Positions 1-64,000 of a stretch of DNA of 64,000 nt are shown one piece after another. Location: positions 62,001 through 126,000 of the IMG/VR virus record IMGVR_UViG_3300035212_003113; one strand, written 5' to 3'. The position numbers were made by a program, and so were the translations under genes. The notes beneath the pieces are model-generated. The model searched no databases. It was not told the origin of the DNA and saw only the letters and a list, made by a program, of their open reading frames with translations. How positions within the stretch are numbered: position 1 is the first letter of the stretch; each line of letters opens with the position of its first letter.

Positions 1-2
1 TA

Positions 3-227
3 ATCCTACTAAGTCCTCATGGTAAACATCCGAACTGCGAAATAGTTTTTACACTGCGAAAAGATGGATCTTTAATCTATAAAGACTACTACGAAAACGG
101 CATCTTCCACCGCGAAGACGGCCCAGCAGTAACTGTATATAGCGAGTGCGGTAATACTGCAGAAGAGCTTTTCTACTGTCAGGGAAAGCTGTTAAACAGA
201 AAGTGCTACAAGGATGAAGCTGAATAA
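3..227 (+). CDS. 5'-truncated HRxDGPA-motif phage protein
   Basis: Open frame from window start: ...YYENGIFHREDGPAVTVY...; TAA at 225-227 overlaps the next gene. Confidence 0.7.
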   Translation: MLLSPHGKHPNCEIVFTLRKDGSLIYKDYYENGIFHREDGPAVTVYSECGNTAEELFYCQGKLLNRKCYKDEAE

Positions 228-528
228 AGCGGCGGTGATTGCCGGACTACCTGACGGCTGGGAGCTGCAATACGATGGCGATATCATTTTGTATCAGATG
301 GGAGACGCAGCAGTACAGCATGAATTCAGCGGCAACAACTTAATCAGTATTTCACATTTCCTAGAAGGAGAGCTGCACCGCGACCCTGTCAACGGGCCAG
401 CTTATATTTGGTGGGTCGGCGATCAGGTTTATGAGAAATACTTTTTTGCTGGACTGCCTGCTGCCAGTCCCGCTGGCCACTACGGCGTGGTAAAAAAAGA
501 TGACGGCAGCGTGCTACTTACTTACTAG
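214..528 (+). CDS. HRxDGPA-motif hypothetical protein (MKL start)
   Basis: LHRDPVNGPAY motif. Confidence 0.7.
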   Translation: MKLNKAAVIAGLPDGWELQYDGDIILYQMGDAAVQHEFSGNNLISISHFLEGELHRDPVNGPAYIWWVGDQVYEKYFFAGLPAASPAGHYGVVKKDDGSVLLTY

Positions 529-532
529 AGCT

Positions 533-565
533 GGCCGGACCTAAAGACCGGTCGGGCCGATCCTG
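533..565 (+). promoter_or_regulatory. CCTAAA-N13-GATCC hairpin element, copy 1
   Basis: CCTAAA 540-545, GATCC 559-563; arms GGCCGG/CCGGTC; followed by GGAGCGAAG-ATG. Confidence 0.75.
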
Positions 566-576
566 ACGGAGCGAAG

Positions 577-960
577 ATGCAAAAACTAGACGAGGTACTA
601 GACGCCTTGCGGGCAGAACGTGCCGATAACGACCGGCTTATCCGGGCGCTAGACAAGTCAGAGGCATATGCTGCCGACTGTGCACAGCAGTGTGGAGACC
701 TGGCAGAAGGCGTAGCGAAGGCACTAGGTATGGGCTATGTCCTTGTTGTGCCAGATGATGTCCGTATAATTGAGCGGGCAACCACTACTGTGACACAACT
801 GCGTAACGCTACCGCCCTACTCGCAGAGGCGCTAGGTCAACTAGAGACTCACTCCGGCTTTAGTGCTTATAGCAGAATTCATTCTATGGCCGGAGAAAAG
901 CTGGCCGCCCGTATACATTGCTTTCTCGGAGAACTAGATGCGAGCAGAATCAAGGACTGA
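577..960 (+). CDS. hypothetical helical protein
   Basis: ORF with GGAG SD directly after the element. Confidence 0.7.
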   Translation: MQKLDEVLDALRAERADNDRLIRALDKSEAYAADCAQQCGDLAEGVAKALGMGYVLVVPDDVRIIERATTTVTQLRNATALLAEALGQLETHSGFSAYSRIHSMAGEKLAARIHCFLGELDASRIKD

Positions 961-1456
961 GCGCTATCGACGCAAGCTGCCTACGGCAGACCTATTGCCC
1001 GTGGAGGTAACTAGCGTCAACTTCCGCTGCGAAGAGAATATCGCTTACCTCATCCGTGCAGCAGCTTGCTTTGGCGCATCAGCCGTAAATGTAATCGGCT
1101 CCTGTCCTCCTCCCGGATTACTGCGTGAACTTTCGGGCACTACTTCGGACTTAGTTACGATTCGTAATTTTTCCTCGCCTGGAGACTTCCTGCAATTCTG
1201 CCGCGACAACAATAGGAGAATTGTCTGCGCGGAGCTGGCAAATGATGCCACAAGCTTGCATGACTATGCCTTTGACCATAGCGCAATCACCTGTATTGTT
1301 ATTGGTCACGAGCAGCTGGGCGTTCCAGTTGACATCCTGCATCACGGCGACGTAGTGCAGATCCCAATGCCAGGCTTTGGCTACTCGCTTAATGCTGCTC
1401 AGTCCGGTAATATCATGCTTTACGAATATGCGAAACAGTTCGCGCGGAGTTGCTAA
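938..1456 (+). CDS. SpoU/TrmH-family RNA methyltransferase
   Basis: ENIAYLIRAAACFG, VIGHEQLG, IPMPGFGYSLNAAQSG SPOUT motifs. Confidence 0.9.
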   Translation: MRAESRTERYRRKLPTADLLPVEVTSVNFRCEENIAYLIRAAACFGASAVNVIGSCPPPGLLRELSGTTSDLVTIRNFSSPGDFLQFCRDNNRRIVCAELANDATSLHDYAFDHSAITCIVIGHEQLGVPVDILHHGDVVQIPMPGFGYSLNAAQSGNIMLYEYAKQFARSC

Positions 1457-2586
1457 TGGTTGGCTTTCATGAATCTCTCGCTGCAACACAAGCATATCTC
1501 CGCGAAGGAGGTTCGCTAGAAAGGTTTGAGAGCGAGCATGGTATTGCCGGCAAGAGCGACGGACAGCACCTCATTCTGGATTATGACCAGATCACTGTCA
1601 AGTGGACCGAGCCTTATGCCTATGCCTGTCGTGGCCTTGTGCTCGATGCGGTTACGTTTGACGTGATTGCTGCGCCAATCAAAAAGTTTTTCAACGCGGG
1701 CGAGCACTATGCAGATACTATCGACTGGAGTTCTGCCACGGTCTTTGAAAAGATTGATGGCACAATGGTCAACCGTTGGTGGAGTCCGCATACCGAACGT
1801 TTTGAATATAGTACCCGGTTTCAGTTGCCGGCTGGCCTAGAAAGCTCTGCCGTTAATTCCGGCATGATGAAGTGGGGCGATATGATTCGCCGATGCATGG
1901 CATCGCTTGACACGGCGTTTTTAGAGTCTCAGCCAAAGGACGAGACTTGGACTTTCGAGGTATGCTCGCCGCATAATATGGTTGTTGTGCGACATGCTGC
2001 TTTCTTTGCACGACTACTGGCAATCAAAAACATCCGATCTCTAGAAGAGAGGTCCGTTGCCACCAACCATTATGGTCCTAAGAACTATGCCTTTGCTAAT
2101 GCCGATGAAGTGGCTGCATTTGCAAATGCACATCCTGCTACAGAGCTAGAGGGCTTTGTAGTAGTGGACGCTGCTTTTAATCGCATAAAGATTAAGAGCG
2201 ATCAGTACGTTGCCCTCCACCGGGCCAAAGACGGCTTGCGTAGCGCCAATAATATTCTGCTGCTGGCTCGCTCAAATGACTACGAAGAAATCGTAGTACA
2301 TTTTCCTGAATACAAGGAAGACTTAGACGCAGCTACCGCCATTATCGAAGAGCTAGTTTCCAGGCACGAGGCAGCCTTCCAAAGGCACAGAGATGTGTCT
2401 TCTCAAAAAGATTTCGCAATTGCTATTGCCGCTGAGGGACTAGAGTGTACAGCGGCGCTGTTTTCTCTGCGAGCAGGCAAGGTTACCAGCATAGGGGCAG
2501 CTATTGCCGCGATGAATGAAACGGCTTTCTGCAAGTTGCTTAAACCAAGGCTTCTAGAAAAGATCGGCGCCAAGTACGCTGAATAA
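1456..2586 (+). CDS. T4 Rnl1-like RNA ligase
   Basis: CRGLVLD, KKFFN, motif I EKIDG, motif IV EGFVV, motif V IKIKS; TAATG coupling to the TrmH gene. Confidence 0.88.
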   Translation: MVGFHESLAATQAYLREGGSLERFESEHGIAGKSDGQHLILDYDQITVKWTEPYAYACRGLVLDAVTFDVIAAPIKKFFNAGEHYADTIDWSSATVFEKIDGTMVNRWWSPHTERFEYSTRFQLPAGLESSAVNSGMMKWGDMIRRCMASLDTAFLESQPKDETWTFEVCSPHNMVVVRHAAFFARLLAIKNIRSLEERSVATNHYGPKNYAFANADEVAAFANAHPATELEGFVVVDAAFNRIKIKSDQYVALHRAKDGLRSANNILLLARSNDYEEIVVHFPEYKEDLDAATAIIEELVSRHEAAFQRHRDVSSQKDFAIAIAAEGLECTAALFSLRAGKVTSIGAAIAAMNETAFCKLLKPRLLEKIGAKYAE

Positions 2587-2645
2587 GCGCTTCCGGGCGC
2601 CCCATATTCATATGGGCTTAATTCTGAAGTAAGACAGGAGGGACT

Positions 2646-2846
2646 ATGGCCGTAATAATACTTGATATCTCCCCTGCTAGCGTTCAGGTAATTCGAGACG
2701 GTTATATTGCTGAGGAATCAGCAAAGCCGCTGTCTCCCGATGATAGGGCGCTTCCAGCTCTGCAAATAGTAGAGCGGGGGCATGATAAAGCAATTCCTCT
2801 TACAGAAGATCAGATAGCAGAGCTGCATCGCAAATACCGACTATGA
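2646..2846 (+). CDS. hypothetical protein
   Basis: 66-aa ORF with AGGAGGG SD. Confidence 0.6.
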   Translation: MAVIILDISPASVQVIRDGYIAEESAKPLSPDDRALPALQIVERGHDKAIPLTEDQIAELHRKYRL

Positions 2847-2864
2847 ATGCTCTAGGATAGCTCT

Positions 2865-3695
2865 ATGAAAAAGATATTAGATAGCCTTGTCGCGGCAGCT
2901 AATGCCGCTGATACTGCTGGCTTGGAAAAGCTAGCAAATGATATTGATGACCTAACGCTTTCCGTTATAGATGAAACTAAAAAATCTCCCGCTGCCAAGT
3001 TAAGCGAAATCCCTAACTGGGAAATGGGCGGAGGCTATAATAATATTATGGCCCTACTGAAAACAGCCAGCCCAGAAGAAATAGATTACTGGCGCAATTG
3101 GTATGCTAATGCTAGACAAGATGTGCAGGCATTGGCGGTTAAATATAACGAGCCTTTTGACCTAGTAGCAGCAACAGTAGCGGTACTAAGCCCTGGAAAC
3201 AATTGGAAATCTAATTTGCGGGCGGCAGAAAACCTATTGCTAGAGGTTCATGACGGCGGAAAGGGCGCGGTCGGCTCCGGCCCTAAGAAAGATAAATCAT
3301 ACGATACTTCTGACATACACAGGCAAATAGCTGAAGAAGAAGCGCCTGTTAATGTCAGATACCGCAATATTGCCGCTTATCCTGCCAATGCAGAGAAGGC
3401 TCGTAACATATTGATCACCGGAAACGTAGCTGATCATTTGACTGGGCCAAAAGTAACTATATTCTACGACAGCTTGGTACATCCCGAGCACGCTCGCGAT
3501 CATATGGTGCTTGATGGCCATGCCATAAACATTTGGCGCGGCGTTCGTGTTCCACTAAAAGGACTAAAGAGTCCTACTGATGCAGAACGAGCGGCAATGA
3601 TATCAGACTATAAGCGCGCTGCCGCAGATACTGGCCTAAGCGTACAGGAAGTTCAAGCAATTACCTGGTTTCTTTGGAAAACGGCGGAAGAATAA
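2865..3695 (+). CDS. Shared N-terminal leader fused to a phage HhH-glycosylase-like (DUF7178-like) domain
   Basis: WY...VAVLSPGNNWKSN...GPKVTIFY...VLDGHA...QAITW pattern; leader shared with 15052 and 38746. Confidence 0.65.
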   Translation: MKKILDSLVAAANAADTAGLEKLANDIDDLTLSVIDETKKSPAAKLSEIPNWEMGGGYNNIMALLKTASPEEIDYWRNWYANARQDVQALAVKYNEPFDLVAATVAVLSPGNNWKSNLRAAENLLLEVHDGGKGAVGSGPKKDKSYDTSDIHRQIAEEEAPVNVRYRNIAAYPANAEKARNILITGNVADHLTGPKVTIFYDSLVHPEHARDHMVLDGHAINIWRGVRVPLKGLKSPTDAERAAMISDYKRAAADTGLSVQEVQAITWFLWKTAEE

Positions 3696-4073
3696 ATGAG
3701 ATTTCTTATACTGGATGACGATGCCTCTCGACACGAGGGCTTTGACTTCCTACTGCCCGGCCACAAAGTAGTTCATGCTTATAGCTATACCGATTTCGTT
3801 GCGGCTGCTAAATCACAAACATTTGATATTATTTGCCTTGATCATGATCTTGGAATAGAAGTAGATGGCGAGCAAATGATTGACAATGGCCAAGCTAGAG
3901 AACTAACTGGACAAGATGCAGCCCGCTGGCTTGTAGACAATCCTCAGCATTTTCCAGATAGCATTCTTGTGCATTCACACAATCCTGTCGGTGCTGCCGC
4001 CATTGCAGATATTCTGCGAGCGGTGCCCGGCAAGCGCGTAGTTGTCAGGCCCTATTCAGCACCTAGGAAGTAA
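3696..4073 (+). CDS. Cyclic-phosphate-processing receiver-domain protein
   Basis: LILDDD..R, ICLDHDLG, TGQDAARWL, VHSHNPVG. Confidence 0.8.
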   Translation: MRFLILDDDASRHEGFDFLLPGHKVVHAYSYTDFVAAAKSQTFDIICLDHDLGIEVDGEQMIDNGQARELTGQDAARWLVDNPQHFPDSILVHSHNPVGAAAIADILRAVPGKRVVVRPYSAPRK

Positions 4074-4074
4074 C

Positions 4075-4260
4075 ATGAATATCCGCGTTATTGCAGAGAA
4101 AGAGTTGCCTGATGGCTCCATGCAGCTCTCTGTCGAGATGGATGATGAAGCCGAGGCAACTATACTTGGGCTGTACAATGAGCAAGTACTGACCGAAGAA
4201 CTTGTGTCCCGATTTGTAATAGAAGCTATCGAGAACCATGTAGAAAAGAAAGGCAAGTAG
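4075..4260 (+). CDS. hypothetical protein
   Basis: Short acidic ORF packed between neighbours. Confidence 0.55.
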   Translation: MNIRVIAEKELPDGSMQLSVEMDDEAEATILGLYNEQVLTEELVSRFVIEAIENHVEKKGK

Positions 4261-4261
4261 C

Positions 4262-5299
4262 ATGAGAAAGCTTGCAAGCATTCAGCGGGTACTTGCGGTT
4301 GAGCCAATTGAAGGCGCAGATAAAATCGAAAAGATCAGCGTGCTAGGCTGGCAGCTAGTTGCAAAGCGTGGCGAGTTCTCTGCGGGCAATCTTTGCACTT
4401 ATTTTGAGCTCGACTCAGTGCCGCCAGATACAGAGCAATATGCTTTTCTCTGGTCTAAGCCGGGAGAGGTTATACCGCGACCGTCTGGTTGGAGGCTGCG
4501 CTCTAAACGCATGCGTGGCGTGCTTAGCCAGGGTCTTGCCCTGCCTATCTCCGTTCTGCCTGCCGGCTGCGAAGCGGTCGAAGGTCAGGACGTAACTGCT
4601 GCGCTAGGTGTAAGCAAGTGGGAGCCGGTTGTCTCTTCTTCTGCTAGAGAGATCGCGGGCGCCTTTCCGAAGCATCTATTTCCAAAGACAGACGAGCTAC
4701 GAGTACAAAGCGCGCCGGAGATCCTAGAAGAGCTGCGCGGAGTAGACTGCTATGCCGCAGTTAAACTAGACGGACAAAGCCTAAGTATTGCAAAGATTGC
4801 TGATGAGTCTGGCTCGCGGCTACTTGTATGCACCCGCAATTATTCTCTGAAAGATTTGCCTGACTCACCTCATTGGGAGGTCGCTCGTCGGCTTAATTTG
4901 ATTGAATTGCTACCAGCCGGCTTTGCGATACAAGGTGAGTTTTGCGGTCCTTCTATTCAGAGCAATCGACTAGCTCTTCGAGACAAGGCTTTTTATGCTT
5001 TCCAGGTATTCGACATCAGCAAGCAGCGCTATTTAGGTTACGATGAATTTGTACAGTTTTGCTCTGCCCGTAGTATCCCTACTGTGCCCGTAGAATGGAG
5101 AGGGGCACTTGACATAGACCTAGCAGGAGTGCTAGCTATGGCTGACGGCACTTATCAAGGCGGCCATCCAAGAGAGGGTCTTGTTATTAGGCCTGTTGCT
5201 GAGAGGATCAGCCCAGCGCTATCTGCTTATTGCGGCTCGCCCGCCCGTGCATCATTCAAGGTAATCAGCAACGCCTATCTACTAAAAATAGGCGAATGA
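4262..5299 (+). CDS. RNA ligase, DRB0094/Rnl2-like with N-terminal OB domain
   Basis: MRKLASIQRV..PIEGADKIE, RGVLSQGL, PKTDELR, KLDG, QGEFCG, REGLV, SFKVISNAYLL. Confidence 0.92.
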   Translation: MRKLASIQRVLAVEPIEGADKIEKISVLGWQLVAKRGEFSAGNLCTYFELDSVPPDTEQYAFLWSKPGEVIPRPSGWRLRSKRMRGVLSQGLALPISVLPAGCEAVEGQDVTAALGVSKWEPVVSSSAREIAGAFPKHLFPKTDELRVQSAPEILEELRGVDCYAAVKLDGQSLSIAKIADESGSRLLVCTRNYSLKDLPDSPHWEVARRLNLIELLPAGFAIQGEFCGPSIQSNRLALRDKAFYAFQVFDISKQRYLGYDEFVQFCSARSIPTVPVEWRGALDIDLAGVLAMADGTYQGGHPREGLVIRPVAERISPALSAYCGSPARASFKVISNAYLLKIGE

Positions 5300-5302
5300 C
5301 TT

Positions 5303-5524
5303 ATGACTGAAGAAACACGCGCGCGCATAAAAGCATCCATAATTGACAAAGGCCTTGAAAAAGTAGTTAGTCGCAAGCTACTGGTATGGGCAGTTGCCAC
5401 GGTAGGCGTTCCACTAGGCTTTCTTAGCGGAGCAGAGTGGATGCAGCTTAGCATGGTATATATAGGCAGCCAGGCTGCCATGGACTTCGCTCTTAATTAT
5501 ACAAAGGCTCGCTCAGGGGGCTGA
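5303..5524 (+). CDS. small membrane protein (holin-like)
   Basis: SRKLLVW followed by two hydrophobic segments; YIGSQA. Confidence 0.5.
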   Translation: MTEETRARIKASIIDKGLEKVVSRKLLVWAVATVGVPLGFLSGAEWMQLSMVYIGSQAAMDFALNYTKARSGG

Positions 5525-5754
5525 TGTACATAACCCGCAGTGAGCAGAACGGTACAGATGAATTCTATACCCTGCGTGACGCACACGTAGCTGCTGACTG
5601 CGACCTCACTATCTGGAAGATAACAAAGCTGCTGATCACTGGCGAGTTGCTTGTTTTTATCCGTCTGCCCAGCGGTGAATGGGAACGAGTACACTGGGAC
5701 GCGGATCGCATTTCTGAAGAAATCAATCTACGACGAGAGGTAATAAAGCCATGA
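5524..5754 (+). CDS. hypothetical protein
   Basis: Overlap-coupled ORF. Confidence 0.55.
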   Translation: MYITRSEQNGTDEFYTLRDAHVAADCDLTIWKITKLLITGELLVFIRLPSGEWERVHWDADRISEEINLRREVIKP

Positions 5755-6323
5755 GTCCTGAGCTTGAGCAACAACTATTCCTAAAGTACAAACGCATATT
5801 CCAGACTCGGTGCGATTACTCTGGCACACCTGTTGCCCCGTCAGTCTACGCAATAGAGTGCAGAGATGGCTGGTATAACCTTATTGATCGGCTACTTTTT
5901 TCAATAAATGAGCACGTCAAGTCTGGCCGCAATCAGCGAGCACGTGACATGCGATATAATCGCGCGCTCAAGGCCGCACAGGCCGGTAACTTTCGATACC
6001 TCTATAACTACTTTCAGTTTGGAGTAAAAAGCTACAAAGTAGAGCCATGGGTTGTCGATAGAGCACACATGGAGCTACAGGCTGGCAAGATACGCGAACC
6101 GGCTCAACTGGTTAAGCAAGTCTATGTCATGCAGATAAAAGAGAAGTTTGGTACCCTGCGCTTTTACTATAACGGCGGAGACGAACAGGTAGCCGGCATG
6201 GTGGCTCTTGCAGAAGCAATGAGCGGCGTCATTTGCGAAGGCTGTGGGGCACCAGGCAGCAAGACCCGTAGCGGCTGGATTAGAGTGCTTTGCGACAACT
6301 GCAAACGCCAACCAAGTGTTTAG
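5751..6323 (+). CDS. conserved phage hypothetical protein with C-terminal Zn ribbon
   Basis: GWYNLI, QIKEKFGTLRFY, CEGCG...LCDNC. Confidence 0.75.
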   Translation: MSPELEQQLFLKYKRIFQTRCDYSGTPVAPSVYAIECRDGWYNLIDRLLFSINEHVKSGRNQRARDMRYNRALKAAQAGNFRYLYNYFQFGVKSYKVEPWVVDRAHMELQAGKIREPAQLVKQVYVMQIKEKFGTLRFYYNGGDEQVAGMVALAEAMSGVICEGCGAPGSKTRSGWIRVLCDNCKRQPSV

Positions 6324-7315
6324 TACCTGTATAGCTTAAATTGCGCTCGGCATGGATTGCCAGCAGCATATATAAAAGCGCGCTCTGTCGGCAAAAACAC
6401 AGTAGAAAATACCGTATGAGATTCGTTATCTCCGTGCCGACAAAGTCCGCCTAGGCCATGCGTACGCATCATTTGCAGTATCTGGGTAACGCCTATTTGC
6501 CCGCCAGCAGTCTTTATTTCTTCTATAGCTCGCTCCAGTCTGGCTCTTGAACCGGCAAGGGAGCTGCCTTCTCGCGCCTCTACTCCCGGTAAGAATATAA
6601 AGTGATTTGAATGAGCAGCTGCGCCCATGGGATGCGTAAGCTTAACAGACTTCCTAGCGCTGGCCTCCAAGCTCACTACTTCACCGGATGCGTCAGCAAT
6701 TATATTATTGAATGAGCTGGCACGATCTTCGTGTAGCAGTATTTTTTCTGCTTCTTCTATAGTCTGCGACCAGCATGCCTCTACGTAAAGAACCATACGC
6801 GGAACGCCGGGGCGAGTATCAGCTGCATCAATTTGATTGCCCGATATAACAATCCCCGCGCTATTTAAACCAATAGAGGGTCCGCCTCGGGTAAATACCA
6901 TGAAAAGACTTGGCAATCCCTTGATGCCAATCTTAAATAGGCGCGAACCTGCTCCCTCGCCTTCGTCGTTTGTATGCCCTATTATAGTTCCTGCGGCAGT
7001 GCGAATAACTATATCTGTACAGCCAGTATCTTTAAGGAGGCGGGCATCTACTGTGTCTGCAAACGTCAACTCCTCATACCACATGCAAAACGCTTCTTGA
7101 AAACTTATACCAGCACCCTCTGCTATGCCTAGTAACAGAGCGCAGGCACGGGGAGCTGCCCGCGTAGCAGAAGCTACTCCCACCTCTACCCACTCCGGAT
7201 ACTCGCGCATAAGTCGACCTATCTCGTGATCCTTGATTGACTGCCTAATCTGATCTCGGAGGGAGCGCCCTATGCTCCTGCCGGCCTTCTGTATGTTTTT
7301 GATCTTTTTGCTCAT
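6320..7315 (-). CDS. Peptidase C45 / acyl-CoA:6-APA acyltransferase-like Ntn hydrolase
   Basis: GCT nucleophile site, GHTND, GLNSAG, HSNHF, SRAR, GNPC; ATG at 7315 has a GGAG SD (ORF is open to 7396). Confidence 0.8.
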   Translation of the reverse strand: MSKKIKNIQKAGRSIGRSLRDQIRQSIKDHEIGRLMREYPEWVEVGVASATRAAPRACALLLGIAEGAGISFQEAFCMWYEELTFADTVDARLLKDTGCTDIVIRTAAGTIIGHTNDEGEGAGSRLFKIGIKGLPSLFMVFTRGGPSIGLNSAGIVISGNQIDAADTRPGVPRMVLYVEACWSQTIEEAEKILLHEDRASSFNNIIADASGEVVSLEASARKSVKLTHPMGAAAHSNHFIFLPGVEAREGSSLAGSRARLERAIEEIKTAGGQIGVTQILQMMRTHGLGGLCRHGDNESHTVFSTVFLPTERAFIYAAGNPCRAQFKLYRY

Positions 7316-7414
7316 GTGCGCAGGAACTCCGGAAAAGCTTACATTGGCATCTGTTTGACTAGCTACTTGCAAATTATTCATTTGCTGATTGCACAAGAAA
7401 TCGTTAATATTGTA

Positions 7415-7452
7415 GGTCGGGGCGGGCCTAAAGCCGGTGTCGCCCGATCCTG
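7415..7452 (+). promoter_or_regulatory. CCTAAA-N13-GATCC hairpin element, copy 2
   Basis: CCTAAA 7427-7432, GATCC 7446-7450; GGC/GCC inner stem; GGTCGGG can pair with CCCGATC. Confidence 0.8.
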
Positions 7453-7482
7453 AAGGGCGTAACCCGAACCGCCGGAGTAGTC

Positions 7483-7881
7483 TTGAAGATTTCCAGCTTT
7501 CCTGAAAACCGCGTTACGCTGATTAATGCAGCGCTGTCTGGCTTTTTTACTGGCAATTCCTTGCCACTAATTCAACTTGAAAAAGCACGGGCTAAGCGGC
7601 TTATCCATTGGTTTAATAAATACCTTGTTAATCCCCACTGGGATAATGCTAAGCTAATGGCGGCGGAGGATCATAACCTGAGGATTCGATGGACTCTCTG
7701 GGACTATAATAGCTCATGCAAAACATCAGTTCACAAAGATATCGACACCAGAGAAACGCTAGGGAATCTGGCCAACCATCGACTACCGCCTGCCGTTGTG
7801 CAAGAGGTTTCTGCTAGCAAATCGGTTGCAATCTATGTGTACCATTATTGGGATTATAAATCTTTTTTCTTTAAAGTATAG
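7483..7881 (+). CDS. hypothetical protein (MKI start)
   Basis: TTG start after GGAG SD. Confidence 0.6.
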   Translation: MKISSFPENRVTLINAALSGFFTGNSLPLIQLEKARAKRLIHWFNKYLVNPHWDNAKLMAAEDHNLRIRWTLWDYNSSCKTSVHKDIDTRETLGNLANHRLPPAVVQEVSASKSVAIYVYHYWDYKSFFFKV

Positions 7882-7883
7882 CC

Positions 7884-8138
7884 ATGAAACTTAGCTCTAT
7901 TGCGATATCGGAAGCAATAAGCGAAGGCGACTATGATGCGGTGTATGACCTCATCTGTAGCCACTTTCATCTACAGGTGCTGGATAGAATCTATATAGAT
8001 GTTTATCCGGCAATCGGTTATTCAAAATACGCTATCCTTTGGCAAGACGGCTACACATATTCCTGGAATTCTGCTGTCGGGTGGGAAGAGCCACGAGCCA
8101 CAGATACTCCAGATACAGAATTGCTGATAAGAACATGA
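7884..8138 (+). CDS. MKL-family small protein (group A)
   Basis: MKLSSIAISEAISEGDYDAV; resembles 9489, 12438, 14474, 14758. Confidence 0.65.
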   Translation: MKLSSIAISEAISEGDYDAVYDLICSHFHLQVLDRIYIDVYPAIGYSKYAILWQDGYTYSWNSAVGWEEPRATDTPDTELLIRT

Positions 8139-8620
8139 GTCATCCCATTCAACCTCCTGCCTATATGCCGACTGAAGCAGAGCACGAGATCGCCTACCTG
8201 CGATGGTGCTTGCGCGAGATATGCGATAATCATCTGCTGCATATCAGCATGATTGACGACGGCTCGTTTTCTGGACTTGGCTCTTCGGGTAGATCACTGG
8301 CGCATGAACGCGATGCAGTGCTTAAGCGCTTGCTTAAAAAGCTATTCTCTATGCCCAGTGAAAATCCTGATGCAGAAACATGGGATGCGTTCTGGCCAAA
8401 GGCAGAGAGCGGCGTTTCTGGTCTAGCTGCATTCAAGGCAAAGCAAGAGCTGGCTCTTGCAGATTATCATTGCGGCGATTGCGTTGCAATGGCATGTAGT
8501 TGCGCCCGCTGCAATACAGAAGAGCTGTATCGAATTCCGTTGACAGCAAGATGGAGCAAGGCTGAAGGCTCTTCTCTTTATGCTGATTTTTTTAAAAATG
8601 TTCTTCATAAAAGGAGTTAG
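8135..8620 (+). CDS. hypothetical Cys-rich phage protein
   Basis: HCGDCVAMACSCARC; ATGA overlap start. Confidence 0.65.
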   Translation: MSHPIQPPAYMPTEAEHEIAYLRWCLREICDNHLLHISMIDDGSFSGLGSSGRSLAHERDAVLKRLLKKLFSMPSENPDAETWDAFWPKAESGVSGLAAFKAKQELALADYHCGDCVAMACSCARCNTEELYRIPLTARWSKAEGSSLYADFFKNVLHKRS

Positions 8621-8622
8621 CC

Positions 8623-9105
8623 ATGGGCAGCCATAGTTCATTTTGTCTTGATATCAGCTCCAGCGCAGGCATTAGTGATGCGGAGATTATCGCTTTTGGC
8701 AATAGCCTGCCCGACTTCAAAGGCGCAGATTTTGGCGGCTGGATGTGGCGACGTTTTTCGCCAGAGTCAAAGTGGCACGGCGGAGATGGTATCGCCCGTG
8801 AGATCTCAAAGAAGTTTACTGGCGTAGTCTTTCGACTGCGATGCCGCGGAGACTATCAGTACACTTCTTACTGGCTTGATGGCAATGAGCTGCCATTTGA
8901 GTGTGTATATGGCGATCCATTCCCTAGCAAGGCGCTGTTCAATAGAAGGCTAAAGCAAAAACGGGAAGCCGACTGCGTAGCGGCAGCAGCCCGGGAAGCG
9001 GCAGCCGCTAAGAAGAAAGCCGATAACGACGCTGCCGAGTTGCAGCGCCTGCGTGCCCGCACCGCAGAGATCGAGGCACGCCTCGCAGGAACTGCCAATG
9101 GATGA
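8623..9105 (+). CDS. hypothetical protein with coiled-coil tail
   Basis: AGGAG SD; Ala/Lys-rich C-terminus. Confidence 0.65.
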   Translation: MGSHSSFCLDISSSAGISDAEIIAFGNSLPDFKGADFGGWMWRRFSPESKWHGGDGIAREISKKFTGVVFRLRCRGDYQYTSYWLDGNELPFECVYGDPFPSKALFNRRLKQKREADCVAAAAREAAAAKKKADNDAAELQRLRARTAEIEARLAGTANG

Positions 9106-9331
9106 CGCAGCAGAGCTGGATCGCAAAGCGCAGCTGATGCTAGGACTTATCGGCTTTACCGAAGGCATGAGCGATGCTGCAAAAACAGCCGCACTCCAGA
9201 GACTGGCCTTTAGTTACTTGCAATTCTATCTTGACTCTACCTGCCGTAATTTGCAGGGAGTGAAACCCGAGCACGACTATTCGTGCTTTGTGCTGCGCAG
9301 GGCTATGGAACTGCTTAAGCCAACGCTATAA
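9098..9331 (+). CDS. hypothetical protein
   Basis: ORF from MDDAAEL. Confidence 0.5.
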   Translation: MDDAAELDRKAQLMLGLIGFTEGMSDAAKTAALQRLAFSYLQFYLDSTCRNLQGVKPEHDYSCFVLRRAMELLKPTL

Positions 9332-9375
9332 ATAGAATGATTTGATCTGTCAATCATTGGGCTGCCGGAGAGCAA

Positions 9376-9492
9376 ATGTTTTATTTCCTGGGATGTTGCA
9401 TTATAATTGCCAGCTTGCCGCTGTGGGTAATAGCTGGTGCGCTAGCGGGAATTGCCGAAAGCCTTAAGCAGTACGGCCCTAGAGAGCTATGA
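9376..9492 (+). CDS. small membrane peptide (38 aa)
   Basis: GGAG SD; MFYFLGCCIIIASLPLWVIAGALAG; ATGA overlap with the next gene. Confidence 0.55.
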   Translation: MFYFLGCCIIIASLPLWVIAGALAGIAESLKQYGPREL

Positions 9493-9761
9493 AGCTCGAC
9501 AGCATCCTGATGCGCGAGGCATTCGAGACTGAGGACTGGGAGGTTGCTGTGCGCGCTTTGCAGTCAGTATTTGGCATTGACCTTGATGCCTGCGTTCTCT
9601 CGGTTCACAGAGATGTTGACCACTGTCCCGAGATAGTAGCATGCACCAAGACGAACGAGTACTGCTGGAGTATGTACAGCGGCTTTAAAGAATATTTGCA
9701 CACAAATAACCAGCCTTTTTCTATTGCTGTCTACGCCAACATCAAACCTTGGAAATTCTAG
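9489..9761 (+). CDS. MKL-family small protein (group A)
   Basis: MKLDSILMREAFETEDWEVAV. Confidence 0.65.
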   Translation: MKLDSILMREAFETEDWEVAVRALQSVFGIDLDACVLSVHRDVDHCPEIVACTKTNEYCWSMYSGFKEYLHTNNQPFSIAVYANIKPWKF

Positions 9762-9768
9762 GAAGTTG

Positions 9769-9981
9769 ATGGAACCTTATTCCTGGGCTCATTCAATTGT
9801 AAAACAGATGACGGATCTACGTGCAGACGGTTCGCCATATGCTTTTGTCTACACGGTCTGTCCAGAGTGGACACAAATCCTGCGAGAGTTGCTTGCATCT
9901 TCAGGCATCGCTGAGGCGTGGATCCATTCTGATAATAGCTGCGTGATGGTACGTTTTCCAGAGAACGCTAAACACGCCTAG
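9769..9981 (+). CDS. hypothetical protein
   Basis: ORF from MEPYSW. Confidence 0.5.
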   Translation: MEPYSWAHSIVKQMTDLRADGSPYAFVYTVCPEWTQILRELLASSGIAEAWIHSDNSCVMVRFPENAKHA

Positions 9982-10012
9982 CCTAAAACCGGCGCAGCCG
10001 GACAAAGCGGAG
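9981..10012 (+). promoter_or_regulatory. degenerate CCTAAA element (copy 3)
   Basis: CCTAAA 9982-9987 + 13 GC-rich nt + GACAA instead of GATCC; followed by CGGAGTAGTT-ATG like other copies. Confidence 0.45.
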
Positions 10013-10017
10013 TAGTT

Positions 10018-10569
10018 ATGCGTGGTCTTTTCGTAATCTTGTCCTTGTTTATATCGACCGCTTCCTTGGCGAGCAAATACATAGAGGATGCCTACCTAGG
10101 TGGCTACTCTGTGCCGTTTATTGGCGAAGTAGTTGACAGCGACAGGAAAGGTGATTTCATCCTAATGGATGATGCCGCTGCTTCTTATATAGAGTTACGA
10201 AAAGCAGCCAAGGCAGCAGGCTTTAATCTAATTCTTAATTCTGCTTATCGCAGTACTGCTGATCAACATAGAATGATGCGACAGCGGCGGCGCTGGGCTG
10301 CGCAGGTAGGCTATAGCATGCATCAAAGCGGAAGAGCAGTTGACATTGCTGGAACCCGCGTGCGCTGTCGAGCTAAGCGTCGGAGACTTTGCAAAAGCGC
10401 ATTATTCGCGTGGTTACAGGAAAATGCACCGGCATACGGCTGGCATAATTCTGCACCAAAGGAACCGTGGCACTGGTTGTTCTCTGGCACAGATACACAA
10501 ACAGCACTAAAAGGCTATGGGCGCGCTTTATGGCGCGGTCCACCGGGACAGCCAAATTGCAGTCGCTAG
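10018..10569 (+). CDS. M15B (VanY-like) D-Ala-D-Ala carboxypeptidase with signal peptide
   Basis: SAYRS, SMHQSGRAVD, WLQENAPAYGW, EPWHW. Confidence 0.88.
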   Translation: MRGLFVILSLFISTASLASKYIEDAYLGGYSVPFIGEVVDSDRKGDFILMDDAAASYIELRKAAKAAGFNLILNSAYRSTADQHRMMRQRRRWAAQVGYSMHQSGRAVDIAGTRVRCRAKRRRLCKSALFAWLQENAPAYGWHNSAPKEPWHWLFSGTDTQTALKGYGRALWRGPPGQPNCSR

Positions 10570-10570
10570 A

Positions 10571-10606
10571 GGCGAACGGCCCTAAACCCGGTCTCGCCCG
10601 ATCCCG
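10571..10606 (+). promoter_or_regulatory. CCTAAA-N13-GATCC hairpin element, copy 4
   Basis: CCTAAA 10581-10586, GATCC 10600-10604. Confidence 0.78.
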
Positions 10607-10638
10607 TGCGGCGTTGGCGCCGCGCCAAAAGGAGAACT

Positions 10639-11040
10639 ATGTCGATTAGAAATTTTACTTTCGAGCATCCGATTGACGACGAGCTACAGCAGAGCGCTGC
10701 CGAGTCTCTAGCGCAACGCCTGACTGATAGGTGGAACCAGATTGATGAAGAGCTTGAGCACAAGTCTTGGCAAGCTCAAGACGACTACTATGCAGAGCGC
10801 GAGCAGGATTTTCTTGAAAGCATCCTGTCTGAGGCAGAGGATGATGAAGCAGGTCAGGCCGCAGTAAATGCCTATCTTGCGAGCAAGGCCCAGCGTGAGC
10901 TTTCTCTTCGTCTTGAGCAAGAGACTATCGAGGGCCAGTTGGCTCAGATTGGCGCGCGCATGATGCGCCCATACGAGCACTGGAACGAAGAGGAAGCATA
11001 CATAGAATATAACGAAAACCGATATTCCGAGAGGTACTGA
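10639..11040 (+). CDS. acidic hypothetical protein
   Basis: AAGGAG SD before ATG 10639. Confidence 0.7.
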   Translation: MSIRNFTFEHPIDDELQQSAAESLAQRLTDRWNQIDEELEHKSWQAQDDYYAEREQDFLESILSEAEDDEAGQAAVNAYLASKAQRELSLRLEQETIEGQLAQIGARMMRPYEHWNEEEAYIEYNENRYSERY

Positions 11041-11640
11041 ATGAGCTGTTATGAGTGGGAGCGGGGCACTATTCGCCTGCCTGCGCAAGACTATGTAGCA
11101 TTTCGCAAGAACATCATTGAGGCATGGAACTCTAGGCAACTAGATCTGCTGAACGCAGCAAGCACTTCTCTTCCCGTAATCCGGTCCGCTTGCGCTCGCA
11201 AGCGAGGCTGGGAGGCACAAGACATTGCGGAGAAGAACGCTGCTAATTACTGGAAAGATCCACATGAGTTGCTTGCTCTAATCATGAAGCGCGAGGGCGA
11301 TAAGCTGGTATTCTGCTCTCCCAAGAAGAAAGATATTGGGCTAAAGCCGATCTCCCGGGCATGTGTCCTGCATCTAGAAGATGCTAGCATCTCTTTTGTC
11401 GAGGAGGCGCGGTCAGTTACTTGGAGCGTACGGGAAAATAACCACGCCCGCGAACATGCTCGCGAACATCCGATTGCAAGGCGCTTCTTCGCACATCTGG
11501 AGCGTATCAACTGGGTCCGTGGCACAGGCGGGGTTATCGTTGGTAATGACGAATACAACAGGGACAATGAATGCGAAGGCGGGGGCGGTAACTACGTGAC
11601 CAGCAGATATGGTCCGCTGGGAAGCGCCTCGGCACGATAA
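11041..11640 (+). CDS. hypothetical phage protein
   Basis: 199-aa ORF; W.RGTGG.IVGNDEYNR motif. Confidence 0.7.
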   Translation: MSCYEWERGTIRLPAQDYVAFRKNIIEAWNSRQLDLLNAASTSLPVIRSACARKRGWEAQDIAEKNAANYWKDPHELLALIMKREGDKLVFCSPKKKDIGLKPISRACVLHLEDASISFVEEARSVTWSVRENNHAREHAREHPIARRFFAHLERINWVRGTGGVIVGNDEYNRDNECEGGGGNYVTSRYGPLGSASAR

Positions 11641-12170
11641 TGCCAGTGCGCTGGCTTGATATAGGATCTGGACGCAATCCGGTATATTTTTCACTGCCAG
11701 ATTCTTTAACGGTAAACAAGCGTGGACCACGGTCTAAGAATTGGTTTACGGCGTCGTATGATCCAGATCCTCATATTTGGTCATCCGCCTCGGACCTACG
11801 ACTACCTCCCTGTTCGGTAGAAAACATATTGTTTCATTTTTCAGTCGGCATGAATAGAGAATCAGTAATTGATCCAGATCAGCTTGCTGAAACACTCCTA
11901 CACGGTTATGACTGGCTACTGCCTGGCGGCAGCGTACTAATCAGATCTCTGTTCCACGGCAGGAAGCGCTTTGATCCAGTACCCTTCTTCCGCTGTCTGC
12001 TTGCAGCAGGATTTAACAGTAATGCCATAGACCTCATAAAGTGCAGCGATATCGAGCTACTCCCCGAAGCTGCTCGGCAAATACTAATGTATTGCGAACA
12101 CCACGACTTATCAATGGCAGATAGCCAGTCTGCTTTTTTAATTGCGACAAAGGATTACCATGAGCAATAA
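11640..12170 (+). CDS. class I SAM-dependent methyltransferase-like protein
   Basis: LDIGSG motif I; LLPGGSVLI. Confidence 0.55.
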   Translation: MPVRWLDIGSGRNPVYFSLPDSLTVNKRGPRSKNWFTASYDPDPHIWSSASDLRLPPCSVENILFHFSVGMNRESVIDPDQLAETLLHGYDWLLPGGSVLIRSLFHGRKRFDPVPFFRCLLAAGFNSNAIDLIKCSDIELLPEAARQILMYCEHHDLSMADSQSAFLIATKDYHEQ

Positions 12171-12441
12171 CACTCCTCGAATTGCGCTGCGATTTGTTAC
12201 CGACCTGCTGCGCTCGTTTTATTCTACTTTTTATTCGGCTGGTAGCGGTTGGTTCATTGTAACCGTAACAGTAACCGTATGCTTGTATTTTGCTTCATCG
12301 AGTGGCAGTCCTGCTCTCGCCAACGCATTCAACTTGATTGTACTGCCGTGGCAGATCGCCTTTCTTATCTATGTTGTTGGCGCGGCACGAAAATTCTTTT
12401 CTGAGCGTTGGGCCGCTGCCCGCCGCAGCATTAGTAAGTGA
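12160..12441 (+). CDS. membrane protein
   Basis: Two hydrophobic segments. Confidence 0.6.
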   Translation: MSNNTPRIALRFVTDLLRSFYSTFYSAGSGWFIVTVTVTVCLYFASSSGSPALANAFNLIVLPWQIAFLIYVVGAARKFFSERWAAARRSISK

Positions 12442-12701
12442 AGCTGTTTAAGTTGGCGGCACAAGGGGCCTTTGTTGCTGGCAACTATGATCTAGCAGTC
12501 CGCATCATATGCGATCAAATGGGGGCACGCCATCCAGAGGCTGCCCCTATGTTTTTTATAACATACGAAGCCCCGCGCATGTTAAAGATAGTGCTGGGCA
12601 AAGAGCGCCGCACATATTGCTTTGAAGCACGCAGCCTTGTATTAGAATGGTGGGAATGGGACGGCACTATCCATTCTTTCGATAGGATCTTAATAGAATG
12701 A
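12438..12701 (+). CDS. MKL-family small protein (group A)
   Basis: MKLFKLAAQGAFVAGNYDLAV. Confidence 0.65.
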   Translation: MKLFKLAAQGAFVAGNYDLAVRIICDQMGARHPEAAPMFFITYEAPRMLKIVLGKERRTYCFEARSLVLEWWEWDGTIHSFDRILIE

Positions 12702-13126
12702 ATAGCGGATTTATTCTGGCGCTGACAGCTGCCTTGCTTTGGGGCGCAAGCTATACTCTTTCTGCCAAAGTTCTAAAAGGCGTAGAGCCGCTAGTGATGC
12801 TGCCTATAGCCAGTGTATTCCGGTTGCTATGGTTCACTTGCTTATTTGCACTATTTGCCAGAGACAAAATATCCCAGCTCAGCATGAAGTCAGTGGGACT
12901 AATTGGAATTGAAACATTTTTTTCGACAGCCGCTACGTTAGCTATTATGACAGCAATAACCCGTATTGGTGCCAGTCGCGCTTCGCTACTGGAAATCAGT
13001 TATCCAATTTTTGTGGTAGTACTGTCTGCGCTATTCATGCGAACGCCTATTACTGCAAATATGCTGATCGGTGGATTGATAGTGCTACTGGGCGTCGCAA
13101 TTATCTCTGGAGACTCACATGTCTGA
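12698..13126 (+). CDS. EamA/DMT-family membrane protein
   Basis: LALTAALLWGASY, GASRASLL..SYPIFVVVLS; about 5 TM segments. Confidence 0.85.
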   Translation: MNSGFILALTAALLWGASYTLSAKVLKGVEPLVMLPIASVFRLLWFTCLFALFARDKISQLSMKSVGLIGIETFFSTAATLAIMTAITRIGASRASLLEISYPIFVVVLSALFMRTPITANMLIGGLIVLLGVAIISGDSHV

Positions 13127-13421
13127 TTCAGGTACAAAAGACGCAACAGCAAGCAAGAATCGCGTAGAAGAGCCGCGCCGGTTTAAAGTTATTATTCTCA
13201 ATGATGATTTCACGCCATACGAGTTCGTAGTGGATATCTTGAAATCAGTTTTCCGAAAAGACCAGCAAGCGGCAAACGCAATCACTCTGCAAATTCATGC
13301 TAGTGGTTTTGGCCTTGCCGGAGTCTATACGCGAGACATTGCAGAGACGAAAGCTGGCGTCGCCGTTGATCGTGCACAGGCCGCTGGACACCCGCTCATT
13401 GTTCAGGCTGTTCCAGAATAA
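13119..13421 (+). CDS. clpS: ATP-dependent Clp protease adaptor ClpS
   Basis: FKVIILNDDFTPYEFVVDIL, IHASG, YTRDIAETK, GHPL. Confidence 0.95.
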   Translation: MSDSGTKDATASKNRVEEPRRFKVIILNDDFTPYEFVVDILKSVFRKDQQAANAITLQIHASGFGLAGVYTRDIAETKAGVAVDRAQAAGHPLIVQAVPE

Positions 13422-13434
13422 TGTAAAGCCTTAT

Positions 13435-13812
13435 GTGAAACTAGGTCTAGCCAAACTTATCCTAGGGCTGGATGCCTACTCTATAGATGGAGTAGGCTGG
13501 GGAATTATTTTTGCAACGGCCGAGGACAGGCGCGTCAAGATATCTTTCCGCGAACATAACTACTCTATGCGCTCCATAGAATATTATAATGGTTCAGGCG
13601 ACGCAGACCGTGATGCTGCGAACGGCCCAGCCAAAATTTACTATGATGCAGACGGCTCTGTTCTAGGCGAAGAATATTGGCGCAGCTCCTACCTGCACAG
13701 GCCGGCTTGCGATGGCCCTGCCGTAACACTATATGGCACAGACTATAGGCGAGAAGAATATTGGGAGAACGGCTTGCAGCTGTTTTCAGAACCCCTTTAC
13801 TCTAGAATATGA
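13435..13812 (+). CDS. HRxDGPA-motif protein (MKL start)
   Basis: RDAANGPAK, LHRPACDGPAV, EEYWENG; GTG start. Confidence 0.7.
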   Translation: MKLGLAKLILGLDAYSIDGVGWGIIFATAEDRRVKISFREHNYSMRSIEYYNGSGDADRDAANGPAKIYYDADGSVLGEEYWRSSYLHRPACDGPAVTLYGTDYRREEYWENGLQLFSEPLYSRI

Positions 13813-13988
13813 AGGCAATTATGTCTGCTATTTTGTTTTTGGCATTTCTAATTTTGCTTCCCAGCTCGATTGCAGCAGCTTTTAATATCGGCGAGATAGT
13901 CTTTAAAGTCGTTTCGTATGTTATTGGTGGCGCGCTATTTGCAGGCGCCGTATTACTTTTGGCGGCTGGCCTTCTAGGTCAATGGTGA
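13809..13988 (+). CDS. small membrane protein (59 aa)
   Basis: MKAIMSAILFLAFLILLP...GALFAGAVLLLAAGLLGQW. Confidence 0.6.
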   Translation: MKAIMSAILFLAFLILLPSSIAAAFNIGEIVFKVVSYVIGGALFAGAVLLLAAGLLGQW

Positions 13989-13991
13989 AAC

Positions 13992-14468
13992 ATGGCACTA
14001 ATTGAAAGCGTAGCTGTTACCGAGCCCAAAAATCCCGAGTCGGGGCACTTCCACGTACGCATTTGCCTTGGCATTAGCGAAGACTATGCCAGCCAAGCCT
14101 TGCCCCGCTTAATGAAGTGGCATCAAGCTTCTTGCGTAGATGATCCTAAGAAATACGAAGAAGAGATGACTAGGTCCAAGGTGGAGTTCGTCCCGCTAGC
14201 TAACTCAAATTTTTTCGAAATGAAGTTTATCGGAGAAGCTACTCAGAAGATTAAGACGACCTGGATTAGTGGTCTTGATGCACTGCATATGGATGACAGC
14301 AAGCGTCATTTAATTTTTTCTGAATACATACGGGATACCGTAGTTACCAGGGCGATTGTACAGGAGCTGCATCTCATTTCAACTACACCCCAGAAAAACG
14401 AAAACCTCGACCATCTAGTCGGCTCTGTCGAGCCACTGCTGGTCTGCCTATATATGCACTGGGATTGA
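13992..14468 (+). CDS. hypothetical protein
   Basis: 158-aa ORF. Confidence 0.6.
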   Translation: MALIESVAVTEPKNPESGHFHVRICLGISEDYASQALPRLMKWHQASCVDDPKKYEEEMTRSKVEFVPLANSNFFEMKFIGEATQKIKTTWISGLDALHMDDSKRHLIFSEYIRDTVVTRAIVQELHLISTTPQKNENLDHLVGSVEPLLVCLYMHWD

Positions 14469-14473
14469 ATAAT

Positions 14474-14755
14474 ATGAAACTTGAGATCGTAGATGCAATG
14501 CTAGCATTGCAGGCGCAAGACGCCCCTGCCTTAGCAAGTCGCATATTTTATCATTTCGGAGTACTGCCACTCGAACTAAAAACAGTAATCAGAGGCATAG
14601 TTACGCCTAGAGCGGGTGTGATTGTCGTACCAGACAAGTTCATGTCGTATGCCTTTGGCGAGCTAGTCGGACCAAACAAAAAGCACTGGGGTTTTAGTTG
14701 CTGGTCTTTTAGTGTGACAGACCCGCATGACTATCCATATCTTCTATTTACTTAG
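14474..14755 (+). CDS. MKL-family small protein (group A)
   Basis: MKLEIVDAMLALQAQDAPAL. Confidence 0.65.
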   Translation: MKLEIVDAMLALQAQDAPALASRIFYHFGVLPLELKTVIRGIVTPRAGVIVVPDKFMSYAFGELVGPNKKHWGFSCWSFSVTDPHDYPYLLFT

Positions 14756-14757
14756 AT

Positions 14758-15042
14758 ATGAAAATAGATGCTTTTCTTGCAGAGCAGGCTCTGGCCGAAA
14801 GAAATTGGACAGAAGTCGGGGCTCTTATAATAGGTTACTTTAAACTGGGCGACGTCCCATTTGAAATCAAATGTGAGGTGCCGCGAGGCAAGAGCGCCTG
14901 CAAAGCTGTTCTTGTATTGGTCAAAGAACACCGCAGCTATTCTTTCCTTACGACTGATTTTAGCAACAACAGCCCTACCTTTTTCCCCTGGGACTGGAAT
15001 GAGCCTCTTTCCAGAGATAGCAATTACCTACTAATCGTATAA
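14758..15042 (+). CDS. MKL-family small protein (group A)
   Basis: MKIDAFLAEQALAERNWTEV; tandem with 14474. Confidence 0.65.
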   Translation: MKIDAFLAEQALAERNWTEVGALIIGYFKLGDVPFEIKCEVPRGKSACKAVLVLVKEHRSYSFLTTDFSNNSPTFFPWDWNEPLSRDSNYLLIV

Positions 15043-15051
15043 AGAAAATTC

Positions 15052-15747
15052 ATGAAACGCATTCTTAAGAAACTGCTAAGCATCGCCTCTGATCTCGACT
15101 CTATTGGCCTGGACAAAGAGGCCGACGCGCTAGACAGCGTAGTAAATCAGCTGGCCGCAGACGACAATGATCTCTTGCCAGGTAATCAAGAGATGGCGCA
15201 GGTTCAGGCGGCTTTTAACAAATACGTTAGTATGGCAGGCGGTACCTTTACGGTAGAAGGCAGATCTTTTGAGGATGCCGTTCCAGTAAATGGCAAAGCG
15301 GGAGATCGCACTACGTGGACCGCCATCCAAGTACAATTTCCTGAATGGTTTGAGGACAGAGATTTTACCAAGCCGGTAGCCTTTAAAAACTACAGGCAGC
15401 TACTAGCCCTGATCGAAAAAGAAATTGCGGCCCTTGATGAAAAAACAGCAGAGGCCCAAACTGCGTTCGAGGCGAAAGCTTCCGAGGTATTGGAAGCTTG
15501 GGACAGCCTTGTTTCAGAACTTTATGATCCAAAAGATCAGGACAAGTATCGCGTAAAAGATATCGCCGATCTACAGTCCAAGCTAAATGCTCTGCCCGCT
15601 CAACGCGGACCTGCCGATGAATTGCATGAAAACGTGGGAGAGCTTGCTGTCAAGCTGAACACTGCTCTTGAGAATAAAGATGTTGACTTACTAGAGCAGA
15701 TAAATGTGACCCTAGGCGGAATGGAACTAGTAACAGAAGAGGATTAA
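15052..15747 (+). CDS. acidic protein with shared N-terminal leader
   Basis: MKRILKKLLSIASDLDSIGLDKEADALD. Confidence 0.75.
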   Translation: MKRILKKLLSIASDLDSIGLDKEADALDSVVNQLAADDNDLLPGNQEMAQVQAAFNKYVSMAGGTFTVEGRSFEDAVPVNGKAGDRTTWTAIQVQFPEWFEDRDFTKPVAFKNYRQLLALIEKEIAALDEKTAEAQTAFEAKASEVLEAWDSLVSELYDPKDQDKYRVKDIADLQSKLNALPAQRGPADELHENVGELAVKLNTALENKDVDLLEQINVTLGGMELVTEED

Positions 15748-15748
15748 A

Positions 15749-15776
15749 GAAGGCGCTACGGCGCCTTCGCCATTTT
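15749..15776 (+). terminator. hairpin/possible terminator
   Basis: GAAGGCGC-TACG-GCGCCTTC followed by a displaced T run. Confidence 0.55.
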
Positions 15777-16085
15777 ATGAACGAACCCGCTACTTCTGCG
15801 ACTGCACTAGCAACTGTTGAAAAAAAGCAAAATGCGCTACAGCGATGGCAAAAGCGTAATCGAATGCGACGTGATAGCAGTATGGCTTCGGATTTTATTC
15901 ACTGGGCGCACAGTTATTCACTGGGCATAGACAAAGAAGTTGCGATGCGGGCTGCCATTAGAGCAGGACCAGACGATTACCTGGCTGCCTTTGCGGGCCT
16001 GCTGATTTTCCCATTTTTTGGATTACCGCTTAATATCATCAAGCTTATTAAAAAAATGCATTCCAGGCTTTACTACGGAGAGTAA
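15777..16085 (+). CDS. hypothetical membrane protein
   Basis: C-terminal hydrophobic segment. Confidence 0.55.
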   Translation: MNEPATSATALATVEKKQNALQRWQKRNRMRRDSSMASDFIHWAHSYSLGIDKEVAMRAAIRAGPDDYLAAFAGLLIFPFFGLPLNIIKLIKKMHSRLYYGE

Positions 16086-16103
16086 TTAAATCGTAAATAC
16101 TTG

Positions 16104-16535
16104 GTGAAACTCCAGGTAGCTGAGCTTTTATTTTGTGAAGACTTTTACCAAGTTTTGCTTTGGTTTGCAAAGTTTTACGAAATGAAGGTTCCGTCACCGG
16201 AGCATTTCTCAGAGATAATGTCTAATCCCGATATAATGACGATAGGCATATGGCTAGATTCTTGTGGTACGCTTGCTACTTTGAAATGGGATCGCCATAA
16301 TTACATAGCAGACTTTTTTCAGAAATGCGTAGAGCTGCCGCCTAGTGCCGAAAGTGCGGGTGAAATATTCGCCGCACTTGCAAAATATAAATACGGAATG
16401 CCACCTAGAATCACTCTTTGGACGACTACAACTATAACTACAAGCCTAGAGCTGAGCCTTGATCTCGCGCGCTTCCTAGAAGATCGCGGATTTTGCAGAG
16501 ACTTCTCAAACAACTGGGACTACTTTGGATCATGA
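16104..16535 (+). CDS. MKL-family protein, tandem paralog of 16532
   Basis: IMSNPDI, GIWLD, PRITLW, NWDY shared. Confidence 0.7.
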   Translation: MKLQVAELLFCEDFYQVLLWFAKFYEMKVPSPEHFSEIMSNPDIMTIGIWLDSCGTLATLKWDRHNYIADFFQKCVELPPSAESAGEIFAALAKYKYGMPPRITLWTTTTITTSLELSLDLARFLEDRGFCRDFSNNWDYFGS

Positions 16536-16954
16536 AGCTAAATGACCTAAGCGCGGCAATCGAGCTAAAGAATTGCCAAACAGGCCTAGACCTATGCGTT
16601 AAATGTGCAAATCTTTTTGGAATGCCGATGCCATCAAAAGAATGCATCAGCTGGATAATGTCTAATCCAGACATCCAAGAAGCAGGAATATGGATAGACT
16701 TGCCAGGAGACTCGTTTTGCCTTTATTTCAAGTATGAGCATTCAGCAGAGCCTCTTAACAAAACTCTGTCATTTTATACAAAGTTTGCTGGCCTTTGTCG
16801 CAAGGGTCGACCACACATTACCTTGTGGTCTAGTAAAGATGCAAACACTACATATCTAGATGATCGTGATTTTACAAGAGTAGATCGCACAAACTGGGAT
16901 TATGACGGCAGGGCAATTAATCATGCTCAAGCCTGTCATGGGCATAACAAATAA
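16532..16954 (+). CDS. MKL-family protein, tandem paralog of 16104
   Basis: IMSNPDI, GIWID, PHITLW, NWDY shared. Confidence 0.7.
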   Translation: MKLNDLSAAIELKNCQTGLDLCVKCANLFGMPMPSKECISWIMSNPDIQEAGIWIDLPGDSFCLYFKYEHSAEPLNKTLSFYTKFAGLCRKGRPHITLWSSKDANTTYLDDRDFTRVDRTNWDYDGRAINHAQACHGHNK

Positions 16955-17324
16955 GATAACCGGCATTGCGAGAGAGACGGCAAAGAGCGTTCGGCGATCT
17001 GCTGGCTGGAGCAAAGTAAGAAAAGCGCACCTTGCGGCCAATCCGCGCTGCGCTGCTTGCGGCACAAAACGCCTGCTTCAAGTCCATCATATTAAGCCTT
17101 TTAAAGAGCAGCCCGAGCTAGAACTTGATCCGGCAAATTTAATAACGCTATGCTTACTTAGAGACTGCCATGTTGATATTGGACATGGTGGCCATTATAA
17201 GTTTTACTGTTCCGATGTGCGCGTCATTTGTGCATCTATTGTAGGCGGTCATCTTAGCCTTAAGCAAGGCAAAGAATTGGCCAAAAATATGCGGCGGCTG
17301 AACGATGGCCTGCTCAATACATAG
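16938..17324 (+). CDS. HNH endonuclease
   Basis: W..VRKAHL..NPRCAACG, VHHIKP, NLITLC, CH; start uncertain. Confidence 0.85.
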   Translation: MGITNKITGIARETAKSVRRSAGWSKVRKAHLAANPRCAACGTKRLLQVHHIKPFKEQPELELDPANLITLCLLRDCHVDIGHGGHYKFYCSDVRVICASIVGGHLSLKQGKELAKNMRRLNDGLLNT

Positions 17325-17325
17325 T

Positions 17326-17361
17326 CCCCGCCGGGCCTAAAGCCGGGCTGGGCCGATCCTG
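17326..17361 (+). promoter_or_regulatory. CCTAAA-N13-GATCC hairpin element, copy 5
   Basis: CCTAAA 17336-17341, GATCC 17355-17359; 9 of 11 arm pairs. Confidence 0.8.
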
Positions 17362-17395
17362 AGGCGGGCACCACCCGCACCAGAAAGGACACCCG

Positions 17396-17731
17396 ATGAA
17401 TACCTGCGAGAACTGTGATGCCGAGTATGACCGTCGCTCCCGTGCCAAAAAGCCCGGTCGAGCCACCATCTGTGACGAGTGCGCAGAAGAAGAAAGCGAT
17501 GTGCAGCGTTACACCGGCTTTACCGTCTATGGTCACAAGTGCGGCGCTACACTTCAGATTAACGCAGACCCTAAGCTGACACAGTATCTTATTGCTGCTA
17601 CCAAGCTAAAAAACAAAGGTTCAAACATGAATGATAATGCCATTCAATGTTCAAAGTACCGCAGCAAGACAAGCGGCGCTTGCGTAGTTACAGCAGATGC
17701 AACTGATTACAAGAACCGCTCAGGCATCTAA
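17396..17731 (+). CDS. hypothetical Zn-ribbon protein
   Basis: CENC...CDEC; AAAGGA SD. Confidence 0.7.
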   Translation: MNTCENCDAEYDRRSRAKKPGRATICDECAEEESDVQRYTGFTVYGHKCGATLQINADPKLTQYLIAATKLKNKGSNMNDNAIQCSKYRSKTSGACVVTADATDYKNRSGI

Positions 17732-18147
17732 TGAAGCTGGAAGACGTATCGCTCAGGCTTGCAAACTCAGTAGAAGCAATAGACAGAATTCTTGTAGCTT
17801 CTCGAGAGCTTTATGGCAAACTACTGCCCGTAGACAGGCAGCGAGTAGCGAAGTACATAGTAGGTTGCAACCATCATAATGTCAAAATAGAGCGAGTACA
17901 ATTCCACGAGTCCTTCTACTGTAATCGCATATGGCCTGATCCAACCAAGTATATGCCAGATAGAGAATATATCTGGTCTATTCAGATAGTACTGATGACA
18001 AAAAAGAAAAAAGTACACTTGGTTTCGCTGCACTATCCTTATGACGCAGCAACAAATTCTTGCTTACCTGTGCAAGATTTGCAGCTCCTGAGACAACAGC
18101 GTGCTGCTGACTGGGTGCGTAAATGCGCCTCGCCAAGGCAGCCATGA
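17731..18147 (+). CDS. MKL-start hypothetical protein
   Basis: TAATG coupling. Confidence 0.6.
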   Translation: MKLEDVSLRLANSVEAIDRILVASRELYGKLLPVDRQRVAKYIVGCNHHNVKIERVQFHESFYCNRIWPDPTKYMPDREYIWSIQIVLMTKKKKVHLVSLHYPYDAATNSCLPVQDLQLLRQQRAADWVRKCASPRQP

Positions 18148-18455
18148 AGTTAACTTGGGCTACAGATGCCTGGTACGCATGGCAAGATGGCAATAAAGCG
18201 CTGCTGTCTTCTTTAGTTTTGCAAAATATTGGCAAGCCGCTTTCTGCTAGAATCCCTTCAGTAAAATGGGGTTACGAGTCAAGCGCAAATCTTGACCATA
18301 TCTTTACAATGATAATGCTATCAAATGCTTGGTCTGTGTTTCGTGGCGAAACGCTAATACGTAGCATAGCCTGGGAATTTGACAGAAACGCAGGTCCGCC
18401 TGGCGTAGTACCATCGGTTTTACCATATCGACAGTTTATCATAATTAAGAATTAA
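18144..18455 (+). CDS. MKL-start hypothetical protein
   Basis: MKLTWATDAWYAWQDGNKAL. Confidence 0.6.
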   Translation: MKLTWATDAWYAWQDGNKALLSSLVLQNIGKPLSARIPSVKWGYESSANLDHIFTMIMLSNAWSVFRGETLIRSIAWEFDRNAGPPGVVPSVLPYRQFIIIKN

Positions 18456-18457
18456 CC

Positions 18458-18817
18458 ATGAAGTTCAAAGTTGGCGACACAGTCGTGATCATTAGCTCTC
18501 CAGCTATGGGTTATTATTTGACGTGGGAATCAGACATGGATGACCACTGCGGATGTAGCGGCGAAGTTATAAGCCTAGATTGGATGGATGATTATCCTAT
18601 TTATGCTGTGCGCTCGTGTTCAAGGTCTGGCCAAGAGAAAAGCTGGTGGTATCAAGAGTCATGGCTAAGCGCTGATCAAGGCTATTATTGGGGTTCTCCG
18701 CTAACTCGAGATGAGTACCAACGTCGAGGATTGGACGAACTCCGCAGAGAAGAACAATCTCTTAAGGCAAAGCAAGATGCTATTTTTAAAAAGATTTTTG
18801 ATGTGGATGACTCCTGA
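18458..18817 (+). CDS. SH3-like hypothetical protein
   Basis: MKFKVGDTVVI; WWYQESWL. Confidence 0.6.
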   Translation: MKFKVGDTVVIISSPAMGYYLTWESDMDDHCGCSGEVISLDWMDDYPIYAVRSCSRSGQEKSWWYQESWLSADQGYYWGSPLTRDEYQRRGLDELRREEQSLKAKQDAIFKKIFDVDDS

Positions 18818-19121
18818 CTTGCCGTCTATGCTAGACTCTAGATTACATGTACAACGATACTGGTATTCTTTAAGCGTAGACGGCAAAGCCCGAGCTGCCT
18901 CGGAATCAGAGGTAGTTGCCTTAAGTGGAATGTCAGCTAAAAAGCTGTCTGGATTGCAGTGCCCTGTCACATCAATTATAAACGGTAAACTCACCCGTAT
19001 TAAGCGGTACCCTTACTACTTAGTACCGGTATATACCGGTATTTAAACTTTCCTTCCGGTTGCGGCGGCAATTTTAATATCCCCGAGACCTTTTTTCCCA
19101 GACAATTAACCTGGAGCAGCA

Positions 19122-19784
19122 GTGCCAGATTACGGACCAGCTCGTAACTTCTTTAAGACAATTGATGCAGACACGGCAAACCGATACCGGGATTACTGGG
19201 AGTCGGTAGCACCCAAAAACGACTACGAGTCTTTCCAGCGATACCTGTTTGCATTTTGCAGCGTACACACTACCTTCAAAGGTAATGTGAATGGCTACCT
19301 TGCCATCAAGGATTATAATACTTGGGCCGACAATCACGACCGTCTTCTTGAGCTGCTAAAGGACAGCAAGGCTGGGCTACACAATAACCGAGCCAAGTAT
19401 ATCATGCAGTTTAGCAGACAGTACTGGGCAGACCCGCAGCGCTTCCGCTTCACTTCTAAAAAGAATCATGTTTCAAAGCGCAACGAGATTGCTGAGCGCA
19501 TTTCTGGCCTGGGCCTCGCTAAGGTGTCATTTGCCCTTGAAATGATTCATCCTAATTCTGCGCGTGTTGTCTGTGGCGACATTCATCAGTTGCGTTTCTA
19601 TGGCATGGAAGAGTGCCGTTATAAAAATGCGGCAGAAGTAAAGCAGTATCGTCTTATGGAGAATCACTGGGTAACTGGTGCCGCAAAAGCAGGAGTGTCG
19701 TCATATGTCGCACGCTGTATATTTTGGGACAAGCTGCAAGGCAAAGACGATTCCCGCTATTGGAGTTTTACTCTGGAGAGCTAG
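19122..19784 (+). CDS. HhH-GPD-superfamily DNA glycosylase (8-oxoG glycosylase-like)
   Basis: FAFCSVHT, GLHNNRAKYI, ISGLGLAKVSFAL (HhH), VCGDIH. Confidence 0.75.
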   Translation: MPDYGPARNFFKTIDADTANRYRDYWESVAPKNDYESFQRYLFAFCSVHTTFKGNVNGYLAIKDYNTWADNHDRLLELLKDSKAGLHNNRAKYIMQFSRQYWADPQRFRFTSKKNHVSKRNEIAERISGLGLAKVSFALEMIHPNSARVVCGDIHQLRFYGMEECRYKNAAEVKQYRLMENHWVTGAAKAGVSSYVARCIFWDKLQGKDDSRYWSFTLES

Positions 19785-20291
19785 ATGAAAAAGATTGCAT
19801 GTATCGGTACCCGAGAGATCAGCGAGGAAATGCGCCGCAAACTTAGTCTGTTTGGCAAGATGATTGTCATGCGCGGCTACGAGTTGCATACCGGCAACGC
19901 TCTTGGTTCCGATGCTGCATTTGCTGAGGGCGGCAACAAGCTACCAGGTCAAGTCCATTTGCATTTGCCTTGGAGTAGCTATAATGCGGGATTAATCAAT
20001 CCCAGTAATGTTGTGCACACCTCTTATTCATCAGCTCTTGCTGAACTTGCGGCTGGCTGTCATCCTGCATGGAACGCTTGTTCACAGGGTACAAAAAAGA
20101 TGCTTACGCGAAATGCTAGCATTGTTTCGGTAGCTGACATCGTCGTATACCATGTTGACGAATCTAAGCTGGGTGGCGGTGGTACTGGCCATGGCGTCCG
20201 TATCGCATGTAATCTAAAAAAGCCGCAGCTGGCAATTACGGTAGATAGTACAATAGAGCAGATATATGAAGCATTCTTCAAGATTGAGTGA
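19785..20291 (+). CDS. SLOG/DprA-like protein
   Basis: IGTRE, HTGNALGSDAAFAEG, RNASIV, GGTGHGVRIA. Confidence 0.8.
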   Translation: MKKIACIGTREISEEMRRKLSLFGKMIVMRGYELHTGNALGSDAAFAEGGNKLPGQVHLHLPWSSYNAGLINPSNVVHTSYSSALAELAAGCHPAWNACSQGTKKMLTRNASIVSVADIVVYHVDESKLGGGGTGHGVRIACNLKKPQLAITVDSTIEQIYEAFFKIE

Positions 20292-20425
20292 TGCATTTCT
20301 TCTGGGATGTTTAGCAGTTATAGTGCTGCTTATGAACACGAGCGATCCTGGTAGCAATGTCTTCCTTGCAGTCATGTTGCTGCCATCTGCATTTGTATTC
20401 TGCTCTTTGATGGCGGAGACCTTCC

Positions 20426-21268
20426 TTGGCAAAGAATAGCTTAGGCAAAATACTATGGGATATGGCTAAGCGCGGCGATGCCTTTTTGCTTAACACAAAA
20501 AAGGCTACGCAGGTTCTTGTGCCATATGGCAAGTATGCCGGTGCGTGGACATATGCAAAGTCTACCAGAACTTGTCGCTGGGCATTCACATTCCCAGCCG
20601 AATTGGCAGATAGCAAGGCGAAGGCATATGGCCCCAGTGGAAAGTCTAAGACTTTCCCTCTGCCGGATACAATTTATAGTTGGATGGGCGGCGGACATCC
20701 AGGAAAAATTCATGCTGCAAATAGGTCGCAACTAGCCTGGGCGGTTACAAAGTGGGCCGCATTCAATGCAAGCCGTTTGCGACCTATTTCGGAACTGCTC
20801 GCTTTAGTTGATAGTTCTATTGCCTTCTCTAGCTGGCAGGCCAAAGTGGGCTTGCGCTGGGCGCTGGCTTTCTCTATGCCAGATGCGCTGCGTGCAATGG
20901 CGGCAGACAGGGCGGATTTCATCCGCAAATTGGATTTCATTGGAAAGTCAGCAACCTTTATGCGGCACCTATCTCCATCCCGCCGCCAGCGGTTTGTTGC
21001 CAGATGCTTGCGTGGTGGACCAGAGTTTGCGGTACGCAAGGTGTTCCGCCGAGCAGATGCAGATTTAATTTCAAGTGTTTTTGAAGGCAATGCCTGGAAG
21101 TGCGAGCCTGGCTTGGCTCATGTATTTTTAGCGTCTGCCGAGAAAAACCAGACTTTGAATAAATTTGATTCGTTGTTGCATATGGCTCAAAGTGGATCTT
21201 CTAGAAAGATAAGCAGATTAAAAATCCACTTTGTAGATGAAGCTAATCACGGCGGCCCTAATACTTGA
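20426..21268 (+). CDS. hypothetical protein
   Basis: Long ORF; start uncertain. Confidence 0.55.
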   Translation: MAKNSLGKILWDMAKRGDAFLLNTKKATQVLVPYGKYAGAWTYAKSTRTCRWAFTFPAELADSKAKAYGPSGKSKTFPLPDTIYSWMGGGHPGKIHAANRSQLAWAVTKWAAFNASRLRPISELLALVDSSIAFSSWQAKVGLRWALAFSMPDALRAMAADRADFIRKLDFIGKSATFMRHLSPSRRQRFVARCLRGGPEFAVRKVFRRADADLISSVFEGNAWKCEPGLAHVFLASAEKNQTLNKFDSLLHMAQSGSSRKISRLKIHFVDEANHGGPNT

Positions 21269-21635
21269 GCCTGATTTAAAGCGGCGTTTAATGCTTGCTC
21301 TGGAAATGACTGCGGCCGAAAGACATGGATGCGCGCGAGGAGAAGTGCTGCCAGCATATGTTGGCATGATAGAAAGCATTCTGCATGATAAGTTCCTAAC
21401 TAGAGGAAAGCTAGATTTCTGCCTAGGAGTACGTTCATTTAGGACGCTTAGGATTGGTCGCCTACCACATATAAGGGATCATTCAGATTTTTTCTGTAGC
21501 GATTACTCATCTGTGTTCTCTATAGGAGGATCTCCTACTTCTCCAAGTATACTTTCTGTTGTTTGTGGCGATGTAGTATATCTTTATCCGGATGAGACAA
21601 TGATGCTTGCGTATTCTACGTCGCTTGATGAGTAA
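21237..21635 (+). CDS. MKL-start hypothetical protein
   Basis: MKLITAALIL. Confidence 0.6.
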   Translation: MKLITAALILEPDLKRRLMLALEMTAAERHGCARGEVLPAYVGMIESILHDKFLTRGKLDFCLGVRSFRTLRIGRLPHIRDHSDFFCSDYSSVFSIGGSPTSPSILSVVCGDVVYLYPDETMMLAYSTSLDE

Positions 21636-21728
21636 AACATCCGCTGATAAGTCACAGATAGCTTTCCTAGATATTTTAGCGGGCAGTCGGCGACAGGTTC
21701 GGCTCCCACCATAAGACATGCAATAGCA

Positions 21729-21766
21729 GGTCGCGGCGGGCCTAAAGCCGGTGTCGGGCGATCCTG
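21729..21766 (+). promoter_or_regulatory. CCTAAA-N13-GATCC hairpin element, copy 6
   Basis: CCTAAA 21741-21746, GATCC 21760-21764; nearly identical to copy 2. Confidence 0.8.
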
Positions 21767-21799
21767 GTGCTCGCCGGAACCCGCATAGGGAGACAGAGA

Positions 21800-22201
21800 A
21801 TGAAGCTAGTAGATGCCGCAGCTCTGTATTTCCCAGAAATGCTGCGCACAATAGATGAAAATCTGTTCGTGCCCCGTACAGTTGTTGATGCTTGGTCATA
21901 CATGGTCCGCAATATAATGTATCAACCGATAAATTGTGGATGGGGCTACTTTGACGGCATGGAGTACAAACGGCCCTATGCTATATGCAATATTGAGCTT
22001 GCCGGAGATAAGCCGTCAGTATATCTACAAACAGATTATGCTGATGGTTGCGAGAAAACCCATTCATCTGACCCGGCATTTTGGTTTTACTACTACGAAG
22101 ATCGGCGTCTGCGGGCTGCCTTTGACGCAGATCCGCGCGCGCTACTATCCAATAACAGCAGATTTTTCTTTTGGAGAAAAGCTTATGTTGATCTGCCTTG
22201 A
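21800..22201 (+). CDS. MKL-family protein, probable paralog of 22339
   Basis: MKLVDAAALYFPEMLRTIDENLFVP; GGGAG SD. Confidence 0.65.
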   Translation: MKLVDAAALYFPEMLRTIDENLFVPRTVVDAWSYMVRNIMYQPINCGWGYFDGMEYKRPYAICNIELAGDKPSVYLQTDYADGCEKTHSSDPAFWFYYYEDRRLRAAFDADPRALLSNNSRFFFWRKAYVDLP

Positions 22202-22338
22202 TGAAATTCAGGTTAGCTTTGACGACATCCCTCTTGGCACAGAGCTGGCAGAGTTAGGAGCATGGAGCGAATGCCGTCATTTGTTTAATCGTCCTAACGA
22301 AGCCGTTTACCGCATATGTAATAATTCACCAGTAAATG

Positions 22339-22680
22339 GTGAAGCTGGCGAACTGGACAGCAAGATTTGCGCCTAAGCAGCTAATAGCGCTTGATCCAAT
22401 TCTTCGTTTCCCGGATTTTCTAACAGAAGAAGATGCCATTCAGATACTGTCAACCGGAAACTCCATTTTCTGGGAGACGAGCCCGCCAGATATAAGTATA
22501 TTTTATTACGCGTACATAGATCTGGCCAGCGGACTTGTTTATTCTGATCGCAATATTAGTCCCAATTTTATATCGTTTCACTTTTCTGGCTTGGGAGATG
22601 ACAGACTACAGGAACTGAAAAAGCTATATCCCGAGCGAGTGGTGTTTGATTTCCTTTATGTTTCTATGGAGATAGGCTAG
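22339..22680 (+). CDS. MKL-family protein, probable paralog of 21800
   Basis: MKLANWTARFAPKQLIALDPILRFP. Confidence 0.6.
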   Translation: MKLANWTARFAPKQLIALDPILRFPDFLTEEDAIQILSTGNSIFWETSPPDISIFYYAYIDLASGLVYSDRNISPNFISFHFSGLGDDRLQELKKLYPERVVFDFLYVSMEIG

Positions 22681-22831
22681 TGGCAGACCGGTTGCTGTTG
22701 CTGGCGAAGTTCACGGTGCTTTGTCTTTGCTGCTGCACCGGATTACTGCCAAGCATAGGTGCCGAACTAATAAAAATTGCTGCGGGTCTTTTTGTGGCCA
22801 TCTGGCTAACGGAAGCGGTGAGGAAAGAACA

Positions 22832-23143
22832 ATGAAGCTAGGATTTAAGCAAATCGTTCTATTCGGTGATCCAGACCTGTTAAGCGCTACTATAGAAAAT
22901 ACTGCCAATGTGCGTGTGCCACGGGCCATCATTGGTCGCTTCTATGAGGCCTGCGAAGCCACTTTATTCTATAGAACTTCTGAAGAATCCTGCGCCAGTA
23001 TTAACCGGGCAGGCGAAGTCAAAAAAAATATAATGTGGCCGCGCCATATCCCTGGCAACGCTTTTGTGATCGCATATAACAAGAGCACTGTCAACGTTTA
23101 CTTGGAAAAGGAAACCAAGGATGAATCCATCGCTTTTCTCTAG
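22832..23143 (+). CDS. MKL-start hypothetical protein
   Basis: GAGGA SD; MKLGFKQIVL. Confidence 0.6.
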   Translation: MKLGFKQIVLFGDPDLLSATIENTANVRVPRAIIGRFYEACEATLFYRTSEESCASINRAGEVKKNIMWPRHIPGNAFVIAYNKSTVNVYLEKETKDESIAFL

Positions 23144-23762
23144 CCCAGAGATGCTCGCTGACATTAATGCTGGCACGGCATATCTACAGGGCCTGCACGA
23201 TGGGTTGTTCCCGGCGCCACCAGGTATTTCTCAGGAATGCATGACTGCTGCAATGAAGGTTTGGGTTGATAGCAGAAACCATCTGCTAAACAACATAAAA
23301 GCAGACTTCAAAGATATTGCTGCTGCCTCTGCCGCTGGCAAGCCAATTGCTTTACTGCGTGCAGCTCTTGCAACCAGAATTGAGGCTTATAACGGCGTAT
23401 ACCTGCCGCAATTCATGGAATCATTCGAGGCTGCTACAGGTGGCACTCCGCCTGAAGGCTGGCTATTTTCTCTGCCTCCCCGAGAGTGGAGGCGCGCAGC
23501 AAAAGCGAACATGTGCCTTAATCCCACCGACGATCCGCGGTGCCTGTTCGTGTCAAAGCCTTCATTTTACATGAGGGCACTAGATAATCTCCTTAGCATG
23601 GACCCTCATTCGGCATTGGTTTCAGCGCTATTTAACTCGTCCCTATTCCTGGTGGCACTTGCTGCCACCGGGCATCCACGAGCAATGAGCCTCTTGCTGG
23701 AGGCCATTTTCCTTGTAGTGACAGCTGTCGCATATCTTGGCCTGGCCAAGAGGAGTACTTAG
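23121..23762 (+). CDS. hypothetical protein with C-terminal TM segments
   Basis: 213-aa ORF. Confidence 0.65.
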   Translation: MNPSLFSSPEMLADINAGTAYLQGLHDGLFPAPPGISQECMTAAMKVWVDSRNHLLNNIKADFKDIAAASAAGKPIALLRAALATRIEAYNGVYLPQFMESFEAATGGTPPEGWLFSLPPREWRRAAKANMCLNPTDDPRCLFVSKPSFYMRALDNLLSMDPHSALVSALFNSSLFLVALAATGHPRAMSLLLEAIFLVVTAVAYLGLAKRST

Positions 23763-23965
23763 AGTGAACAATGTAACTGCCAAGCACAGAATCTTTATCT
23801 CTGATGATAGCGGGCCAGGTCCTCTGTTTAAGACTGAATATGTTTTCGTGGCGGCAGAACCCGGGGATAGCGGCAGCATAATTGGACCTGAAGGGAGTGG
23901 GCTGCTTGTTGCATTCCATCGCACCAGACTCGTTGCCGTAGTACAAGAAGAAAGCATCTGCCGAG

Positions 23966-24439
23966 ATGAAGCTTGAGTACTTTATCGAGAAACAGCGCAT
24001 AGTGCAGATAAATGCTGCGCTGCCAGCGGGCGCCCGCTGGCCAAGTCTTCATGCCGTACTAAACGCTTGCGATCAACAAATGCCAATGTTTTCGGAGCAT
24101 GAAAATAAAGAAGGTATTTTCATTGGTTGGGGATGGGCTTATCCACATGAAGGTGACGTAGACCGGTGGCTTTATCATCATACTATAACCTCTGCCTTCC
24201 GTGATGCCGGCCTGGATCGTTTTTTTGGATTCCACTATGATAGCGCAATCGAAGCAGTCCGCAGTGGAAAAATAAAGGCTACGCCTGTTTTTAGTGTGGG
24301 CAAGGTAGCAGAATCTGCCAAATTTGCACGCATACTGCGGAGTATAGGTGTGAAGGCGTATGTGAATATGCCACCACTAACGTCAGTCGAGCCATATGAG
24401 AGAAATAGTAATCACAGACATACACGGGTGCTACGATGA
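23966..24439 (+). CDS. MKL-start hypothetical protein
   Basis: MKLEYFIEKQ. Confidence 0.6.
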   Translation: MKLEYFIEKQRIVQINAALPAGARWPSLHAVLNACDQQMPMFSEHENKEGIFIGWGWAYPHEGDVDRWLYHHTITSAFRDAGLDRFFGFHYDSAIEAVRSGKIKATPVFSVGKVAESAKFARILRSIGVKAYVNMPPLTSVEPYERNSNHRHTRVLR

Positions 24440-25166
24440 GCTGAGGGCGCTTCTCAGCGAAGTTGACTTTGGCCCAGGCGACCTAATCATAGGCGCATCT
24501 GATTGCGTAGACAAAGGACCAGCATCTGCACAAGTAGTTAAGTATCTGCGACAGCTAGCTGATGCCGGACAACTAGTGCATATAAAAGGCAACCACGAAG
24601 TAAAGTTCCTTAAATTCGTTGCGCGCTATCGTAAAGATCCCGAGAGTGCAATGGAGCACAAAAGCAGCAGGGAAATGCTGCGAACACTAAGCTCACTAGG
24701 AGATGCCGACCTAGATTGGCTTTCTGAAGCCAAACTATGGCATCCTGTATCAGGATATCCGGGAATTGTGATGCATGCCGGTGTAGAGCCTGGGCTTAGG
24801 AGCTTGCCTACCACCGGCAAAGTAAAAGACAGCGAACTGGGTCATTTTAGCCAGATGATATACTGTCGCTATGTCCGTGCTGGCAAAATGGTTAGGCTGG
24901 GCGATGAAGACGACTCTTGCTCCTTTTGGGCCGACCAGTATGATGGCAGGTTTGGACACGTATTCTATGGCCATCAGCCATGGATGCAGCCAGTTCCCAG
25001 GTTAACGTCAAATACATCTGGCCTAGACCTAGGATGCGTAATGGGCGGCCGCCTAGCAGCTGCTGTTATAGAAGGAGGTAAGGTTCATTATGCCTCGGTG
25101 CCAGGGGCTGATTATGTGTCTGCCCGGCGCCAGAAAGAGAACAATGAAGACTTACCTATTTGCTGA
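24396..25166 (+). CDS. calcineurin-like metallophosphoesterase (PrpE/ApaH-like)
   Basis: DIHG, DCVDKG, GNHE, HAG, YGH, LDLGCVMGGRL. Confidence 0.9.
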   Translation: MREIVITDIHGCYDELRALLSEVDFGPGDLIIGASDCVDKGPASAQVVKYLRQLADAGQLVHIKGNHEVKFLKFVARYRKDPESAMEHKSSREMLRTLSSLGDADLDWLSEAKLWHPVSGYPGIVMHAGVEPGLRSLPTTGKVKDSELGHFSQMIYCRYVRAGKMVRLGDEDDSCSFWADQYDGRFGHVFYGHQPWMQPVPRLTSNTSGLDLGCVMGGRLAAAVIEGGKVHYASVPGADYVSARRQKENNEDLPIC

Positions 25167-25689
25167 TATGGAATTCAGCGGCCTAGACATAGAGCTGCAC
25201 CGACCGCTAGAGATAGCTATAATTGCAACTGATAAGGCTTTTAAGTCTATCAAGACTTACTCATCAACGTTTTACTGGGAAGAGATTCAGTTTAACGAGT
25301 GGAGCGAAGAGCGGCATGCAGTATCAGGTCTACTAGACGATATATGTGACGGGCGGGATGCCGGTGACATCGATGCAGATTTGCTACGATTTTGCTCAGG
25401 CCTGAGCGGCGACTTAGTGCTAGCCGGCCAGTCTGTTCATGTGGATAGGAGCTGGATTGCGCGGTATTTGCCGCAGTTTGCAAAAAAGCTGAATCACAGA
25501 GTATTCGATCTAACTACAATAGACATGATGCTTGAAGACCGCGGATCATCTATCCGCAATCGCTCTAATGTGCATCGTGCTATGGCTGATGTTCGCGCAG
25601 CTGTAAAAAGTGCCCAGCATTATGCCGCAAGCATATCTTATTCGGCATCACTAAATGGGGTCAATATTGAATCGAGAGACAGCCTTTAA
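25144..25689 (+). CDS. orn: oligoribonuclease-like DEDDh exonuclease
   Basis: DMEFSGLD, LEIAII.TD, H..SGL, LAGQSVHVDR, HRAMADV. Confidence 0.85.
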   Translation: MKTYLFADMEFSGLDIELHRPLEIAIIATDKAFKSIKTYSSTFYWEEIQFNEWSEERHAVSGLLDDICDGRDAGDIDADLLRFCSGLSGDLVLAGQSVHVDRSWIARYLPQFAKKLNHRVFDLTTIDMMLEDRGSSIRNRSNVHRAMADVRAAVKSAQHYAASISYSASLNGVNIESRDSL

Positions 25690-25879
25690 AAAATCAGTAG
25701 TGAGCTTTCTTGCCGAAACCAAGAAAGACATAGGGCAGACTGCGGACTTACTAGGAGTAGATGCGCGTACGATAGCAAAGTGGATGAGCGGGGACGTAGT
25801 GCCGCATACTCTTTTGCAGCCATATATCATAGCAATCCTACAGGCTGAACGCGATTCTGCTAATAACAAAGCTACATAA
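25655..25879 (+). CDS. XRE-like HTH protein
   Basis: TADLLGVDARTIAKWMSG..P. Confidence 0.7.
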   Translation: MGSILNRETAFKKSVVSFLAETKKDIGQTADLLGVDARTIAKWMSGDVVPHTLLQPYIIAILQAERDSANNKAT

Positions 25880-25912
25880 AGCATTATGTAATTATATATA
25901 AAAGGAGGGCCG

Positions 25913-26104
25913 ATGAGGAGCATCGACGATATAATTCGGCGCACTGCCATGCGCACCCTCGGTTTTCTAGTGAAGGATGCATGCGACCAGCAGCGTGCCC
26001 AGATAGAAGAAGTTGCCTCACTGGTTAATAGTGACGAGCAGCTCGACTACGAGGAGCTTGTTCGCAAGATTACCGCACTAAAGAAAAAGCGTAAGGAATG
26101 CTGA
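25913..26104 (+). CDS. hypothetical protein
   Basis: AAGGAGG SD. Confidence 0.6.
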   Translation: MRSIDDIIRRTAMRTLGFLVKDACDQQRAQIEEVASLVNSDEQLDYEELVRKITALKKKRKEC

Positions 26105-26107
26105 GTA

Positions 26108-26509
26108 ATGAAACACCGTAACTGTCACTTGGCGATGCATTTAGTAGGCAATCGCGGGGCGGGAGTCCATAGCTCCAATTATGCCACACTGCGACACGAG
26201 CCTGCGCCAGAGTTCGGCGAACTAGCCGATGACGAGCTTCGAGAGCATGTGCTCTCCGAAATAGCAGCCCGTGAAGCGAAGGGCGCAACCCGTCATTATA
26301 GCACAAACTTCTTGGGCTTTGCCCGCAACAGCGACATCAACTATTGTCTTGACTCTCTTGTAGAGCAAGGGATTCTGCTTGTAAGCAGGGAATACAGATG
26401 TTCTAGCTGCGGAGCCGCAACAGTGACCAAGTCTCGTATAAATGCTATGCAAAGCGACTGCTGCGCCGCACCGCGTTACAGGATGACCTCAGAATTTTTC
26501 TCATCCTAG
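26108..26509 (+). CDS. hypothetical protein with Zn ribbon
   Basis: CSSCG...CC. Confidence 0.5.
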   Translation: MKHRNCHLAMHLVGNRGAGVHSSNYATLRHEPAPEFGELADDELREHVLSEIAAREAKGATRHYSTNFLGFARNSDINYCLDSLVEQGILLVSREYRCSSCGAATVTKSRINAMQSDCCAAPRYRMTSEFFSS

Positions 26510-26522
26510 AAAGGCCCTATGT

Positions 26523-27716
26523 ATGCGCAAGGCTCTGGCTCTTTTACTCTTGATCGGCTGTTCTGAAGAAATACTAGTAGCGCAGGAAAAGTGCGGGGCG
26601 CCCTGCGCCGTTGTAGATGGCAGCCTACTGCTAAATGATGACGCACTAGAAGCTACTTGTAGGCCCGGCACGTCGGTCTGCGAGGGCGAGAGCGAGGTCA
26701 CCTGTCCTAATTATGTGCCGCCAACCCGAGAAGAGATTTGCGGTAGTTTTCCTGACGATGACTGCAACCCAGCGTCAAAAGAATCTGATATAGAGATTAT
26801 ACCTGGCTGGTACAGCAATACATGCGACAACACTGAGCTAGGCGTGTGTAAAAAATCATACATGATCTGCGTAAACGGCGAACTTGTATGCGACCACAGA
26901 CGCAAGGCCACTGAGGTCTGCGATTACGAACTCGAAGACGAGGATTGCGACGGCCTTGTCAATGAGGAAGATCCTGACATGGTATTTACCATACCGCTCT
27001 TCAGATATGATGGCGACATAAGCACAGCTAATGTTGGTGCCTGCAAAATCGGGGCAGCTCGTTGTATAGCTGGCGTTCAGAGGCACGAGGGCATGGTCCT
27101 GCCTCGAGCCGAAGAATGCGGCAATAATATTGATGACGATTGCGATGGCCTAACTGATGAGCGAGAAGGACAAGCTGATCCTCGGTCTTTCCTACTGCTA
27201 CTAGACTACAGTGGATCAATGTCTGACTACATAAGTAACGTAGAGAGTGCCCTCTGCGACTGGTCAGTAACGCGACCAGATGACTTCTTTGGCATTGGAG
27301 CATTTGGCGCATCCTACAACGGCAATACTTTTGAATACCTAGAGATCGTGCCATTTTCTCCTGCCGCAGATGCGTGCAGAGCAATGAGACGTGCAAATCC
27401 GCCCTCAAGTGGCTCTGAGTACGCTGCGCGAGCCGGTCTGATATTCCTTGAGGATAATCAGTGGCCAACCAGTGACCGGAGTGTTGTTATATTCTCGGAC
27501 GAAGAGCTGCAATACTACTCGACTACGGATGAAGCAAATTTCATAAACATGTGTGCAGAAAGCAGTGTCCAGCTTGGCATATACACGCTTCCTTCAGAAG
27601 AGTGGACGTATGATCCTATTGTAACAGGATGCAACGGCTGGGTAGAGTATCTTGGATCTAGACCTAGTATGATTGCCTCTCTAATTGCGCGCTTTGCCGG
27701 GCGCTGCACGCCATAG
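26523..27716 (+). CDS. lipoprotein with Cys/Asp-rich (MopE-related) repeats and C-terminal vWA domain
   Basis: Lipobox LLIGC; three E.C...D.DC repeats; LLLDYSGSM MIDAS; VVIFSDE. Confidence 0.8.
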   Translation: MRKALALLLLIGCSEEILVAQEKCGAPCAVVDGSLLLNDDALEATCRPGTSVCEGESEVTCPNYVPPTREEICGSFPDDDCNPASKESDIEIIPGWYSNTCDNTELGVCKKSYMICVNGELVCDHRRKATEVCDYELEDEDCDGLVNEEDPDMVFTIPLFRYDGDISTANVGACKIGAARCIAGVQRHEGMVLPRAEECGNNIDDDCDGLTDEREGQADPRSFLLLLDYSGSMSDYISNVESALCDWSVTRPDDFFGIGAFGASYNGNTFEYLEIVPFSPAADACRAMRRANPPSSGSEYAARAGLIFLEDNQWPTSDRSVVIFSDEELQYYSTTDEANFINMCAESSVQLGIYTLPSEEWTYDPIVTGCNGWVEYLGSRPSMIASLIARFAGRCTP

Positions 27717-27718
27717 CA

Positions 27719-27756
27719 GGTCGGGGCGGGCCTAAAGCCCGCTCCGCCCGATCCGG
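27719..27756 (+). promoter_or_regulatory. CCTAAA-N13-GATCC hairpin element, copy 7
   Basis: CCTAAA 27731-27736, GATCC 27750-27754; GCGGGC/GCCCGC stem. Confidence 0.82.
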
Positions 27757-27793
27757 TGGAGCGTCCGGCCCCCGCCGGAGAAAGGAAGTGCCC

Positions 27794-28123
27794 ATGACCG
27801 TTGAGCATAGCGACATTCGATATCAGCATTTTCATTGTGCAGAAACCGGCAGGCTGTGCCTGACGATTGCGTCAAAGACGCTAGAGAGCGGACGGATTCG
27901 TATAGCGGCTGCTATTGCAAGCAAGCGCGATGTACCAAGTCGCGCAGCCGGACGCAGGATCGCAGCAGGCAGACTTCTTAGCGTCAGATCAAAGTCGCTT
28001 GAACTTGACTTGGCCGAATTTCAGCAGATGGTCCGTGATCGGACTATTATCAAATTGTTCCCACATGCAGACGACTACGCACTATCTGCCCAGAAGTTTT
28101 TCAGAATCCTGAGTGGCAAATGA
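27794..28123 (+). CDS. hypothetical phage protein
   Basis: AAAGGAAG SD; D...R..GRRIA.GRL motif. Confidence 0.65.
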   Translation: MTVEHSDIRYQHFHCAETGRLCLTIASKTLESGRIRIAAAIASKRDVPSRAAGRRIAAGRLLSVRSKSLELDLAEFQQMVRDRTIIKLFPHADDYALSAQKFFRILSGK

Positions 28124-28341
28124 TTAGACTGTTTCTTGCTTCTGCTTACTGGTCGCTATTTCTGTGGTGGAACGACTACCTTTCAAAGACAGAACCGCCA
28201 GGCGAGCTGATCGGCAGCATGATCTGTCTAACTGGCAGCATCTACTTGGTTTATTTCACAGGAATTGCTACAGCAGAGCTGTTCCTAGGTCCGGTACGGG
28301 ATTACTATGAGAATACTGCTACCGAACCTAGGAAAGACTAA
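28120..28341 (+). CDS. membrane protein
   Basis: Two hydrophobic segments. Confidence 0.55.
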   Translation: MIRLFLASAYWSLFLWWNDYLSKTEPPGELIGSMICLTGSIYLVYFTGIATAELFLGPVRDYYENTATEPRKD

Positions 28342-28541
28342 CGTGCACTGCTGGAAGGCAAGTCTTTCAAGTGGCTCTGCAAACGCAACCGTTTTCATCA
28401 TTGCGCGATCAAAAGCAGACGCCAAGAACTCCATTTTCAATCGGTTCCTGCGATTAGAGCCCGGCACAATAACCTGGGAAGGCGAACCAACATTCTGGAT
28501 CGTCATGAATGAGATTATTTCTGTAGAGCAGGAGCTACCTG

Positions 28542-29033
28542 ATGAAGCTGGACGAAGCGGCAGCACTAATCAAGATCTCTGATCTGTCTTTTCTGAAAGA
28601 ACCGCACATGCAGTGCCTTGAGGCATTATTTGAGCATGCGGTCGACTGGCTGCTTCAAAATCCGCCAGGAATTTGTTGCCTAGACATAAGAGCATCACCA
28701 AGCTTCGACAACAGTCTTGATGCCAGCTTTTTTATTCTGGATGGTCGGGGCGACGCGGCGATTGCTCGCAGGCCACTGCGAAGTATGCACTTTCTTGAGC
28801 GGCGCTTTGCTGGAAAGCAAGTAGCATTTAACCTGATGCCTCTAGGTTCATGGTGCGGCGCAAATAGGTTTTCGTTTGACTGGATCAGTAGGAAACCGGA
28901 CGGGACGAAGCATGTCTCTCTTGTTTACCCAGGCTCTGTGATAGACTTCCCTTCGCTTGGCCTAAAGTTAGTTAATGAGTTTTTTGTTGAGGAGAATAAT
29001 AGTGGGAAAAGCAAAAGCACTGCAAGACTTTGA
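28542..29033 (+). CDS. MKL-start hypothetical protein
   Basis: AGGAG SD; MKLDEAAALI. Confidence 0.65.
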   Translation: MKLDEAAALIKISDLSFLKEPHMQCLEALFEHAVDWLLQNPPGICCLDIRASPSFDNSLDASFFILDGRGDAAIARRPLRSMHFLERRFAGKQVAFNLMPLGSWCGANRFSFDWISRKPDGTKHVSLVYPGSVIDFPSLGLKLVNEFFVEENNSGKSKSTARL

Positions 29034-29685
29034 TGCAGAGGTAACCCGTATCGACAACGAGTTGCTCTCTCTTGGATCAGAGGCAATCGAGCTGGTATTT
29101 CGTTTTATCTCAGAAGACATCCATGCCTGGATCGAGAACGGTGGTTGTCTGCATTGTAACGGAACTGGCATCTGTAGGCCGTGGGGCAACAAAGCCCATT
29201 CTCAGGACAGCATCCTCTGTCCGCACTGTGATGGTCGCAGTGTGCGCTACTCCCTGGCTTTTGCAGCAAGCTCACAGCCGACAAGCTCTTATTTTCCGGA
29301 AGTTGATTACGCGCTGCTTGACGCAGTGCGCGGCTTGGGTCTTGATGCTAGTTATCCTATGTTTTGGACAGAGACCAGAATTACCGCCAAAGCCAAGATA
29401 GACAACAAAACTGCCAAGCTCAAGAAGACCAGGCAAGATATTCTGTACGAGAAACAGGACGCTTTATATAAGCAGAGCATTGCCGTGGCAGAAGCAGCTG
29501 TCGCTGTGCCGCCCTCCAATGGCGAAATGCCAGATCTGCATGGCGTAAGTCTGAAGCAAATTAACTACGGCGTAGTCTGCCGCAGGGCCGCGATTGAAGG
29601 CGGCAAGGTAACCCAAGAAGACGCTGCTAAGATTACAAGCGCCGTACACTGGATCGAGAACTACAAAGGTCTAGTACGGCGCTGA
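29002..29685 (+). CDS. hypothetical protein with DnaJ-like Zn finger
   Basis: CLHCNGTG...CPHCDG; GAGGAG before GTG. Confidence 0.6.
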   Translation: MGKAKALQDFDAEVTRIDNELLSLGSEAIELVFRFISEDIHAWIENGGCLHCNGTGICRPWGNKAHSQDSILCPHCDGRSVRYSLAFAASSQPTSSYFPEVDYALLDAVRGLGLDASYPMFWTETRITAKAKIDNKTAKLKKTRQDILYEKQDALYKQSIAVAEAAVAVPPSNGEMPDLHGVSLKQINYGVVCRRAAIEGGKVTQEDAAKITSAVHWIENYKGLVRR

Positions 29686-29783
29686 CAGATGCTGCAATGG
29701 CGAATGGTTCGTTGTTGCACTACAAACAAAATCCGCTGGTCACCGGATTTCACCAACAAAGCTGACTAAAAGGATAGATACAA

Positions 29784-30188
29784 ATGGCTAAGAAGAATAC
29801 GTCCCGTTCACAGTCCCGTTCAACCACTGCCGATAAGGGCGCGCGTCGTACCCGTACTGCGAGCGGCTTCGATTCTCGACGCACGCTTGGACCAGTAGCT
29901 ACGCTGCTCCTTCGCTCACTCGCTGTACGAGATCGCTCGCTACAGGAGCTTGCAACCGTTCATCCTCGTGCTCGTCGTTCACTGCGCTCGCTCATTGATC
30001 GCGGCCTTGTTCTCGAGCGCACGATTGCCGACGGTGAGGTGCGGTTTGCTCTTTCTACCGATGCCCGTCGCTCGCTTGTACCGGCACTGCGTCGTGCCCG
30101 TGCCACTGACGGCGTTGCGGTAGTAGTAACGGGCGTGGCGCTGCGCGATACCCGTCGTTCGCGTCGTTCGCTTACCTTTAAGCAGTGA
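29784..30188 (+). CDS. highly basic Arg-rich, wHTH-like nucleic-acid-binding protein
   Basis: Very Arg-rich; RSLRSLIDRGLV..R..FALS. Confidence 0.6.
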   Translation: MAKKNTSRSQSRSTTADKGARRTRTASGFDSRRTLGPVATLLLRSLAVRDRSLQELATVHPRARRSLRSLIDRGLVLERTIADGEVRFALSTDARRSLVPALRRARATDGVAVVVTGVALRDTRRSRRSLTFKQ

Positions 30189-30194
30189 TGGTCA

Positions 30195-30232
30195 GGTGGG
30201 GCCGGGCCTAAACCCGGCCCCGCCCGATCCGG
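30195..30232 (+). promoter_or_regulatory. CCTAAA-N13-GATCC hairpin element, copy 8
   Basis: Perfect GGGGCCGGG-CCTAAA-CCCGGCCCC; GATCC 30226-30230. Confidence 0.85.
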
Positions 30233-30253
30233 TGGTGCAGGAACGGAGGTCGC

Positions 30254-30823
30254 ATGTTTAACGCCATTATGCGCTGTCACTATGCACATATTTCGTCACA
30301 GATGCCTCCGCGGATTAGGCTGCGCACAGCCTATCACGAGGCGGGGCATGGGTACTTCATGTCCCGCTCGCCTCTTTGGAAGAACGTAAGACTCAGTCTT
30401 AATGCCGGCGGTGGTCTCACACGAGGCGCCTACAACAAGCGTGAGTCGTTCTCAGACGCTGAAGCCGGCTGGCTGATTACCAGAATGACTATTGCCGGAG
30501 CTGCCGCAGAGCAGTATTTTTTCGGCAACTATTCCAGGGCCGGTGCAGCACGAGATGTTGAAAATGCTATTGAGCTAATCTCTGGCAGGGAGTCAATCCT
30601 TCATGACTATATTGAGTCAGAATTCCTGCCTATGTCTCTGACCGCTATATCGGCAGCCGTTCCGCAAAGCACGTCGCCGCGTACCCAGGGCATCTTGGGA
30701 GGCGCATTGATTTCAGTAGCCAGAGACATTGTCCGGGATGCAGACAAAATCCGCAGGTTGGGGAAGCTGCTTTATAACAAGTCGTATCTCAGTGATCGCG
30801 AAGTGCGAGCAGCACTGGAGTAG
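30254..30823 (+). CDS. stand-alone M41 (FtsH protease-domain-like) metallopeptidase
   Basis: TAYHEAGH, AGAAAEQ, GAARDVENA; no AAA or TM region. Confidence 0.8.
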   Translation: MFNAIMRCHYAHISSQMPPRIRLRTAYHEAGHGYFMSRSPLWKNVRLSLNAGGGLTRGAYNKRESFSDAEAGWLITRMTIAGAAAEQYFFGNYSRAGAARDVENAIELISGRESILHDYIESEFLPMSLTAISAAVPQSTSPRTQGILGGALISVARDIVRDADKIRRLGKLLYNKSYLSDREVRAALE

Positions 30824-30995
30824 TATGAAAGATATTTGCCAGATACTGCTGATCGGAGCCGTCGCACTAGTCGCACTTTTCTTGCTGGCGGAGTGCTAGT
30901 GATAGATCGTTTACTGCGCGGCACATATCACTGTTTTCTAGTAGGTCTTGTCTTGTATGCCGCTGTACTCAATATAAAAAGACCAAGGACGCGAA

Positions 30996-31178
30996 ATGTA
31001 CGCTAAATACGCAAAACTGCTATTGAGCAAGAATCCCTTCATAGTAGTAGCGCTATCTGGCCTGCTACTGTTCTCGTTGTGTGGCACATGCGACGATGAA
31101 GATGACGATGAAGATGAAGAAGACGATCCCGCCGGCAATCCATGCGAAGGCGCCGTAGGCTGCGAACCAATTGACTGA
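30996..31178 (+). CDS. small membrane protein with acidic tail
   Basis: TM segment followed by DDEDDDEDEEDD. Confidence 0.5.
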   Translation: MYAKYAKLLLSKNPFIVVALSGLLLFSLCGTCDDEDDDEDEEDDPAGNPCEGAVGCEPID

Positions 31179-31420
31179 GGAGCTTATCTTGGAAGACTAC
31201 TGCATCGAGGTCTGGTTGCGCGGCAAGAAAGCCGTCAGCTACATTGGCCATCCAGAAGACATTCTTTCCAGCACAGATCCAGATCTTGTAGACTGGTATA
31301 CGCAAACAGCTGCAACACGCAAGTGGTCGATGTTCTGCGAAACATTTGATTCTCGCAAATGCAGCTCTGGTACCATGTCGCATCTCTCTGGCACAATTCG
31401 TATTTCACATAGGAAGCAAA

Positions 31421-32743
31421 ATGACAACGTTTGATCTTCGCAGCGACGAAACAACTCACCGCGTCCATGTAAAGGTGGACGCTGCTGATGTGAAGACGGC
31501 CATGGAAGAGGCTGCGCGGGGGTTGCAGGCAGTAATGGCCTTGCCTCCTCATCCGAAGGGTTCTGTCCCTATTGAGATTATTCTGAATAAGTTCTCTAGC
31601 CAGTTCCGCTCTGGCGTCACTGAGAAGCTTGTTCGCAAGGCAACTGGCGAAGCAGTATATTCGCTCGGTCTTCGTAGCGGCGCAGATCCGCAGCTAGACG
31701 AGCAGTATCGCATCTCTCCTGCAAAGCGTTGGCTCGGTGCATTTGCTGATGACGGCGGACTGGAGTTCTCGGTTAGTTGGCCAAGGCCACCTGCCGTAGA
31801 AATCCGTGATTATATTGGTATCTCTGTAGAGGTAGCACAGGGCGACAGGGAAGCTGCCATTGAAGGCCAGCTGCAAATCCTGCGTCTACAGACTAGCAGC
31901 AACAAGCTGGTAGAGCGTCCAGCAACAGCCGAAGATGTGCTTGTAGTTGACCTTGAAGGTACTGATGGCGAAGGTAATCTTCTGCACGGCGCACGGTTCA
32001 CAGACTTTGTTTTCCGCCCTAAGATGCGTGGCGGGCGAGGGTTCAGTGACAAGCTAGATCAGCTTGCCGTTGGTCGGTCGGCAGGAGAGAGCTTCTCGTT
32101 TGAAGAGAACTACCCTGACAACCACCATGACAAATATCTGCGCGGACAAAAAGTAACTTTTGCCTGTACCGTGCGGGAGGTTCGGGAATCAGTTGTGCCC
32201 GAGATCAATGACGAGTTTGCAAAGACAGCAGGATACGCTGATCTTGCAGAACTACGTGAAGCGGTGGGCAGGGAGTGGGATGCTGGCAATGAAGTAAACA
32301 TTGCCACTGCCAAGCGCAAGCAAGTTCGTAAAAAGATTGTAGAGGCGAATCCGCTGCCGGTAGACGAGGCAGTGCTCGCAGACTATTGTGGTGCTGCGGC
32401 AGAGCAATTTGGAGTAAAGTTCGAGGATTTACTTAAGGCTCCCGAGACAGCGGAGATTGCTGAGTCTATCCGTGCTGATCAGCGCGAAGTAATTATCTAC
32501 AATGAAATCCTTGATCGTGTATTTGACAGCCACGCACAGCAGCTGTTGCTGAAGGAAGCTGACATCTTGAAGTACGCCGCGGCCGAGGCACAGCACGGAG
32601 TAACAGCAGAAGAAGAGATTGCCGCAAAGCGTTCAAAGCCTGCTGCCTATTCCTCCTGGCTCCAGCGTTCTCAACGCCAGAAAGTAGCCGACTGGATTGT
32701 AGATCAGGCGGTTGTAACAAAGGTTCCTGGCAAGGAGGATTGA
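31421..32743 (+). CDS. tig: trigger factor (divergent)
   Basis: N-domain, FKBP domain (DVLVVDLEG, YPDNHH..LRGQKVTF), PEINDEFAK, C-domain. Confidence 0.88.
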   Translation: MTTFDLRSDETTHRVHVKVDAADVKTAMEEAARGLQAVMALPPHPKGSVPIEIILNKFSSQFRSGVTEKLVRKATGEAVYSLGLRSGADPQLDEQYRISPAKRWLGAFADDGGLEFSVSWPRPPAVEIRDYIGISVEVAQGDREAAIEGQLQILRLQTSSNKLVERPATAEDVLVVDLEGTDGEGNLLHGARFTDFVFRPKMRGGRGFSDKLDQLAVGRSAGESFSFEENYPDNHHDKYLRGQKVTFACTVREVRESVVPEINDEFAKTAGYADLAELREAVGREWDAGNEVNIATAKRKQVRKKIVEANPLPVDEAVLADYCGAAAEQFGVKFEDLLKAPETAEIAESIRADQREVIIYNEILDRVFDSHAQQLLLKEADILKYAAAEAQHGVTAEEEIAAKRSKPAAYSSWLQRSQRQKVADWIVDQAVVTKVPGKED

Positions 32744-32910
32744 GCTGGATCGCAGCTCCAATTATGAGTTCATACGTAATCATAGGCGCTGCGACAGCTT
32801 GCTGGCTAGCTGCCTCTAATAAAGACGGCAGCTTCGGCCCATTGGAAGCAATTATAGTGATAGCGGTATGGCCGGCTGTGCTGGGCGGTATTGCAGTAGG
32901 TGCCAAGTGA
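32740..32910 (+). CDS. small membrane protein (56 aa)
   Basis: Two hydrophobic segments; overlaps both neighbours. Confidence 0.5.
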   Translation: MSWIAAPIMSSYVIIGAATACWLAASNKDGSFGPLEAIIVIAVWPAVLGGIAVGAK

Positions 32911-33719
32911 ATACGTGTATTTTTCATGCAAACTGCCCAGACGGAATAATGAGCGCGATAGTCGCTTCGCTTGCTCATCCTGGTATACGCCTGCATGCTG
33001 CTTCTGATCGGCTCAACCCGCCACCGCGAGAACTGATTGACGGCAAAGAAGTATTGATCGCAGACTTTAGCTATCCGCTATCTGTCATGCAAGATATTGC
33101 CTCGCGAGCCGCTAGTGTAGTTCTGCTCGATCATCATGCCAGCGCAGAGAAGGCGCTCAAGCATCTGCCGTATTGTGTTTTTGATCAAAACAAGTCTGGC
33201 GCCCAGGTATGCTGGGACTTCTTTTTTCCTGGTCAAACACAGCCGATATTGTTGCAGGCAGTTGGCGAAGCGGACCGAGGGCTGTGTGAGCTGCCATTTA
33301 CTCGTGATGTAATGACTCTTGCAGAGGTGCTGCCGTTTGAGACTGAGGCATGGTTAGACCTCGCCATTAGACTTGAAAACAACATGGAAGAAGAGCTTGC
33401 TGGAGCAGGAGCTGTTGCAGCCTGGCGTTCTGCTAAAATCGACCGATTGCTTGGTAAATCATTTCTTACCGAGATAGGCGGACATATTGTTCCAGCCATA
33501 AATTCATGTGATTTTAAATCAGAGCTAGGGCGACGCCTGGCAGTGAAAAATCCGTTTGCTGCGGTATTTAGCGGCTCAGACGGCAAATGGTATATTAGTC
33601 TGCGCTCTTCAAATGCAGGTCTTGATGTATCAGAGATAGCAGAGAGTCACGGTGGTGGTGGTCATAGAAATGCTGCGGCCTTTGTATCTGATCGCGCCCC
33701 CAAGAATCTAGAGGAATAG
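32907..33719 (+). CDS. DHH/DHHA1 phosphoesterase
   Basis: H.NCPDG, DFS, LDHH, SLRS, GGGGHRNAAAF. Confidence 0.9.
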   Translation: MNTCIFHANCPDGIMSAIVASLAHPGIRLHAASDRLNPPPRELIDGKEVLIADFSYPLSVMQDIASRAASVVLLDHHASAEKALKHLPYCVFDQNKSGAQVCWDFFFPGQTQPILLQAVGEADRGLCELPFTRDVMTLAEVLPFETEAWLDLAIRLENNMEEELAGAGAVAAWRSAKIDRLLGKSFLTEIGGHIVPAINSCDFKSELGRRLAVKNPFAAVFSGSDGKWYISLRSSNAGLDVSEIAESHGGGGHRNAAAFVSDRAPKNLEE

Positions 33720-33720
33720 C

Positions 33721-34206
33721 ATGAGTAATACGATGTTGCGATACATTGAGCAGCGCAGTGCGGCAGAAGCTTTTCGTTGGGGCTTCTCCAGTATGGAGAC
33801 AGAATTGAAAAAAAAGAACAGCTTTTCCGTATTCGATTTTCCACCTGGTAGCGCTGCGGTCGTTGTTATCGAGCAGGATGGACAGCTGCTTGCAGTCAGT
33901 CGCCGCGATAATCACGCAGACCTCGGGCTGCCCGGCGGCAAGATTGAGCCCGGAGAATCGCCAATCACTGCCGCTTGCAGGGAGGCCGTAGAGGAGCTGG
34001 AAGCTACTGTCTGCAACCTAATGCTGGCAAGCATTGCTGCTGTCAATGGTATTGCTGTTTTTATTTACCGGGCAGAGCTAATTGGCGACTTGACGGAGCG
34101 TATCAACAGCGAGGGTGCGCGCGTTTGCTGGACCAGTCCACATACCATTTGCAAGGGCAGTTTTGGTAAATTCAATAAGCAATACGTCCTCCCACTTCTT
34201 GCTTGA
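33721..34206 (+). CDS. Nudix hydrolase
   Basis: PGGKIEPGESPITAACREAVEE Nudix box. Confidence 0.9.
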   Translation: MSNTMLRYIEQRSAAEAFRWGFSSMETELKKKNSFSVFDFPPGSAAVVVIEQDGQLLAVSRRDNHADLGLPGGKIEPGESPITAACREAVEELEATVCNLMLASIAAVNGIAVFIYRAELIGDLTERINSEGARVCWTSPHTICKGSFGKFNKQYVLPLLA

Positions 34207-34208
34207 CA

Positions 34209-34246
34209 GGCCACCCCGGCCCTAAAGCCGGGGTCCGCCGATCCTG
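34209..34246 (+). promoter_or_regulatory. CCTAAA-N13-GATCC hairpin element, copy 9
   Basis: Perfect ACCCCGGC-CCTAAA-GCCGGGGT; GATCC 34240-34244. Confidence 0.85.
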
Positions 34247-34273
34247 AGCGGCGACGCCCACAACGGAGTAAAG

Positions 34274-35548
34274 ATGCTAACTGAAAAACTTCTAGATGAC
34301 TGGATTCGTACATCGCAGAATGTACTCCTTGTCGGCCCGCATGGCATTGGCAAGACCGAGCAAGTACTGGCTGCTATGAAGCGCAACGGCATTAAGTATG
34401 CCTACTTCTCTGCCTCTACCATGGACCCGTTCGTTGACTTCGTTGGTGTGCCACGGGTAGTCGAAGATAAGACCGGCCGCTGGCTAGACTTTGTACGTCC
34501 AAAGATTTTTGCAAACAATGATGTGCAAGTGATCATCGTTGACGAGTTCAATCGTGCTCCCAAGAAGGTGCGCAATGCACTAATGGAAGCAATCCAGTTT
34601 AAGTCGATCAATGGCGTGCCGATGCCCAATCTAAAGATGATCTGGGCCATGGTCAATCCTCATGATGACGAGGATACCTACGACGTTGATCGCCTGGACC
34701 CAGCTCAGGAAGACCGCTTTCAAATCAAGGTTGTCCTGCCTAATGGCCCATCTCTCAAGTACTTCCGCGATAACTACGGAGTGCTTGGCGAGATAGCGCA
34801 CCGTTGGTGGAATAAGATTGATGAGAAGATGCGTAAGAGCAGCATTGTTTCTCCCCGGCGCCTAGAATACGCGCTACAGGCGTATCAAGCGGGCCTTGAT
34901 ATTGATTACGTTCTGCCCAAAGAAGTTAACGTAAAGGATCTTAAGACCGAGCTCAATAAGTCAGGACTTATGTCGCGGCTGCCTGCTCTCAAGAAGTTGG
35001 GCGTAGAGGATCTGCGCAAGGAGATTCAGGGCAACGGCAATCTGCGTGACCTGGTCATGCAGGAGATCCTTGAGACTAAGTTCCCGGTAGAGTTGGTCGC
35101 TGCCATGAGTGACGAGGAAATCGTCAACAAGTGCAGCAAGCCTGGTGTTCGCACGTTTATTTGCGAACGGATCAGCGAAGGCGATCCACGCTTCACTTCT
35201 ATGGCAGAGGGCGTAGCAAAGACGCCTCCTAGCAAGGCCGCTGACAAAGAGCTGGCCGAGGCCATTAAGGCTTTTGCCACTGCGCTTGAAAAGGCCAAGC
35301 TAGCGCGCCAGCGCAAGATTACGGCAGAAGCCCGCAAGCAGAATGCAGGCGCCGAAGCGCTTAAGCGCCAGCTAGGAGTTCTTTTCCAGCCTACCATTAC
35401 TCGGGAAGAGATTGTTGCTCTGCTTGAGCCCCATAAGAAAGACATCTCTGCTGACCCGGTAATGAAGGATCTGATCCTGCGCGCTACGCAGGTGGCCGTC
35501 AATCGCGAACTAATTAGCGAGGTCGCACGGTCGCTCTCGCTTATCTGA
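34274..35548 (+). CDS. MoxR/dynein-related AAA+ ATPase
   Basis: GPHGIGKT, IIVDEFNRA, NP, LDPAQEDRF, SPRR. Confidence 0.9.
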   Translation: MLTEKLLDDWIRTSQNVLLVGPHGIGKTEQVLAAMKRNGIKYAYFSASTMDPFVDFVGVPRVVEDKTGRWLDFVRPKIFANNDVQVIIVDEFNRAPKKVRNALMEAIQFKSINGVPMPNLKMIWAMVNPHDDEDTYDVDRLDPAQEDRFQIKVVLPNGPSLKYFRDNYGVLGEIAHRWWNKIDEKMRKSSIVSPRRLEYALQAYQAGLDIDYVLPKEVNVKDLKTELNKSGLMSRLPALKKLGVEDLRKEIQGNGNLRDLVMQEILETKFPVELVAAMSDEEIVNKCSKPGVRTFICERISEGDPRFTSMAEGVAKTPPSKAADKELAEAIKAFATALEKAKLARQRKITAEARKQNAGAEALKRQLGVLFQPTITREEIVALLEPHKKDISADPVMKDLILRATQVAVNRELISEVARSLSLI

Positions 35549-35561
35549 CAGGAGCTTGCCC

Positions 35562-36857
35562 ATGGAAGAAGTATTTTCGGATGACGAGTGGAACTCGCTG
35601 GCCAAGAGGCTAGAGGATTTTCACTCGGTTTTTTCAAAGTTCTGGTCCATGGGCAAGCCGACTGTTACTCGCGACATCCCTACTTGCGCGGTAGCATTTG
35701 ACAAGGCCGGGCAGCAGATCATGTGGTCTGTTAATCCTGACTTCTGGGAAACGCTTTCAGACGATGGCAAGCTGTTTGCAATTGCGCACGAGTGTATGCA
35801 TGTTGTTTTTAGCCATGGCGTGCGCAGTACCGAAATGCTTAAGAACATAGATCCTCAGATCATTAACGTTGCGATGGATATCGCAGTCAACTCTCATCTT
35901 GAGAGTCACTATGGTTTCGAGCGCGCGGCAGTAGAGCCGCCCGGCGTGCGCTATATTTGGTTAGACGAGGTACTGCCCGGAGAACAAGCTGGACGAGCTT
36001 TTGAGTACTATGTAGAGGCTCTGCTAAAAGACAATCCGCAGTGCCAGTCAAAGAGTGGCGACGGAGATCCTACGACTGTTGATGATCACGGCGGACTAGG
36101 CGACTTTACGGGCGGCGATCTAGCTGATATGCTAAAGCGCACGCTTGACTCTGGTACTACAGAAGACCTAGCAGATATGGCCCAAGATGACGCCAGCGAT
36201 GATATGAAGAAGAAAGCCGCTGCTGTTAGCAAAGGCATTAAGCCCGGCAACAATCCTGGCAATACTGTGCTCGAGATTACTTCTGCTAAATATCTGCGTC
36301 GCAAGCCAAAGTGGGAGACTGTTGTCAAGAAATGGTCGATGCGAGCACTAGAGGAATATGCAGAAGTTCCTAGCTGGACGCAGCCTTCGCGCAGGCTTGA
36401 TCCCAATATGATGGGTGACTGTATCTTGCCTTCTCCCGGCGAGCAGGAAGGCGACGGAAAGAACAGGATTCGTGTATCGTTTTTTCTGGATACAAGCGGT
36501 AGCTGTATTAGCTATGCCACCAGGTTTTTTCGTGCAGCTGGTACCCTGGATCCACGCAAGTTTGACATCAAGCTATACTGCTTCGATACCAGAGTTTATG
36601 ACACAGATCTAAAGAGCGCCAAAGTCTATGGTGGCGGTGGTACTGCTTTCTCTATTATCGAGAGACGGATTCAAAAAGAAATGGCTGACAAGAGCACTTG
36701 CTATCCCGATGCAGTCTGGGTACTGAGTGATGGTTATGGCGATACTGTTCGACCAGAAAAGCCAAAGCGCTGGCACTGGTTCCTGACAGAGGGCGGCTCA
36801 CGCGACTACGGCATCCATCCCGAGTCCAATGTCCATCATCTTAAGAATTTTGAGTGA
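35562..36857 (+). CDS. DUF2201-like metallopeptidase + VWA protein
   Basis: HECMH, NVAMDIAVN, DTSGS, GGGGTAF, SDGY. Confidence 0.88.
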   Translation: MEEVFSDDEWNSLAKRLEDFHSVFSKFWSMGKPTVTRDIPTCAVAFDKAGQQIMWSVNPDFWETLSDDGKLFAIAHECMHVVFSHGVRSTEMLKNIDPQIINVAMDIAVNSHLESHYGFERAAVEPPGVRYIWLDEVLPGEQAGRAFEYYVEALLKDNPQCQSKSGDGDPTTVDDHGGLGDFTGGDLADMLKRTLDSGTTEDLADMAQDDASDDMKKKAAAVSKGIKPGNNPGNTVLEITSAKYLRRKPKWETVVKKWSMRALEEYAEVPSWTQPSRRLDPNMMGDCILPSPGEQEGDGKNRIRVSFFLDTSGSCISYATRFFRAAGTLDPRKFDIKLYCFDTRVYDTDLKSAKVYGGGGTAFSIIERRIQKEMADKSTCYPDAVWVLSDGYGDTVRPEKPKRWHWFLTEGGSRDYGIHPESNVHHLKNFE

Positions 36858-36860
36858 AGT

Positions 36861-37607
36861 ATGACCTGGAATTCAGACGCAGAAGGCGCAGGGGCACGGA
36901 CATTTCGAAACAGCTTTGTTGCCAGGTTTGATGGCAAAGGCTTCTCTCGTCTTGTTCGGTCTCCTGAATTTGTTGCCCCTTTTGACAATAGCATCTGTCA
37001 AAGCATGCACGCAGCAACCGACTGCATAATCAAGCATCTTACTCCTGACTTTGTGTATCAAGTTTCGGACGAGATAAGTGCTTTTTTTATAGCACGTCCA
37101 GAGGCCGGATCTCAGCTGCCGTTTGGCGGCAAAGAATCCAAGGTATGCAGTATTGGTGCTTCGGCGGCAGGCACCGCATTTTCTCTCGCGCTAGGCAAAT
37201 CCGCGCTGTTTGATGGGCGAGCATTCGACTGCACAGCAGATCAAATGCCTGATTATCTTGCTTCCCGGCTGAAGTCTGGCTTCAAGAATAGTGTTAGTCA
37301 GCTAGCCGGCGAGCACTTTTCTGCCAAGTCTCTGCATTGCAGGAACAGCGCGGAAAAGCTACAGATGCTTGCAGACGCGGGAATAGATTACAATGGCATG
37401 CCCGAAGACTTTAAATATGGGCGAATTTGGTATAAGGAAAAGCAGCAGGTCTGGAGCGATGTTGCAGGCGAGCATATTCAGCGCAGTCGCTGGACCAGTA
37501 CCGCGCTATACTCGCAGCTGAGTCAAGCGGCCTTCTCCGAGTTAAAGCGAACTATATCTGAATTGGATGGGCGGGCCGGGCCTAAAGTCGACCCCGCCCG
37601 ATCCTGA
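36861..37607 (+). CDS. tRNA(His) guanylyltransferase Thg1-like
   Basis: RFDGKGFS, PFD, YQVSDEIS, FGGK..K, FDGR. Confidence 0.9.
   Translation: MTWNSDAEGAGARTFRNSFVARFDGKGFSRLVRSPEFVAPFDNSICQSMHAATDCIIKHLTPDFVYQVSDEISAFFIARPEAGSQLPFGGKESKVCSIGASAAGTAFSLALGKSALFDGRAFDCTADQMPDYLASRLKSGFKNSVSQLAGEHFSAKSLHCRNSAEKLQMLADAGIDYNGMPEDFKYGRIWYKEKQQVWSDVAGEHIQRSRWTSTALYSQLSQAAFSELKRTISELDGRAGPKVDPARS
37569..37606 (+). promoter_or_regulatory. CCTAAA-N13-GATCC hairpin element, copy 10 (overlaps Thg1 3' end)
   Basis: CCTAAA 37581-37586, GATCC 37600-37604; GGGCGGG/CCCGCCC arms. Confidence 0.8.
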
Positions 37608-37691
37608 ACTACGGGCGGCGCGGCCAGCCACCGGGGTTGCACAGTAATTCTGCTTGTGCAGCCAGCAGAGGCCTTGTTTAATAGGAATAAA

Positions 37692-37865
37692 ATGAAGACA
37701 TCTTATCTTCGTGGTATGCAGTTTCATGAGCTTAAGCGTCTGGAGAAGGAGCTCTTTGCGGAGCTGCGCAATGCTGATCCAGGCCATCTGTCCGCTATCC
37801 AGCGGGATATTGCATGGGCGCAGAAGGCTCTGCAAGAGAAGCTTGAAGACGTAAAGCGTACCTGA
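37692..37865 (+). CDS. small helical protein
   Basis: AGGA SD; 57 aa. Confidence 0.55.
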   Translation: MKTSYLRGMQFHELKRLEKELFAELRNADPGHLSAIQRDIAWAQKALQEKLEDVKRT

Positions 37866-37883
37866 GACAAGGGGGCTTGTTGC

Positions 37884-38441
37884 ATGTCAAATACCGGACA
37901 CCCAGCTTGGCAGCTAGCATATCTAGTTGGCAACAAGCCCCCTGCTTTTGGAATTGCATTAGAAGCAGGCATATACTCGGTAACTTATGGAGAACCAGAA
38001 TGCCTGCTCTTTTGCAAAAATCTAGGCGATGATCGCCTTATCCTCAAAGCTCTGCGGGATGCTGCCGACAAAAATGGTCCTGTGCTGTTTTGCACCGACT
38101 TTCTTATAACAGATCGCGGCAGCTATCCAGAGTATTTTCTGCCATCGCTGGCTGTATCAGGCTGGCGGCCAGGCAGAGTACGTGATGAAATTATAGAGAA
38201 TATGGCACGTATGTGGCCCGGCAGGCGCCTGTATACGTATCGCACACCCGATCACGAACAGATATATGTAGATGTGATCGCAGACTACTCGCGCGACAGA
38301 GCCGACTGGGTTAGAGTTATTGATGCCCTAGAATATGGCGGCATGGCACATTCACCCTGGCTAAAATATGTGCGGACTAGTCATCGCTCGTTGATAGACT
38401 GGACTCGCAACCCCAAGCTTAAAGATTGGATAACCCTTTGA
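37884..38441 (+). CDS. hypothetical protein
   Basis: 185-aa ORF. Confidence 0.6.
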   Translation: MSNTGHPAWQLAYLVGNKPPAFGIALEAGIYSVTYGEPECLLFCKNLGDDRLILKALRDAADKNGPVLFCTDFLITDRGSYPEYFLPSLAVSGWRPGRVRDEIIENMARMWPGRRLYTYRTPDHEQIYVDVIADYSRDRADWVRVIDALEYGGMAHSPWLKYVRTSHRSLIDWTRNPKLKDWITL

Positions 38442-38745
38442 GATCTCGCTTTACAAGAGTTAATACAACGCTTTGGGTTGCCATTATAAAGAGTTTTGCA
38501 CCAAAGAGGGATATACCTCCGGTGGTGTTTCTGGGTAAAAAGAAGAAGAATAGGTTGAAGAATAATGAGCAGCCTGCTGAAAAAGCTACGCAAGTTTTGT
38601 GAAAAACTAAATAAAAATGACGAAGTTCCGCGGTCTTACGAGATAGTCAGGGTAAGTACGAATATCCCTAGCACAAGAATGTTTGTCCTAGTCGCTACTA
38701 ATAAGCCTAAAATTTGAGGCAATATTTACTATCTCAGAGGTAAAA

Positions 38746-39519
38746 ATGAAGGAAATCCTTAATAAGCTTGCTGCATTGGCAGACGAAGCAGACACCGCCG
38801 GCCACGCCGAAGTAGCCAATCAGATTGACGGAATAATCAAGACTTTTGCAGCAGATGGCGGAGACCCTGAAGCCGTTGCTCCAATGATCAAAGATTTTGA
38901 AGCGCCACCCGTCTTTGTGCCTAACAGAGGCATAATGTTCATCAGAAAGTACGAAGAGTACAAGAAACTATCTGATGAGGATAAGAAGAAGTTCTTGGCA
39001 GCAAATCCCGACTTCGTTAAAGACAAAGGCCATCTTGTTCCTCCAACTTCTAAAGAAGTAGATGACGCCTTTAAATCAGTTGTCAAAACGAAGGTTTATC
39101 AGGATGCGAACAAGGCTCCATCAGTAAAAGATCAGCACGAGAAAGCTCGTCAGCAGATGGAGCAGATTGCAAAGCTCTATACTGATATAGGTCGGCCAGC
39201 TCCATTTACTGTCCCGGCTTCTGGCCAGGCAACTGGTCAGCAGATTCTGGACTTCTTAAATAAGGCCGGTAAAGGCGGGCCGCTTGCAAGCTGGAGTGAT
39301 ATGTTTGCGCGCCTAAATGAAATCAAGGGCGATGCGCATCTATTCGCCCTTGATATGAAGAAGGATCCATTTGGCAAGGATTCTACCACTATGGTTGCCG
39401 ATAATGAGTTTAAGTCGCTGCCGCCTGACTATTTCAAAGCGAAAGCCCCTGGAGAAATGGATTTCTTGCCAGGAGAGGTAGAGGGCAAAGGGCCGCCAAA
39501 GCCCCCGCGCGGAATGTGA
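38746..39519 (+). CDS. protein with shared N-terminal leader
   Basis: MKEILNKLAALADEADTAGHAEVANQID; GAGG SD. Confidence 0.75.
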   Translation: MKEILNKLAALADEADTAGHAEVANQIDGIIKTFAADGGDPEAVAPMIKDFEAPPVFVPNRGIMFIRKYEEYKKLSDEDKKKFLAANPDFVKDKGHLVPPTSKEVDDAFKSVVKTKVYQDANKAPSVKDQHEKARQQMEQIAKLYTDIGRPAPFTVPASGQATGQQILDFLNKAGKGGPLASWSDMFARLNEIKGDAHLFALDMKKDPFGKDSTTMVADNEFKSLPPDYFKAKAPGEMDFLPGEVEGKGPPKPPRGM

Positions 39520-39550
39520 AAAAAAGAGCGCTGCAAGGCGCTCTTTTTAT
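39519..39550. terminator. bidirectional intrinsic terminator
   Basis: AAAAAAGAGCGC-TGCAAG-GCGCTCTTTTT between convergent genes. Confidence 0.85.
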
Positions 39551-40239
39551 TTGGGCAGCATTTGTACCAGCAGGTCGCCCACTTGTGGGCGATATGCCTC
39601 AAGGGCTCGCTTGCCCCGCAACTGACTGGCATTCAGTACATAAAGCTTGATGCCGGCATCCTTGGCCATGCGCGTTTTACGAGCATCATTCCTAAGAGTC
39701 TTTATGAACTTGCCCCAGTCGCCACGTACCGGATAGTAGTGGTAAGCGCCGTGGATCTCAATGCCGAGCTTTAGCTGAGGGAAATAGATGTCGATCTCAG
39801 CTCCGATAGCACTGTTATCGCCGAACAGAACTTCGATCCCAGGAAACTGCTCCTTAATAAATTCCTCTAGCTGAGTCTCTAATATAGAGCGGGTATTGAA
39901 TTTCTTGCCTACGTAGTTTGACCAGATCGTCCCGCACTCTGGCGAGCAAAAGATATTGCCGCTCTTGGACTTGCGGTGCTCAGACATCAGTCGCGTCACA
40001 GGCTTATTGCAGATCTTGCAAGGCATAGTGATCCGGCGCTGATAATTCAGGACACGGCAATCCCGTGAACAAAACAGCTTTTTAGTTAAACCGTTGCGCA
40101 GCTTCCACAATGCAGAATGACGAGGCACAAAAGAAATGTGACACTGAGAGCATTCCTGAGCTTCCGCCGCTGATTTAAACAGCACAAAATCCATACGTTC
40201 TTTCCAGTTTATTGCTAGCCTGACCCTACCCCTTACCAC
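39547..40239 (-). CDS. Zn-finger + PD-(D/E)XK/Vsr-like endonuclease (free-standing, homing-like)
   Basis: Two CxxC...FCS..C fingers; EIDIYFP.LKLGIEIHG.YHY; D..K. Confidence 0.78.
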   Translation of the reverse strand: MVRGRVRLAINWKERMDFVLFKSAAEAQECSQCHISFVPRHSALWKLRNGLTKKLFCSRDCRVLNYQRRITMPCKICNKPVTRLMSEHRKSKSGNIFCSPECGTIWSNYVGKKFNTRSILETQLEEFIKEQFPGIEVLFGDNSAIGAEIDIYFPQLKLGIEIHGAYHYYPVRGDWGKFIKTLRNDARKTRMAKDAGIKLYVLNASQLRGKRALEAYRPQVGDLLVQMLPK

Positions 40240-40248
40240 GGATAACCC

Positions 40249-40953
40249 ATGAGCAAGTATACCTCTAACATCCTCAAAATCCTTGACAATGGCGATCTCC
40301 CCGAGGGCTTGCGGGCCTCTAGCCCTGCCAAGATTTCTCTAAAGAAAAACAATGCATTCGCCATTCCTGCTGGCAAAGCTTTTGCCTGCATTGGCGAAAC
40401 CGAGGTCTGTGCCAGCAAGTGCTATGCCAAAAAGGGCAACCATACCTGGCCAGCGGTACAGAATCTGCTTGCCAAGAATTGGGCGCTACTCCGGCACTTC
40501 GAGAGCAACGGGGACAATGAAGGCGCTGTTCGTGCGCTGCTCGCTATCATCCCAGAAAAGCAGCAGTTGTTCCGCATCCACGAATCCGGCGACTTCTTTT
40601 CACAGTGGTATGTAGATGTGTGGGCTGAGGCAATTGCTGCGCGCCCCAATACGCAATTCTGGTTCTACACTCGCTCGTTTAATCTAAATTTCTCTGCAAT
40701 GAAGAGTCTGCCAAATGTCACTTGTTGGGCCAGCACGGACTCAGCTAACAGCGAAGCCGCCACGGCTTTTGTTGCCGCGCACACTTTCTTCCGTCATGCA
40801 TACGGCCCGATCAACAAAGGCGAAGACAAGCCTGATAATTCATTCTTCTGCCCTGCGACGGTGGGCAAGCTGGAAACGGCAGGTGCGTGCGAGAAGTGCC
40901 GTCTGTGCACTGATAATCGCACGACCCGCCACGTTGCATTCCGAGCACACTGA
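40249..40953 (+). CDS. phage Gp88-like protein (Cys-cluster, radical-SAM-like)
   Basis: CIGETEVCASKCYA, FRIHESGDFFS, WFYTRS, CP..CEKCRLC. Confidence 0.75.
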   Translation: MSKYTSNILKILDNGDLPEGLRASSPAKISLKKNNAFAIPAGKAFACIGETEVCASKCYAKKGNHTWPAVQNLLAKNWALLRHFESNGDNEGAVRALLAIIPEKQQLFRIHESGDFFSQWYVDVWAEAIAARPNTQFWFYTRSFNLNFSAMKSLPNVTCWASTDSANSEAATAFVAAHTFFRHAYGPINKGEDKPDNSFFCPATVGKLETAGACEKCRLCTDNRTTRHVAFRAH

Positions 40954-41280
40954 ATGAAGCTGTGGCTGGCAGAGCTAATCGAAAGCATAACGCAGAGTTG
41001 TAACCGCAAGCCGACAAGGCTCAATATTTCACTGGACCCGAAGCATGTTCGCGAAGCTATTGTATGGCTAAATGATGATGGCAGTCCTTTTGCCAAATAT
41101 TACTGCGCACTGCGCAAACTAAAGACATACTCAAGCGACGCGACTCATGAAACGCTGTTTTATGATTCTGGTCAAATAGCACAAATAACTCAAACCGCCC
41201 CCGGCACGATGACTACCGAGTGTTTTGATCGTGATGGGAATCCTGTACACTTTGCAGATTTTAATGAACTGAGGACTTGA
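40954..41280 (+). CDS. MKL-start hypothetical protein
   Basis: MKLWLAELIE. Confidence 0.6.
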   Translation: MKLWLAELIESITQSCNRKPTRLNISLDPKHVREAIVWLNDDGSPFAKYYCALRKLKTYSSDATHETLFYDSGQIAQITQTAPGTMTTECFDRDGNPVHFADFNELRT

Positions 41281-41284
41281 CAAA

Positions 41285-43417
41285 ATGAAGCAAGATAGCA
41301 ATGGTTTCGATGTAGAGCGCAACGGCAACTTTAACTCCTCAAAGTTCGGCATCAAGAGTGCGTCAGATATGGTGCACATCTTTTCCGTGCTCCGTAGCAA
41401 GCTTTATTCTGACAAGGTGCTCGCGGTTTGCCGCGAGTATGCTACCAACGCTTGCGATGCGCATATTGACGCTGGCATCCCTGATCAGCCTATTCGCATC
41501 ACGCTGCCCAATCACAATGATCTGTTCTTCCGGGTTCGTGACTTCGGCAAAGGTTTGGACGAGGAGGGTATCCGCGAAGTCTATTGCATGTATGGCGCTT
41601 CAACAAAGCGCAACTCGAATGCATTCAATGGTCAGATGGGATTCGGTAGCAAGTCGGCATTCGCTTACACGGACTTCTGGCAGATCAATTCACACTGCAA
41701 CGGCACGAAGATCTCCTACAGCGTTTTTCTGGACGAGAGCGGTCTCGGCGAAGTTAGCGAGCTGGCTCGTGAGCCGACGCTAGAGACCGGTGTCGAGATT
41801 GTTATTCCGGTAGATTCATCCGACGTAGGCGACTTCCATAGTCGCGCCCGCGATCTATATCGCTGGTTTCGCATCAAACCGGAGATTATTGGAGCCCAGG
41901 TCAGCATTGAGCAGCCGACTATTTCTATTGATCTTGGTGACGTAAAGATCATAAAAGATCGCCAATCTGATCCGATGGCCATCATGGGCAACGTTGGCTA
42001 TCCCGTAGATATCTCAAAGATGCTTTTTGATCAGTACGATACAAAAGGAAATGTTAATCGCCTGAATCAGCAGGACAGCGAATGGCTGCGTTGGCGCTGT
42101 TCTAACCTTGTCATGCATTTTGAGATTGGCGAGCTACAGATGGCCGCCAGCCGCGAAGCCCTGGAATACAAGGACTCTACTACTAAGGCCATCATCCGCA
42201 AGCTGACTGGCGTGCGTGATCGCGCAAATGCCAAGGTAAATGCCGCTGTGCTCGCAGAGACAAATCTTAAGGCAGCTCTGCGCAAGGCGAATGAGCTACA
42301 GTATATCTCGAACAGTGGTATCGAGAGCATCGTATCTAGTGACAAGATCATCTGGCAGGGCAAGACGTGGGAAGCTCGGCCATGCATTGATGATCATTGC
42401 TTTGCCTCTGTTATCGAGGTATATCGTTCTGGCAGCCGTTTCGCCGCTCGTCCCATGGATGTGCTGAGTAAGGAGCGCATCAACCCTCTGAACAATTTCA
42501 TCGTGCTCATGGACACTGACCGTGCTGTTTGCGTGTCACGCGCAAAGTACCTTGCGGCGCAGACGCGCGCTAGCGTAACTATTCTTGTGCCAGCACCTAC
42601 CAAGGTAGATGGCGCCAAGAAGTGGATGGAGAATAATATCAATGGCGATCTGTTCGTGCTTGCTAGCCAGTGCGAAGATCCTGAGATCGCCGACTCTACC
42701 GAAGACGAAGACAAGCCACTTGTTCGCGCTCGGCGTGCTCCTACGAAGGTAGACGCGGCCAAGCGAGCCGCTATCTATCTGACGCCTGTTCGCAACTCTT
42801 TTGACCGTTCGGCCAAAAGCAAGAACTGGAATACAGTAGAGTTCGACGCCAACAGGCTAAATCTTATTATCCAGATCGAGAGTTTCGCACCAAAAGGTTT
42901 TGGAGATAATCCTGAGCCGCGCAATCTCGCAGCGGACTTTGATCACCTGGTTACAGCCGGTGTTCTTCCAGTAAACGCATGCCTGCTTGGCGTGCGCACC
43001 GCAGATCTGGATAAGGCTAAGGAAGACGGCTGCCTTCTGCTGTCGGACGTATTGCGCGAGGCTGGTACGCGGTTTCAGGAGCAGGCCGGCCTATTCGATT
43101 CAATCAACATGTCTGGCGAGCAAAAGCGCATAATGGTCTTTGCCAAGAAGGCCGGCGCTCCAATGTTCTTCGACCCAGAGACAACAGAAGGCAGCGCTGC
43201 TTCGAAAAAGCTAGGCATTCTTCTATCGTCTCGCCTGGGTCGTAGCCTTGGCATCGGTCGAGGCGAGTACATTTCTGACGTTCCAAAAGAGACTTATATT
43301 GCTATCCTCGAGACATTCCCGATGCTGCGACTTGTCAATATGTGGGATTTGGCTCGTGGCGGCCACGAGCCAACAGTAGTAAATTACATGAAAACAGTTC
43401 TTGCTGCGGGTAATTGA
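41285..43417 (+). CDS. rIIA: rIIA-like protein (GHKL ATPase N-domain)
   Basis: LYSDKVLAVCREYATNACDAH, RDFGKG, YGASTKRNSN, GFGSKS.FAY. Confidence 0.88.
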   Translation: MKQDSNGFDVERNGNFNSSKFGIKSASDMVHIFSVLRSKLYSDKVLAVCREYATNACDAHIDAGIPDQPIRITLPNHNDLFFRVRDFGKGLDEEGIREVYCMYGASTKRNSNAFNGQMGFGSKSAFAYTDFWQINSHCNGTKISYSVFLDESGLGEVSELAREPTLETGVEIVIPVDSSDVGDFHSRARDLYRWFRIKPEIIGAQVSIEQPTISIDLGDVKIIKDRQSDPMAIMGNVGYPVDISKMLFDQYDTKGNVNRLNQQDSEWLRWRCSNLVMHFEIGELQMAASREALEYKDSTTKAIIRKLTGVRDRANAKVNAAVLAETNLKAALRKANELQYISNSGIESIVSSDKIIWQGKTWEARPCIDDHCFASVIEVYRSGSRFAARPMDVLSKERINPLNNFIVLMDTDRAVCVSRAKYLAAQTRASVTILVPAPTKVDGAKKWMENNINGDLFVLASQCEDPEIADSTEDEDKPLVRARRAPTKVDAAKRAAIYLTPVRNSFDRSAKSKNWNTVEFDANRLNLIIQIESFAPKGFGDNPEPRNLAADFDHLVTAGVLPVNACLLGVRTADLDKAKEDGCLLLSDVLREAGTRFQEQAGLFDSINMSGEQKRIMVFAKKAGAPMFFDPETTEGSAASKKLGILLSSRLGRSLGIGRGEYISDVPKETYIAILETFPMLRLVNMWDLARGGHEPTVVNYMKTVLAAGN

Positions 43418-44166
43418 AAATGCTTTCACATATCGTTTCCAACTCAGGCATAACCGTTGTCTTTGACGACGGTCCAAAGATGCTGCACAAGAGTTCTGCC
43501 AGATACCAGGAAGCTCTTGATGCCCTTAAAAGCAGTGACATCTCAACGCTTAGAGAGATAATGGATCCGCGAGGAGCCATTAAGAAATACTCTAATAATG
43601 AGCTTAGCTTTGAAGAAGACGGCAGCCTTTCATTTGAAGGGCTGCGCCTTGGCAGCAAGCTAGAGTCGCTTCTCAAGTCATGCATGAGTCGAGGTCTTCC
43701 CTGGGAAGTAATAGCTCGATTCGCTACCAACTGCCTTGCAAATCCATCTACACGGGCACATAGCGAGATCGAGTCGCTGCTAAGTATCGAAAATCTGCCT
43801 ATTACGGAAGATGGATGTTTCTTAGCGTATAAGCTTGCAACAGTGGATGGCCTTGATGCGGATCACGGAATCTTTGATTGCTCGCCAGGCAAAACAGTTG
43901 AGTACCCGAGAAACAAAATCTCTAGGCATTCCAAGAAAGGTCCAGAGCGCGGATTGTCGGCTGGTGGCAAGGCTTATACCAACTCTGGATTTGTTGGCAA
44001 AACACTAGTGGTGAAGATAAATCCTGCTGATGTAATTGGCGTATATATGCATCCGTATAGGGAAGCAGTAGTATGCCGGTTCTCTGTGGTAAAAGAAGGC
44101 GCTCTAGACTTCGCGTCTGATATCGTAGACTCTACCACTTTAGAGCCGCTGCGGCAAGTGAAGTAA
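43414..44166 (+). CDS. rIIB: rIIB-like protein
   Basis: ANPS, LPITEDGCFLAYK, VKINPADVI; follows rIIA. Confidence 0.85.
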   Translation: MKMLSHIVSNSGITVVFDDGPKMLHKSSARYQEALDALKSSDISTLREIMDPRGAIKKYSNNELSFEEDGSLSFEGLRLGSKLESLLKSCMSRGLPWEVIARFATNCLANPSTRAHSEIESLLSIENLPITEDGCFLAYKLATVDGLDADHGIFDCSPGKTVEYPRNKISRHSKKGPERGLSAGGKAYTNSGFVGKTLVVKINPADVIGVYMHPYREAVVCRFSVVKEGALDFASDIVDSTTLEPLRQVK

Positions 44167-44168
44167 CA

Positions 44169-44206
44169 GGAGGCGGCCGGCCTAAAACCGGCCGCCCCCG
44201 ATCCTG
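44169..44206 (+). promoter_or_regulatory. CCTAAA-N13-GATCC hairpin element, copy 11
   Basis: Perfect GGCGGCCGG-CCTAAAA-CCGGCCGCC; GATCC 44200-44204. Confidence 0.85.
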
Positions 44207-44229
44207 CTGGGCACAGCCCGGAGTGACAA

Positions 44230-44721
44230 TTGCAAAGAGTACCACTTTTGATGAGACTATCTGCTTTCTTTTCTCATGCCAAAAATCCTAAGTTTTGGGA
44301 AGAAGCAGAGAGAGCGCACCTGCTTATCTCTAGGCTAAATAATGGGATTTGCTCTAATTCGCTTACGCACCAATTTCTTAAAAAGGCAGCAACCGATATA
44401 GAAGATAGAGTTGCATTCAACGCTTCTCCCGTATGCTGCTATCTTTATGGTGCGTGGTCAGCTCTATCTGAGCAAACAAAGAATCACACTGAGTCTGGTT
44501 ATGAACCAGACGATAGGTATCTGCTGTCACTTGAGAGCGCCAATGATCATATCTTCTGGCGGGTAATGCCATATTTAAATTCAACTGACTTCAACAAAAC
44601 GCTTGACCTGTTTCCTGTTATCTATAACAATGTCAGCGCTACATTTGCTTCAGGCAATGCCTGTCACATAGACATGGATGATCTAATTGTTAAAAAGTTT
44701 AGCGAAATGCCGGGTATGTAA
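44230..44721 (+). CDS. hypothetical protein
   Basis: TTG after GGAG SD (alternative ATG 44251, MRL). Confidence 0.6.
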   Translation: MQRVPLLMRLSAFFSHAKNPKFWEEAERAHLLISRLNNGICSNSLTHQFLKKAATDIEDRVAFNASPVCCYLYGAWSALSEQTKNHTESGYEPDDRYLLSLESANDHIFWRVMPYLNSTDFNKTLDLFPVIYNNVSATFASGNACHIDMDDLIVKKFSEMPGM

Positions 44722-45050
44722 TGAAGCTGCATGAAATGCATTTAATCCACTCTCTTATGGAGACACACGAGCTGTCTAACCATATTAGCTCTGAAAAACT
44801 AAATGGGCAGCGAGTGCATGTTATTACCGGACCCGGACGCATGATTATGCTAACAAAGCATCCACACCATTTTCATATATCTATGAACTATGATTCACGT
44901 CCTGTTAATGTAGAGCTGGATCTTAATCTTAATCTAGTGTCGCTAGATACTGGCAAATGGTCTCTTTCTGATGAAGACCTGATTCTTCGCAAAGATTTTG
45001 AGGAAAAAGTTAAGAGCTGGCTGCCTGCCGGACTAGGTTTTGGAAAATAA
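44721..45050 (+). CDS. MKL-start hypothetical protein
   Basis: TAATG coupling. Confidence 0.6.
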   Translation: MKLHEMHLIHSLMETHELSNHISSEKLNGQRVHVITGPGRMIMLTKHPHHFHISMNYDSRPVNVELDLNLNLVSLDTGKWSLSDEDLILRKDFEEKVKSWLPAGLGFGK

Positions 45051-45182
45051 CGCTTAATAATTTACCCATAATAGTTTCCCAGTCTAGGAGCCGAGCGCGC
45101 AGCGCCCGGCAATTAAATCGGCTAAGTTGACTGCAATCGGCACAAGTAGGCCAATATAAATCGCTAACAGGTCAATATTCTC

Positions 45183-45653
45183 ATGAAGAAATATAACGCA
45201 TTTGCATACTGCACATTTCCTGCTGAAATAGAGAGCGCATTTCCGCGGTTTGGACGTATTCTTAATGACGACTTTACCCGTCCGCATGCCTCTCTTGTCT
45301 ATATACCAGGGCTTAGCGCAAGTGAAGTTGGCAAAGTCGCCGCTGCCGTAGAGATGCTGGCAAAACGTTTGCAGCCATTTCAGATATCATTTGGAGACAC
45401 TAAGTGCTTCGAGTCAAACAGTGATAGCGTTCCATGGTATGTAGAAGTAAAGGGCGAAGGTTTCCTGCGATTGCGGGAGGCGTTGCTTTCCGTCATTGAT
45501 TCGCTCGATGTCGAAATAAATGAGAAATTTGACAGCTTTGTTCCACATGCCACGCTACAATACATGAAGCCAGGCGAGAGTTATGAGGGCAAATCGCCGT
45601 CAGGCGATTGCACCATAAGTGATGTTCACTTTGCCTTCAAAGAAGCAGAGTAG
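45183..45653 (+). CDS. 2H phosphoesterase (2'-5' RNA ligase family)
   Basis: Two HxS/T motifs: PHASL, PHATL. Confidence 0.88.
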   Translation: MKKYNAFAYCTFPAEIESAFPRFGRILNDDFTRPHASLVYIPGLSASEVGKVAAAVEMLAKRLQPFQISFGDTKCFESNSDSVPWYVEVKGEGFLRLREALLSVIDSLDVEINEKFDSFVPHATLQYMKPGESYEGKSPSGDCTISDVHFAFKEAE

Positions 45654-45690
45654 GCGGCGCCGGCCCTAAAGTCGGACCCGCCCGATCCGG
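45653..45690 (+). promoter_or_regulatory. CCTAAA-N13-GATCC hairpin element, copy 12
   Basis: CCTAAA 45665-45670, GATCC 45684-45688. Confidence 0.8.
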
Positions 45691-45756
45691 TAGAGCGGAC
45701 GGGGTGCCCGGCACCGGATCGCAAGTCTTTTTATAGCAACCAGCAACGGAGTAGCC

Positions 45757-45993
45757 ATGGAAATGATCTCGATCCCGCAGCGCTTTATCGTTTACCAGAA
45801 TGCAGACCCGGATGTGATCGACGAGTTCACAGTAGTTTATCCGGATGGAGCAGTATTCCTTTTCGACTCACAGGAACCGCATCGACCGCGTTTTCTGTGT
45901 TCTTATAAACACTTCACAAAGGACGAAGAAGATGTATTGATTAATTCTGTGCCAGAGTCGTTACTTGAGGCAATGATCAATCAGGAGATCTGA
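45757..45993 (+). CDS. hypothetical protein
   Basis: CGGAG SD. Confidence 0.6.
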   Translation: MEMISIPQRFIVYQNADPDVIDEFTVVYPDGAVFLFDSQEPHRPRFLCSYKHFTKDEEDVLINSVPESLLEAMINQEI

Positions 45994-45997
45994 AAAG

Positions 45998-46306
45998 TTG
46001 GAACAGCAGAAATTATCAGCATTGCAACAGCTACAAGCAAAGGCGAAGGCAGCTGGAAGAGCTGCTGTCGTCTCTTCAGAAAACTTTGACGGGCTGGAGG
46101 ATGACGCAAATCAATTCATTCAGCTTGTTCATCAGGCAGCCGATGAAGGATTGTGGGAGATTGATCTCACATTTGATAATCGGTCTGCTACTTATTTAAA
46201 TCGGATAGCAGAAAAGGTTAAAGACGTCCTGTTTGATGTCTTTATCCTGGTAGACGCAGGCAGTCGCAAGATCCAGGCTTCCTGGAAATCTAGCAACGAA
46301 GTTTAA
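45998..46306 (+). CDS. hypothetical protein
   Basis: 102-aa ORF. Confidence 0.6.
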   Translation: MEQQKLSALQQLQAKAKAAGRAAVVSSENFDGLEDDANQFIQLVHQAADEGLWEIDLTFDNRSATYLNRIAEKVKDVLFDVFILVDAGSRKIQASWKSSNEV

Positions 46307-46332
46307 GCCATTTTGGCAGAAAGATGCATACC

Positions 46333-46686
46333 ATGTCGAATACTTTTGATACGAACTATGACCGTACCGTTGTTGTTACCGTAGATGACCTTGTCAAGGA
46401 GAGTGGCAAGCCAGCGCTTCTTGTGAACAAGGCTCTTAAGGATGCTGGATTGCAGTCGGTTGGTACGGTGCGTACTGGCCGCGTAGGCAAGCCCCCGCGC
46501 CTTTTTGACCGTGATCAGTTTCTGCGGGCAATTGCCGCATACGAGGAGCAGCGTACTACGCTTCGTGCTGCTCGTGCCTCTGCTGCTGTTCGCACGGCGC
46601 CAAAAGTTACTGTAAACACAGTACCACCGCCGGCGAATGATGATTCGTCAACTGCCTCATCCGAGGCCGTTGTTTTTGGTGAGTGA
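46333..46686 (+). CDS. putative wHTH DNA-binding protein
   Basis: TVDDLVKESG...TGRVGKPPRLF wing-like motif. Confidence 0.55.
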   Translation: MSNTFDTNYDRTVVVTVDDLVKESGKPALLVNKALKDAGLQSVGTVRTGRVGKPPRLFDRDQFLRAIAAYEEQRTTLRAARASAAVRTAPKVTVNTVPPPANDDSSTASSEAVVFGE

Positions 46687-46708
46687 ATAAAAGGAATAAG
46701 GAAAAAAC

Positions 46709-46993
46709 ATGAATAAGAAAGTTGTTGCCGCTGTTGTTGCTGTTCTTGTTGCCGTTCTCGGTCTCGTCAAGGTCTTCTCGGGCTCGGATGAGGCTGCTGC
46801 CGCTGCCGTAACGGAGGCCGCTGCCGCCGTTGTTGGCGAGGGTGAGGGCGAAGCTGCCGCTACCGTTACCACGGATTCGGCTGCTCCTGTTGGTGCCGCT
46901 GCTGCTACGGCTGCTACGGCTGCTACGGCCGCTACGGCCGCTACCACGGCTGCCCCAGCCACGGCGCCCGCTGCTGATGCAGCTGCCAAGTGA
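46709..46993 (+). CDS. membrane-anchored Ala/Thr-rich low-complexity protein
   Basis: N-terminal TM helix then AAT repeats; AAGGA SD. Confidence 0.7.
   Translation: MNKKVVAAVVAVLVAVLGLVKVFSGSDEAAAAAVTEAAAAVVGEGEGEAAATVTTDSAAPVGAAAATAATAATAATAATTAAPATAPAADAAAK
46901..46945 (+). repeat. 5 x 9-bp tandem repeat GC(T/C)GCTAC(G/C)
   Basis: gctgctacg x3, gccgctacg, gccgctacc; encodes (AAT)5. Confidence 0.9.
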
Positions 46994-47017
46994 AAAAATA
47001 GGGCTATGCCCTCTTTA

Positions 47018-47077
47018 CTCCGTGTAAGCGGAGGATATAATCCTCCTAGCGGCGAAGAGCCGGAACTAGGAGGATTT
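47018..47077 (+). promoter_or_regulatory. structured 5' leader sequestering the Hsp20 SD
   Basis: AATCCTCCTAG (47039-49) is the perfect complement of CTAGGAGGATT (47066-76). Confidence 0.7.
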
Positions 47078-47377
47078 ATGTTTGATACGCTATCTCTATT
47101 TGATTCAATCTATTTTGTAGAAGAGGCCGATGGGCATACTATTATACACATTCCCATGCCAGGAGCTACAAAAGAGGACGTAGACATTGACGCTGAGCCT
47201 ACAAGGCTAGAGGTCAAAGTAAACACAGATAAGAAGCTGCCGTTCCTAAAGCAACGACGCTGGCGATTTACCCATAGACTGGGTAACCCAGAGGTTTCTG
47301 CAAAAGTAAATAACGGCGTTCTAGAGATTCGTATGTGCGAAGTAGGCCGTTCACGCTACCGCGTAGAGGTGGCATAG
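47078..47377 (+). CDS. small heat shock protein (Hsp20)
   Basis: MPGATKEDVDI, VSAKVNNGVLEI; AGGAGG SD. Confidence 0.85.
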   Translation: MFDTLSLFDSIYFVEEADGHTIIHIPMPGATKEDVDIDAEPTRLEVKVNTDKKLPFLKQRRWRFTHRLGNPEVSAKVNNGVLEIRMCEVGRSRYRVEVA

Positions 47378-47386
47378 CGAGGATAA

Positions 47387-48313
47387 ATGCTAGGAGTATG
47401 CTGCCAGTGGTTGAATGTCGTTCCTACAAAAACTGGTGAAAAATATGTTAACGCCCTAGGTGAACGCGCGCTTCAACTAGGGCGTTACTCTTCTGGCGCA
47501 TATACGCCGGAACACATAGCTGATGTATGGCTCGGTAATGTAAAAGGTTTGGCCAACATTATACCTACGGTACGCAGCGCCGGCGTAGGTATGTTTAGAG
47601 TGGGCAGCACGCTGCTGCCGCTCTTTGATAAGATCGCAGAGAGCCCGCTTAAAGGCCTGGTCGCAGATGCGGAGTCAGAACTGCGCAAGGTAGGCGCCCT
47701 CACTAACGGTATGAGGCTGACCACTCACCCCGGTCAATTCGTAGTAATTAGCTCGGATTCTGATACGGTCGTAGCTAACTCTGTTCGTGAGCTAGAGTAT
47801 CACGCATTTATCATGGACTCTCTAGGGTGCGCCGCAACGCCGCGGTTTGCAATAAATATTCATGGTGGCAAGCGAGATCGCGGAGATCGCTTGGTTGCTT
47901 CAATTAAGTCTCTGCCTAATTCAGTCCGATCCCGCCTTACGCTAGAGAATGACGAGAATTGCTGGTCTGTCGCTAACCTGCTGCCGATTTCTGAGCAAAC
48001 CGGCGTTCCGATTGTCTTCGACTCTCATCATCATCCATTTAATGATGGCGGTCTAACCGGCGAGGCAGCAATGCTTGCTGCCGCAAGTACGTGGCCAAGC
48101 GACATAAGACCGCTACAACACCTTAGTAATACAGAGCCCGGCTTTGAAGGCGGCTCATTTACAGAGCGCCGACAGCATAGCTGGGCAATTCATTATGTAC
48201 CGGATTATCAGCGAGACTTCTATCTAGCCGGTAAATCGGACATAGAGATGGAGTGCAAAGGCAAGAATCTAGGCTTTATTCCGTATGTAGATGCCCTCGG
48301 CATCTATTTATGA
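47387..48313 (+). CDS. uvsE: UV DNA damage endonuclease
   Basis: FRVGS.LLP, RLTTHPGQF, NIHGG, RLTLENDE, VFDSHHH, MECKGK. Confidence 0.93.
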   Translation: MLGVCCQWLNVVPTKTGEKYVNALGERALQLGRYSSGAYTPEHIADVWLGNVKGLANIIPTVRSAGVGMFRVGSTLLPLFDKIAESPLKGLVADAESELRKVGALTNGMRLTTHPGQFVVISSDSDTVVANSVRELEYHAFIMDSLGCAATPRFAINIHGGKRDRGDRLVASIKSLPNSVRSRLTLENDENCWSVANLLPISEQTGVPIVFDSHHHPFNDGGLTGEAAMLAAASTWPSDIRPLQHLSNTEPGFEGGSFTERRQHSWAIHYVPDYQRDFYLAGKSDIEMECKGKNLGFIPYVDALGIYL

Positions 48314-48708
48314 AATTAAGCGATTTTGTATTTAGGAATAAACACTTCTTCATCGACATGTTTGTCGATCCTTCCAATACAAAATCGCTTAAAGCGGTAG
48401 TAGATGACCTCAATGTATACAAATGGGGTATAGCTGAGCCAGGAGCTAGCGGCAGGATAATCCTGTCTTGCTCCAGTAATGGCGAGATACAGAAGTCTGC
48501 TACTCTAGCAGTACTACCCGAACAGCTAACGGTATTTTTCGCCTTCCTGCCAGAAGGCGATTACTGCCGGTCTGACTTTGATGGCTTAGATTATATAATA
48601 GACGTCTGGAGCGAAGGCTCTACCTTCTTTCGCTGCGGAGGTCTTGAGGTGGTAGTTTACCAGCAAGATTCGTTAGTCGAATTGATCAAGGCAGCCAACG
48701 AAGGTTGA
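48310..48708 (+). CDS. MKL-start hypothetical protein
   Basis: ATGA overlap. Confidence 0.6.
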   Translation: MKLSDFVFRNKHFFIDMFVDPSNTKSLKAVVDDLNVYKWGIAEPGASGRIILSCSSNGEIQKSATLAVLPEQLTVFFAFLPEGDYCRSDFDGLDYIIDVWSEGSTFFRCGGLEVVVYQQDSLVELIKAANEG

Positions 48709-49179
48709 ATCCTCGTAGCGCCGAATCTTCTTAATGATATTGCGTATGCGACCCGGTCGCTTAAGTACATTAGCCGCCAAGTCAAAGCGATTTAATATGT
48801 ATTCGTATATGTCTTTGACGCTACCGTTCGGCAACACAAAGCCTTCGTCGCAGAAATCGGCCATGATAATCTGCTTCTTCCCTTTGTTCGGCCAGCTGCA
48901 TATCTCGCAGAACAACAGCTTGCTGGCGCTATTTTGAAAGCAGCGTATTATTCGGCGATTGTTTACCCAGATCTCGGCTACCATGATGCGAGGCCCTTCT
49001 AGCTGCACTTCGCCATCTAACCAGTAGTTATAGCCAACGAACTTGCTGATAAAAGATTGGCCAGTGCCCAACTTAGCGACATTTAGTCTTATACCGAGGC
49101 TCTGCAATTTCACAACTAACTCGATTTCGATGCCTGGATTTCTGTGCTCTTTGCCACTTGCTGTAATGCTTCTGCACAA
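48673..49179 (-). CDS. hypothetical protein
   Basis: Only long ORF filling the gap; start uncertain. Confidence 0.45.
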   Translation of the reverse strand: MCRSITASGKEHRNPGIEIELVVKLQSLGIRLNVAKLGTGQSFISKFVGYNYWLDGEVQLEGPRIMVAEIWVNNRRIIRCFQNSASKLLFCEICSWPNKGKKQIIMADFCDEGFVLPNGSVKDIYEYILNRFDLAANVLKRPGRIRNIIKKIRRYEDSTFVGCLDQFD

Positions 49180-49197
49180 GAATCTCGAGGGAATTAG

Positions 49198-51042
49198 ATG
49201 ACCAAGACTAAAGAGTACACTTCCAACTCAATCCAAGTGCTGGACGATATTGCGCATATTCGCCTGCGTCCCGGCCTTTATGTGGGCGGTGCAAATGCTA
49301 CCGGTCACTTTATTATCCTGAAGGAAATCATTGACAATGCTATTGACGAGGCTATCGCCGGCCATGCGACAAGGGTGCACGTAAAGATTTCTGACGACGG
49401 CAGGAGCGCCGAGGTATTTGATAATGGTCGCGGCATTCCACATGAGAAGCACCCCAAGACCGGACTAAGTACGCTGGCGACCGTATTTGGCACTGCCAAG
49501 TCAGGCGGCAAGTTTGACAACGACACTTATGGGACCTCAGTCGGTACACACGGCGTTGGCTCGACCGCTACAAATGCTCTTTCGAAATCTTTTTATGCAG
49601 AGTCTTACCGTGGCAAGAAGTCTGCTAGCGTCTCGTTTGTACGTGGCAAAATGGTCGGCAAGGACGCAGTAATCTCGGACAACAAGACAAAAGAGAAGCG
49701 CGGCACCCTGGTGCGCTTTACTCCGGATTACGAAGAGGTATTCAAAGACGTATCTGCTTTTAACATGGTCGAGATTGAAGCTCGCCTATCAGACGCAGCC
49801 AACCTGCTGCCTAAGACAAAGATAACTCTTGAGTTCGGCGGAGCCTCAAAAGACTTTAAGTGTGCGGGAGTAGCGGGAATCCTTGGAGTTACCGGGGCAT
49901 ATTCTGCTGACTTCGACATTGAAGTAGAGGTTGGTGGCGATAAAAAGACTGCGGGCGTTTCAATTGCTTGGTGCTGGGGCAGCGAAGGCCGCGCAGTGTC
50001 GCTTGTTAACCTTAGTCGCACATCTGATGGAGGTCAGCACGCTTCTGGCTGGGAATCAGCAATTAGCGATTTCTTGTTGGAGCGCTGCAAGAACAAATGC
50101 TCTTCAAAAGAAATCCTTGATACCCTGCAGTACGCAGTGCATGTCAGCCACCCAAATCCGCAGTTCTCTTCGCAGACAAAAGAAAAGCTGATAAACAAGG
50201 GACTAGGCAAGGCTATCAGCGAGGCCGCTGTGCCACAGCTTAAGAGCTGGGCTCGCAGGAATACTGCCGCAGTTGATGCGCTATTGCAGTCAGCTATTGC
50301 AGCATATGAGGCGCGCCAGGCGCAGAAAGACCTGAAAGCTGCGCTAAAGGATCTGAAGACAACCCGCCGCAACAGCCGAGGCATCCTGCCCGATAAGCTG
50401 TTCGAAGCCGACTGCAAGCCGTATATGCGCGAGCTATACCTAGTGGAAGGCGACAGCGCTGCCGGCTCAGCAGTCAAGGGTCGTGACGCAGGGCACCAGG
50501 AGATCCTGCCACTAAAGGGCAAGATCCTGAACGTATTCAAGGCTTCCGAGGCGGAGGCAATTGCTAATGACGAAATCGCTGCAATTGTTGCTTCTGTAGG
50601 CGGAGGCTTTGGTGCCAGGTTTAATATGGCTGATGTGCGAATCGGCAAGGTTATCATCCTGTCTGATTCTGATCACGACGGCCATCACATTAGCAGTCTT
50701 ATCGTAGGTCTTTTTGCCAAGTACATGCCGGGCCTTCTGGAGAAAGGCATGATCTATACCGTAGATGCTCCACTTTACAAAGCTTCGTTGCCTGGCACGC
50801 GCACTCGCTGGTTCGGACATACGATGGACGATATTAAAGCAAAGGCTGGCAAGCAGTTCTCCAAGTGTGATGTTACGCGCCTCAAAGGTCACGGCGAGGC
50901 TAATCCAGATGAAGTTGCCGAATACGCCATGGGGAGCACAAGAAAACTTATTCAGCTGTCCTGGAAGGCTGCGGATGTAGAAGAGATTGTGAGAGTAATG
51001 GGCGATGACATCGCCGGCCGCAAAGAACTACTGGGAATCTGA
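49198..51042 (+). CDS. type IIA DNA topoisomerase subunit B (GyrB/ParE-like)
   Basis: EIIDNAIDE, DNGRGIP, GGKF, HGVG, VEGDSA, PLKGKILN, DSDHDG. Confidence 0.95.
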   Translation: MTKTKEYTSNSIQVLDDIAHIRLRPGLYVGGANATGHFIILKEIIDNAIDEAIAGHATRVHVKISDDGRSAEVFDNGRGIPHEKHPKTGLSTLATVFGTAKSGGKFDNDTYGTSVGTHGVGSTATNALSKSFYAESYRGKKSASVSFVRGKMVGKDAVISDNKTKEKRGTLVRFTPDYEEVFKDVSAFNMVEIEARLSDAANLLPKTKITLEFGGASKDFKCAGVAGILGVTGAYSADFDIEVEVGGDKKTAGVSIAWCWGSEGRAVSLVNLSRTSDGGQHASGWESAISDFLLERCKNKCSSKEILDTLQYAVHVSHPNPQFSSQTKEKLINKGLGKAISEAAVPQLKSWARRNTAAVDALLQSAIAAYEARQAQKDLKAALKDLKTTRRNSRGILPDKLFEADCKPYMRELYLVEGDSAAGSAVKGRDAGHQEILPLKGKILNVFKASEAEAIANDEIAAIVASVGGGFGARFNMADVRIGKVIILSDSDHDGHHISSLIVGLFAKYMPGLLEKGMIYTVDAPLYKASLPGTRTRWFGHTMDDIKAKAGKQFSKCDVTRLKGHGEANPDEVAEYAMGSTRKLIQLSWKAADVEEIVRVMGDDIAGRKELLGI

Positions 51043-52490
51043 TGATATCAAAAAAACAAAAAACGCCGCCTCAGGCATCTGTTGTAGTAGGACAATCTGC
51101 TGTAGAGTTCGTACGCCGAGCAATGAAGCACTACGGCGACGAGGTCATTCAGAACCGCGCGCTACCCCGCCTAGAGGATGGTCTAAAGCCGATTCAGAGA
51201 CTGCTGCTATGGAGCTGCGTAGACCTTAGCACTACTAGGTTTATCAAGTCTGCCAAGATCACCGGGCATTGCATTGCATCGTATTCGCCACACGGCGAGA
51301 TTGCTGCATACGGATCGCTGGTTGGTATGGTAAACGAGCGGCACCCGCTAGTCGAAGGCCAAGGCAACTTTGGCGGCGCTACCACCGAAGCAGCCAGCGC
51401 TCGATACACAGAGAGCCGAATCCACCCACTAGCTCGTCGCCTGATAACAGATTTACCTGACATGGCAGTAGTTCCTTATGAAAAGAACTACGATGACACT
51501 AAGGATCAGCCTCGCTATCTGCCAGGCCTCCTGCCAATGCTACTGCTAAATTCTAGCACCGGCATTGCAATGGCAATCACCAGCAAATTCCCTGGGTTCT
51601 CGATCCTAGAGGTTGCTGCCGCTGTACTAGAATATCTGGCGAATGGCAATGAGAAAAAGGCTGCCAGGCATATTAAGGCTCCTGATGGCAACATCTGCAA
51701 CCTGCTGTCTACAAAAGAGGAGGTTGCCGAACTACTTGCAACAGGATGCGGCCAGCTGCTGTACGAATGCAAGTACCACCTGGATAAAAAAGGCGACCGC
51801 AAGCTCATCGTAATCACCGGCTATGCTCCAGAGTTTAGCGTTTCTGGTTTTCTTGCCAAGTGCGGAGAGCTACAGGACTCAGGAATAATCGAAGCAACGC
51901 GCAATGAGACTTCAGGTGCCAATGGCGACAGAATCGTTATAGAATATCGCTCTGACGAAGCGTATGAGAAAGTACGCAAGCTACTTCGCAAAAAAGTTAG
52001 CTACCGAATGAATTGCCTGTATGAGGACGGCGGTTCGCTGATTCCAAAGCAAGTAGGTGTTGCCGACGTAATCAGGGATTGGGTAGCGGTTCGGCGCAAG
52101 ACGGTTGCAGCTACGCTAGCGGCGTCGCTTAAGCGGCAAGACGAAGAGATCAAGCGAGAAGCTGCCAAGCTGAATGCTTGCCTAAATCTAGAGGCAGTAT
52201 TTGCTGCACTACGGGCTGAAGGCGATTTTAGGCAAAATTTGCAGAAGCTTGCCGGGCTAGACGACTTCGAGGCAGGCATAGTTTGCGAGATGCGCGTAGA
52301 GGCGCTAAAGAAAGCAAGTGCAGAAGCACTACGCAATAAAATAACAGATATGCAGACTGCGCGCGCAACAACGGTCACAGATCTCAGCAATGTCGATGCC
52401 TATTTAATCCGTCAGATAAAGGCATTCATGAGCTGGTTGAAAGCGGAATACCCCGACCTGTTGCTGCGAAAAACGGTCTGGGAAGTATGA
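51042..52490 (+). CDS. type IIA DNA topoisomerase subunit A (no CTD)
   Basis: RALP..EDGLKPIQR, KSAK, PHG, GQGNFG, ARYTE catalytic Tyr. Confidence 0.93.
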   Translation: MISKKQKTPPQASVVVGQSAVEFVRRAMKHYGDEVIQNRALPRLEDGLKPIQRLLLWSCVDLSTTRFIKSAKITGHCIASYSPHGEIAAYGSLVGMVNERHPLVEGQGNFGGATTEAASARYTESRIHPLARRLITDLPDMAVVPYEKNYDDTKDQPRYLPGLLPMLLLNSSTGIAMAITSKFPGFSILEVAAAVLEYLANGNEKKAARHIKAPDGNICNLLSTKEEVAELLATGCGQLLYECKYHLDKKGDRKLIVITGYAPEFSVSGFLAKCGELQDSGIIEATRNETSGANGDRIVIEYRSDEAYEKVRKLLRKKVSYRMNCLYEDGGSLIPKQVGVADVIRDWVAVRRKTVAATLAASLKRQDEEIKREAAKLNACLNLEAVFAALRAEGDFRQNLQKLAGLDDFEAGIVCEMRVEALKKASAEALRNKITDMQTARATTVTDLSNVDAYLIRQIKAFMSWLKAEYPDLLLRKTVWEV

Positions 52491-52873
52491 TGAAGCTGGT
52501 GCAGTGGGTAATCATGTATGATCACGACTCGCTACTGAGTCTCGACTCACGATTACCCATTCACCCGCAACACAGCAGAGTTCTAGATATCATGACAGTT
52601 TGCGACTGGATAATAGATCTGGACATGAAGTCAGGCTGCGGAGCATGGATATGTCTTCGCGGCCTTTTTTGTGGCAAGGGCTTTTCACGCGATGCGGACG
52701 ATATAGACTCAATACTCCATAGAATTGGTAATTCTGTAAAACCATTTCTAGAGATTTCTCCAAGTGATTCGCTGGATGCTACCTGTGTTCATCAGCTATC
52801 CAGCCTGGGTTTTGTAACTGAAAATAACTGTGGCCTACAGGTCATGCGGTGGTACAAAGATGAAGATTGTTGA
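52490..52873 (+). CDS. MKL-family protein, tandem paralog of 52860
   Basis: MKLVQWVIMYDHD...LPIHP. Confidence 0.6.
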   Translation: MKLVQWVIMYDHDSLLSLDSRLPIHPQHSRVLDIMTVCDWIIDLDMKSGCGAWICLRGLFCGKGFSRDADDIDSILHRIGNSVKPFLEISPSDSLDATCVHQLSSLGFVTENNCGLQVMRWYKDEDC

Positions 52874-53186
52874 GTGGTTTCTGAGCAAAGACATCGACAC
52901 TGTTGTCAATAGCCTTCAGGACTTCCCCGTTCATCCAAAGATCAATGACGTTGTCGAGTACTCTAGGAAGAACAATATCGGCATCCAGGTCCGCACAAAA
53001 GATGATCTGATGGTCCTGGGATTGTCTCCTTCGCTTGTTCGACCTGCCTGGCTGGCAGAGAGTATGTTTAATTTTTCGTTTGCCGGCTGCCGTATTATTG
53101 CCACGGTTTATTCCGAAGAACACCAGTCAAAGTTCCGGGCATGGGGATTTAAAGAAAAAGGCCGAACCTTTACCTATACCGGCTGA
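52860..53186 (+). CDS. MKI-family protein, tandem paralog of 52490
   Basis: MKIVEWFLSKDID...FPVHP. Confidence 0.6.
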   Translation: MKIVEWFLSKDIDTVVNSLQDFPVHPKINDVVEYSRKNNIGIQVRTKDDLMVLGLSPSLVRPAWLAESMFNFSFAGCRIIATVYSEEHQSKFRAWGFKEKGRTFTYTG

Positions 53187-53223
53187 GTCAATTAATAAGT
53201 GGGCAGTTTTAGACGAGGTTCTG

Positions 53224-53460
53224 ATGCACGACTTCTGCCAGCAAATTGCCCCATGTGATATCAAAGCTGGTCAGACCATCTTAATAAAGTGCCCAAGAAT
53301 TAAAGAGATTTTCCGCGGCGACACTGACCAAATGATAGGTACAGTCTCCGCAGTGTTTGACGCTGGTGGCACGGTTGGCGTTCAAGTAGATATTTCCAAT
53401 AGAAATCAATGGTGGCGCTGGATACCCTCAATTGATGGCGGCGAAGCATTTGTCAAGTGA
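53224..53460 (+). CDS. hypothetical protein
   Basis: GAGG SD before MHDFCQ. Confidence 0.5.
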   Translation: MHDFCQQIAPCDIKAGQTILIKCPRIKEIFRGDTDQMIGTVSAVFDAGGTVGVQVDISNRNQWWRWIPSIDGGEAFVK

Positions 53461-53465
53461 CTGCT

Positions 53466-53500
53466 CGCCCCGGCCCTAAAGCCGGTGCCGCCCGATCCTG
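53466..53500 (+). promoter_or_regulatory. CCTAAA-N13-GATCC hairpin element, copy 13
   Basis: CCGGC-CCTAAA-GCCGG; GATCC 53494-53498. Confidence 0.82.
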
Positions 53501-53540
53501 TTGGGCACAAGGCGAACCCACAGCAGAAAGGATTTTGAAG

Positions 53541-53930
53541 ATGAACCACGGAGAGAAGACAGCTAGCGAGGCAGTTTCTGGAGTCATGGCCGAATTGGCC
53601 GTAAAGGACGGCCAGCTGCGAGCAGCTTTCGTTATTCGCGACAAGCAGAACCCGTACAATGAGCCAACCACTCTTCGCGTAATGACGCTCGAAGATGTAA
53701 AGGCTTTCGTGGATGCCGTTCCAGACCAAGTTCACTATCTGGCTCTGTCAAAAGACGACAACCAGAAGCTTGTCAAGCTGAGCCTAAGCTCGCGTTCACA
53801 CAAGTACAACGTCCACTGTGGTCAAACTAATCACATGGGATATCTATTCGACAAGACTCTTTTCGTTCGCCTAGAAGAAGAAATCGGCAACGAATTGATG
53901 CCGGATCTGCTCGTTTTCTTGAGCAACTGA
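53541..53930 (+). CDS. hypothetical protein
   Basis: AAAGGA SD. Confidence 0.65.
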   Translation: MNHGEKTASEAVSGVMAELAVKDGQLRAAFVIRDKQNPYNEPTTLRVMTLEDVKAFVDAVPDQVHYLALSKDDNQKLVKLSLSSRSHKYNVHCGQTNHMGYLFDKTLFVRLEEEIGNELMPDLLVFLSN

Positions 53931-53945
53931 AGTAAGGGGGTTATT

Positions 53946-54260
53946 ATGATCAGTAGCGCTGAACAGCAATTTGTTATAAAACTGCAAGACGAAGAAGAAC
54001 TAGAGCGCCGGTATTTGCTAGATGTTCTAGCTCACAAGCGCCTTGAGAATGTCCAGAAATCCGGCGCGGTACTCGCTCCAGATCGCATTCTTGAGGCAGT
54101 AACGGTACTTGGAGAAGACTGCCGCCTGGAGTTCCGTGATGGTATGTGGAACATTGACCTTGGCGGAGCAGATACCAAGAAAAAGGTTAAGATCAGAGCT
54201 GAACGGCAGCATATTGCTCTCGCCAAAGCAATGATCATCTATGTCCGCAAATACCTTTGA
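53946..54260 (+). CDS. hypothetical protein
   Basis: 104-aa ORF. Confidence 0.6.
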   Translation: MISSAEQQFVIKLQDEEELERRYLLDVLAHKRLENVQKSGAVLAPDRILEAVTVLGEDCRLEFRDGMWNIDLGGADTKKKVKIRAERQHIALAKAMIIYVRKYL

Positions 54261-54729
54261 TTTCCTAGACCATTGCGGTCCGCAGCTAGTTCCTAGCTCA
54301 GCTTGGAACTCGAATCTGCGCGCAATACTGAGCGCAGCCGAATGGCGAGATCTTAGAGAGCGGGTATTTGCAAAACACGGCAAACAATGCGCTTACTGTG
54401 GATCCAGGCCGCGCTCACTAGACTGCCATGAAATCTGGTCGTACTGCATAGAAGATGGTCAAGCAGCGGGCAGACAGAGCCTTGTTAAAATTCAACCTCT
54501 GTGTAAAGCCTGTCACATGGTGTGTCATATTGGATTCTGGTCGATGCAAGGCAAGTATGAACAAGTGCTTGCGCATATGATGCGCGTCAGAGGGATAAGT
54601 CGTGCAGCAGCTGTCGACGAAGTAGATGCAGCTTTTGCTACTTTTGAATTACTGAGCCGCTTTGAATGGATACTCGACATAGGGGCGGTAAGCTTCTATG
54701 CAGATGAAACTCAAAAAATTCTTCCCTAG
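54241..54729 (+). CDS. HNH endonuclease
   Basis: NLRAIL...W..LR, CAYCG, CHEIW.Y, LCKACHMVCH. Confidence 0.85.
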   Translation: MSANTFDFLDHCGPQLVPSSAWNSNLRAILSAAEWRDLRERVFAKHGKQCAYCGSRPRSLDCHEIWSYCIEDGQAAGRQSLVKIQPLCKACHMVCHIGFWSMQGKYEQVLAHMMRVRGISRAAAVDEVDAAFATFELLSRFEWILDIGAVSFYADETQKILP

Positions 54730-55159
54730 GCACGATCTAGATTTCCTGCTGGATTCTATTTTCGGCTGCCCCGAACCCAGACGCTTGATAGACATTGCCC
54801 GCAGCGCCAGTAGCCGCCTTGATTTTCCGCTATTTCAAGCGAGCATAGGCCAGGGCGATACCCCGTTTATTGTCGGCGACAACCCGCTTACAAGCGTGCA
54901 CATGATCACATGGTTCAGGCAAAGCGCCGCCAAAGAGCGAATAGTCACAGGATATCCTACCGCACACCCATTGTCAAGCTATTATCTGGGCTTATGGTAT
55001 GCCTACGGATGGAGGCGTCCAGATAGCGAGATGCAGCGCATGCTAGATGACTTAAGTAGTATTGGACAAATTCACACAAGAAACAGCTGGGCCTGGATAA
55101 TAATAGACCCGGGCACAACCTTTGATCTAGGAGTTTTTTATGCAGTTTTCGGAGAATAA
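54704..55159 (+). CDS. MKL-start hypothetical protein
   Basis: MKLKKFFPRH. Confidence 0.55.
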   Translation: MKLKKFFPRHDLDFLLDSIFGCPEPRRLIDIARSASSRLDFPLFQASIGQGDTPFIVGDNPLTSVHMITWFRQSAAKERIVTGYPTAHPLSSYYLGLWYAYGWRRPDSEMQRMLDDLSSIGQIHTRNSWAWIIIDPGTTFDLGVFYAVFGE

Positions 55160-55628
55160 GCCACAGAACAACGGCTGCTATGCCGTCAAGTACGACGGAA
55201 TTGTTTGGGCCTCGTTTAGGAAAGAGGCGTTGATGCAGTATTTTCACGACGTAGAGAATATTGAGCAAGCCTCCAAGTTCTTTGAAGCACAGCCGGTTTT
55301 TGACGAGAGCAATCCTTTGGCTGATCCACTAGACCGACGGGATCTGCGCGCAGGCGAGAAACACCTAAAATATCTCGTATGCGACCGAACGGCACTAGAG
55401 TTCCAGCTAACATGCGCCGCCCGATCAGACGCACTAGGAATCGTAGCTTCTGAGATCTGCAATATTCTTGTTAATCGAGAAGAGGCGGCAGAGCTACTAG
55501 GTGTCCTGCGAGCGGATACGTTAGCAGTCGCAGCAGAAGACGACTGGTATCAAAAGAATGGCGAGCGGTCACATGTCATGTTTGAAGAGACGTGCAAGGC
55601 CGCCGGCAAAGAACTAGGCAAGTGTTGA
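55140..55628 (+). CDS. hypothetical protein
   Basis: AGGAG SD. Confidence 0.6.
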   Translation: MQFSENKPQNNGCYAVKYDGIVWASFRKEALMQYFHDVENIEQASKFFEAQPVFDESNPLADPLDRRDLRAGEKHLKYLVCDRTALEFQLTCAARSDALGIVASEICNILVNREEAAELLGVLRADTLAVAAEDDWYQKNGERSHVMFEETCKAAGKELGKC

Positions 55629-56084
55629 ATGAAGATTAAGTCATTCCTGTACAATCAAGAGACAGAGGCTACGATAGATCTCGCATATAAGAGCGCGTCA
55701 GAGGTCGCCAAGAAGCTTGGTGTCAAGCTAAAGCCGGAAAAAGATTTCCGTTTCAGAATGAACTATGCTATCGCGCGCGCACGCAAGAGTCGTTGGAGCG
55801 ACAAGCTAAACGAAATCAAGTCGATCCGACTTTCAGTTGGCGTTTCTTATCATTCGCCTTGGTCTTCTGCAAGTCGCGAGACGCTAGAATACAGCATCTG
55901 CCATGAATTGACCGATGCGGCTGTAACAGACATAGGACTTTGCTCGGAGCTTATCAATTACGCCAGCTCCATCAAGATTGTTATCACGGTTGATTATTAT
56001 CAAGCCTGGAGGCGTCAGGCCCGCAAAAAACAGCAGCAAACTACTGCCAACCTAAAAGGAACTCTCAGTGGATCAGGAGCGTAG
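55629..56084 (+). CDS. MKI-start hypothetical protein
   Basis: 151-aa ORF. Confidence 0.55.
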   Translation: MKIKSFLYNQETEATIDLAYKSASEVAKKLGVKLKPEKDFRFRMNYAIARARKSRWSDKLNEIKSIRLSVGVSYHSPWSSASRETLEYSICHELTDAAVTDIGLCSELINYASSIKIVITVDYYQAWRRQARKKQQQTTANLKGTLSGSGA

Positions 56085-56481
56085 AATAGAAACAAAGATC
56101 TATCACGTTGACTGGGAGCAGCGCATCCTCTCGCATGTAGAGATCTTGTCTTCGGATGCTGCTGAAATGCCGGAACAGGGCGCGCTATTTGAGCGACTAT
56201 TTGCTGCCGGCGATACAATCCTCACTACCTTCTCTACAGAGCATCCGCACAATCGGATGCCGGATGCAATGCTAGGGCATCCGATAGGTACGCTCAAGTG
56301 GAACAAGAACTACTCAATACCGGATTTTGGCTATGATGAGTCCGGCGTCTATGGAAATCTCAGCTTCAACTCAAGGCTACAGTTCGTTTATATCTCCTGG
56401 AGCTCAATCTTGGAGATCACCGGACAAACCTCAGGGATTTCTGCAGCATGGCAACTACCGCCAGAAAGCGAAAAAACATGA
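56068..56481 (+). CDS. SspB-like ClpXP specificity factor
   Basis: IPDFGYDESGVYGNLSFN....VYISWSSILEI matches the SspB core. Confidence 0.7.
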   Translation: MDQERRIETKIYHVDWEQRILSHVEILSSDAAEMPEQGALFERLFAAGDTILTTFSTEHPHNRMPDAMLGHPIGTLKWNKNYSIPDFGYDESGVYGNLSFNSRLQFVYISWSSILEITGQTSGISAAWQLPPESEKT

Positions 56482-57188
56482 GTGATTATGCTCGAGTCAT
56501 TCAGCATTGCTGGGACAAAACGCTTCGTGGAGCAGAGCCGAATGGCTCGTATTTTTTCTCGAAGGCTGACCTCGAGCAGTCTGCCGCTACACTTGGTCTA
56601 GTGATCAAAAACATAGCAGATATTCGCTATACGTTTGATTCAAGAGAGCCGCTGCCATTCTCGCACGATTACGGCATACTCCAGCTAGGCAAAGGCAAGT
56701 ATGCTTTTGTGCCAGTCAAAGCTAACCTGGTTGACATGCCGCAGATTGATGAGGCGCTTGCAGTAAAAGACTGCACCCCCGCTTTTGCAAAGAAGTATCT
56801 ATCTAATGACGAGCAGGCAGCTATAACGCGCATGATGAGCAGCGGATGCTTTAACATGCTACCAGGCATATCTTGTGTACAGCGGTTGCAAGATCACTGG
56901 CGTACGACATGTAGCTTTGGACAAGTAGAGGTCGATGGTTTGGCCTCTGCAAAAGAGGGCGGGCGAGACTGCATACTGCTTATATCTGCAAAGCAATATC
57001 CTGGTAAAATAAGCAAGACGTACATCTATAATCTCGGGCGCCTCGCAAAGGAAAAGTTTCCTTCAGAAGTGGTTAAGATTGTCAATGTGTATTGCGCAGA
57101 TGACTGCTATGTAGCATGGAGTTGTTGCGCCGGTGACAGCCCGGATGCAGTAGAGATAACAGATAGCACTGCATTCCATCTCTACTGA
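56478..57188 (+). CDS. putative PD-(D/E)XK restriction-endonuclease-like protein
   Basis: KNIADIRYTF.SR..LP, GKGKYAF, DEQA, LQDHWRT, QVEVD, SAK. Confidence 0.6.
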   Translation: MSDYARVIQHCWDKTLRGAEPNGSYFFSKADLEQSAATLGLVIKNIADIRYTFDSREPLPFSHDYGILQLGKGKYAFVPVKANLVDMPQIDEALAVKDCTPAFAKKYLSNDEQAAITRMMSSGCFNMLPGISCVQRLQDHWRTTCSFGQVEVDGLASAKEGGRDCILLISAKQYPGKISKTYIYNLGRLAKEKFPSEVVKIVNVYCADDCYVAWSCCAGDSPDAVEITDSTAFHLY

Positions 57189-57214
57189 AATAAGGTTAAG
57201 ATTAAGTTGTGGTT

Positions 57215-57232
57215 GCCGCGATTCGTCGCGGC
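57215..57232 (+). terminator. GC hairpin with TTCG loop
   Basis: GCCGCGA-TTCG-TCGCGGC; weak U tail. Confidence 0.4.
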
Positions 57233-57234
57233 TT

Positions 57235-58257
57235 ATGGTGTTTATGGAGAACTATGTTGCGTATCTCAAAGCCAACAAAATACATGGCACAGATTTCGTT
57301 TTCTCGAGTAACAAATTCACCCGTTCGCTTTCATTCCGACCTGGCATAGGCACAAGGCTTTCGGCAGTAGAGAAAATAGTAAAAGACTTCTCGTTGTTTG
57401 CAGGCTCGGTAGGCGTTGCAACCGTATCTGCACACTACAACGACGGTAGAATTAAAATCGAATGGCTACATGAACCGCTGCAAAGCAGCACCCTGCCCGG
57501 TCGGCCAGACTTCTATAGCGTTCCACTTGGTATCACCACAAAAGGCGAGCCAAGAAATATCCATCTGCCCAAGGCGCCACACATTCTAGTGGCCGGAACA
57601 ACCGGTAGTGGCAAGACCTATTGGATGCATGGTGCTATTCGCTGGGCTCTAAAGCAGGAAATGCAGGTCTATGCAATCGATCCAAAGTGGGGCGAGTTCG
57701 TTGCGTACAGCAAAGACGCACGCTTTAGGCACCTTACCGAGGACGAAGATATCCTAGGAACAGTTAATGATCTGGTCTCCCGAATGGATCTGCGCTATCG
57801 GCGCATGGCAGAACTCAAGATGTCAGACATTGTTACGCTAAATCGGATGTCTGGTAAGAAAATGGATCCGATACTATTGGTAGTGGACGAGCTTGCTGAC
57901 CTCGTAGCAAAGCATGGAGATGCATTCCTCAAGCCGCTACAGCGCCTTGCCCAGAAAGGCCGAGCCGCTGGTATACATATTATTTGTGCGACGCAGGCGC
58001 CAACCGCCAAGCTGCTAAATGGCGAGCTAAAGGCAAACTTCCCGGTGCGCGTGGCGTTCAGAACTGCTTCGGCCGTAGCCAGCAGAGTAATTCTTGACGC
58101 ATCAGGTGCTGAGAATCTAGCAGGGGCTGGTGATGGCATCTGTATCGCAGAGGGCGGCGAATGGGTTAGGTTCAAGGGTTATGCTCTTGGTAATGCGCCG
58201 CTAGAGATAAAGCCAAAGTCTATCTGGCATATGCTCAAAGAAATGGTTAACATATGA
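57235..58257 (+). CDS. FtsK/SpoIIIE-family ATPase (no TM or gamma domain)
   Basis: PHILVAGTTGSGKT, IDPK, VVDELADL, LAQKGRAAGIH, GAENL.G.GD. Confidence 0.92.
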   Translation: MVFMENYVAYLKANKIHGTDFVFSSNKFTRSLSFRPGIGTRLSAVEKIVKDFSLFAGSVGVATVSAHYNDGRIKIEWLHEPLQSSTLPGRPDFYSVPLGITTKGEPRNIHLPKAPHILVAGTTGSGKTYWMHGAIRWALKQEMQVYAIDPKWGEFVAYSKDARFRHLTEDEDILGTVNDLVSRMDLRYRRMAELKMSDIVTLNRMSGKKMDPILLVVDELADLVAKHGDAFLKPLQRLAQKGRAAGIHIICATQAPTAKLLNGELKANFPVRVAFRTASAVASRVILDASGAENLAGAGDGICIAEGGEWVRFKGYALGNAPLEIKPKSIWHMLKEMVNI

Positions 58258-58649
58258 ACAATCGTATCGCTTATGCGCTAATTAAAGAGATCCCGCTGCC
58301 CAGGCTGCTTGCTGCACTTGAAGGCGCTAGCGAGGCACCTCCGGCTGAGCTTGCAGAGGCAGCAGACAAAGTAAGCAAGCTCATATATGGCTCAGAAGAG
58401 AACGACCAAATGCTGCGAGACATTGCAAAGCTTCTGGTTACGACGCCAGCTCTTACGAGTAGCATAATTATGCGCTCGCCTGCCGTAGAGGGCTTGCTTG
58501 CAAGCCAAGCCGTTTCGCAGGCTATTGAGTTGCTAAAAAATGCAGGATTTGGTGCCCTACACATAGCAGAACAAAAAGCAGAGCACCGTAGTCCGGTGCT
58601 CAGCAAGTTTCTTAAGATTTGCCAGGAAGAGCTATCTGGTCGCTCATGA
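58254..58649 (+). CDS. hypothetical protein
   Basis: ATGA overlap. Confidence 0.6.
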   Translation: MNNRIAYALIKEIPLPRLLAALEGASEAPPAELAEAADKVSKLIYGSEENDQMLRDIAKLLVTTPALTSSIIMRSPAVEGLLASQAVSQAIELLKNAGFGALHIAEQKAEHRSPVLSKFLKICQEELSGRS

Positions 58650-59006
58650 CTCCGGTTCGTCTACTTCTACCGCTTCCTCTATGTGGGCATCAGACTCTTC
58701 TTCTAGATCTGCGTCATCCCCGTCACCGTCGCCTTCATCTGCGTCTAGCATTCCTTTCAGCCTATTTGCAAGCTCCTTTACAGGATCAGTCGCTGGAAGC
58801 TCTGGCATTGGTGGGGCTTTAGTTGCACCGGCAGCAGGATCAGCTGGCAATGGGACTTCTGAGATCGCATCTCCGCCAGCGGCAGGATTCTTTTGATCAG
58901 TCCCCATTTGTTGGACAAGCGAGTCTATTTTGACAGAAGGGTCAACCGCAGGAGCGGCCTCGTCTGCGGTTTTAAAAAGACTAAAATTAAACACGGAATA
59001 CCTCAT
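58644..59006 (-). CDS. acidic Pro/Ala-rich protein
   Basis: MRYSVFNFSLFKTADEAAPAVD...; biased, protein-like composition; fills the gap. Confidence 0.6.
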   Translation of the reverse strand: MRYSVFNFSLFKTADEAAPAVDPSVKIDSLVQQMGTDQKNPAAGGDAISEVPLPADPAAGATKAPPMPELPATDPVKELANRLKGMLDADEGDGDGDDADLEEESDAHIEEAVEVDEPES

Positions 59007-59331
59007 GAGTGAAAACGAAGAACTATCTCTATATTCGTCTGCAAAAGAATTGAGCAAGAAAAAGCTGCTCGATGGGATTATTTCGCAAATCTCCGATCCG
59101 GGATTCGATATCATTAACTTTGCCAGACTCCTAGAGCAGGATGACGGCGGCGACAATGGTCTAAATCCACTGCACTCTGTATTTACACAGTACAATGTGC
59201 AGCAAGCGAAAAAATTCTTAAGAGCAGTAGAACTACTTGATCAGTATTTTGCATCTATTCCAGATGATCCTTTAGATGGATCGCCTGATGGAGCAGAAGA
59301 GATCGTAGCAGAGGTGGCGGATGACGACTGA
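59005..59331 (+). CDS. acidic hypothetical protein
   Basis: MSENEELSLY. Confidence 0.6.
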   Translation: MSENEELSLYSSAKELSKKKLLDGIISQISDPGFDIINFARLLEQDDGGDNGLNPLHSVFTQYNVQQAKKFLRAVELLDQYFASIPDDPLDGSPDGAEEIVAEVADDD

Positions 59332-59701
59332 CGCACTACTGCCAGGCCGCCGGGTGCGGGTTTACCGCAATCTGCACAGTGGCAACTTCTCGGTTCAGTG
59401 CACCAAAAGTGGGCTAGTTGTTGCGCGAGTGTCGCGCATAGTTCTTGCTAATGCCGCATTTGTGGTCAGGCCAGCCGGCCGCGCAAAGGTTCTAGCGCAA
59501 AAGAAAAAGAATGTGCATGCCTTTGTCGTAGGAGAGGTAAGCGCAGAGGCGCTAGCAGGGACAAGGCAGGTAAAATATAACCCATATGCTGCCGGGCATT
59601 TTTGGATCAACAGCCCCGAACAAGAAATCAGCCGTGCCAACCTGGTACTGCTAGTCGACAACAAGATCTTTATCCGAAAGGAAAGTAATGAACAGCAATA
59701 A
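59321..59701 (+). CDS. conserved phage hypothetical protein
   Basis: [25 protein letters not shown]. Confidence 0.75.
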
Positions 59702-59921
59702 TAGCGACAAGGTAAAACTCACAGGCTTGGTTACAAACGTAAACAATTCGATTATCTTTGTAGAGGTGCAGCACGGCGAAAGGCGGCTTAACATTACCGC
59801 ATATCCCGGCGGCAAGCTCCGTAAGAACTCGATCATGATTACGCTAGGTGATACCGTAGATCTAGAAGTCAGTCCTTATGATCTAACCAAGGGTCGCATA
59901 GTTTATCGGCATGCTAAGTGA
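59688..59921 (+). CDS. infA: translation initiation factor IF-1
   Basis: [27 protein letters not shown]. Confidence 0.93.
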
Positions 59922-60133
59922 TAGCAGGTATAGAAGTAGATGCTGCTGTTACCAAAGCAGCAGGCATGCTGGCTGCAGACAAGATAGTCGCAATAATCGG
60001 ACTGCTTTGCAATTCTAGTAAATGCGCAGTTGATACGCTTTCGGTTTATCTTGTCGAGCTACAGGGAGCTGAGCAGCCAGATCACCTAATGATCGGACTA
60101 GTGAAATACTATATATCACAGAGCGGTGGATGA
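59918..60133 (+). CDS. hypothetical protein
   Basis: Coupled ORF. Confidence 0.5.
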
Positions 60134-60981
60134 TGATAAAAAACGAAAACATTAAGCTTGCCGACGAAGTACATACTATATTCCAGGCCATGCGGCCAAC
60201 TTTTATGTACCTTGCTCGCGGCTACCGAATTCCTAATCCAGGTAATTACGTAGACGAGTGGCTAGCACGAGCCTTCTTTATTGCGAAGAAGTTCGACGAT
60301 GGCGAGCTACAGCGCAAGGCTCTTTCTGACGATGGTCTAGCTGAAGCCGATGGAGCAGACTCCGAGATCGACTTCTTAAAGCTTTTCAAGTCCTATCTAA
60401 AGACTTCGTTCCGGAATGATCTCAATCGGGATTATGGCAAGAAGCTTAAGACTGTTGCTATCGAAGACTTAGTAGCCAAGTCTGCTGGTGGCGATACGCA
60501 GCAGGCGCCTGATCGAGCGATTGATGGCGTTACCTTGCAACCGGATATCGGCATAGACTCCGCTACCATCCCCGACTTACTAGAGATCATTTGCTCTGAT
60601 CTAGAAAAGGCAAAAAAAGATGAAGAGTTTGCCGCAGACCGGGTTAATGTCGTATTCTATGATGCGCTGCGAGGCGCCCTAATGAATCTTGGGCAGATCT
60701 GGATGCAAGACCCGGTGGTGCCCAACTTTGTATCTACCGAGAACAAGAATTACTTTGACGCAGATTTTAGAGAAATGCTTACGCCAAGAGTTGCCTTCTA
60801 CATGGCAGAAGCTGCGCTGGCAGAAGACTCGCCGCTGGTTGCCAGCAAGGTTGCAGACATATGCCTGAGCCATGCTGGTATGGCATTGCAGCGGCGCATG
60901 TATAGGTATTTCTTTGACTACCAGGGCGGACTACAGAAACGCATCCCACGCTTTCGCGCTGCCAAAAAGAAGGAAAAATGA
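60130..60981 (+). CDS. putative divergent sigma-factor-like protein
   Basis: FKSYLKTSFRNDLNRDYGKK resembles sigma70 region 2.3-2.4. Confidence 0.45.
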   Translation: MMIKNENIKLADEVHTIFQAMRPTFMYLARGYRIPNPGNYVDEWLARAFFIAKKFDDGELQRKALSDDGLAEADGADSEIDFLKLFKSYLKTSFRNDLNRDYGKKLKTVAIEDLVAKSAGGDTQQAPDRAIDGVTLQPDIGIDSATIPDLLEIICSDLEKAKKDEEFAADRVNVVFYDALRGALMNLGQIWMQDPVVPNFVSTENKNYFDADFREMLTPRVAFYMAEAALAEDSPLVASKVADICLSHAGMALQRRMYRYFFDYQGGLQKRIPRFRAAKKKEK

Positions 60982-61241
60982 AGAACTTCGGGTTATCTGA
61001 AAAAGAGCTAAAGCAGATCGTAGACAATGTTCATCCCGAGGGATGGACGCGAAAGAAGATTCCTGGTAAAAAGAAGGAGGAACTAGAGCCTTCGGCCGAG
61101 CAGCTAGAAGCGGTAAGGATTCATTTGGAGTCTATTTACATGCTAGACAAGCGCAAGGCTTATCTTCAGCAGCTAGTTGACCGATTGAGGCCAGAGGTAG
61201 AAGGTCGAAAAGTGCCATCAGGCAGTGGGCGCCCGGCCTAA
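60978..61241 (+). CDS. hypothetical protein
   Basis: Stop TAA lies inside the element's CCTAAA. Confidence 0.6.
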   Translation: MKNFGLSEKELKQIVDNVHPEGWTRKKIPGKKKEELEPSAEQLEAVRIHLESIYMLDKRKAYLQQLVDRLRPEVEGRKVPSGSGRPA

Positions 61242-61262
61242 AGGCGGGCGGCGCTGATCCTG
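61227..61262 (+). promoter_or_regulatory. CCTAAA-N13-GATCC hairpin element, copy 14
   Basis: CCTAAA 61237-61242, GATCC 61256-61260; CGCCCG/CGGGCG arms; GGAGCGAAG-ATG as in copy 1. Confidence 0.8.
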
Positions 61263-61281
61263 AAGGGCGCCCGGAGCGAAG

Positions 61282-61641
61282 ATGCTGAACGAAGCAGACA
61301 TAATAAATATCGCAAGCACTTACCTTGATGCCTATCGTGGCGTACTGGTAATTGATCCGCTGTTGCGATTTAGCGTTAGAACGGTTGGCTCCGGCCCTGT
61401 TGCCGAAACTATAAAAGACGCAAACAGTAAACTCAGCTGGATATTGCAGCTAAATGCAAACCAGCACAGCACTATCGAAGACGTAAGGGACTCAGCAATT
61501 GAGTTCCTAGCTAACATAATGCTAGTTGACATGGATTTGCTAGAGAGTGACCTTGTAAAAGACATAAAAGAGCGAATTAGTTGTAGGCTCTTCTGCGCAC
61601 TTCAAAACATGCTGCCTGACCTAGCGGATGAAGAAGAATGA
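61282..61641 (+). CDS. hypothetical protein
   Basis: GGAG SD. Confidence 0.65.
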   Translation: MLNEADIINIASTYLDAYRGVLVIDPLLRFSVRTVGSGPVAETIKDANSKLSWILQLNANQHSTIEDVRDSAIEFLANIMLVDMDLLESDLVKDIKERISCRLFCALQNMLPDLADEEE

Positions 61642-61829
61642 AGAATGTTCAAATTGCCAGCCTAGTGTGCGTAGAGTGGGATCGCGAAAGCGACCGGGTT
61701 TTTCTTAAGTTTGAAGTATTCGACAGCAAGTACAAAGACTTTGCGCTGCGTGTTGCCGGTCGAGACGATATCGCTCTTAACCTGATAGGCGAGCGACTAG
61801 AGGCAGAAATGCCAGACGAGGAGGCGTGA
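61638..61829 (+). CDS. hypothetical protein
   Basis: Coupled ORF. Confidence 0.6.
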   Translation: MKNVQIASLVCVEWDRESDRVFLKFEVFDSKYKDFALRVAGRDDIALNLIGERLEAEMPDEEA

Positions 61830-62164
61830 TGCCACAATATCTTTATCGCTGTGACAAATGCGGCTTTAGCAAGAAGCACTATTTTAACCACGACAGCAAG
61901 CGCACAGTCAGCTGCGGCAAATGCGGTGAAGTAGAGGCTTATACCCGAAGAGTCGGTACATTTAATACTCATGTGAATTACCAGACCATGGCCGAAATCA
62001 TGGAGCACGAGATTGACCCGCTTGTCAATCGAACCTATGAAAAGATTGGTACGGAGCTGGTAAATGGTGATGTGCAGACTCTACAGAATCTGGTCGGCGA
62101 CCAGAAGATGAAGGACACCTTTTACGAGGACGACACTTGGGTCGACCCGCTGGACATGCCCTGA
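61826..62164 (+). CDS. FmdB-like Zn-ribbon protein
   Basis: MPQYLYRCDKCG...CGKCG. Confidence 0.7.
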   Translation: MMPQYLYRCDKCGFSKKHYFNHDSKRTVSCGKCGEVEAYTRRVGTFNTHVNYQTMAEIMEHEIDPLVNRTYEKIGTELVNGDVQTLQNLVGDQKMKDTFYEDDTWVDPLDMP

Positions 62165-62165
62165 T

Positions 62166-62609
62166 ATGATAGATGCTAAGAGATTGCACAAGTATCTTTA
62201 TCTTGCGGACGTGGCAGTCTGCTGTGATATATGCGGAAAAGATACTTGGACTTGCACCCTACCAGAGAATGAAATCTTCGTAGAGCATCGCTGGCACCAT
62301 GCCACCTGTCCGCTTCAAGGAAGAGCAGATGTCTATAGCGACTGGGGAGGTCATCTTGATCCGGAAGTTGCCCCATGGAGCGGCAAGGTTGTGCTGAGTG
62401 CTAGGTTTGACCAAGGCAAACGCATTCATACACTGTGGCTAGAGACACATGATTCAAAGCGCTATCGTATAGTTCCTATTTCAGAGTTCGGATTGTATGA
62501 CGCAGACCCTTGCTTGCTTGACGGCAAAGATGTGCATATAGTCGGCAGCCTTGTTAACAACGAAACAATTTACTACTCAATGATGATGCAGAGGTTTGAA
62601 CATGAGTGA
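62166..62609 (+). CDS. hypothetical protein
   Basis: 147-aa ORF. Confidence 0.55.
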   Translation: MIDAKRLHKYLYLADVAVCCDICGKDTWTCTLPENEIFVEHRWHHATCPLQGRADVYSDWGGHLDPEVAPWSGKVVLSARFDQGKRIHTLWLETHDSKRYRIVPISEFGLYDADPCLLDGKDVHIVGSLVNNETIYYSMMMQRFEHE

Positions 62610-63114
62610 TCAGGAAACACCGGTTTTTCATTTTTGTCGATCAACGCTTAGCCCACACATCGATGCTTCTTTTCTACCCAAGAAGCAGAATAATGGCGAC
62701 GCCGGATTTGATGTACGCGCAGTAATCCTGGATGATAATGGCGAGCCGGGATCAATTGCTCTTCAGCCAGATCAGGCTGTCAAAATTGATCTCGGTATTC
62801 GAGTGATTGCTCCTCCTGGCTGGTGGCTTCAGCTAAATCCGCGTAGCAGTACATTTGCCAAACTGCATCTTGCCTGCCTTGTTGGCGTTGTCGACAACGG
62901 CTATGAAGGACCTATGATGTTGGCTGGCAAGTATCTGCCGCCGTCAAATGAAACGATTACGATTAAACACGGTGATCGAATTGGTCAGCTCATTCCGATG
63001 CGACTCGAGCAGATGGATGCTCGCTGGGTATCGGAAGAAGAGTTTGACCTACTAAGCCGCTCGCGTAACAATACTCGCGGCACAGGCGGATTCGGCAGCA
63101 GCGGAACGAACTGA
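62602..63114 (+). CDS. dut: trimeric dUTPase
   Basis: AGFDV, PRSS, GVVDNGYEG, GDRIGQL, RGTGGFGSSG. Confidence 0.95.
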   Translation: MSDQETPVFHFCRSTLSPHIDASFLPKKQNNGDAGFDVRAVILDDNGEPGSIALQPDQAVKIDLGIRVIAPPGWWLQLNPRSSTFAKLHLACLVGVVDNGYEGPMMLAGKYLPPSNETITIKHGDRIGQLIPMRLEQMDARWVSEEEFDLLSRSRNNTRGTGGFGSSGTN

Positions 63115-63131
63115 AGGGACAAGGCAGGAAG

Positions 63132-64000
63132 TTGAAACCACTCAAAGAGCATTATCCATTTCCTGCCTTTCGCCCTGGCGTAGAGGAGCTGCTTGACGCG
63201 CTAGACAGCAGCGAGCAAAAGAAATACTTTATTATACGCGGCAGAACAGGGTCAGGCAAAAGCGCAATTTCAGTTGCACTTTCGCGAAAGTACGAAGCAC
63301 ACATCCTAACTGCCACTAAGCTCCTACAGGACCAGTATTCAGGCACTCCTGTATTCAATGCGGAGTTCGTGCTCAAAGGCAAGAGCAATTATTCTTGTAC
63401 TATTTCTGGCGGCAGCATGTCTGATGCGCCATGTGGTAGCAGGAAGCTGCTTCAGCTAGGTAAGGCAAAATACAGCTTGCCGGAGAATACGCAGGCCGAG
63501 TTGCGACAGGCATGTGCCAAAAATAACAGGTGCGAGTATTACCAGAAAAAGTATGCACTGCCGCATACAGCTGGCGGGATCCTGAACTATGACCTGGCAT
63601 TTTCTAGCGCCTTTACCGGAAAAGCTATTATCCTTGACGAAGCACATAACTTCATCGACAAGGTGCTGGACTTCTATTCTCTAGAGATTCCTGTAAAACG
63701 CATCGTCTCGCTGCTTAAAATAAAAGACCTGCCAAATCAAACCAATTACGCTGACTGGCTAAAGCGTGTTCGCGGTGCTGCGGCTATCCGTGCCGAAGTA
63801 TCATCTGATGCAAAAACAATCGAGCAGTGTAAGCAGATCGCAGACCGAGTATCTGCCATTCTACAGGAGGCGCGCCTGCCAGGCGACTTCTATGTAGACT
63901 CAGAAAACGAAAAGGTGCAGATTAAACCAATCTATCCGCATAGCATTGCGCATAAATTTTTGTCGCGCTTTGAAAAGATCTTTTTTCTTTCAGCCACAAT
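63132..64000 (+). CDS. DinG/Rad3-family helicase (3'-truncated by window)
   Basis: TTG start; YPFPAFRP, GRTGSGKS, TATKLLQDQY, KGKSNYSC, Fe-S-like Cys residues, IILDEAHN. Confidence 0.88.
   Translation, partial: MKPLKEHYPFPAFRPGVEELLDALDSSEQKKYFIIRGRTGSGKSAISVALSRKYEAHILTATKLLQDQYSGTPVFNAEFVLKGKSNYSCTISGGSMSDAPCGSRKLLQLGKAKYSLPENTQAELRQACAKNNRCEYYQKKYALPHTAGGILNYDLAFSSAFTGKAIILDEAHNFIDKVLDFYSLEIPVKRIVSLLKIKDLPNQTNYADWLKRVRGAAAIRAEVSSDAKTIEQCKQIADRVSAILQEARLPGDFYVDSENEKVQIKPIYPHSIAHKFLSRFEKIFFLSAT

What the first reader, a model, noticed from the sequence alone, without database searches (positions are those of the whole stretch)
47000..47080. Bistable RNA switch in front of the phage Hsp20
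Seen: the anti-SD AATCCTCCTAG (47039-49) pairs perfectly with CTAGGAGGATT (47066-76, contains the SD), capped by CGGC-GAAGA-GCCG. The same TCCTCC can instead pair with upstream GGAGGA (47030-35), which is itself held in CTCCG-TGTAAG-CGGAG (47018-33). These give mutually exclusive OFF and ON folds. Known: sHsp genes are commonly controlled by RNA thermometers, but this lacks ROSE/fourU mismatches. Inference: a new thermometer or switch, or TSS-dependent translational control like T4 late genes.
Basis: partly seen in the sequence, partly recalled or inferred. Interest (0 to 1): 0.68.

Follow-up and report, generated by a model that had tools for sequence, protein, structure and literature searches.

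The report
Promoter-in-hairpin lock on phage hsp20
A very stable, evolutionarily conserved RNA hairpin buries the ribosome-binding site of a jumbo phage's small heat-shock gene, and it most likely works like the known phage T4 trick (a promoter inside the hairpin makes a shorter, translatable mRNA) rather than as a thermometer or two-state switch.

Summary
AATCCTCCTAG (47039-49) pairs perfectly with CTAGGAGGATT (47066-76), and the helix is capped by CGGC-GAAGA-GCCG. The hairpin (H3) is conserved in 11 syntenic leaders from uncultivated relatives, down to 60% Hsp20 identity.

The two-state reading fails. The upstream GGAGGA exists only in this phage. The ON fold is about 11 kcal/mol worse than the OFF fold, and freeing the SD costs 16-21 kcal/mol in every lineage.

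The thermometer reading is very unlikely. H3 is about -23 to -26 kcal/mol with a predicted Tm above 100 C, and the SD stays more than 99% paired up to 60 C.

A sigma70-type promoter footprint is conserved alongside the hairpin: TTTAC[T/C], a 16-17 nt spacer of free sequence, then TATAAT, which forms the 5' arm of H3. The predicted start at A47048 would drop the anti-SD. It would leave a 30-nt leader with a small 5' hairpin and an open SD (opening cost 2.8 versus 16.1 kcal/mol).

Best reading (confidence 0.45): T4-style control. Read-through mRNA is silent or terminated, and promoter-proximal mRNA is translated. No transcript data could be obtained, so the start site is inferred.

The parts
45665..45688 (+). 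Nearest upstream copy of the phage's own promoter-like motif CCTAAA-N13-GATCC. It is the likely origin of read-through transcripts that run through four small genes into the hsp20 leader.
   Evidence: 13 copies in the window, all on the + strand, 0 expected by chance; 76 copies in the genome. Conserved at the syntenic place in relatives.
46709..46993 (+). Upstream ORF of 94 aa, Ala/Thr-rich with a hydrophobic N-terminus. Its stop codon lies 84 nt before the hsp20 ATG.
   Evidence: No Pfam or PHROG match. A gene of 75-84 aa is called at the same place in relatives.
46996..47016 (+). Hairpin H1: AGGGC-UAU-GCCCU flanked by an A-run and UUU. It looks like a weak intrinsic terminator.
   Evidence: Fold. 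The stem is kept with different sequence in relatives: GAGGGC/GCCCUC, AGAGGC/GCCUCU, GCCCUGUA/UACAGGGC.
47014..47019 (+). -35-like hexamer TTTACT. The string CTTTAC is invariant in all 11 leaders.
   Evidence: In the L073 clade it is not part of any stem, so pairing does not explain its invariance.
47018..47033 (+). Hairpin H2: CUCCGU-GUAA-GCGGAG, occupying the 16-nt promoter spacer. Its role is unknown.
   Evidence: Seven different stem sequences across lineages: CUCCG/CGGAG, CGC/GCG, UUGC/GCGG, CCCU/AGGG, CUCUG/CGGAG, CCCGA/UCGGG, CCGAU/AUCGG. A hairpin appears in the MFE of 8 of 11 leaders; in the L004/7/8 lineage only a weak alternative is possible.
47036..47041 (+). -10-like hexamer TATAAT. 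It is also the lower 5' arm of H3.
   Evidence: TTTACT-16-TATAAT, 10 of 12 matches. Invariant in relatives except TATGAT in L015, where the partner base in the 3' arm changed T to C.
47034..47084 (+). Hairpin H3, the RBS lock. It has an 11-bp core (47039-49 with 47066-76), an inner stem (47050-53 with 47059-62), a loop (47054-58), a bulge (47063-65), and an A-U lower stem that reaches the AUG.
   Evidence: -23 to -26 kcal/mol, P(SD unpaired) 0.26% at 37 C, predicted Tm about 103-105 C.
47048..47049 (+). Predicted transcription start, 7-8 nt after the -10 hexamer. This is inferred, not mapped.
   Evidence: an A at the predicted +1 in all 11 leaders and a 28-30 nt 5' UTR. RNA from this start has an RBS opening cost of 2.8 kcal/mol, against 16.1 for read-through RNA.
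47069..47074 (+). Shine-Dalgarno GGAGGA of hsp20.
   Evidence: Invariant in relatives.
47078..47377 (+). hsp20-like gene: 99 aa, a bare alpha-crystallin-type domain.
47387..48313 (+). uvdE (UV damage endonuclease) with its own SD, 10 nt after hsp20. Probably co-transcribed.
   Evidence: PF03851, E = 7e-49. Syntenic in all relatives.

Best explanation
The 84-nt gap before hsp20 is a compact terminator-promoter-lock module. Transcripts coming from the phage-type promoter about 1.4 kb upstream meet a weak terminator (H1). If they read on, they fold the very stable hairpin H3, which buries the SD and the AUG. On these long RNAs hsp20 is translationally silent, and some of them may also stop at H3 with its U-rich tail. 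A sigma70-type promoter is threaded through the same DNA. Its -35 (TTTACT) sits between H1 and H2, H2 fills the 16-nt spacer, and its -10 (TATAAT) is the 5' arm of H3. RNA started there, at about A47048, lacks the anti-SD. It begins with the small CGGC/GCCG hairpin two bases from its 5' end and presents a free SD. Hsp20, and probably UvdE behind it, would therefore be made only when that promoter fires. Shown here: the structure, its stability, its conservation, and the conserved promoter-like footprint. Inferred: that the promoter is used, where transcription starts, and that read-through RNA exists.
For: The promoter-like site TTTACT-16-TATAAT matches 10 of 12 consensus positions. Such sites occur 63 times on both strands of the 372-kb genome, so about 0.005 are expected in this leader.

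The footprint is kept in all 11 leaders, down to 60% protein identity: CTTTAC invariant, spacer 16 nt (17 once) with unrelated sequences, TATAAT invariant (TATGAT once), and an A at the predicted +1.

Variation in the lower stem falls on the 3' side in three of four cases (ATT-T, ATA-T, ATTAT, ATC-T). The 5' side stays TATAAT even where this leaves an A.A mismatch (L012). That pattern is expected if the 5' side carries a second constraint.

RBS opening cost is 16.1 kcal/mol in read-through RNA and 2.8 in RNA from 47048. P(SD unpaired) is 0.0026 versus 0.26.

The inner stem covaries (CGGC/GCCG to CAGC/GCUG) and would sit at the 5' end of the short RNA.

The phage has T4-like gene content: rIIA, RNA ligases and topoisomerase II subunits. 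T4 uses this arrangement for genes e, soc, 49 and I-TevI (PMC3014915). No phage RNA polymerase was detected, so host polymerase is probably used.
Against: The host is unknown. Sigma70-consensus sites are not enriched upstream of this phage's genes (3 observed against 4.2 expected). The phage's abundant promoter-like motif, CCTAAA-N13-GATCC, is quite different, so host polymerase in this system may not favour TTGACA/TATAAT. A conserved hairpin inside a promoter spacer (H2) is not needed by this model and remains unexplained. TATAAT could be conserved merely because it pairs with the SD-AUG spacer. A divergent phage polymerase could escape the Pfam searches.
Confidence: 0.45

Rival explanations
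1. There is no internal promoter, and hsp20 is read only from the long polycistronic RNA. H3 is a constitutive lock that a trans-acting event must open: RNase III cutting the ~22-bp helix (as known for lambda N, T7 0.3 and E. coli adhE leaders, from my own knowledge), a helicase, or an RNA-binding regulator such as the sHsp itself.
For: H3 is a near-continuous helix of about 20-22 bp with one bulge, the size class of RNase III substrates. H1 and H2 are conserved as RNA structures, which argues that this region is transcribed and matters as RNA. Both arms of H3 are under strong purifying selection.
Against: This reading does not explain the invariant single-stranded CTTTAC at a fixed 16-17 nt from TATAAT. 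It also does not explain why the 5' side of the lower stem refuses to covary. No nuclease site or protein partner can be tested here.
Confidence: 0.2
2. H3 is mainly an intrinsic transcription terminator or attenuator that insulates hsp20-uvdE from upstream transcription. Burial of the SD is a side effect.
For: The GC-rich core ends in GGAGGA and is followed by UUUAUGUUU. Codon 2 is TTT in all 11 relatives, although third positions are otherwise only 37-79% identical. Elsewhere in this genome, terminators abut start codons (genome 188459).
Against: The U-tract is interrupted and the base of the stem is A-U rich. The scan tool did not call it, although that tool cannot handle bulged stems. A terminator here still needs a downstream promoter to express hsp20, uvdE and the topoisomerase genes, so this is more a sub-variant of the main model than a replacement for it.
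Confidence: 0.12
3. H3 is an RNA thermometer that melts on heat shock and releases the SD.
For: sHsp genes are classic thermometer targets (PMC3074152, PMC3669281). The SD is paired to an anti-SD.
Against: The SD is paired by 11 perfect base pairs plus 4 G-C pairs, with no mismatch or G.U opposite the SD. H3 is -23 to -26 kcal/mol with a predicted Tm of about 103-105 C. P(SD unpaired) stays below 1% up to 60 C. Opening cost falls only from 17.7 to 14.1 kcal/mol between 30 and 45 C. A real fourU hairpin melts at 41 C, and its A8C mutant, which melts at 53.5 C, is described as temperature-stable (PMC2887971). There is no Rfam match.
Confidence: 0.04
4. The leader is a bistable switch. The anti-SD alternates between the SD (OFF) and the upstream GGAGGA (ON), gated by hairpin H2.
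For: In this phage alone, the nascent RNA is predicted to form GGAGGAU:AUCCUCC before the SD is made (P = 1.0), so a short-lived kinetic ON state is conceivable.
Against: The ON fold is -31.4 against -42.8 kcal/mol. GGAGGA is absent from all ten other leaders, where the nascent anti-SD is 3-51% paired. H2 is conserved without any SD-like sequence in four lineages.
Confidence: 0.04

Closest known systems
Phage T4 genes e (lysozyme), soc, 49 and I-TevI: an RBS-sequestering hairpin with a promoter in its 5' arm (reviewed in PMC3014915)
   Same: Long early or middle transcripts fold a helix that buries the SD and/or AUG. A promoter lies in the DNA that encodes the 5' strand of that helix, so the short transcript lacks the inhibitory arm. 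The phage here has T4-like gene content (rIIA, RNA ligases, topoisomerase II). The predicted difference in SD accessibility is about 100-fold, the size of the effect reported for T4 gene e.
   Different: The promoter here looks like a two-box sigma70 type (TTTACT-16-TATAAT), not the gp55-type TATAAATA, which is not enriched in this genome. A second conserved hairpin fills the spacer. The regulated gene is a chaperone, not a lysis, decoration or nuclease gene. Nothing has been mapped experimentally.
RNA thermometers of sHsp genes (ROSE, fourU, Synechocystis hsp17)
   Same: The element sits in the 5' leader of an Hsp20-family gene, and the SD is paired to an upstream pyrimidine stretch.
   Different: Thermometers use short, imperfect helices that melt at about 30-45 C; the fourU Tm is 41 C (PMC2887971). 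H3 is a perfect 11+4-bp helix with a predicted Tm above 100 C. No Rfam family matches.
PeSL terminator/promoter cassettes of T4-like phages (PMC2839356, PMC4122927)
   Same: A stem-loop and a promoter are packed between genes in the variable early regions of phages with T4-like gene content.
   Different: PeSLs are repeated many times per genome and serve as recombination points. The hsp20 leader is single-copy. The repeated cassette in this genome is the different CCTAAA-N13-GATCC motif.
RNase III-processed leaders that unmask an RBS (lambda N, T7 0.3, E. coli adhE; from my own knowledge)
   Same: A long, nearly perfect helix includes the RBS in an intercistronic region of a phage polycistronic RNA.
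   Different: No cleavage data exist, and the conserved -35/-10 footprint is not a feature of those sites.

Membership tests
T4-type promoter-in-hairpin translational control | A stable helix buries the SD and/or AUG in the long transcript. | tested here: met
   -23 to -26 kcal/mol, P(SD unpaired) 0.0026, opening cost 16.1 kcal/mol. The helix is conserved in 11 leaders.
T4-type promoter-in-hairpin translational control | A promoter lies in the DNA encoding the 5' arm, so the short RNA lacks the anti-SD. | tested here: inconclusive
   The sequence footprint is present and conserved: TTTAC[T/C]-16/17-TATAAT, with the predicted +1 at 47048 after the anti-SD. However, sigma70-like sites are not a general feature of this phage, and the host is unknown.
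T4-type promoter-in-hairpin translational control | Two transcript classes with mapped 5' ends and different translation. | not testable with these tools
T4-type promoter-in-hairpin translational control | The promoter is of the gp55 late type (TATAAATA). | tested here: not met
   The box is TATAAT followed by CC. TATAAATA occurs 10 times in the genome and 0 times in gene-upstream windows.
RNA thermometer (ROSE / fourU / hsp17 type) | An SD helix with mismatches or weak pairs that melts in the physiological range. | tested here: not met
   perfect pairing opposite the SD, predicted Tm about 103-105 C, SD more than 99% paired up to 60 C. For comparison, the fourU Tm is 41 C.
RNA thermometer (ROSE / fourU / hsp17 type) | A match to a curated thermometer family. 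| tested here: not met
   Rfam gathering and E-value scans gave no thermometer hit.
Bistable RNA switch | Two mutually exclusive folds of comparable energy, both conserved. | tested here: not met
   The gap is 11.4 kcal/mol. The alternative pairing partner is absent from all relatives.
Intrinsic terminator | A GC-rich stem directly followed by a U-run. | tested here: inconclusive
   H1 has a 5-bp GC stem followed by CUUU. H3 has a strong stem followed by an interrupted UUUAUGUUU. Neither was called on the + strand by the scan.
Hsp20 / alpha-crystallin family (the protein) | An alpha-crystallin domain recognisable by profile. | tested here: met
   PF00011 scores 21.5 bits (cut-off 20.8) and PF17886 24.3 bits (cut-off 22.5). 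All 20 PDB profile matches are sHsps, but they are weak (E = 0.001 to 0.9). One source names a relative an HSP20 family chaperone.

The most novel reading that the evidence does not exclude
The module may be more than a T4-style lock. The promoter's spacer is itself a structurally conserved hairpin (H2): seven different stem sequences over a constant 16-17 nt. The lock is so stable that read-through RNA would need an active opener. This leaves room for a new composite element in which a promoter and three RNA hairpins are co-encoded. Expression of the phage chaperone would then be set by an extra input, such as processing of the long RNA, a stress-titrated RNA-binding protein like the sHsp itself, or a spacer whose DNA structure tunes promoter strength.
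Probability: 0.12. Interest if true: 0.65.

Novelty: new member of a known kind. Interest (0 to 1): 0.4.

Why it matters
If the promoter is real, the T4 promoter-inside-the-lock design extends beyond the Tevenvirinae. It would operate in a deeply divergent, uncultivated 372-kb phage clade, with a two-box sigma70-type promoter instead of a gp55 late promoter, and on an auxiliary stress module (Hsp20 plus UV endonuclease) rather than lysis or homing genes. It is also a caution for scans. An anti-SD hairpin in front of an sHsp gene is not automatically a thermometer. Stability and conservation of the alternative fold need checking first.

Tried and rejected
- **Thermometer:** rejected on predicted stability.
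- **Bistable switch:** rejected on energy and on lack of conservation of GGAGGA.
- **Rfam:** no family matched at gathering or E-value thresholds; the weak hits lie in the GCT-rich upstream ORF.
- **T4 late promoter TATAAATA:** not enriched.
- **TATAAT as a general promoter box of this phage:** not enriched (18 of 186 copies lie within 120 nt of a start; sigma70-like pairs at 3 observed against 4.2 expected).
- **TGTAAG in the H2 loop (47023-28):** it matches a hexamer enriched upstream of genes at 126-349 kb, but it is not kept in relatives (AATAAG, TATAAG, TGTAGC and others), so I treat it as coincidence.
- **Longer ORF from ATG 47006 (123 aa):** rejected, because that ATG sits in the H1 loop and is absent from relatives.
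- **CIRCE or HAIR heat-shock operators:** consensus recalled from memory; no resemblance; not formally tested.
- **Cultured-phage databases:** no DNA or Hsp20 match, and the topoisomerase is at most 34% identical to known phages.
- **Cellular genomes:** only 28-33% identical sHsps, so no host clue.
- **Distant phage Hsp20s (24-32% identity):** the four leaders read and folded lack this element.
- **The palindrome pattern in public contigs:** 22 viral and 106 metagenomic stretches, roughly the number I estimate by chance; only the hsp20 loci are related.
- **Not run:** the large representative protein search, structure prediction and complex prediction, because the family scans sufficed.

Full report
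**Context**

The window is bases 62001-126000 of a 371,675-bp virus record with direct terminal repeats. It is rated complete and has 51% GC. Genes run almost all on the + strand. The window encodes rIIA, two RNA ligases, a 2'-5' RNA ligase-like protein, UvdE, both topoisomerase II subunits and an FtsK-like ATPase. This is T4-like gene content in a jumbo phage.

No cultured phage is close. There is no DNA match, and the topoisomerase is at most 34% identical to known phages. No phage RNA polymerase was found by Pfam search, and there is only one weak sigma-like ORF.

**The observation**

The gene starts at ATG 47078 and encodes 99 aa. It scores just over Pfam's HSP20 and ArsA_HSP20 cut-offs. 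Its profile finds only small heat-shock proteins in the PDB, weakly.

RNAfold of 46994-47100 gives three hairpins:
- H1 (46996-47016) looks like a weak terminator.
- H2 (47018-47033) is CUCCGU-GUAA-GCGGAG.
- H3 (47034-47084) buries the SD and the AUG.

The whole fold is -42.8 kcal/mol, with z = -4.94.

**Relatives**

A word search found five Hsp20 clusters at 76-89% identity. Their contigs are syntenic: small genes, an 84-nt gap, hsp20, uvdE, and later the topoisomerase genes. A pattern scan of public contigs added a clade at 60% identity, loci L073, L134 and L139.

All 11 leaders fold in the same way. The exception is H2 in the L004/7/8 lineage, where only a weak alternative hairpin is possible.

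- **H3.** The core never varies, and two compensatory events are seen. One is A-U to G-C in L015. The other is G-C to A-U in the inner stem of the L073 clade. The H3 region is 84-95% identical where third codon positions are 37-79% identical.
- **H1 and H2.** Both keep their stems with different sequences in different lineages.

**The switch and the thermometer**

- **ON fold.** The upstream GGAGGA that should compete for the anti-SD occurs only in this phage. The best fold using it is -31.4 kcal/mol against -42.8. Freeing the SD costs 16-21 kcal/mol in every lineage.
- **Stability of H3.** It is -23 to -26 kcal/mol, with a predicted Tm of about 103-105 C.
- **Temperature response.** The SD is more than 99% paired up to 60 C. 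The RBS opening cost falls only from 17.7 to 14.1 kcal/mol between 30 and 45 C.
- **Comparison.** A fourU hairpin melts at 41 C, and its A8C mutant, which melts at 53.5 C, is described as temperature-stable (PMC2887971).
- **Rfam.** Nothing matches.

Both readings are therefore set aside.

**What else is conserved**

The promoter scan reports TTTACT (47014-19), 16 nt, then TATAAT (47036-41), matching 10 of 12 consensus positions.

Across all 11 leaders:
- the -35-like box is TTTAC[T/C];
- the spacer is 16 nt (17 once) with unrelated sequence;
- the -10-like box is TATAAT (TATGAT once);
- an A sits at the predicted +1.

CTTTAC is invariant even in the L073 clade, where it belongs to no stem.

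In the lower stem of H3, the 3' side varies (ATT-T, ATA-T, ATTAT, ATC-T). The 5' side stays TATAAT, even at the price of a mismatch in L012. The one change in the box, in L015, keeps the key -10 positions and is compensated on the other arm. This is the pattern expected if the 5' arm is also a -10 element.

A start at about 47048 removes the anti-SD. It leaves a 30-nt leader that begins with the covarying CGGC/GCCG hairpin. RBS opening cost drops to 2.8 kcal/mol, and P(SD unpaired) rises from 0.0026 to 0.26.

**The known precedent**

T4 genes e, soc, 49 and I-TevI have the same logic. Long early transcripts hide the RBS, and a late promoter in the DNA for the 5' strand gives a short, translatable RNA. 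For gene e the effect is about 100-fold (PMC3014915).

Here, read-through RNA would come from the phage-type motif CCTAAA-N13-GATCC at 45665. This motif has 13 copies in the window and 76 in the genome, all on the + strand, and it is kept at the same place in relatives.

**Caveats**

- The promoter is inferred from sequence only.
- Sigma70-consensus sites number 63 in the genome against about 50 in shuffles, and they are not enriched before genes.
- The phage's own repeated motif is unlike TTGACA/TATAAT.
- The host is unknown.
- H2, a conserved hairpin in a promoter spacer, has no role in the model.
- RNase III processing, a trans-acting opener, or termination at H3 with its UUUAUGUUU tail remain possible, alone or combined with the promoter.

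**Verdict**

The bistable and thermometer readings are not supported. It would be a new member of a known kind.

Noticed in passing
window 540, 7427, 10581, 17336, 21741, 27731, 30207, 34221, 37581, 44181, 45665, 53475, 61237 (each 24 nt, + strand): The motif CCTAAA-N13-GATCC(TG) occurs 13 times in the window (0 expected) and 76 times in the genome. All copies are on the + strand, 13-100 nt before genes, and confined to genome 0-125 kb and 350-371 kb. In the 350-368 kb block each copy follows a GC hairpin plus a T-run. It looks like the phage's own early promoter or PeSL-like cassette and is unlike sigma70 consensus. It is conserved in relatives, including the L073 clade.
   Followed up: partly
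window 47449-47487: A 16-nt inverted repeat (94% complementary, about -21 kcal/mol) lies inside the 5' part of uvdE. It is kept at -20 to -25 kcal/mol in relatives with 74-94% UvdE identity, despite synonymous changes, and weakens to -13 in the L073 clade.
   Followed up: partly
window 46709-46993: The ORF before the leader encodes a hydrophobic N-terminus followed by an Ala/Thr-rich tail built partly from 9-nt GCTGCTACG-like repeats (about 46903-46945). It has no family match, and its length varies (75-94 aa) among relatives.
   Followed up: no
genome 139062-140774 (outside the window): The phage encodes a 570-aa GroEL-like chaperonin, judged from its N-terminal sequence. The only perfect TTGACA-17-TATAAT in the genome lies 82 nt upstream of it, inside the preceding ORF. 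A second chaperone gene thus also has a sigma70-like site.
   Followed up: partly
genome 168561-168616 (outside the window): An IMP dehydrogenase/GMP reductase-like gene, judged from its N-terminal sequence, also has an SD-burying hairpin (AUCUCCUG with CAGGAGAU), preceded by GATATAT. The RBS is 82% paired in the ensemble.
   Followed up: no
genome 126-349 kb, gene-upstream regions: The hexamer TGTAAG (TGTAAGA) is enriched 24-75 nt before genes of the presumed late or structural region: 10 observed against 1.1 expected. It is a candidate late-promoter element. T4's TATAAATA is not enriched.
   Followed up: partly
L024 1608-1649 (IMGVR_UViG_3300041402_000314, unrelated 204-kb viral contig): The same anti-SD/SD palindrome occurs with a canonical TTGACA-17-TATAAT laid over it, so that the anti-SD lies in the promoter spacer and the -10 in the loop, followed by an ATG. 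This appears to be an independent example of a promoter threaded through an RBS lock. L102 and L126 have TATAAA directly before the anti-SD arm.
   Followed up: no
genome 177957-178745 (L144 1351-2139): A 262-aa ORF has weak sigma-factor region 2 similarity (PF04542 at 22.2 bits, below the cut-off; phrog_1740 at E = 2e-4). It is a possible phage sigma factor. No phage RNA polymerase was detected.
   Followed up: partly
window 48673-49179 (- strand): A lone minus-strand ORF (168 aa here, 146 aa called in relatives) lies between the uvdE block and the topoisomerase genes. It is conserved in position in all longer relatives and has no family match.
   Followed up: no
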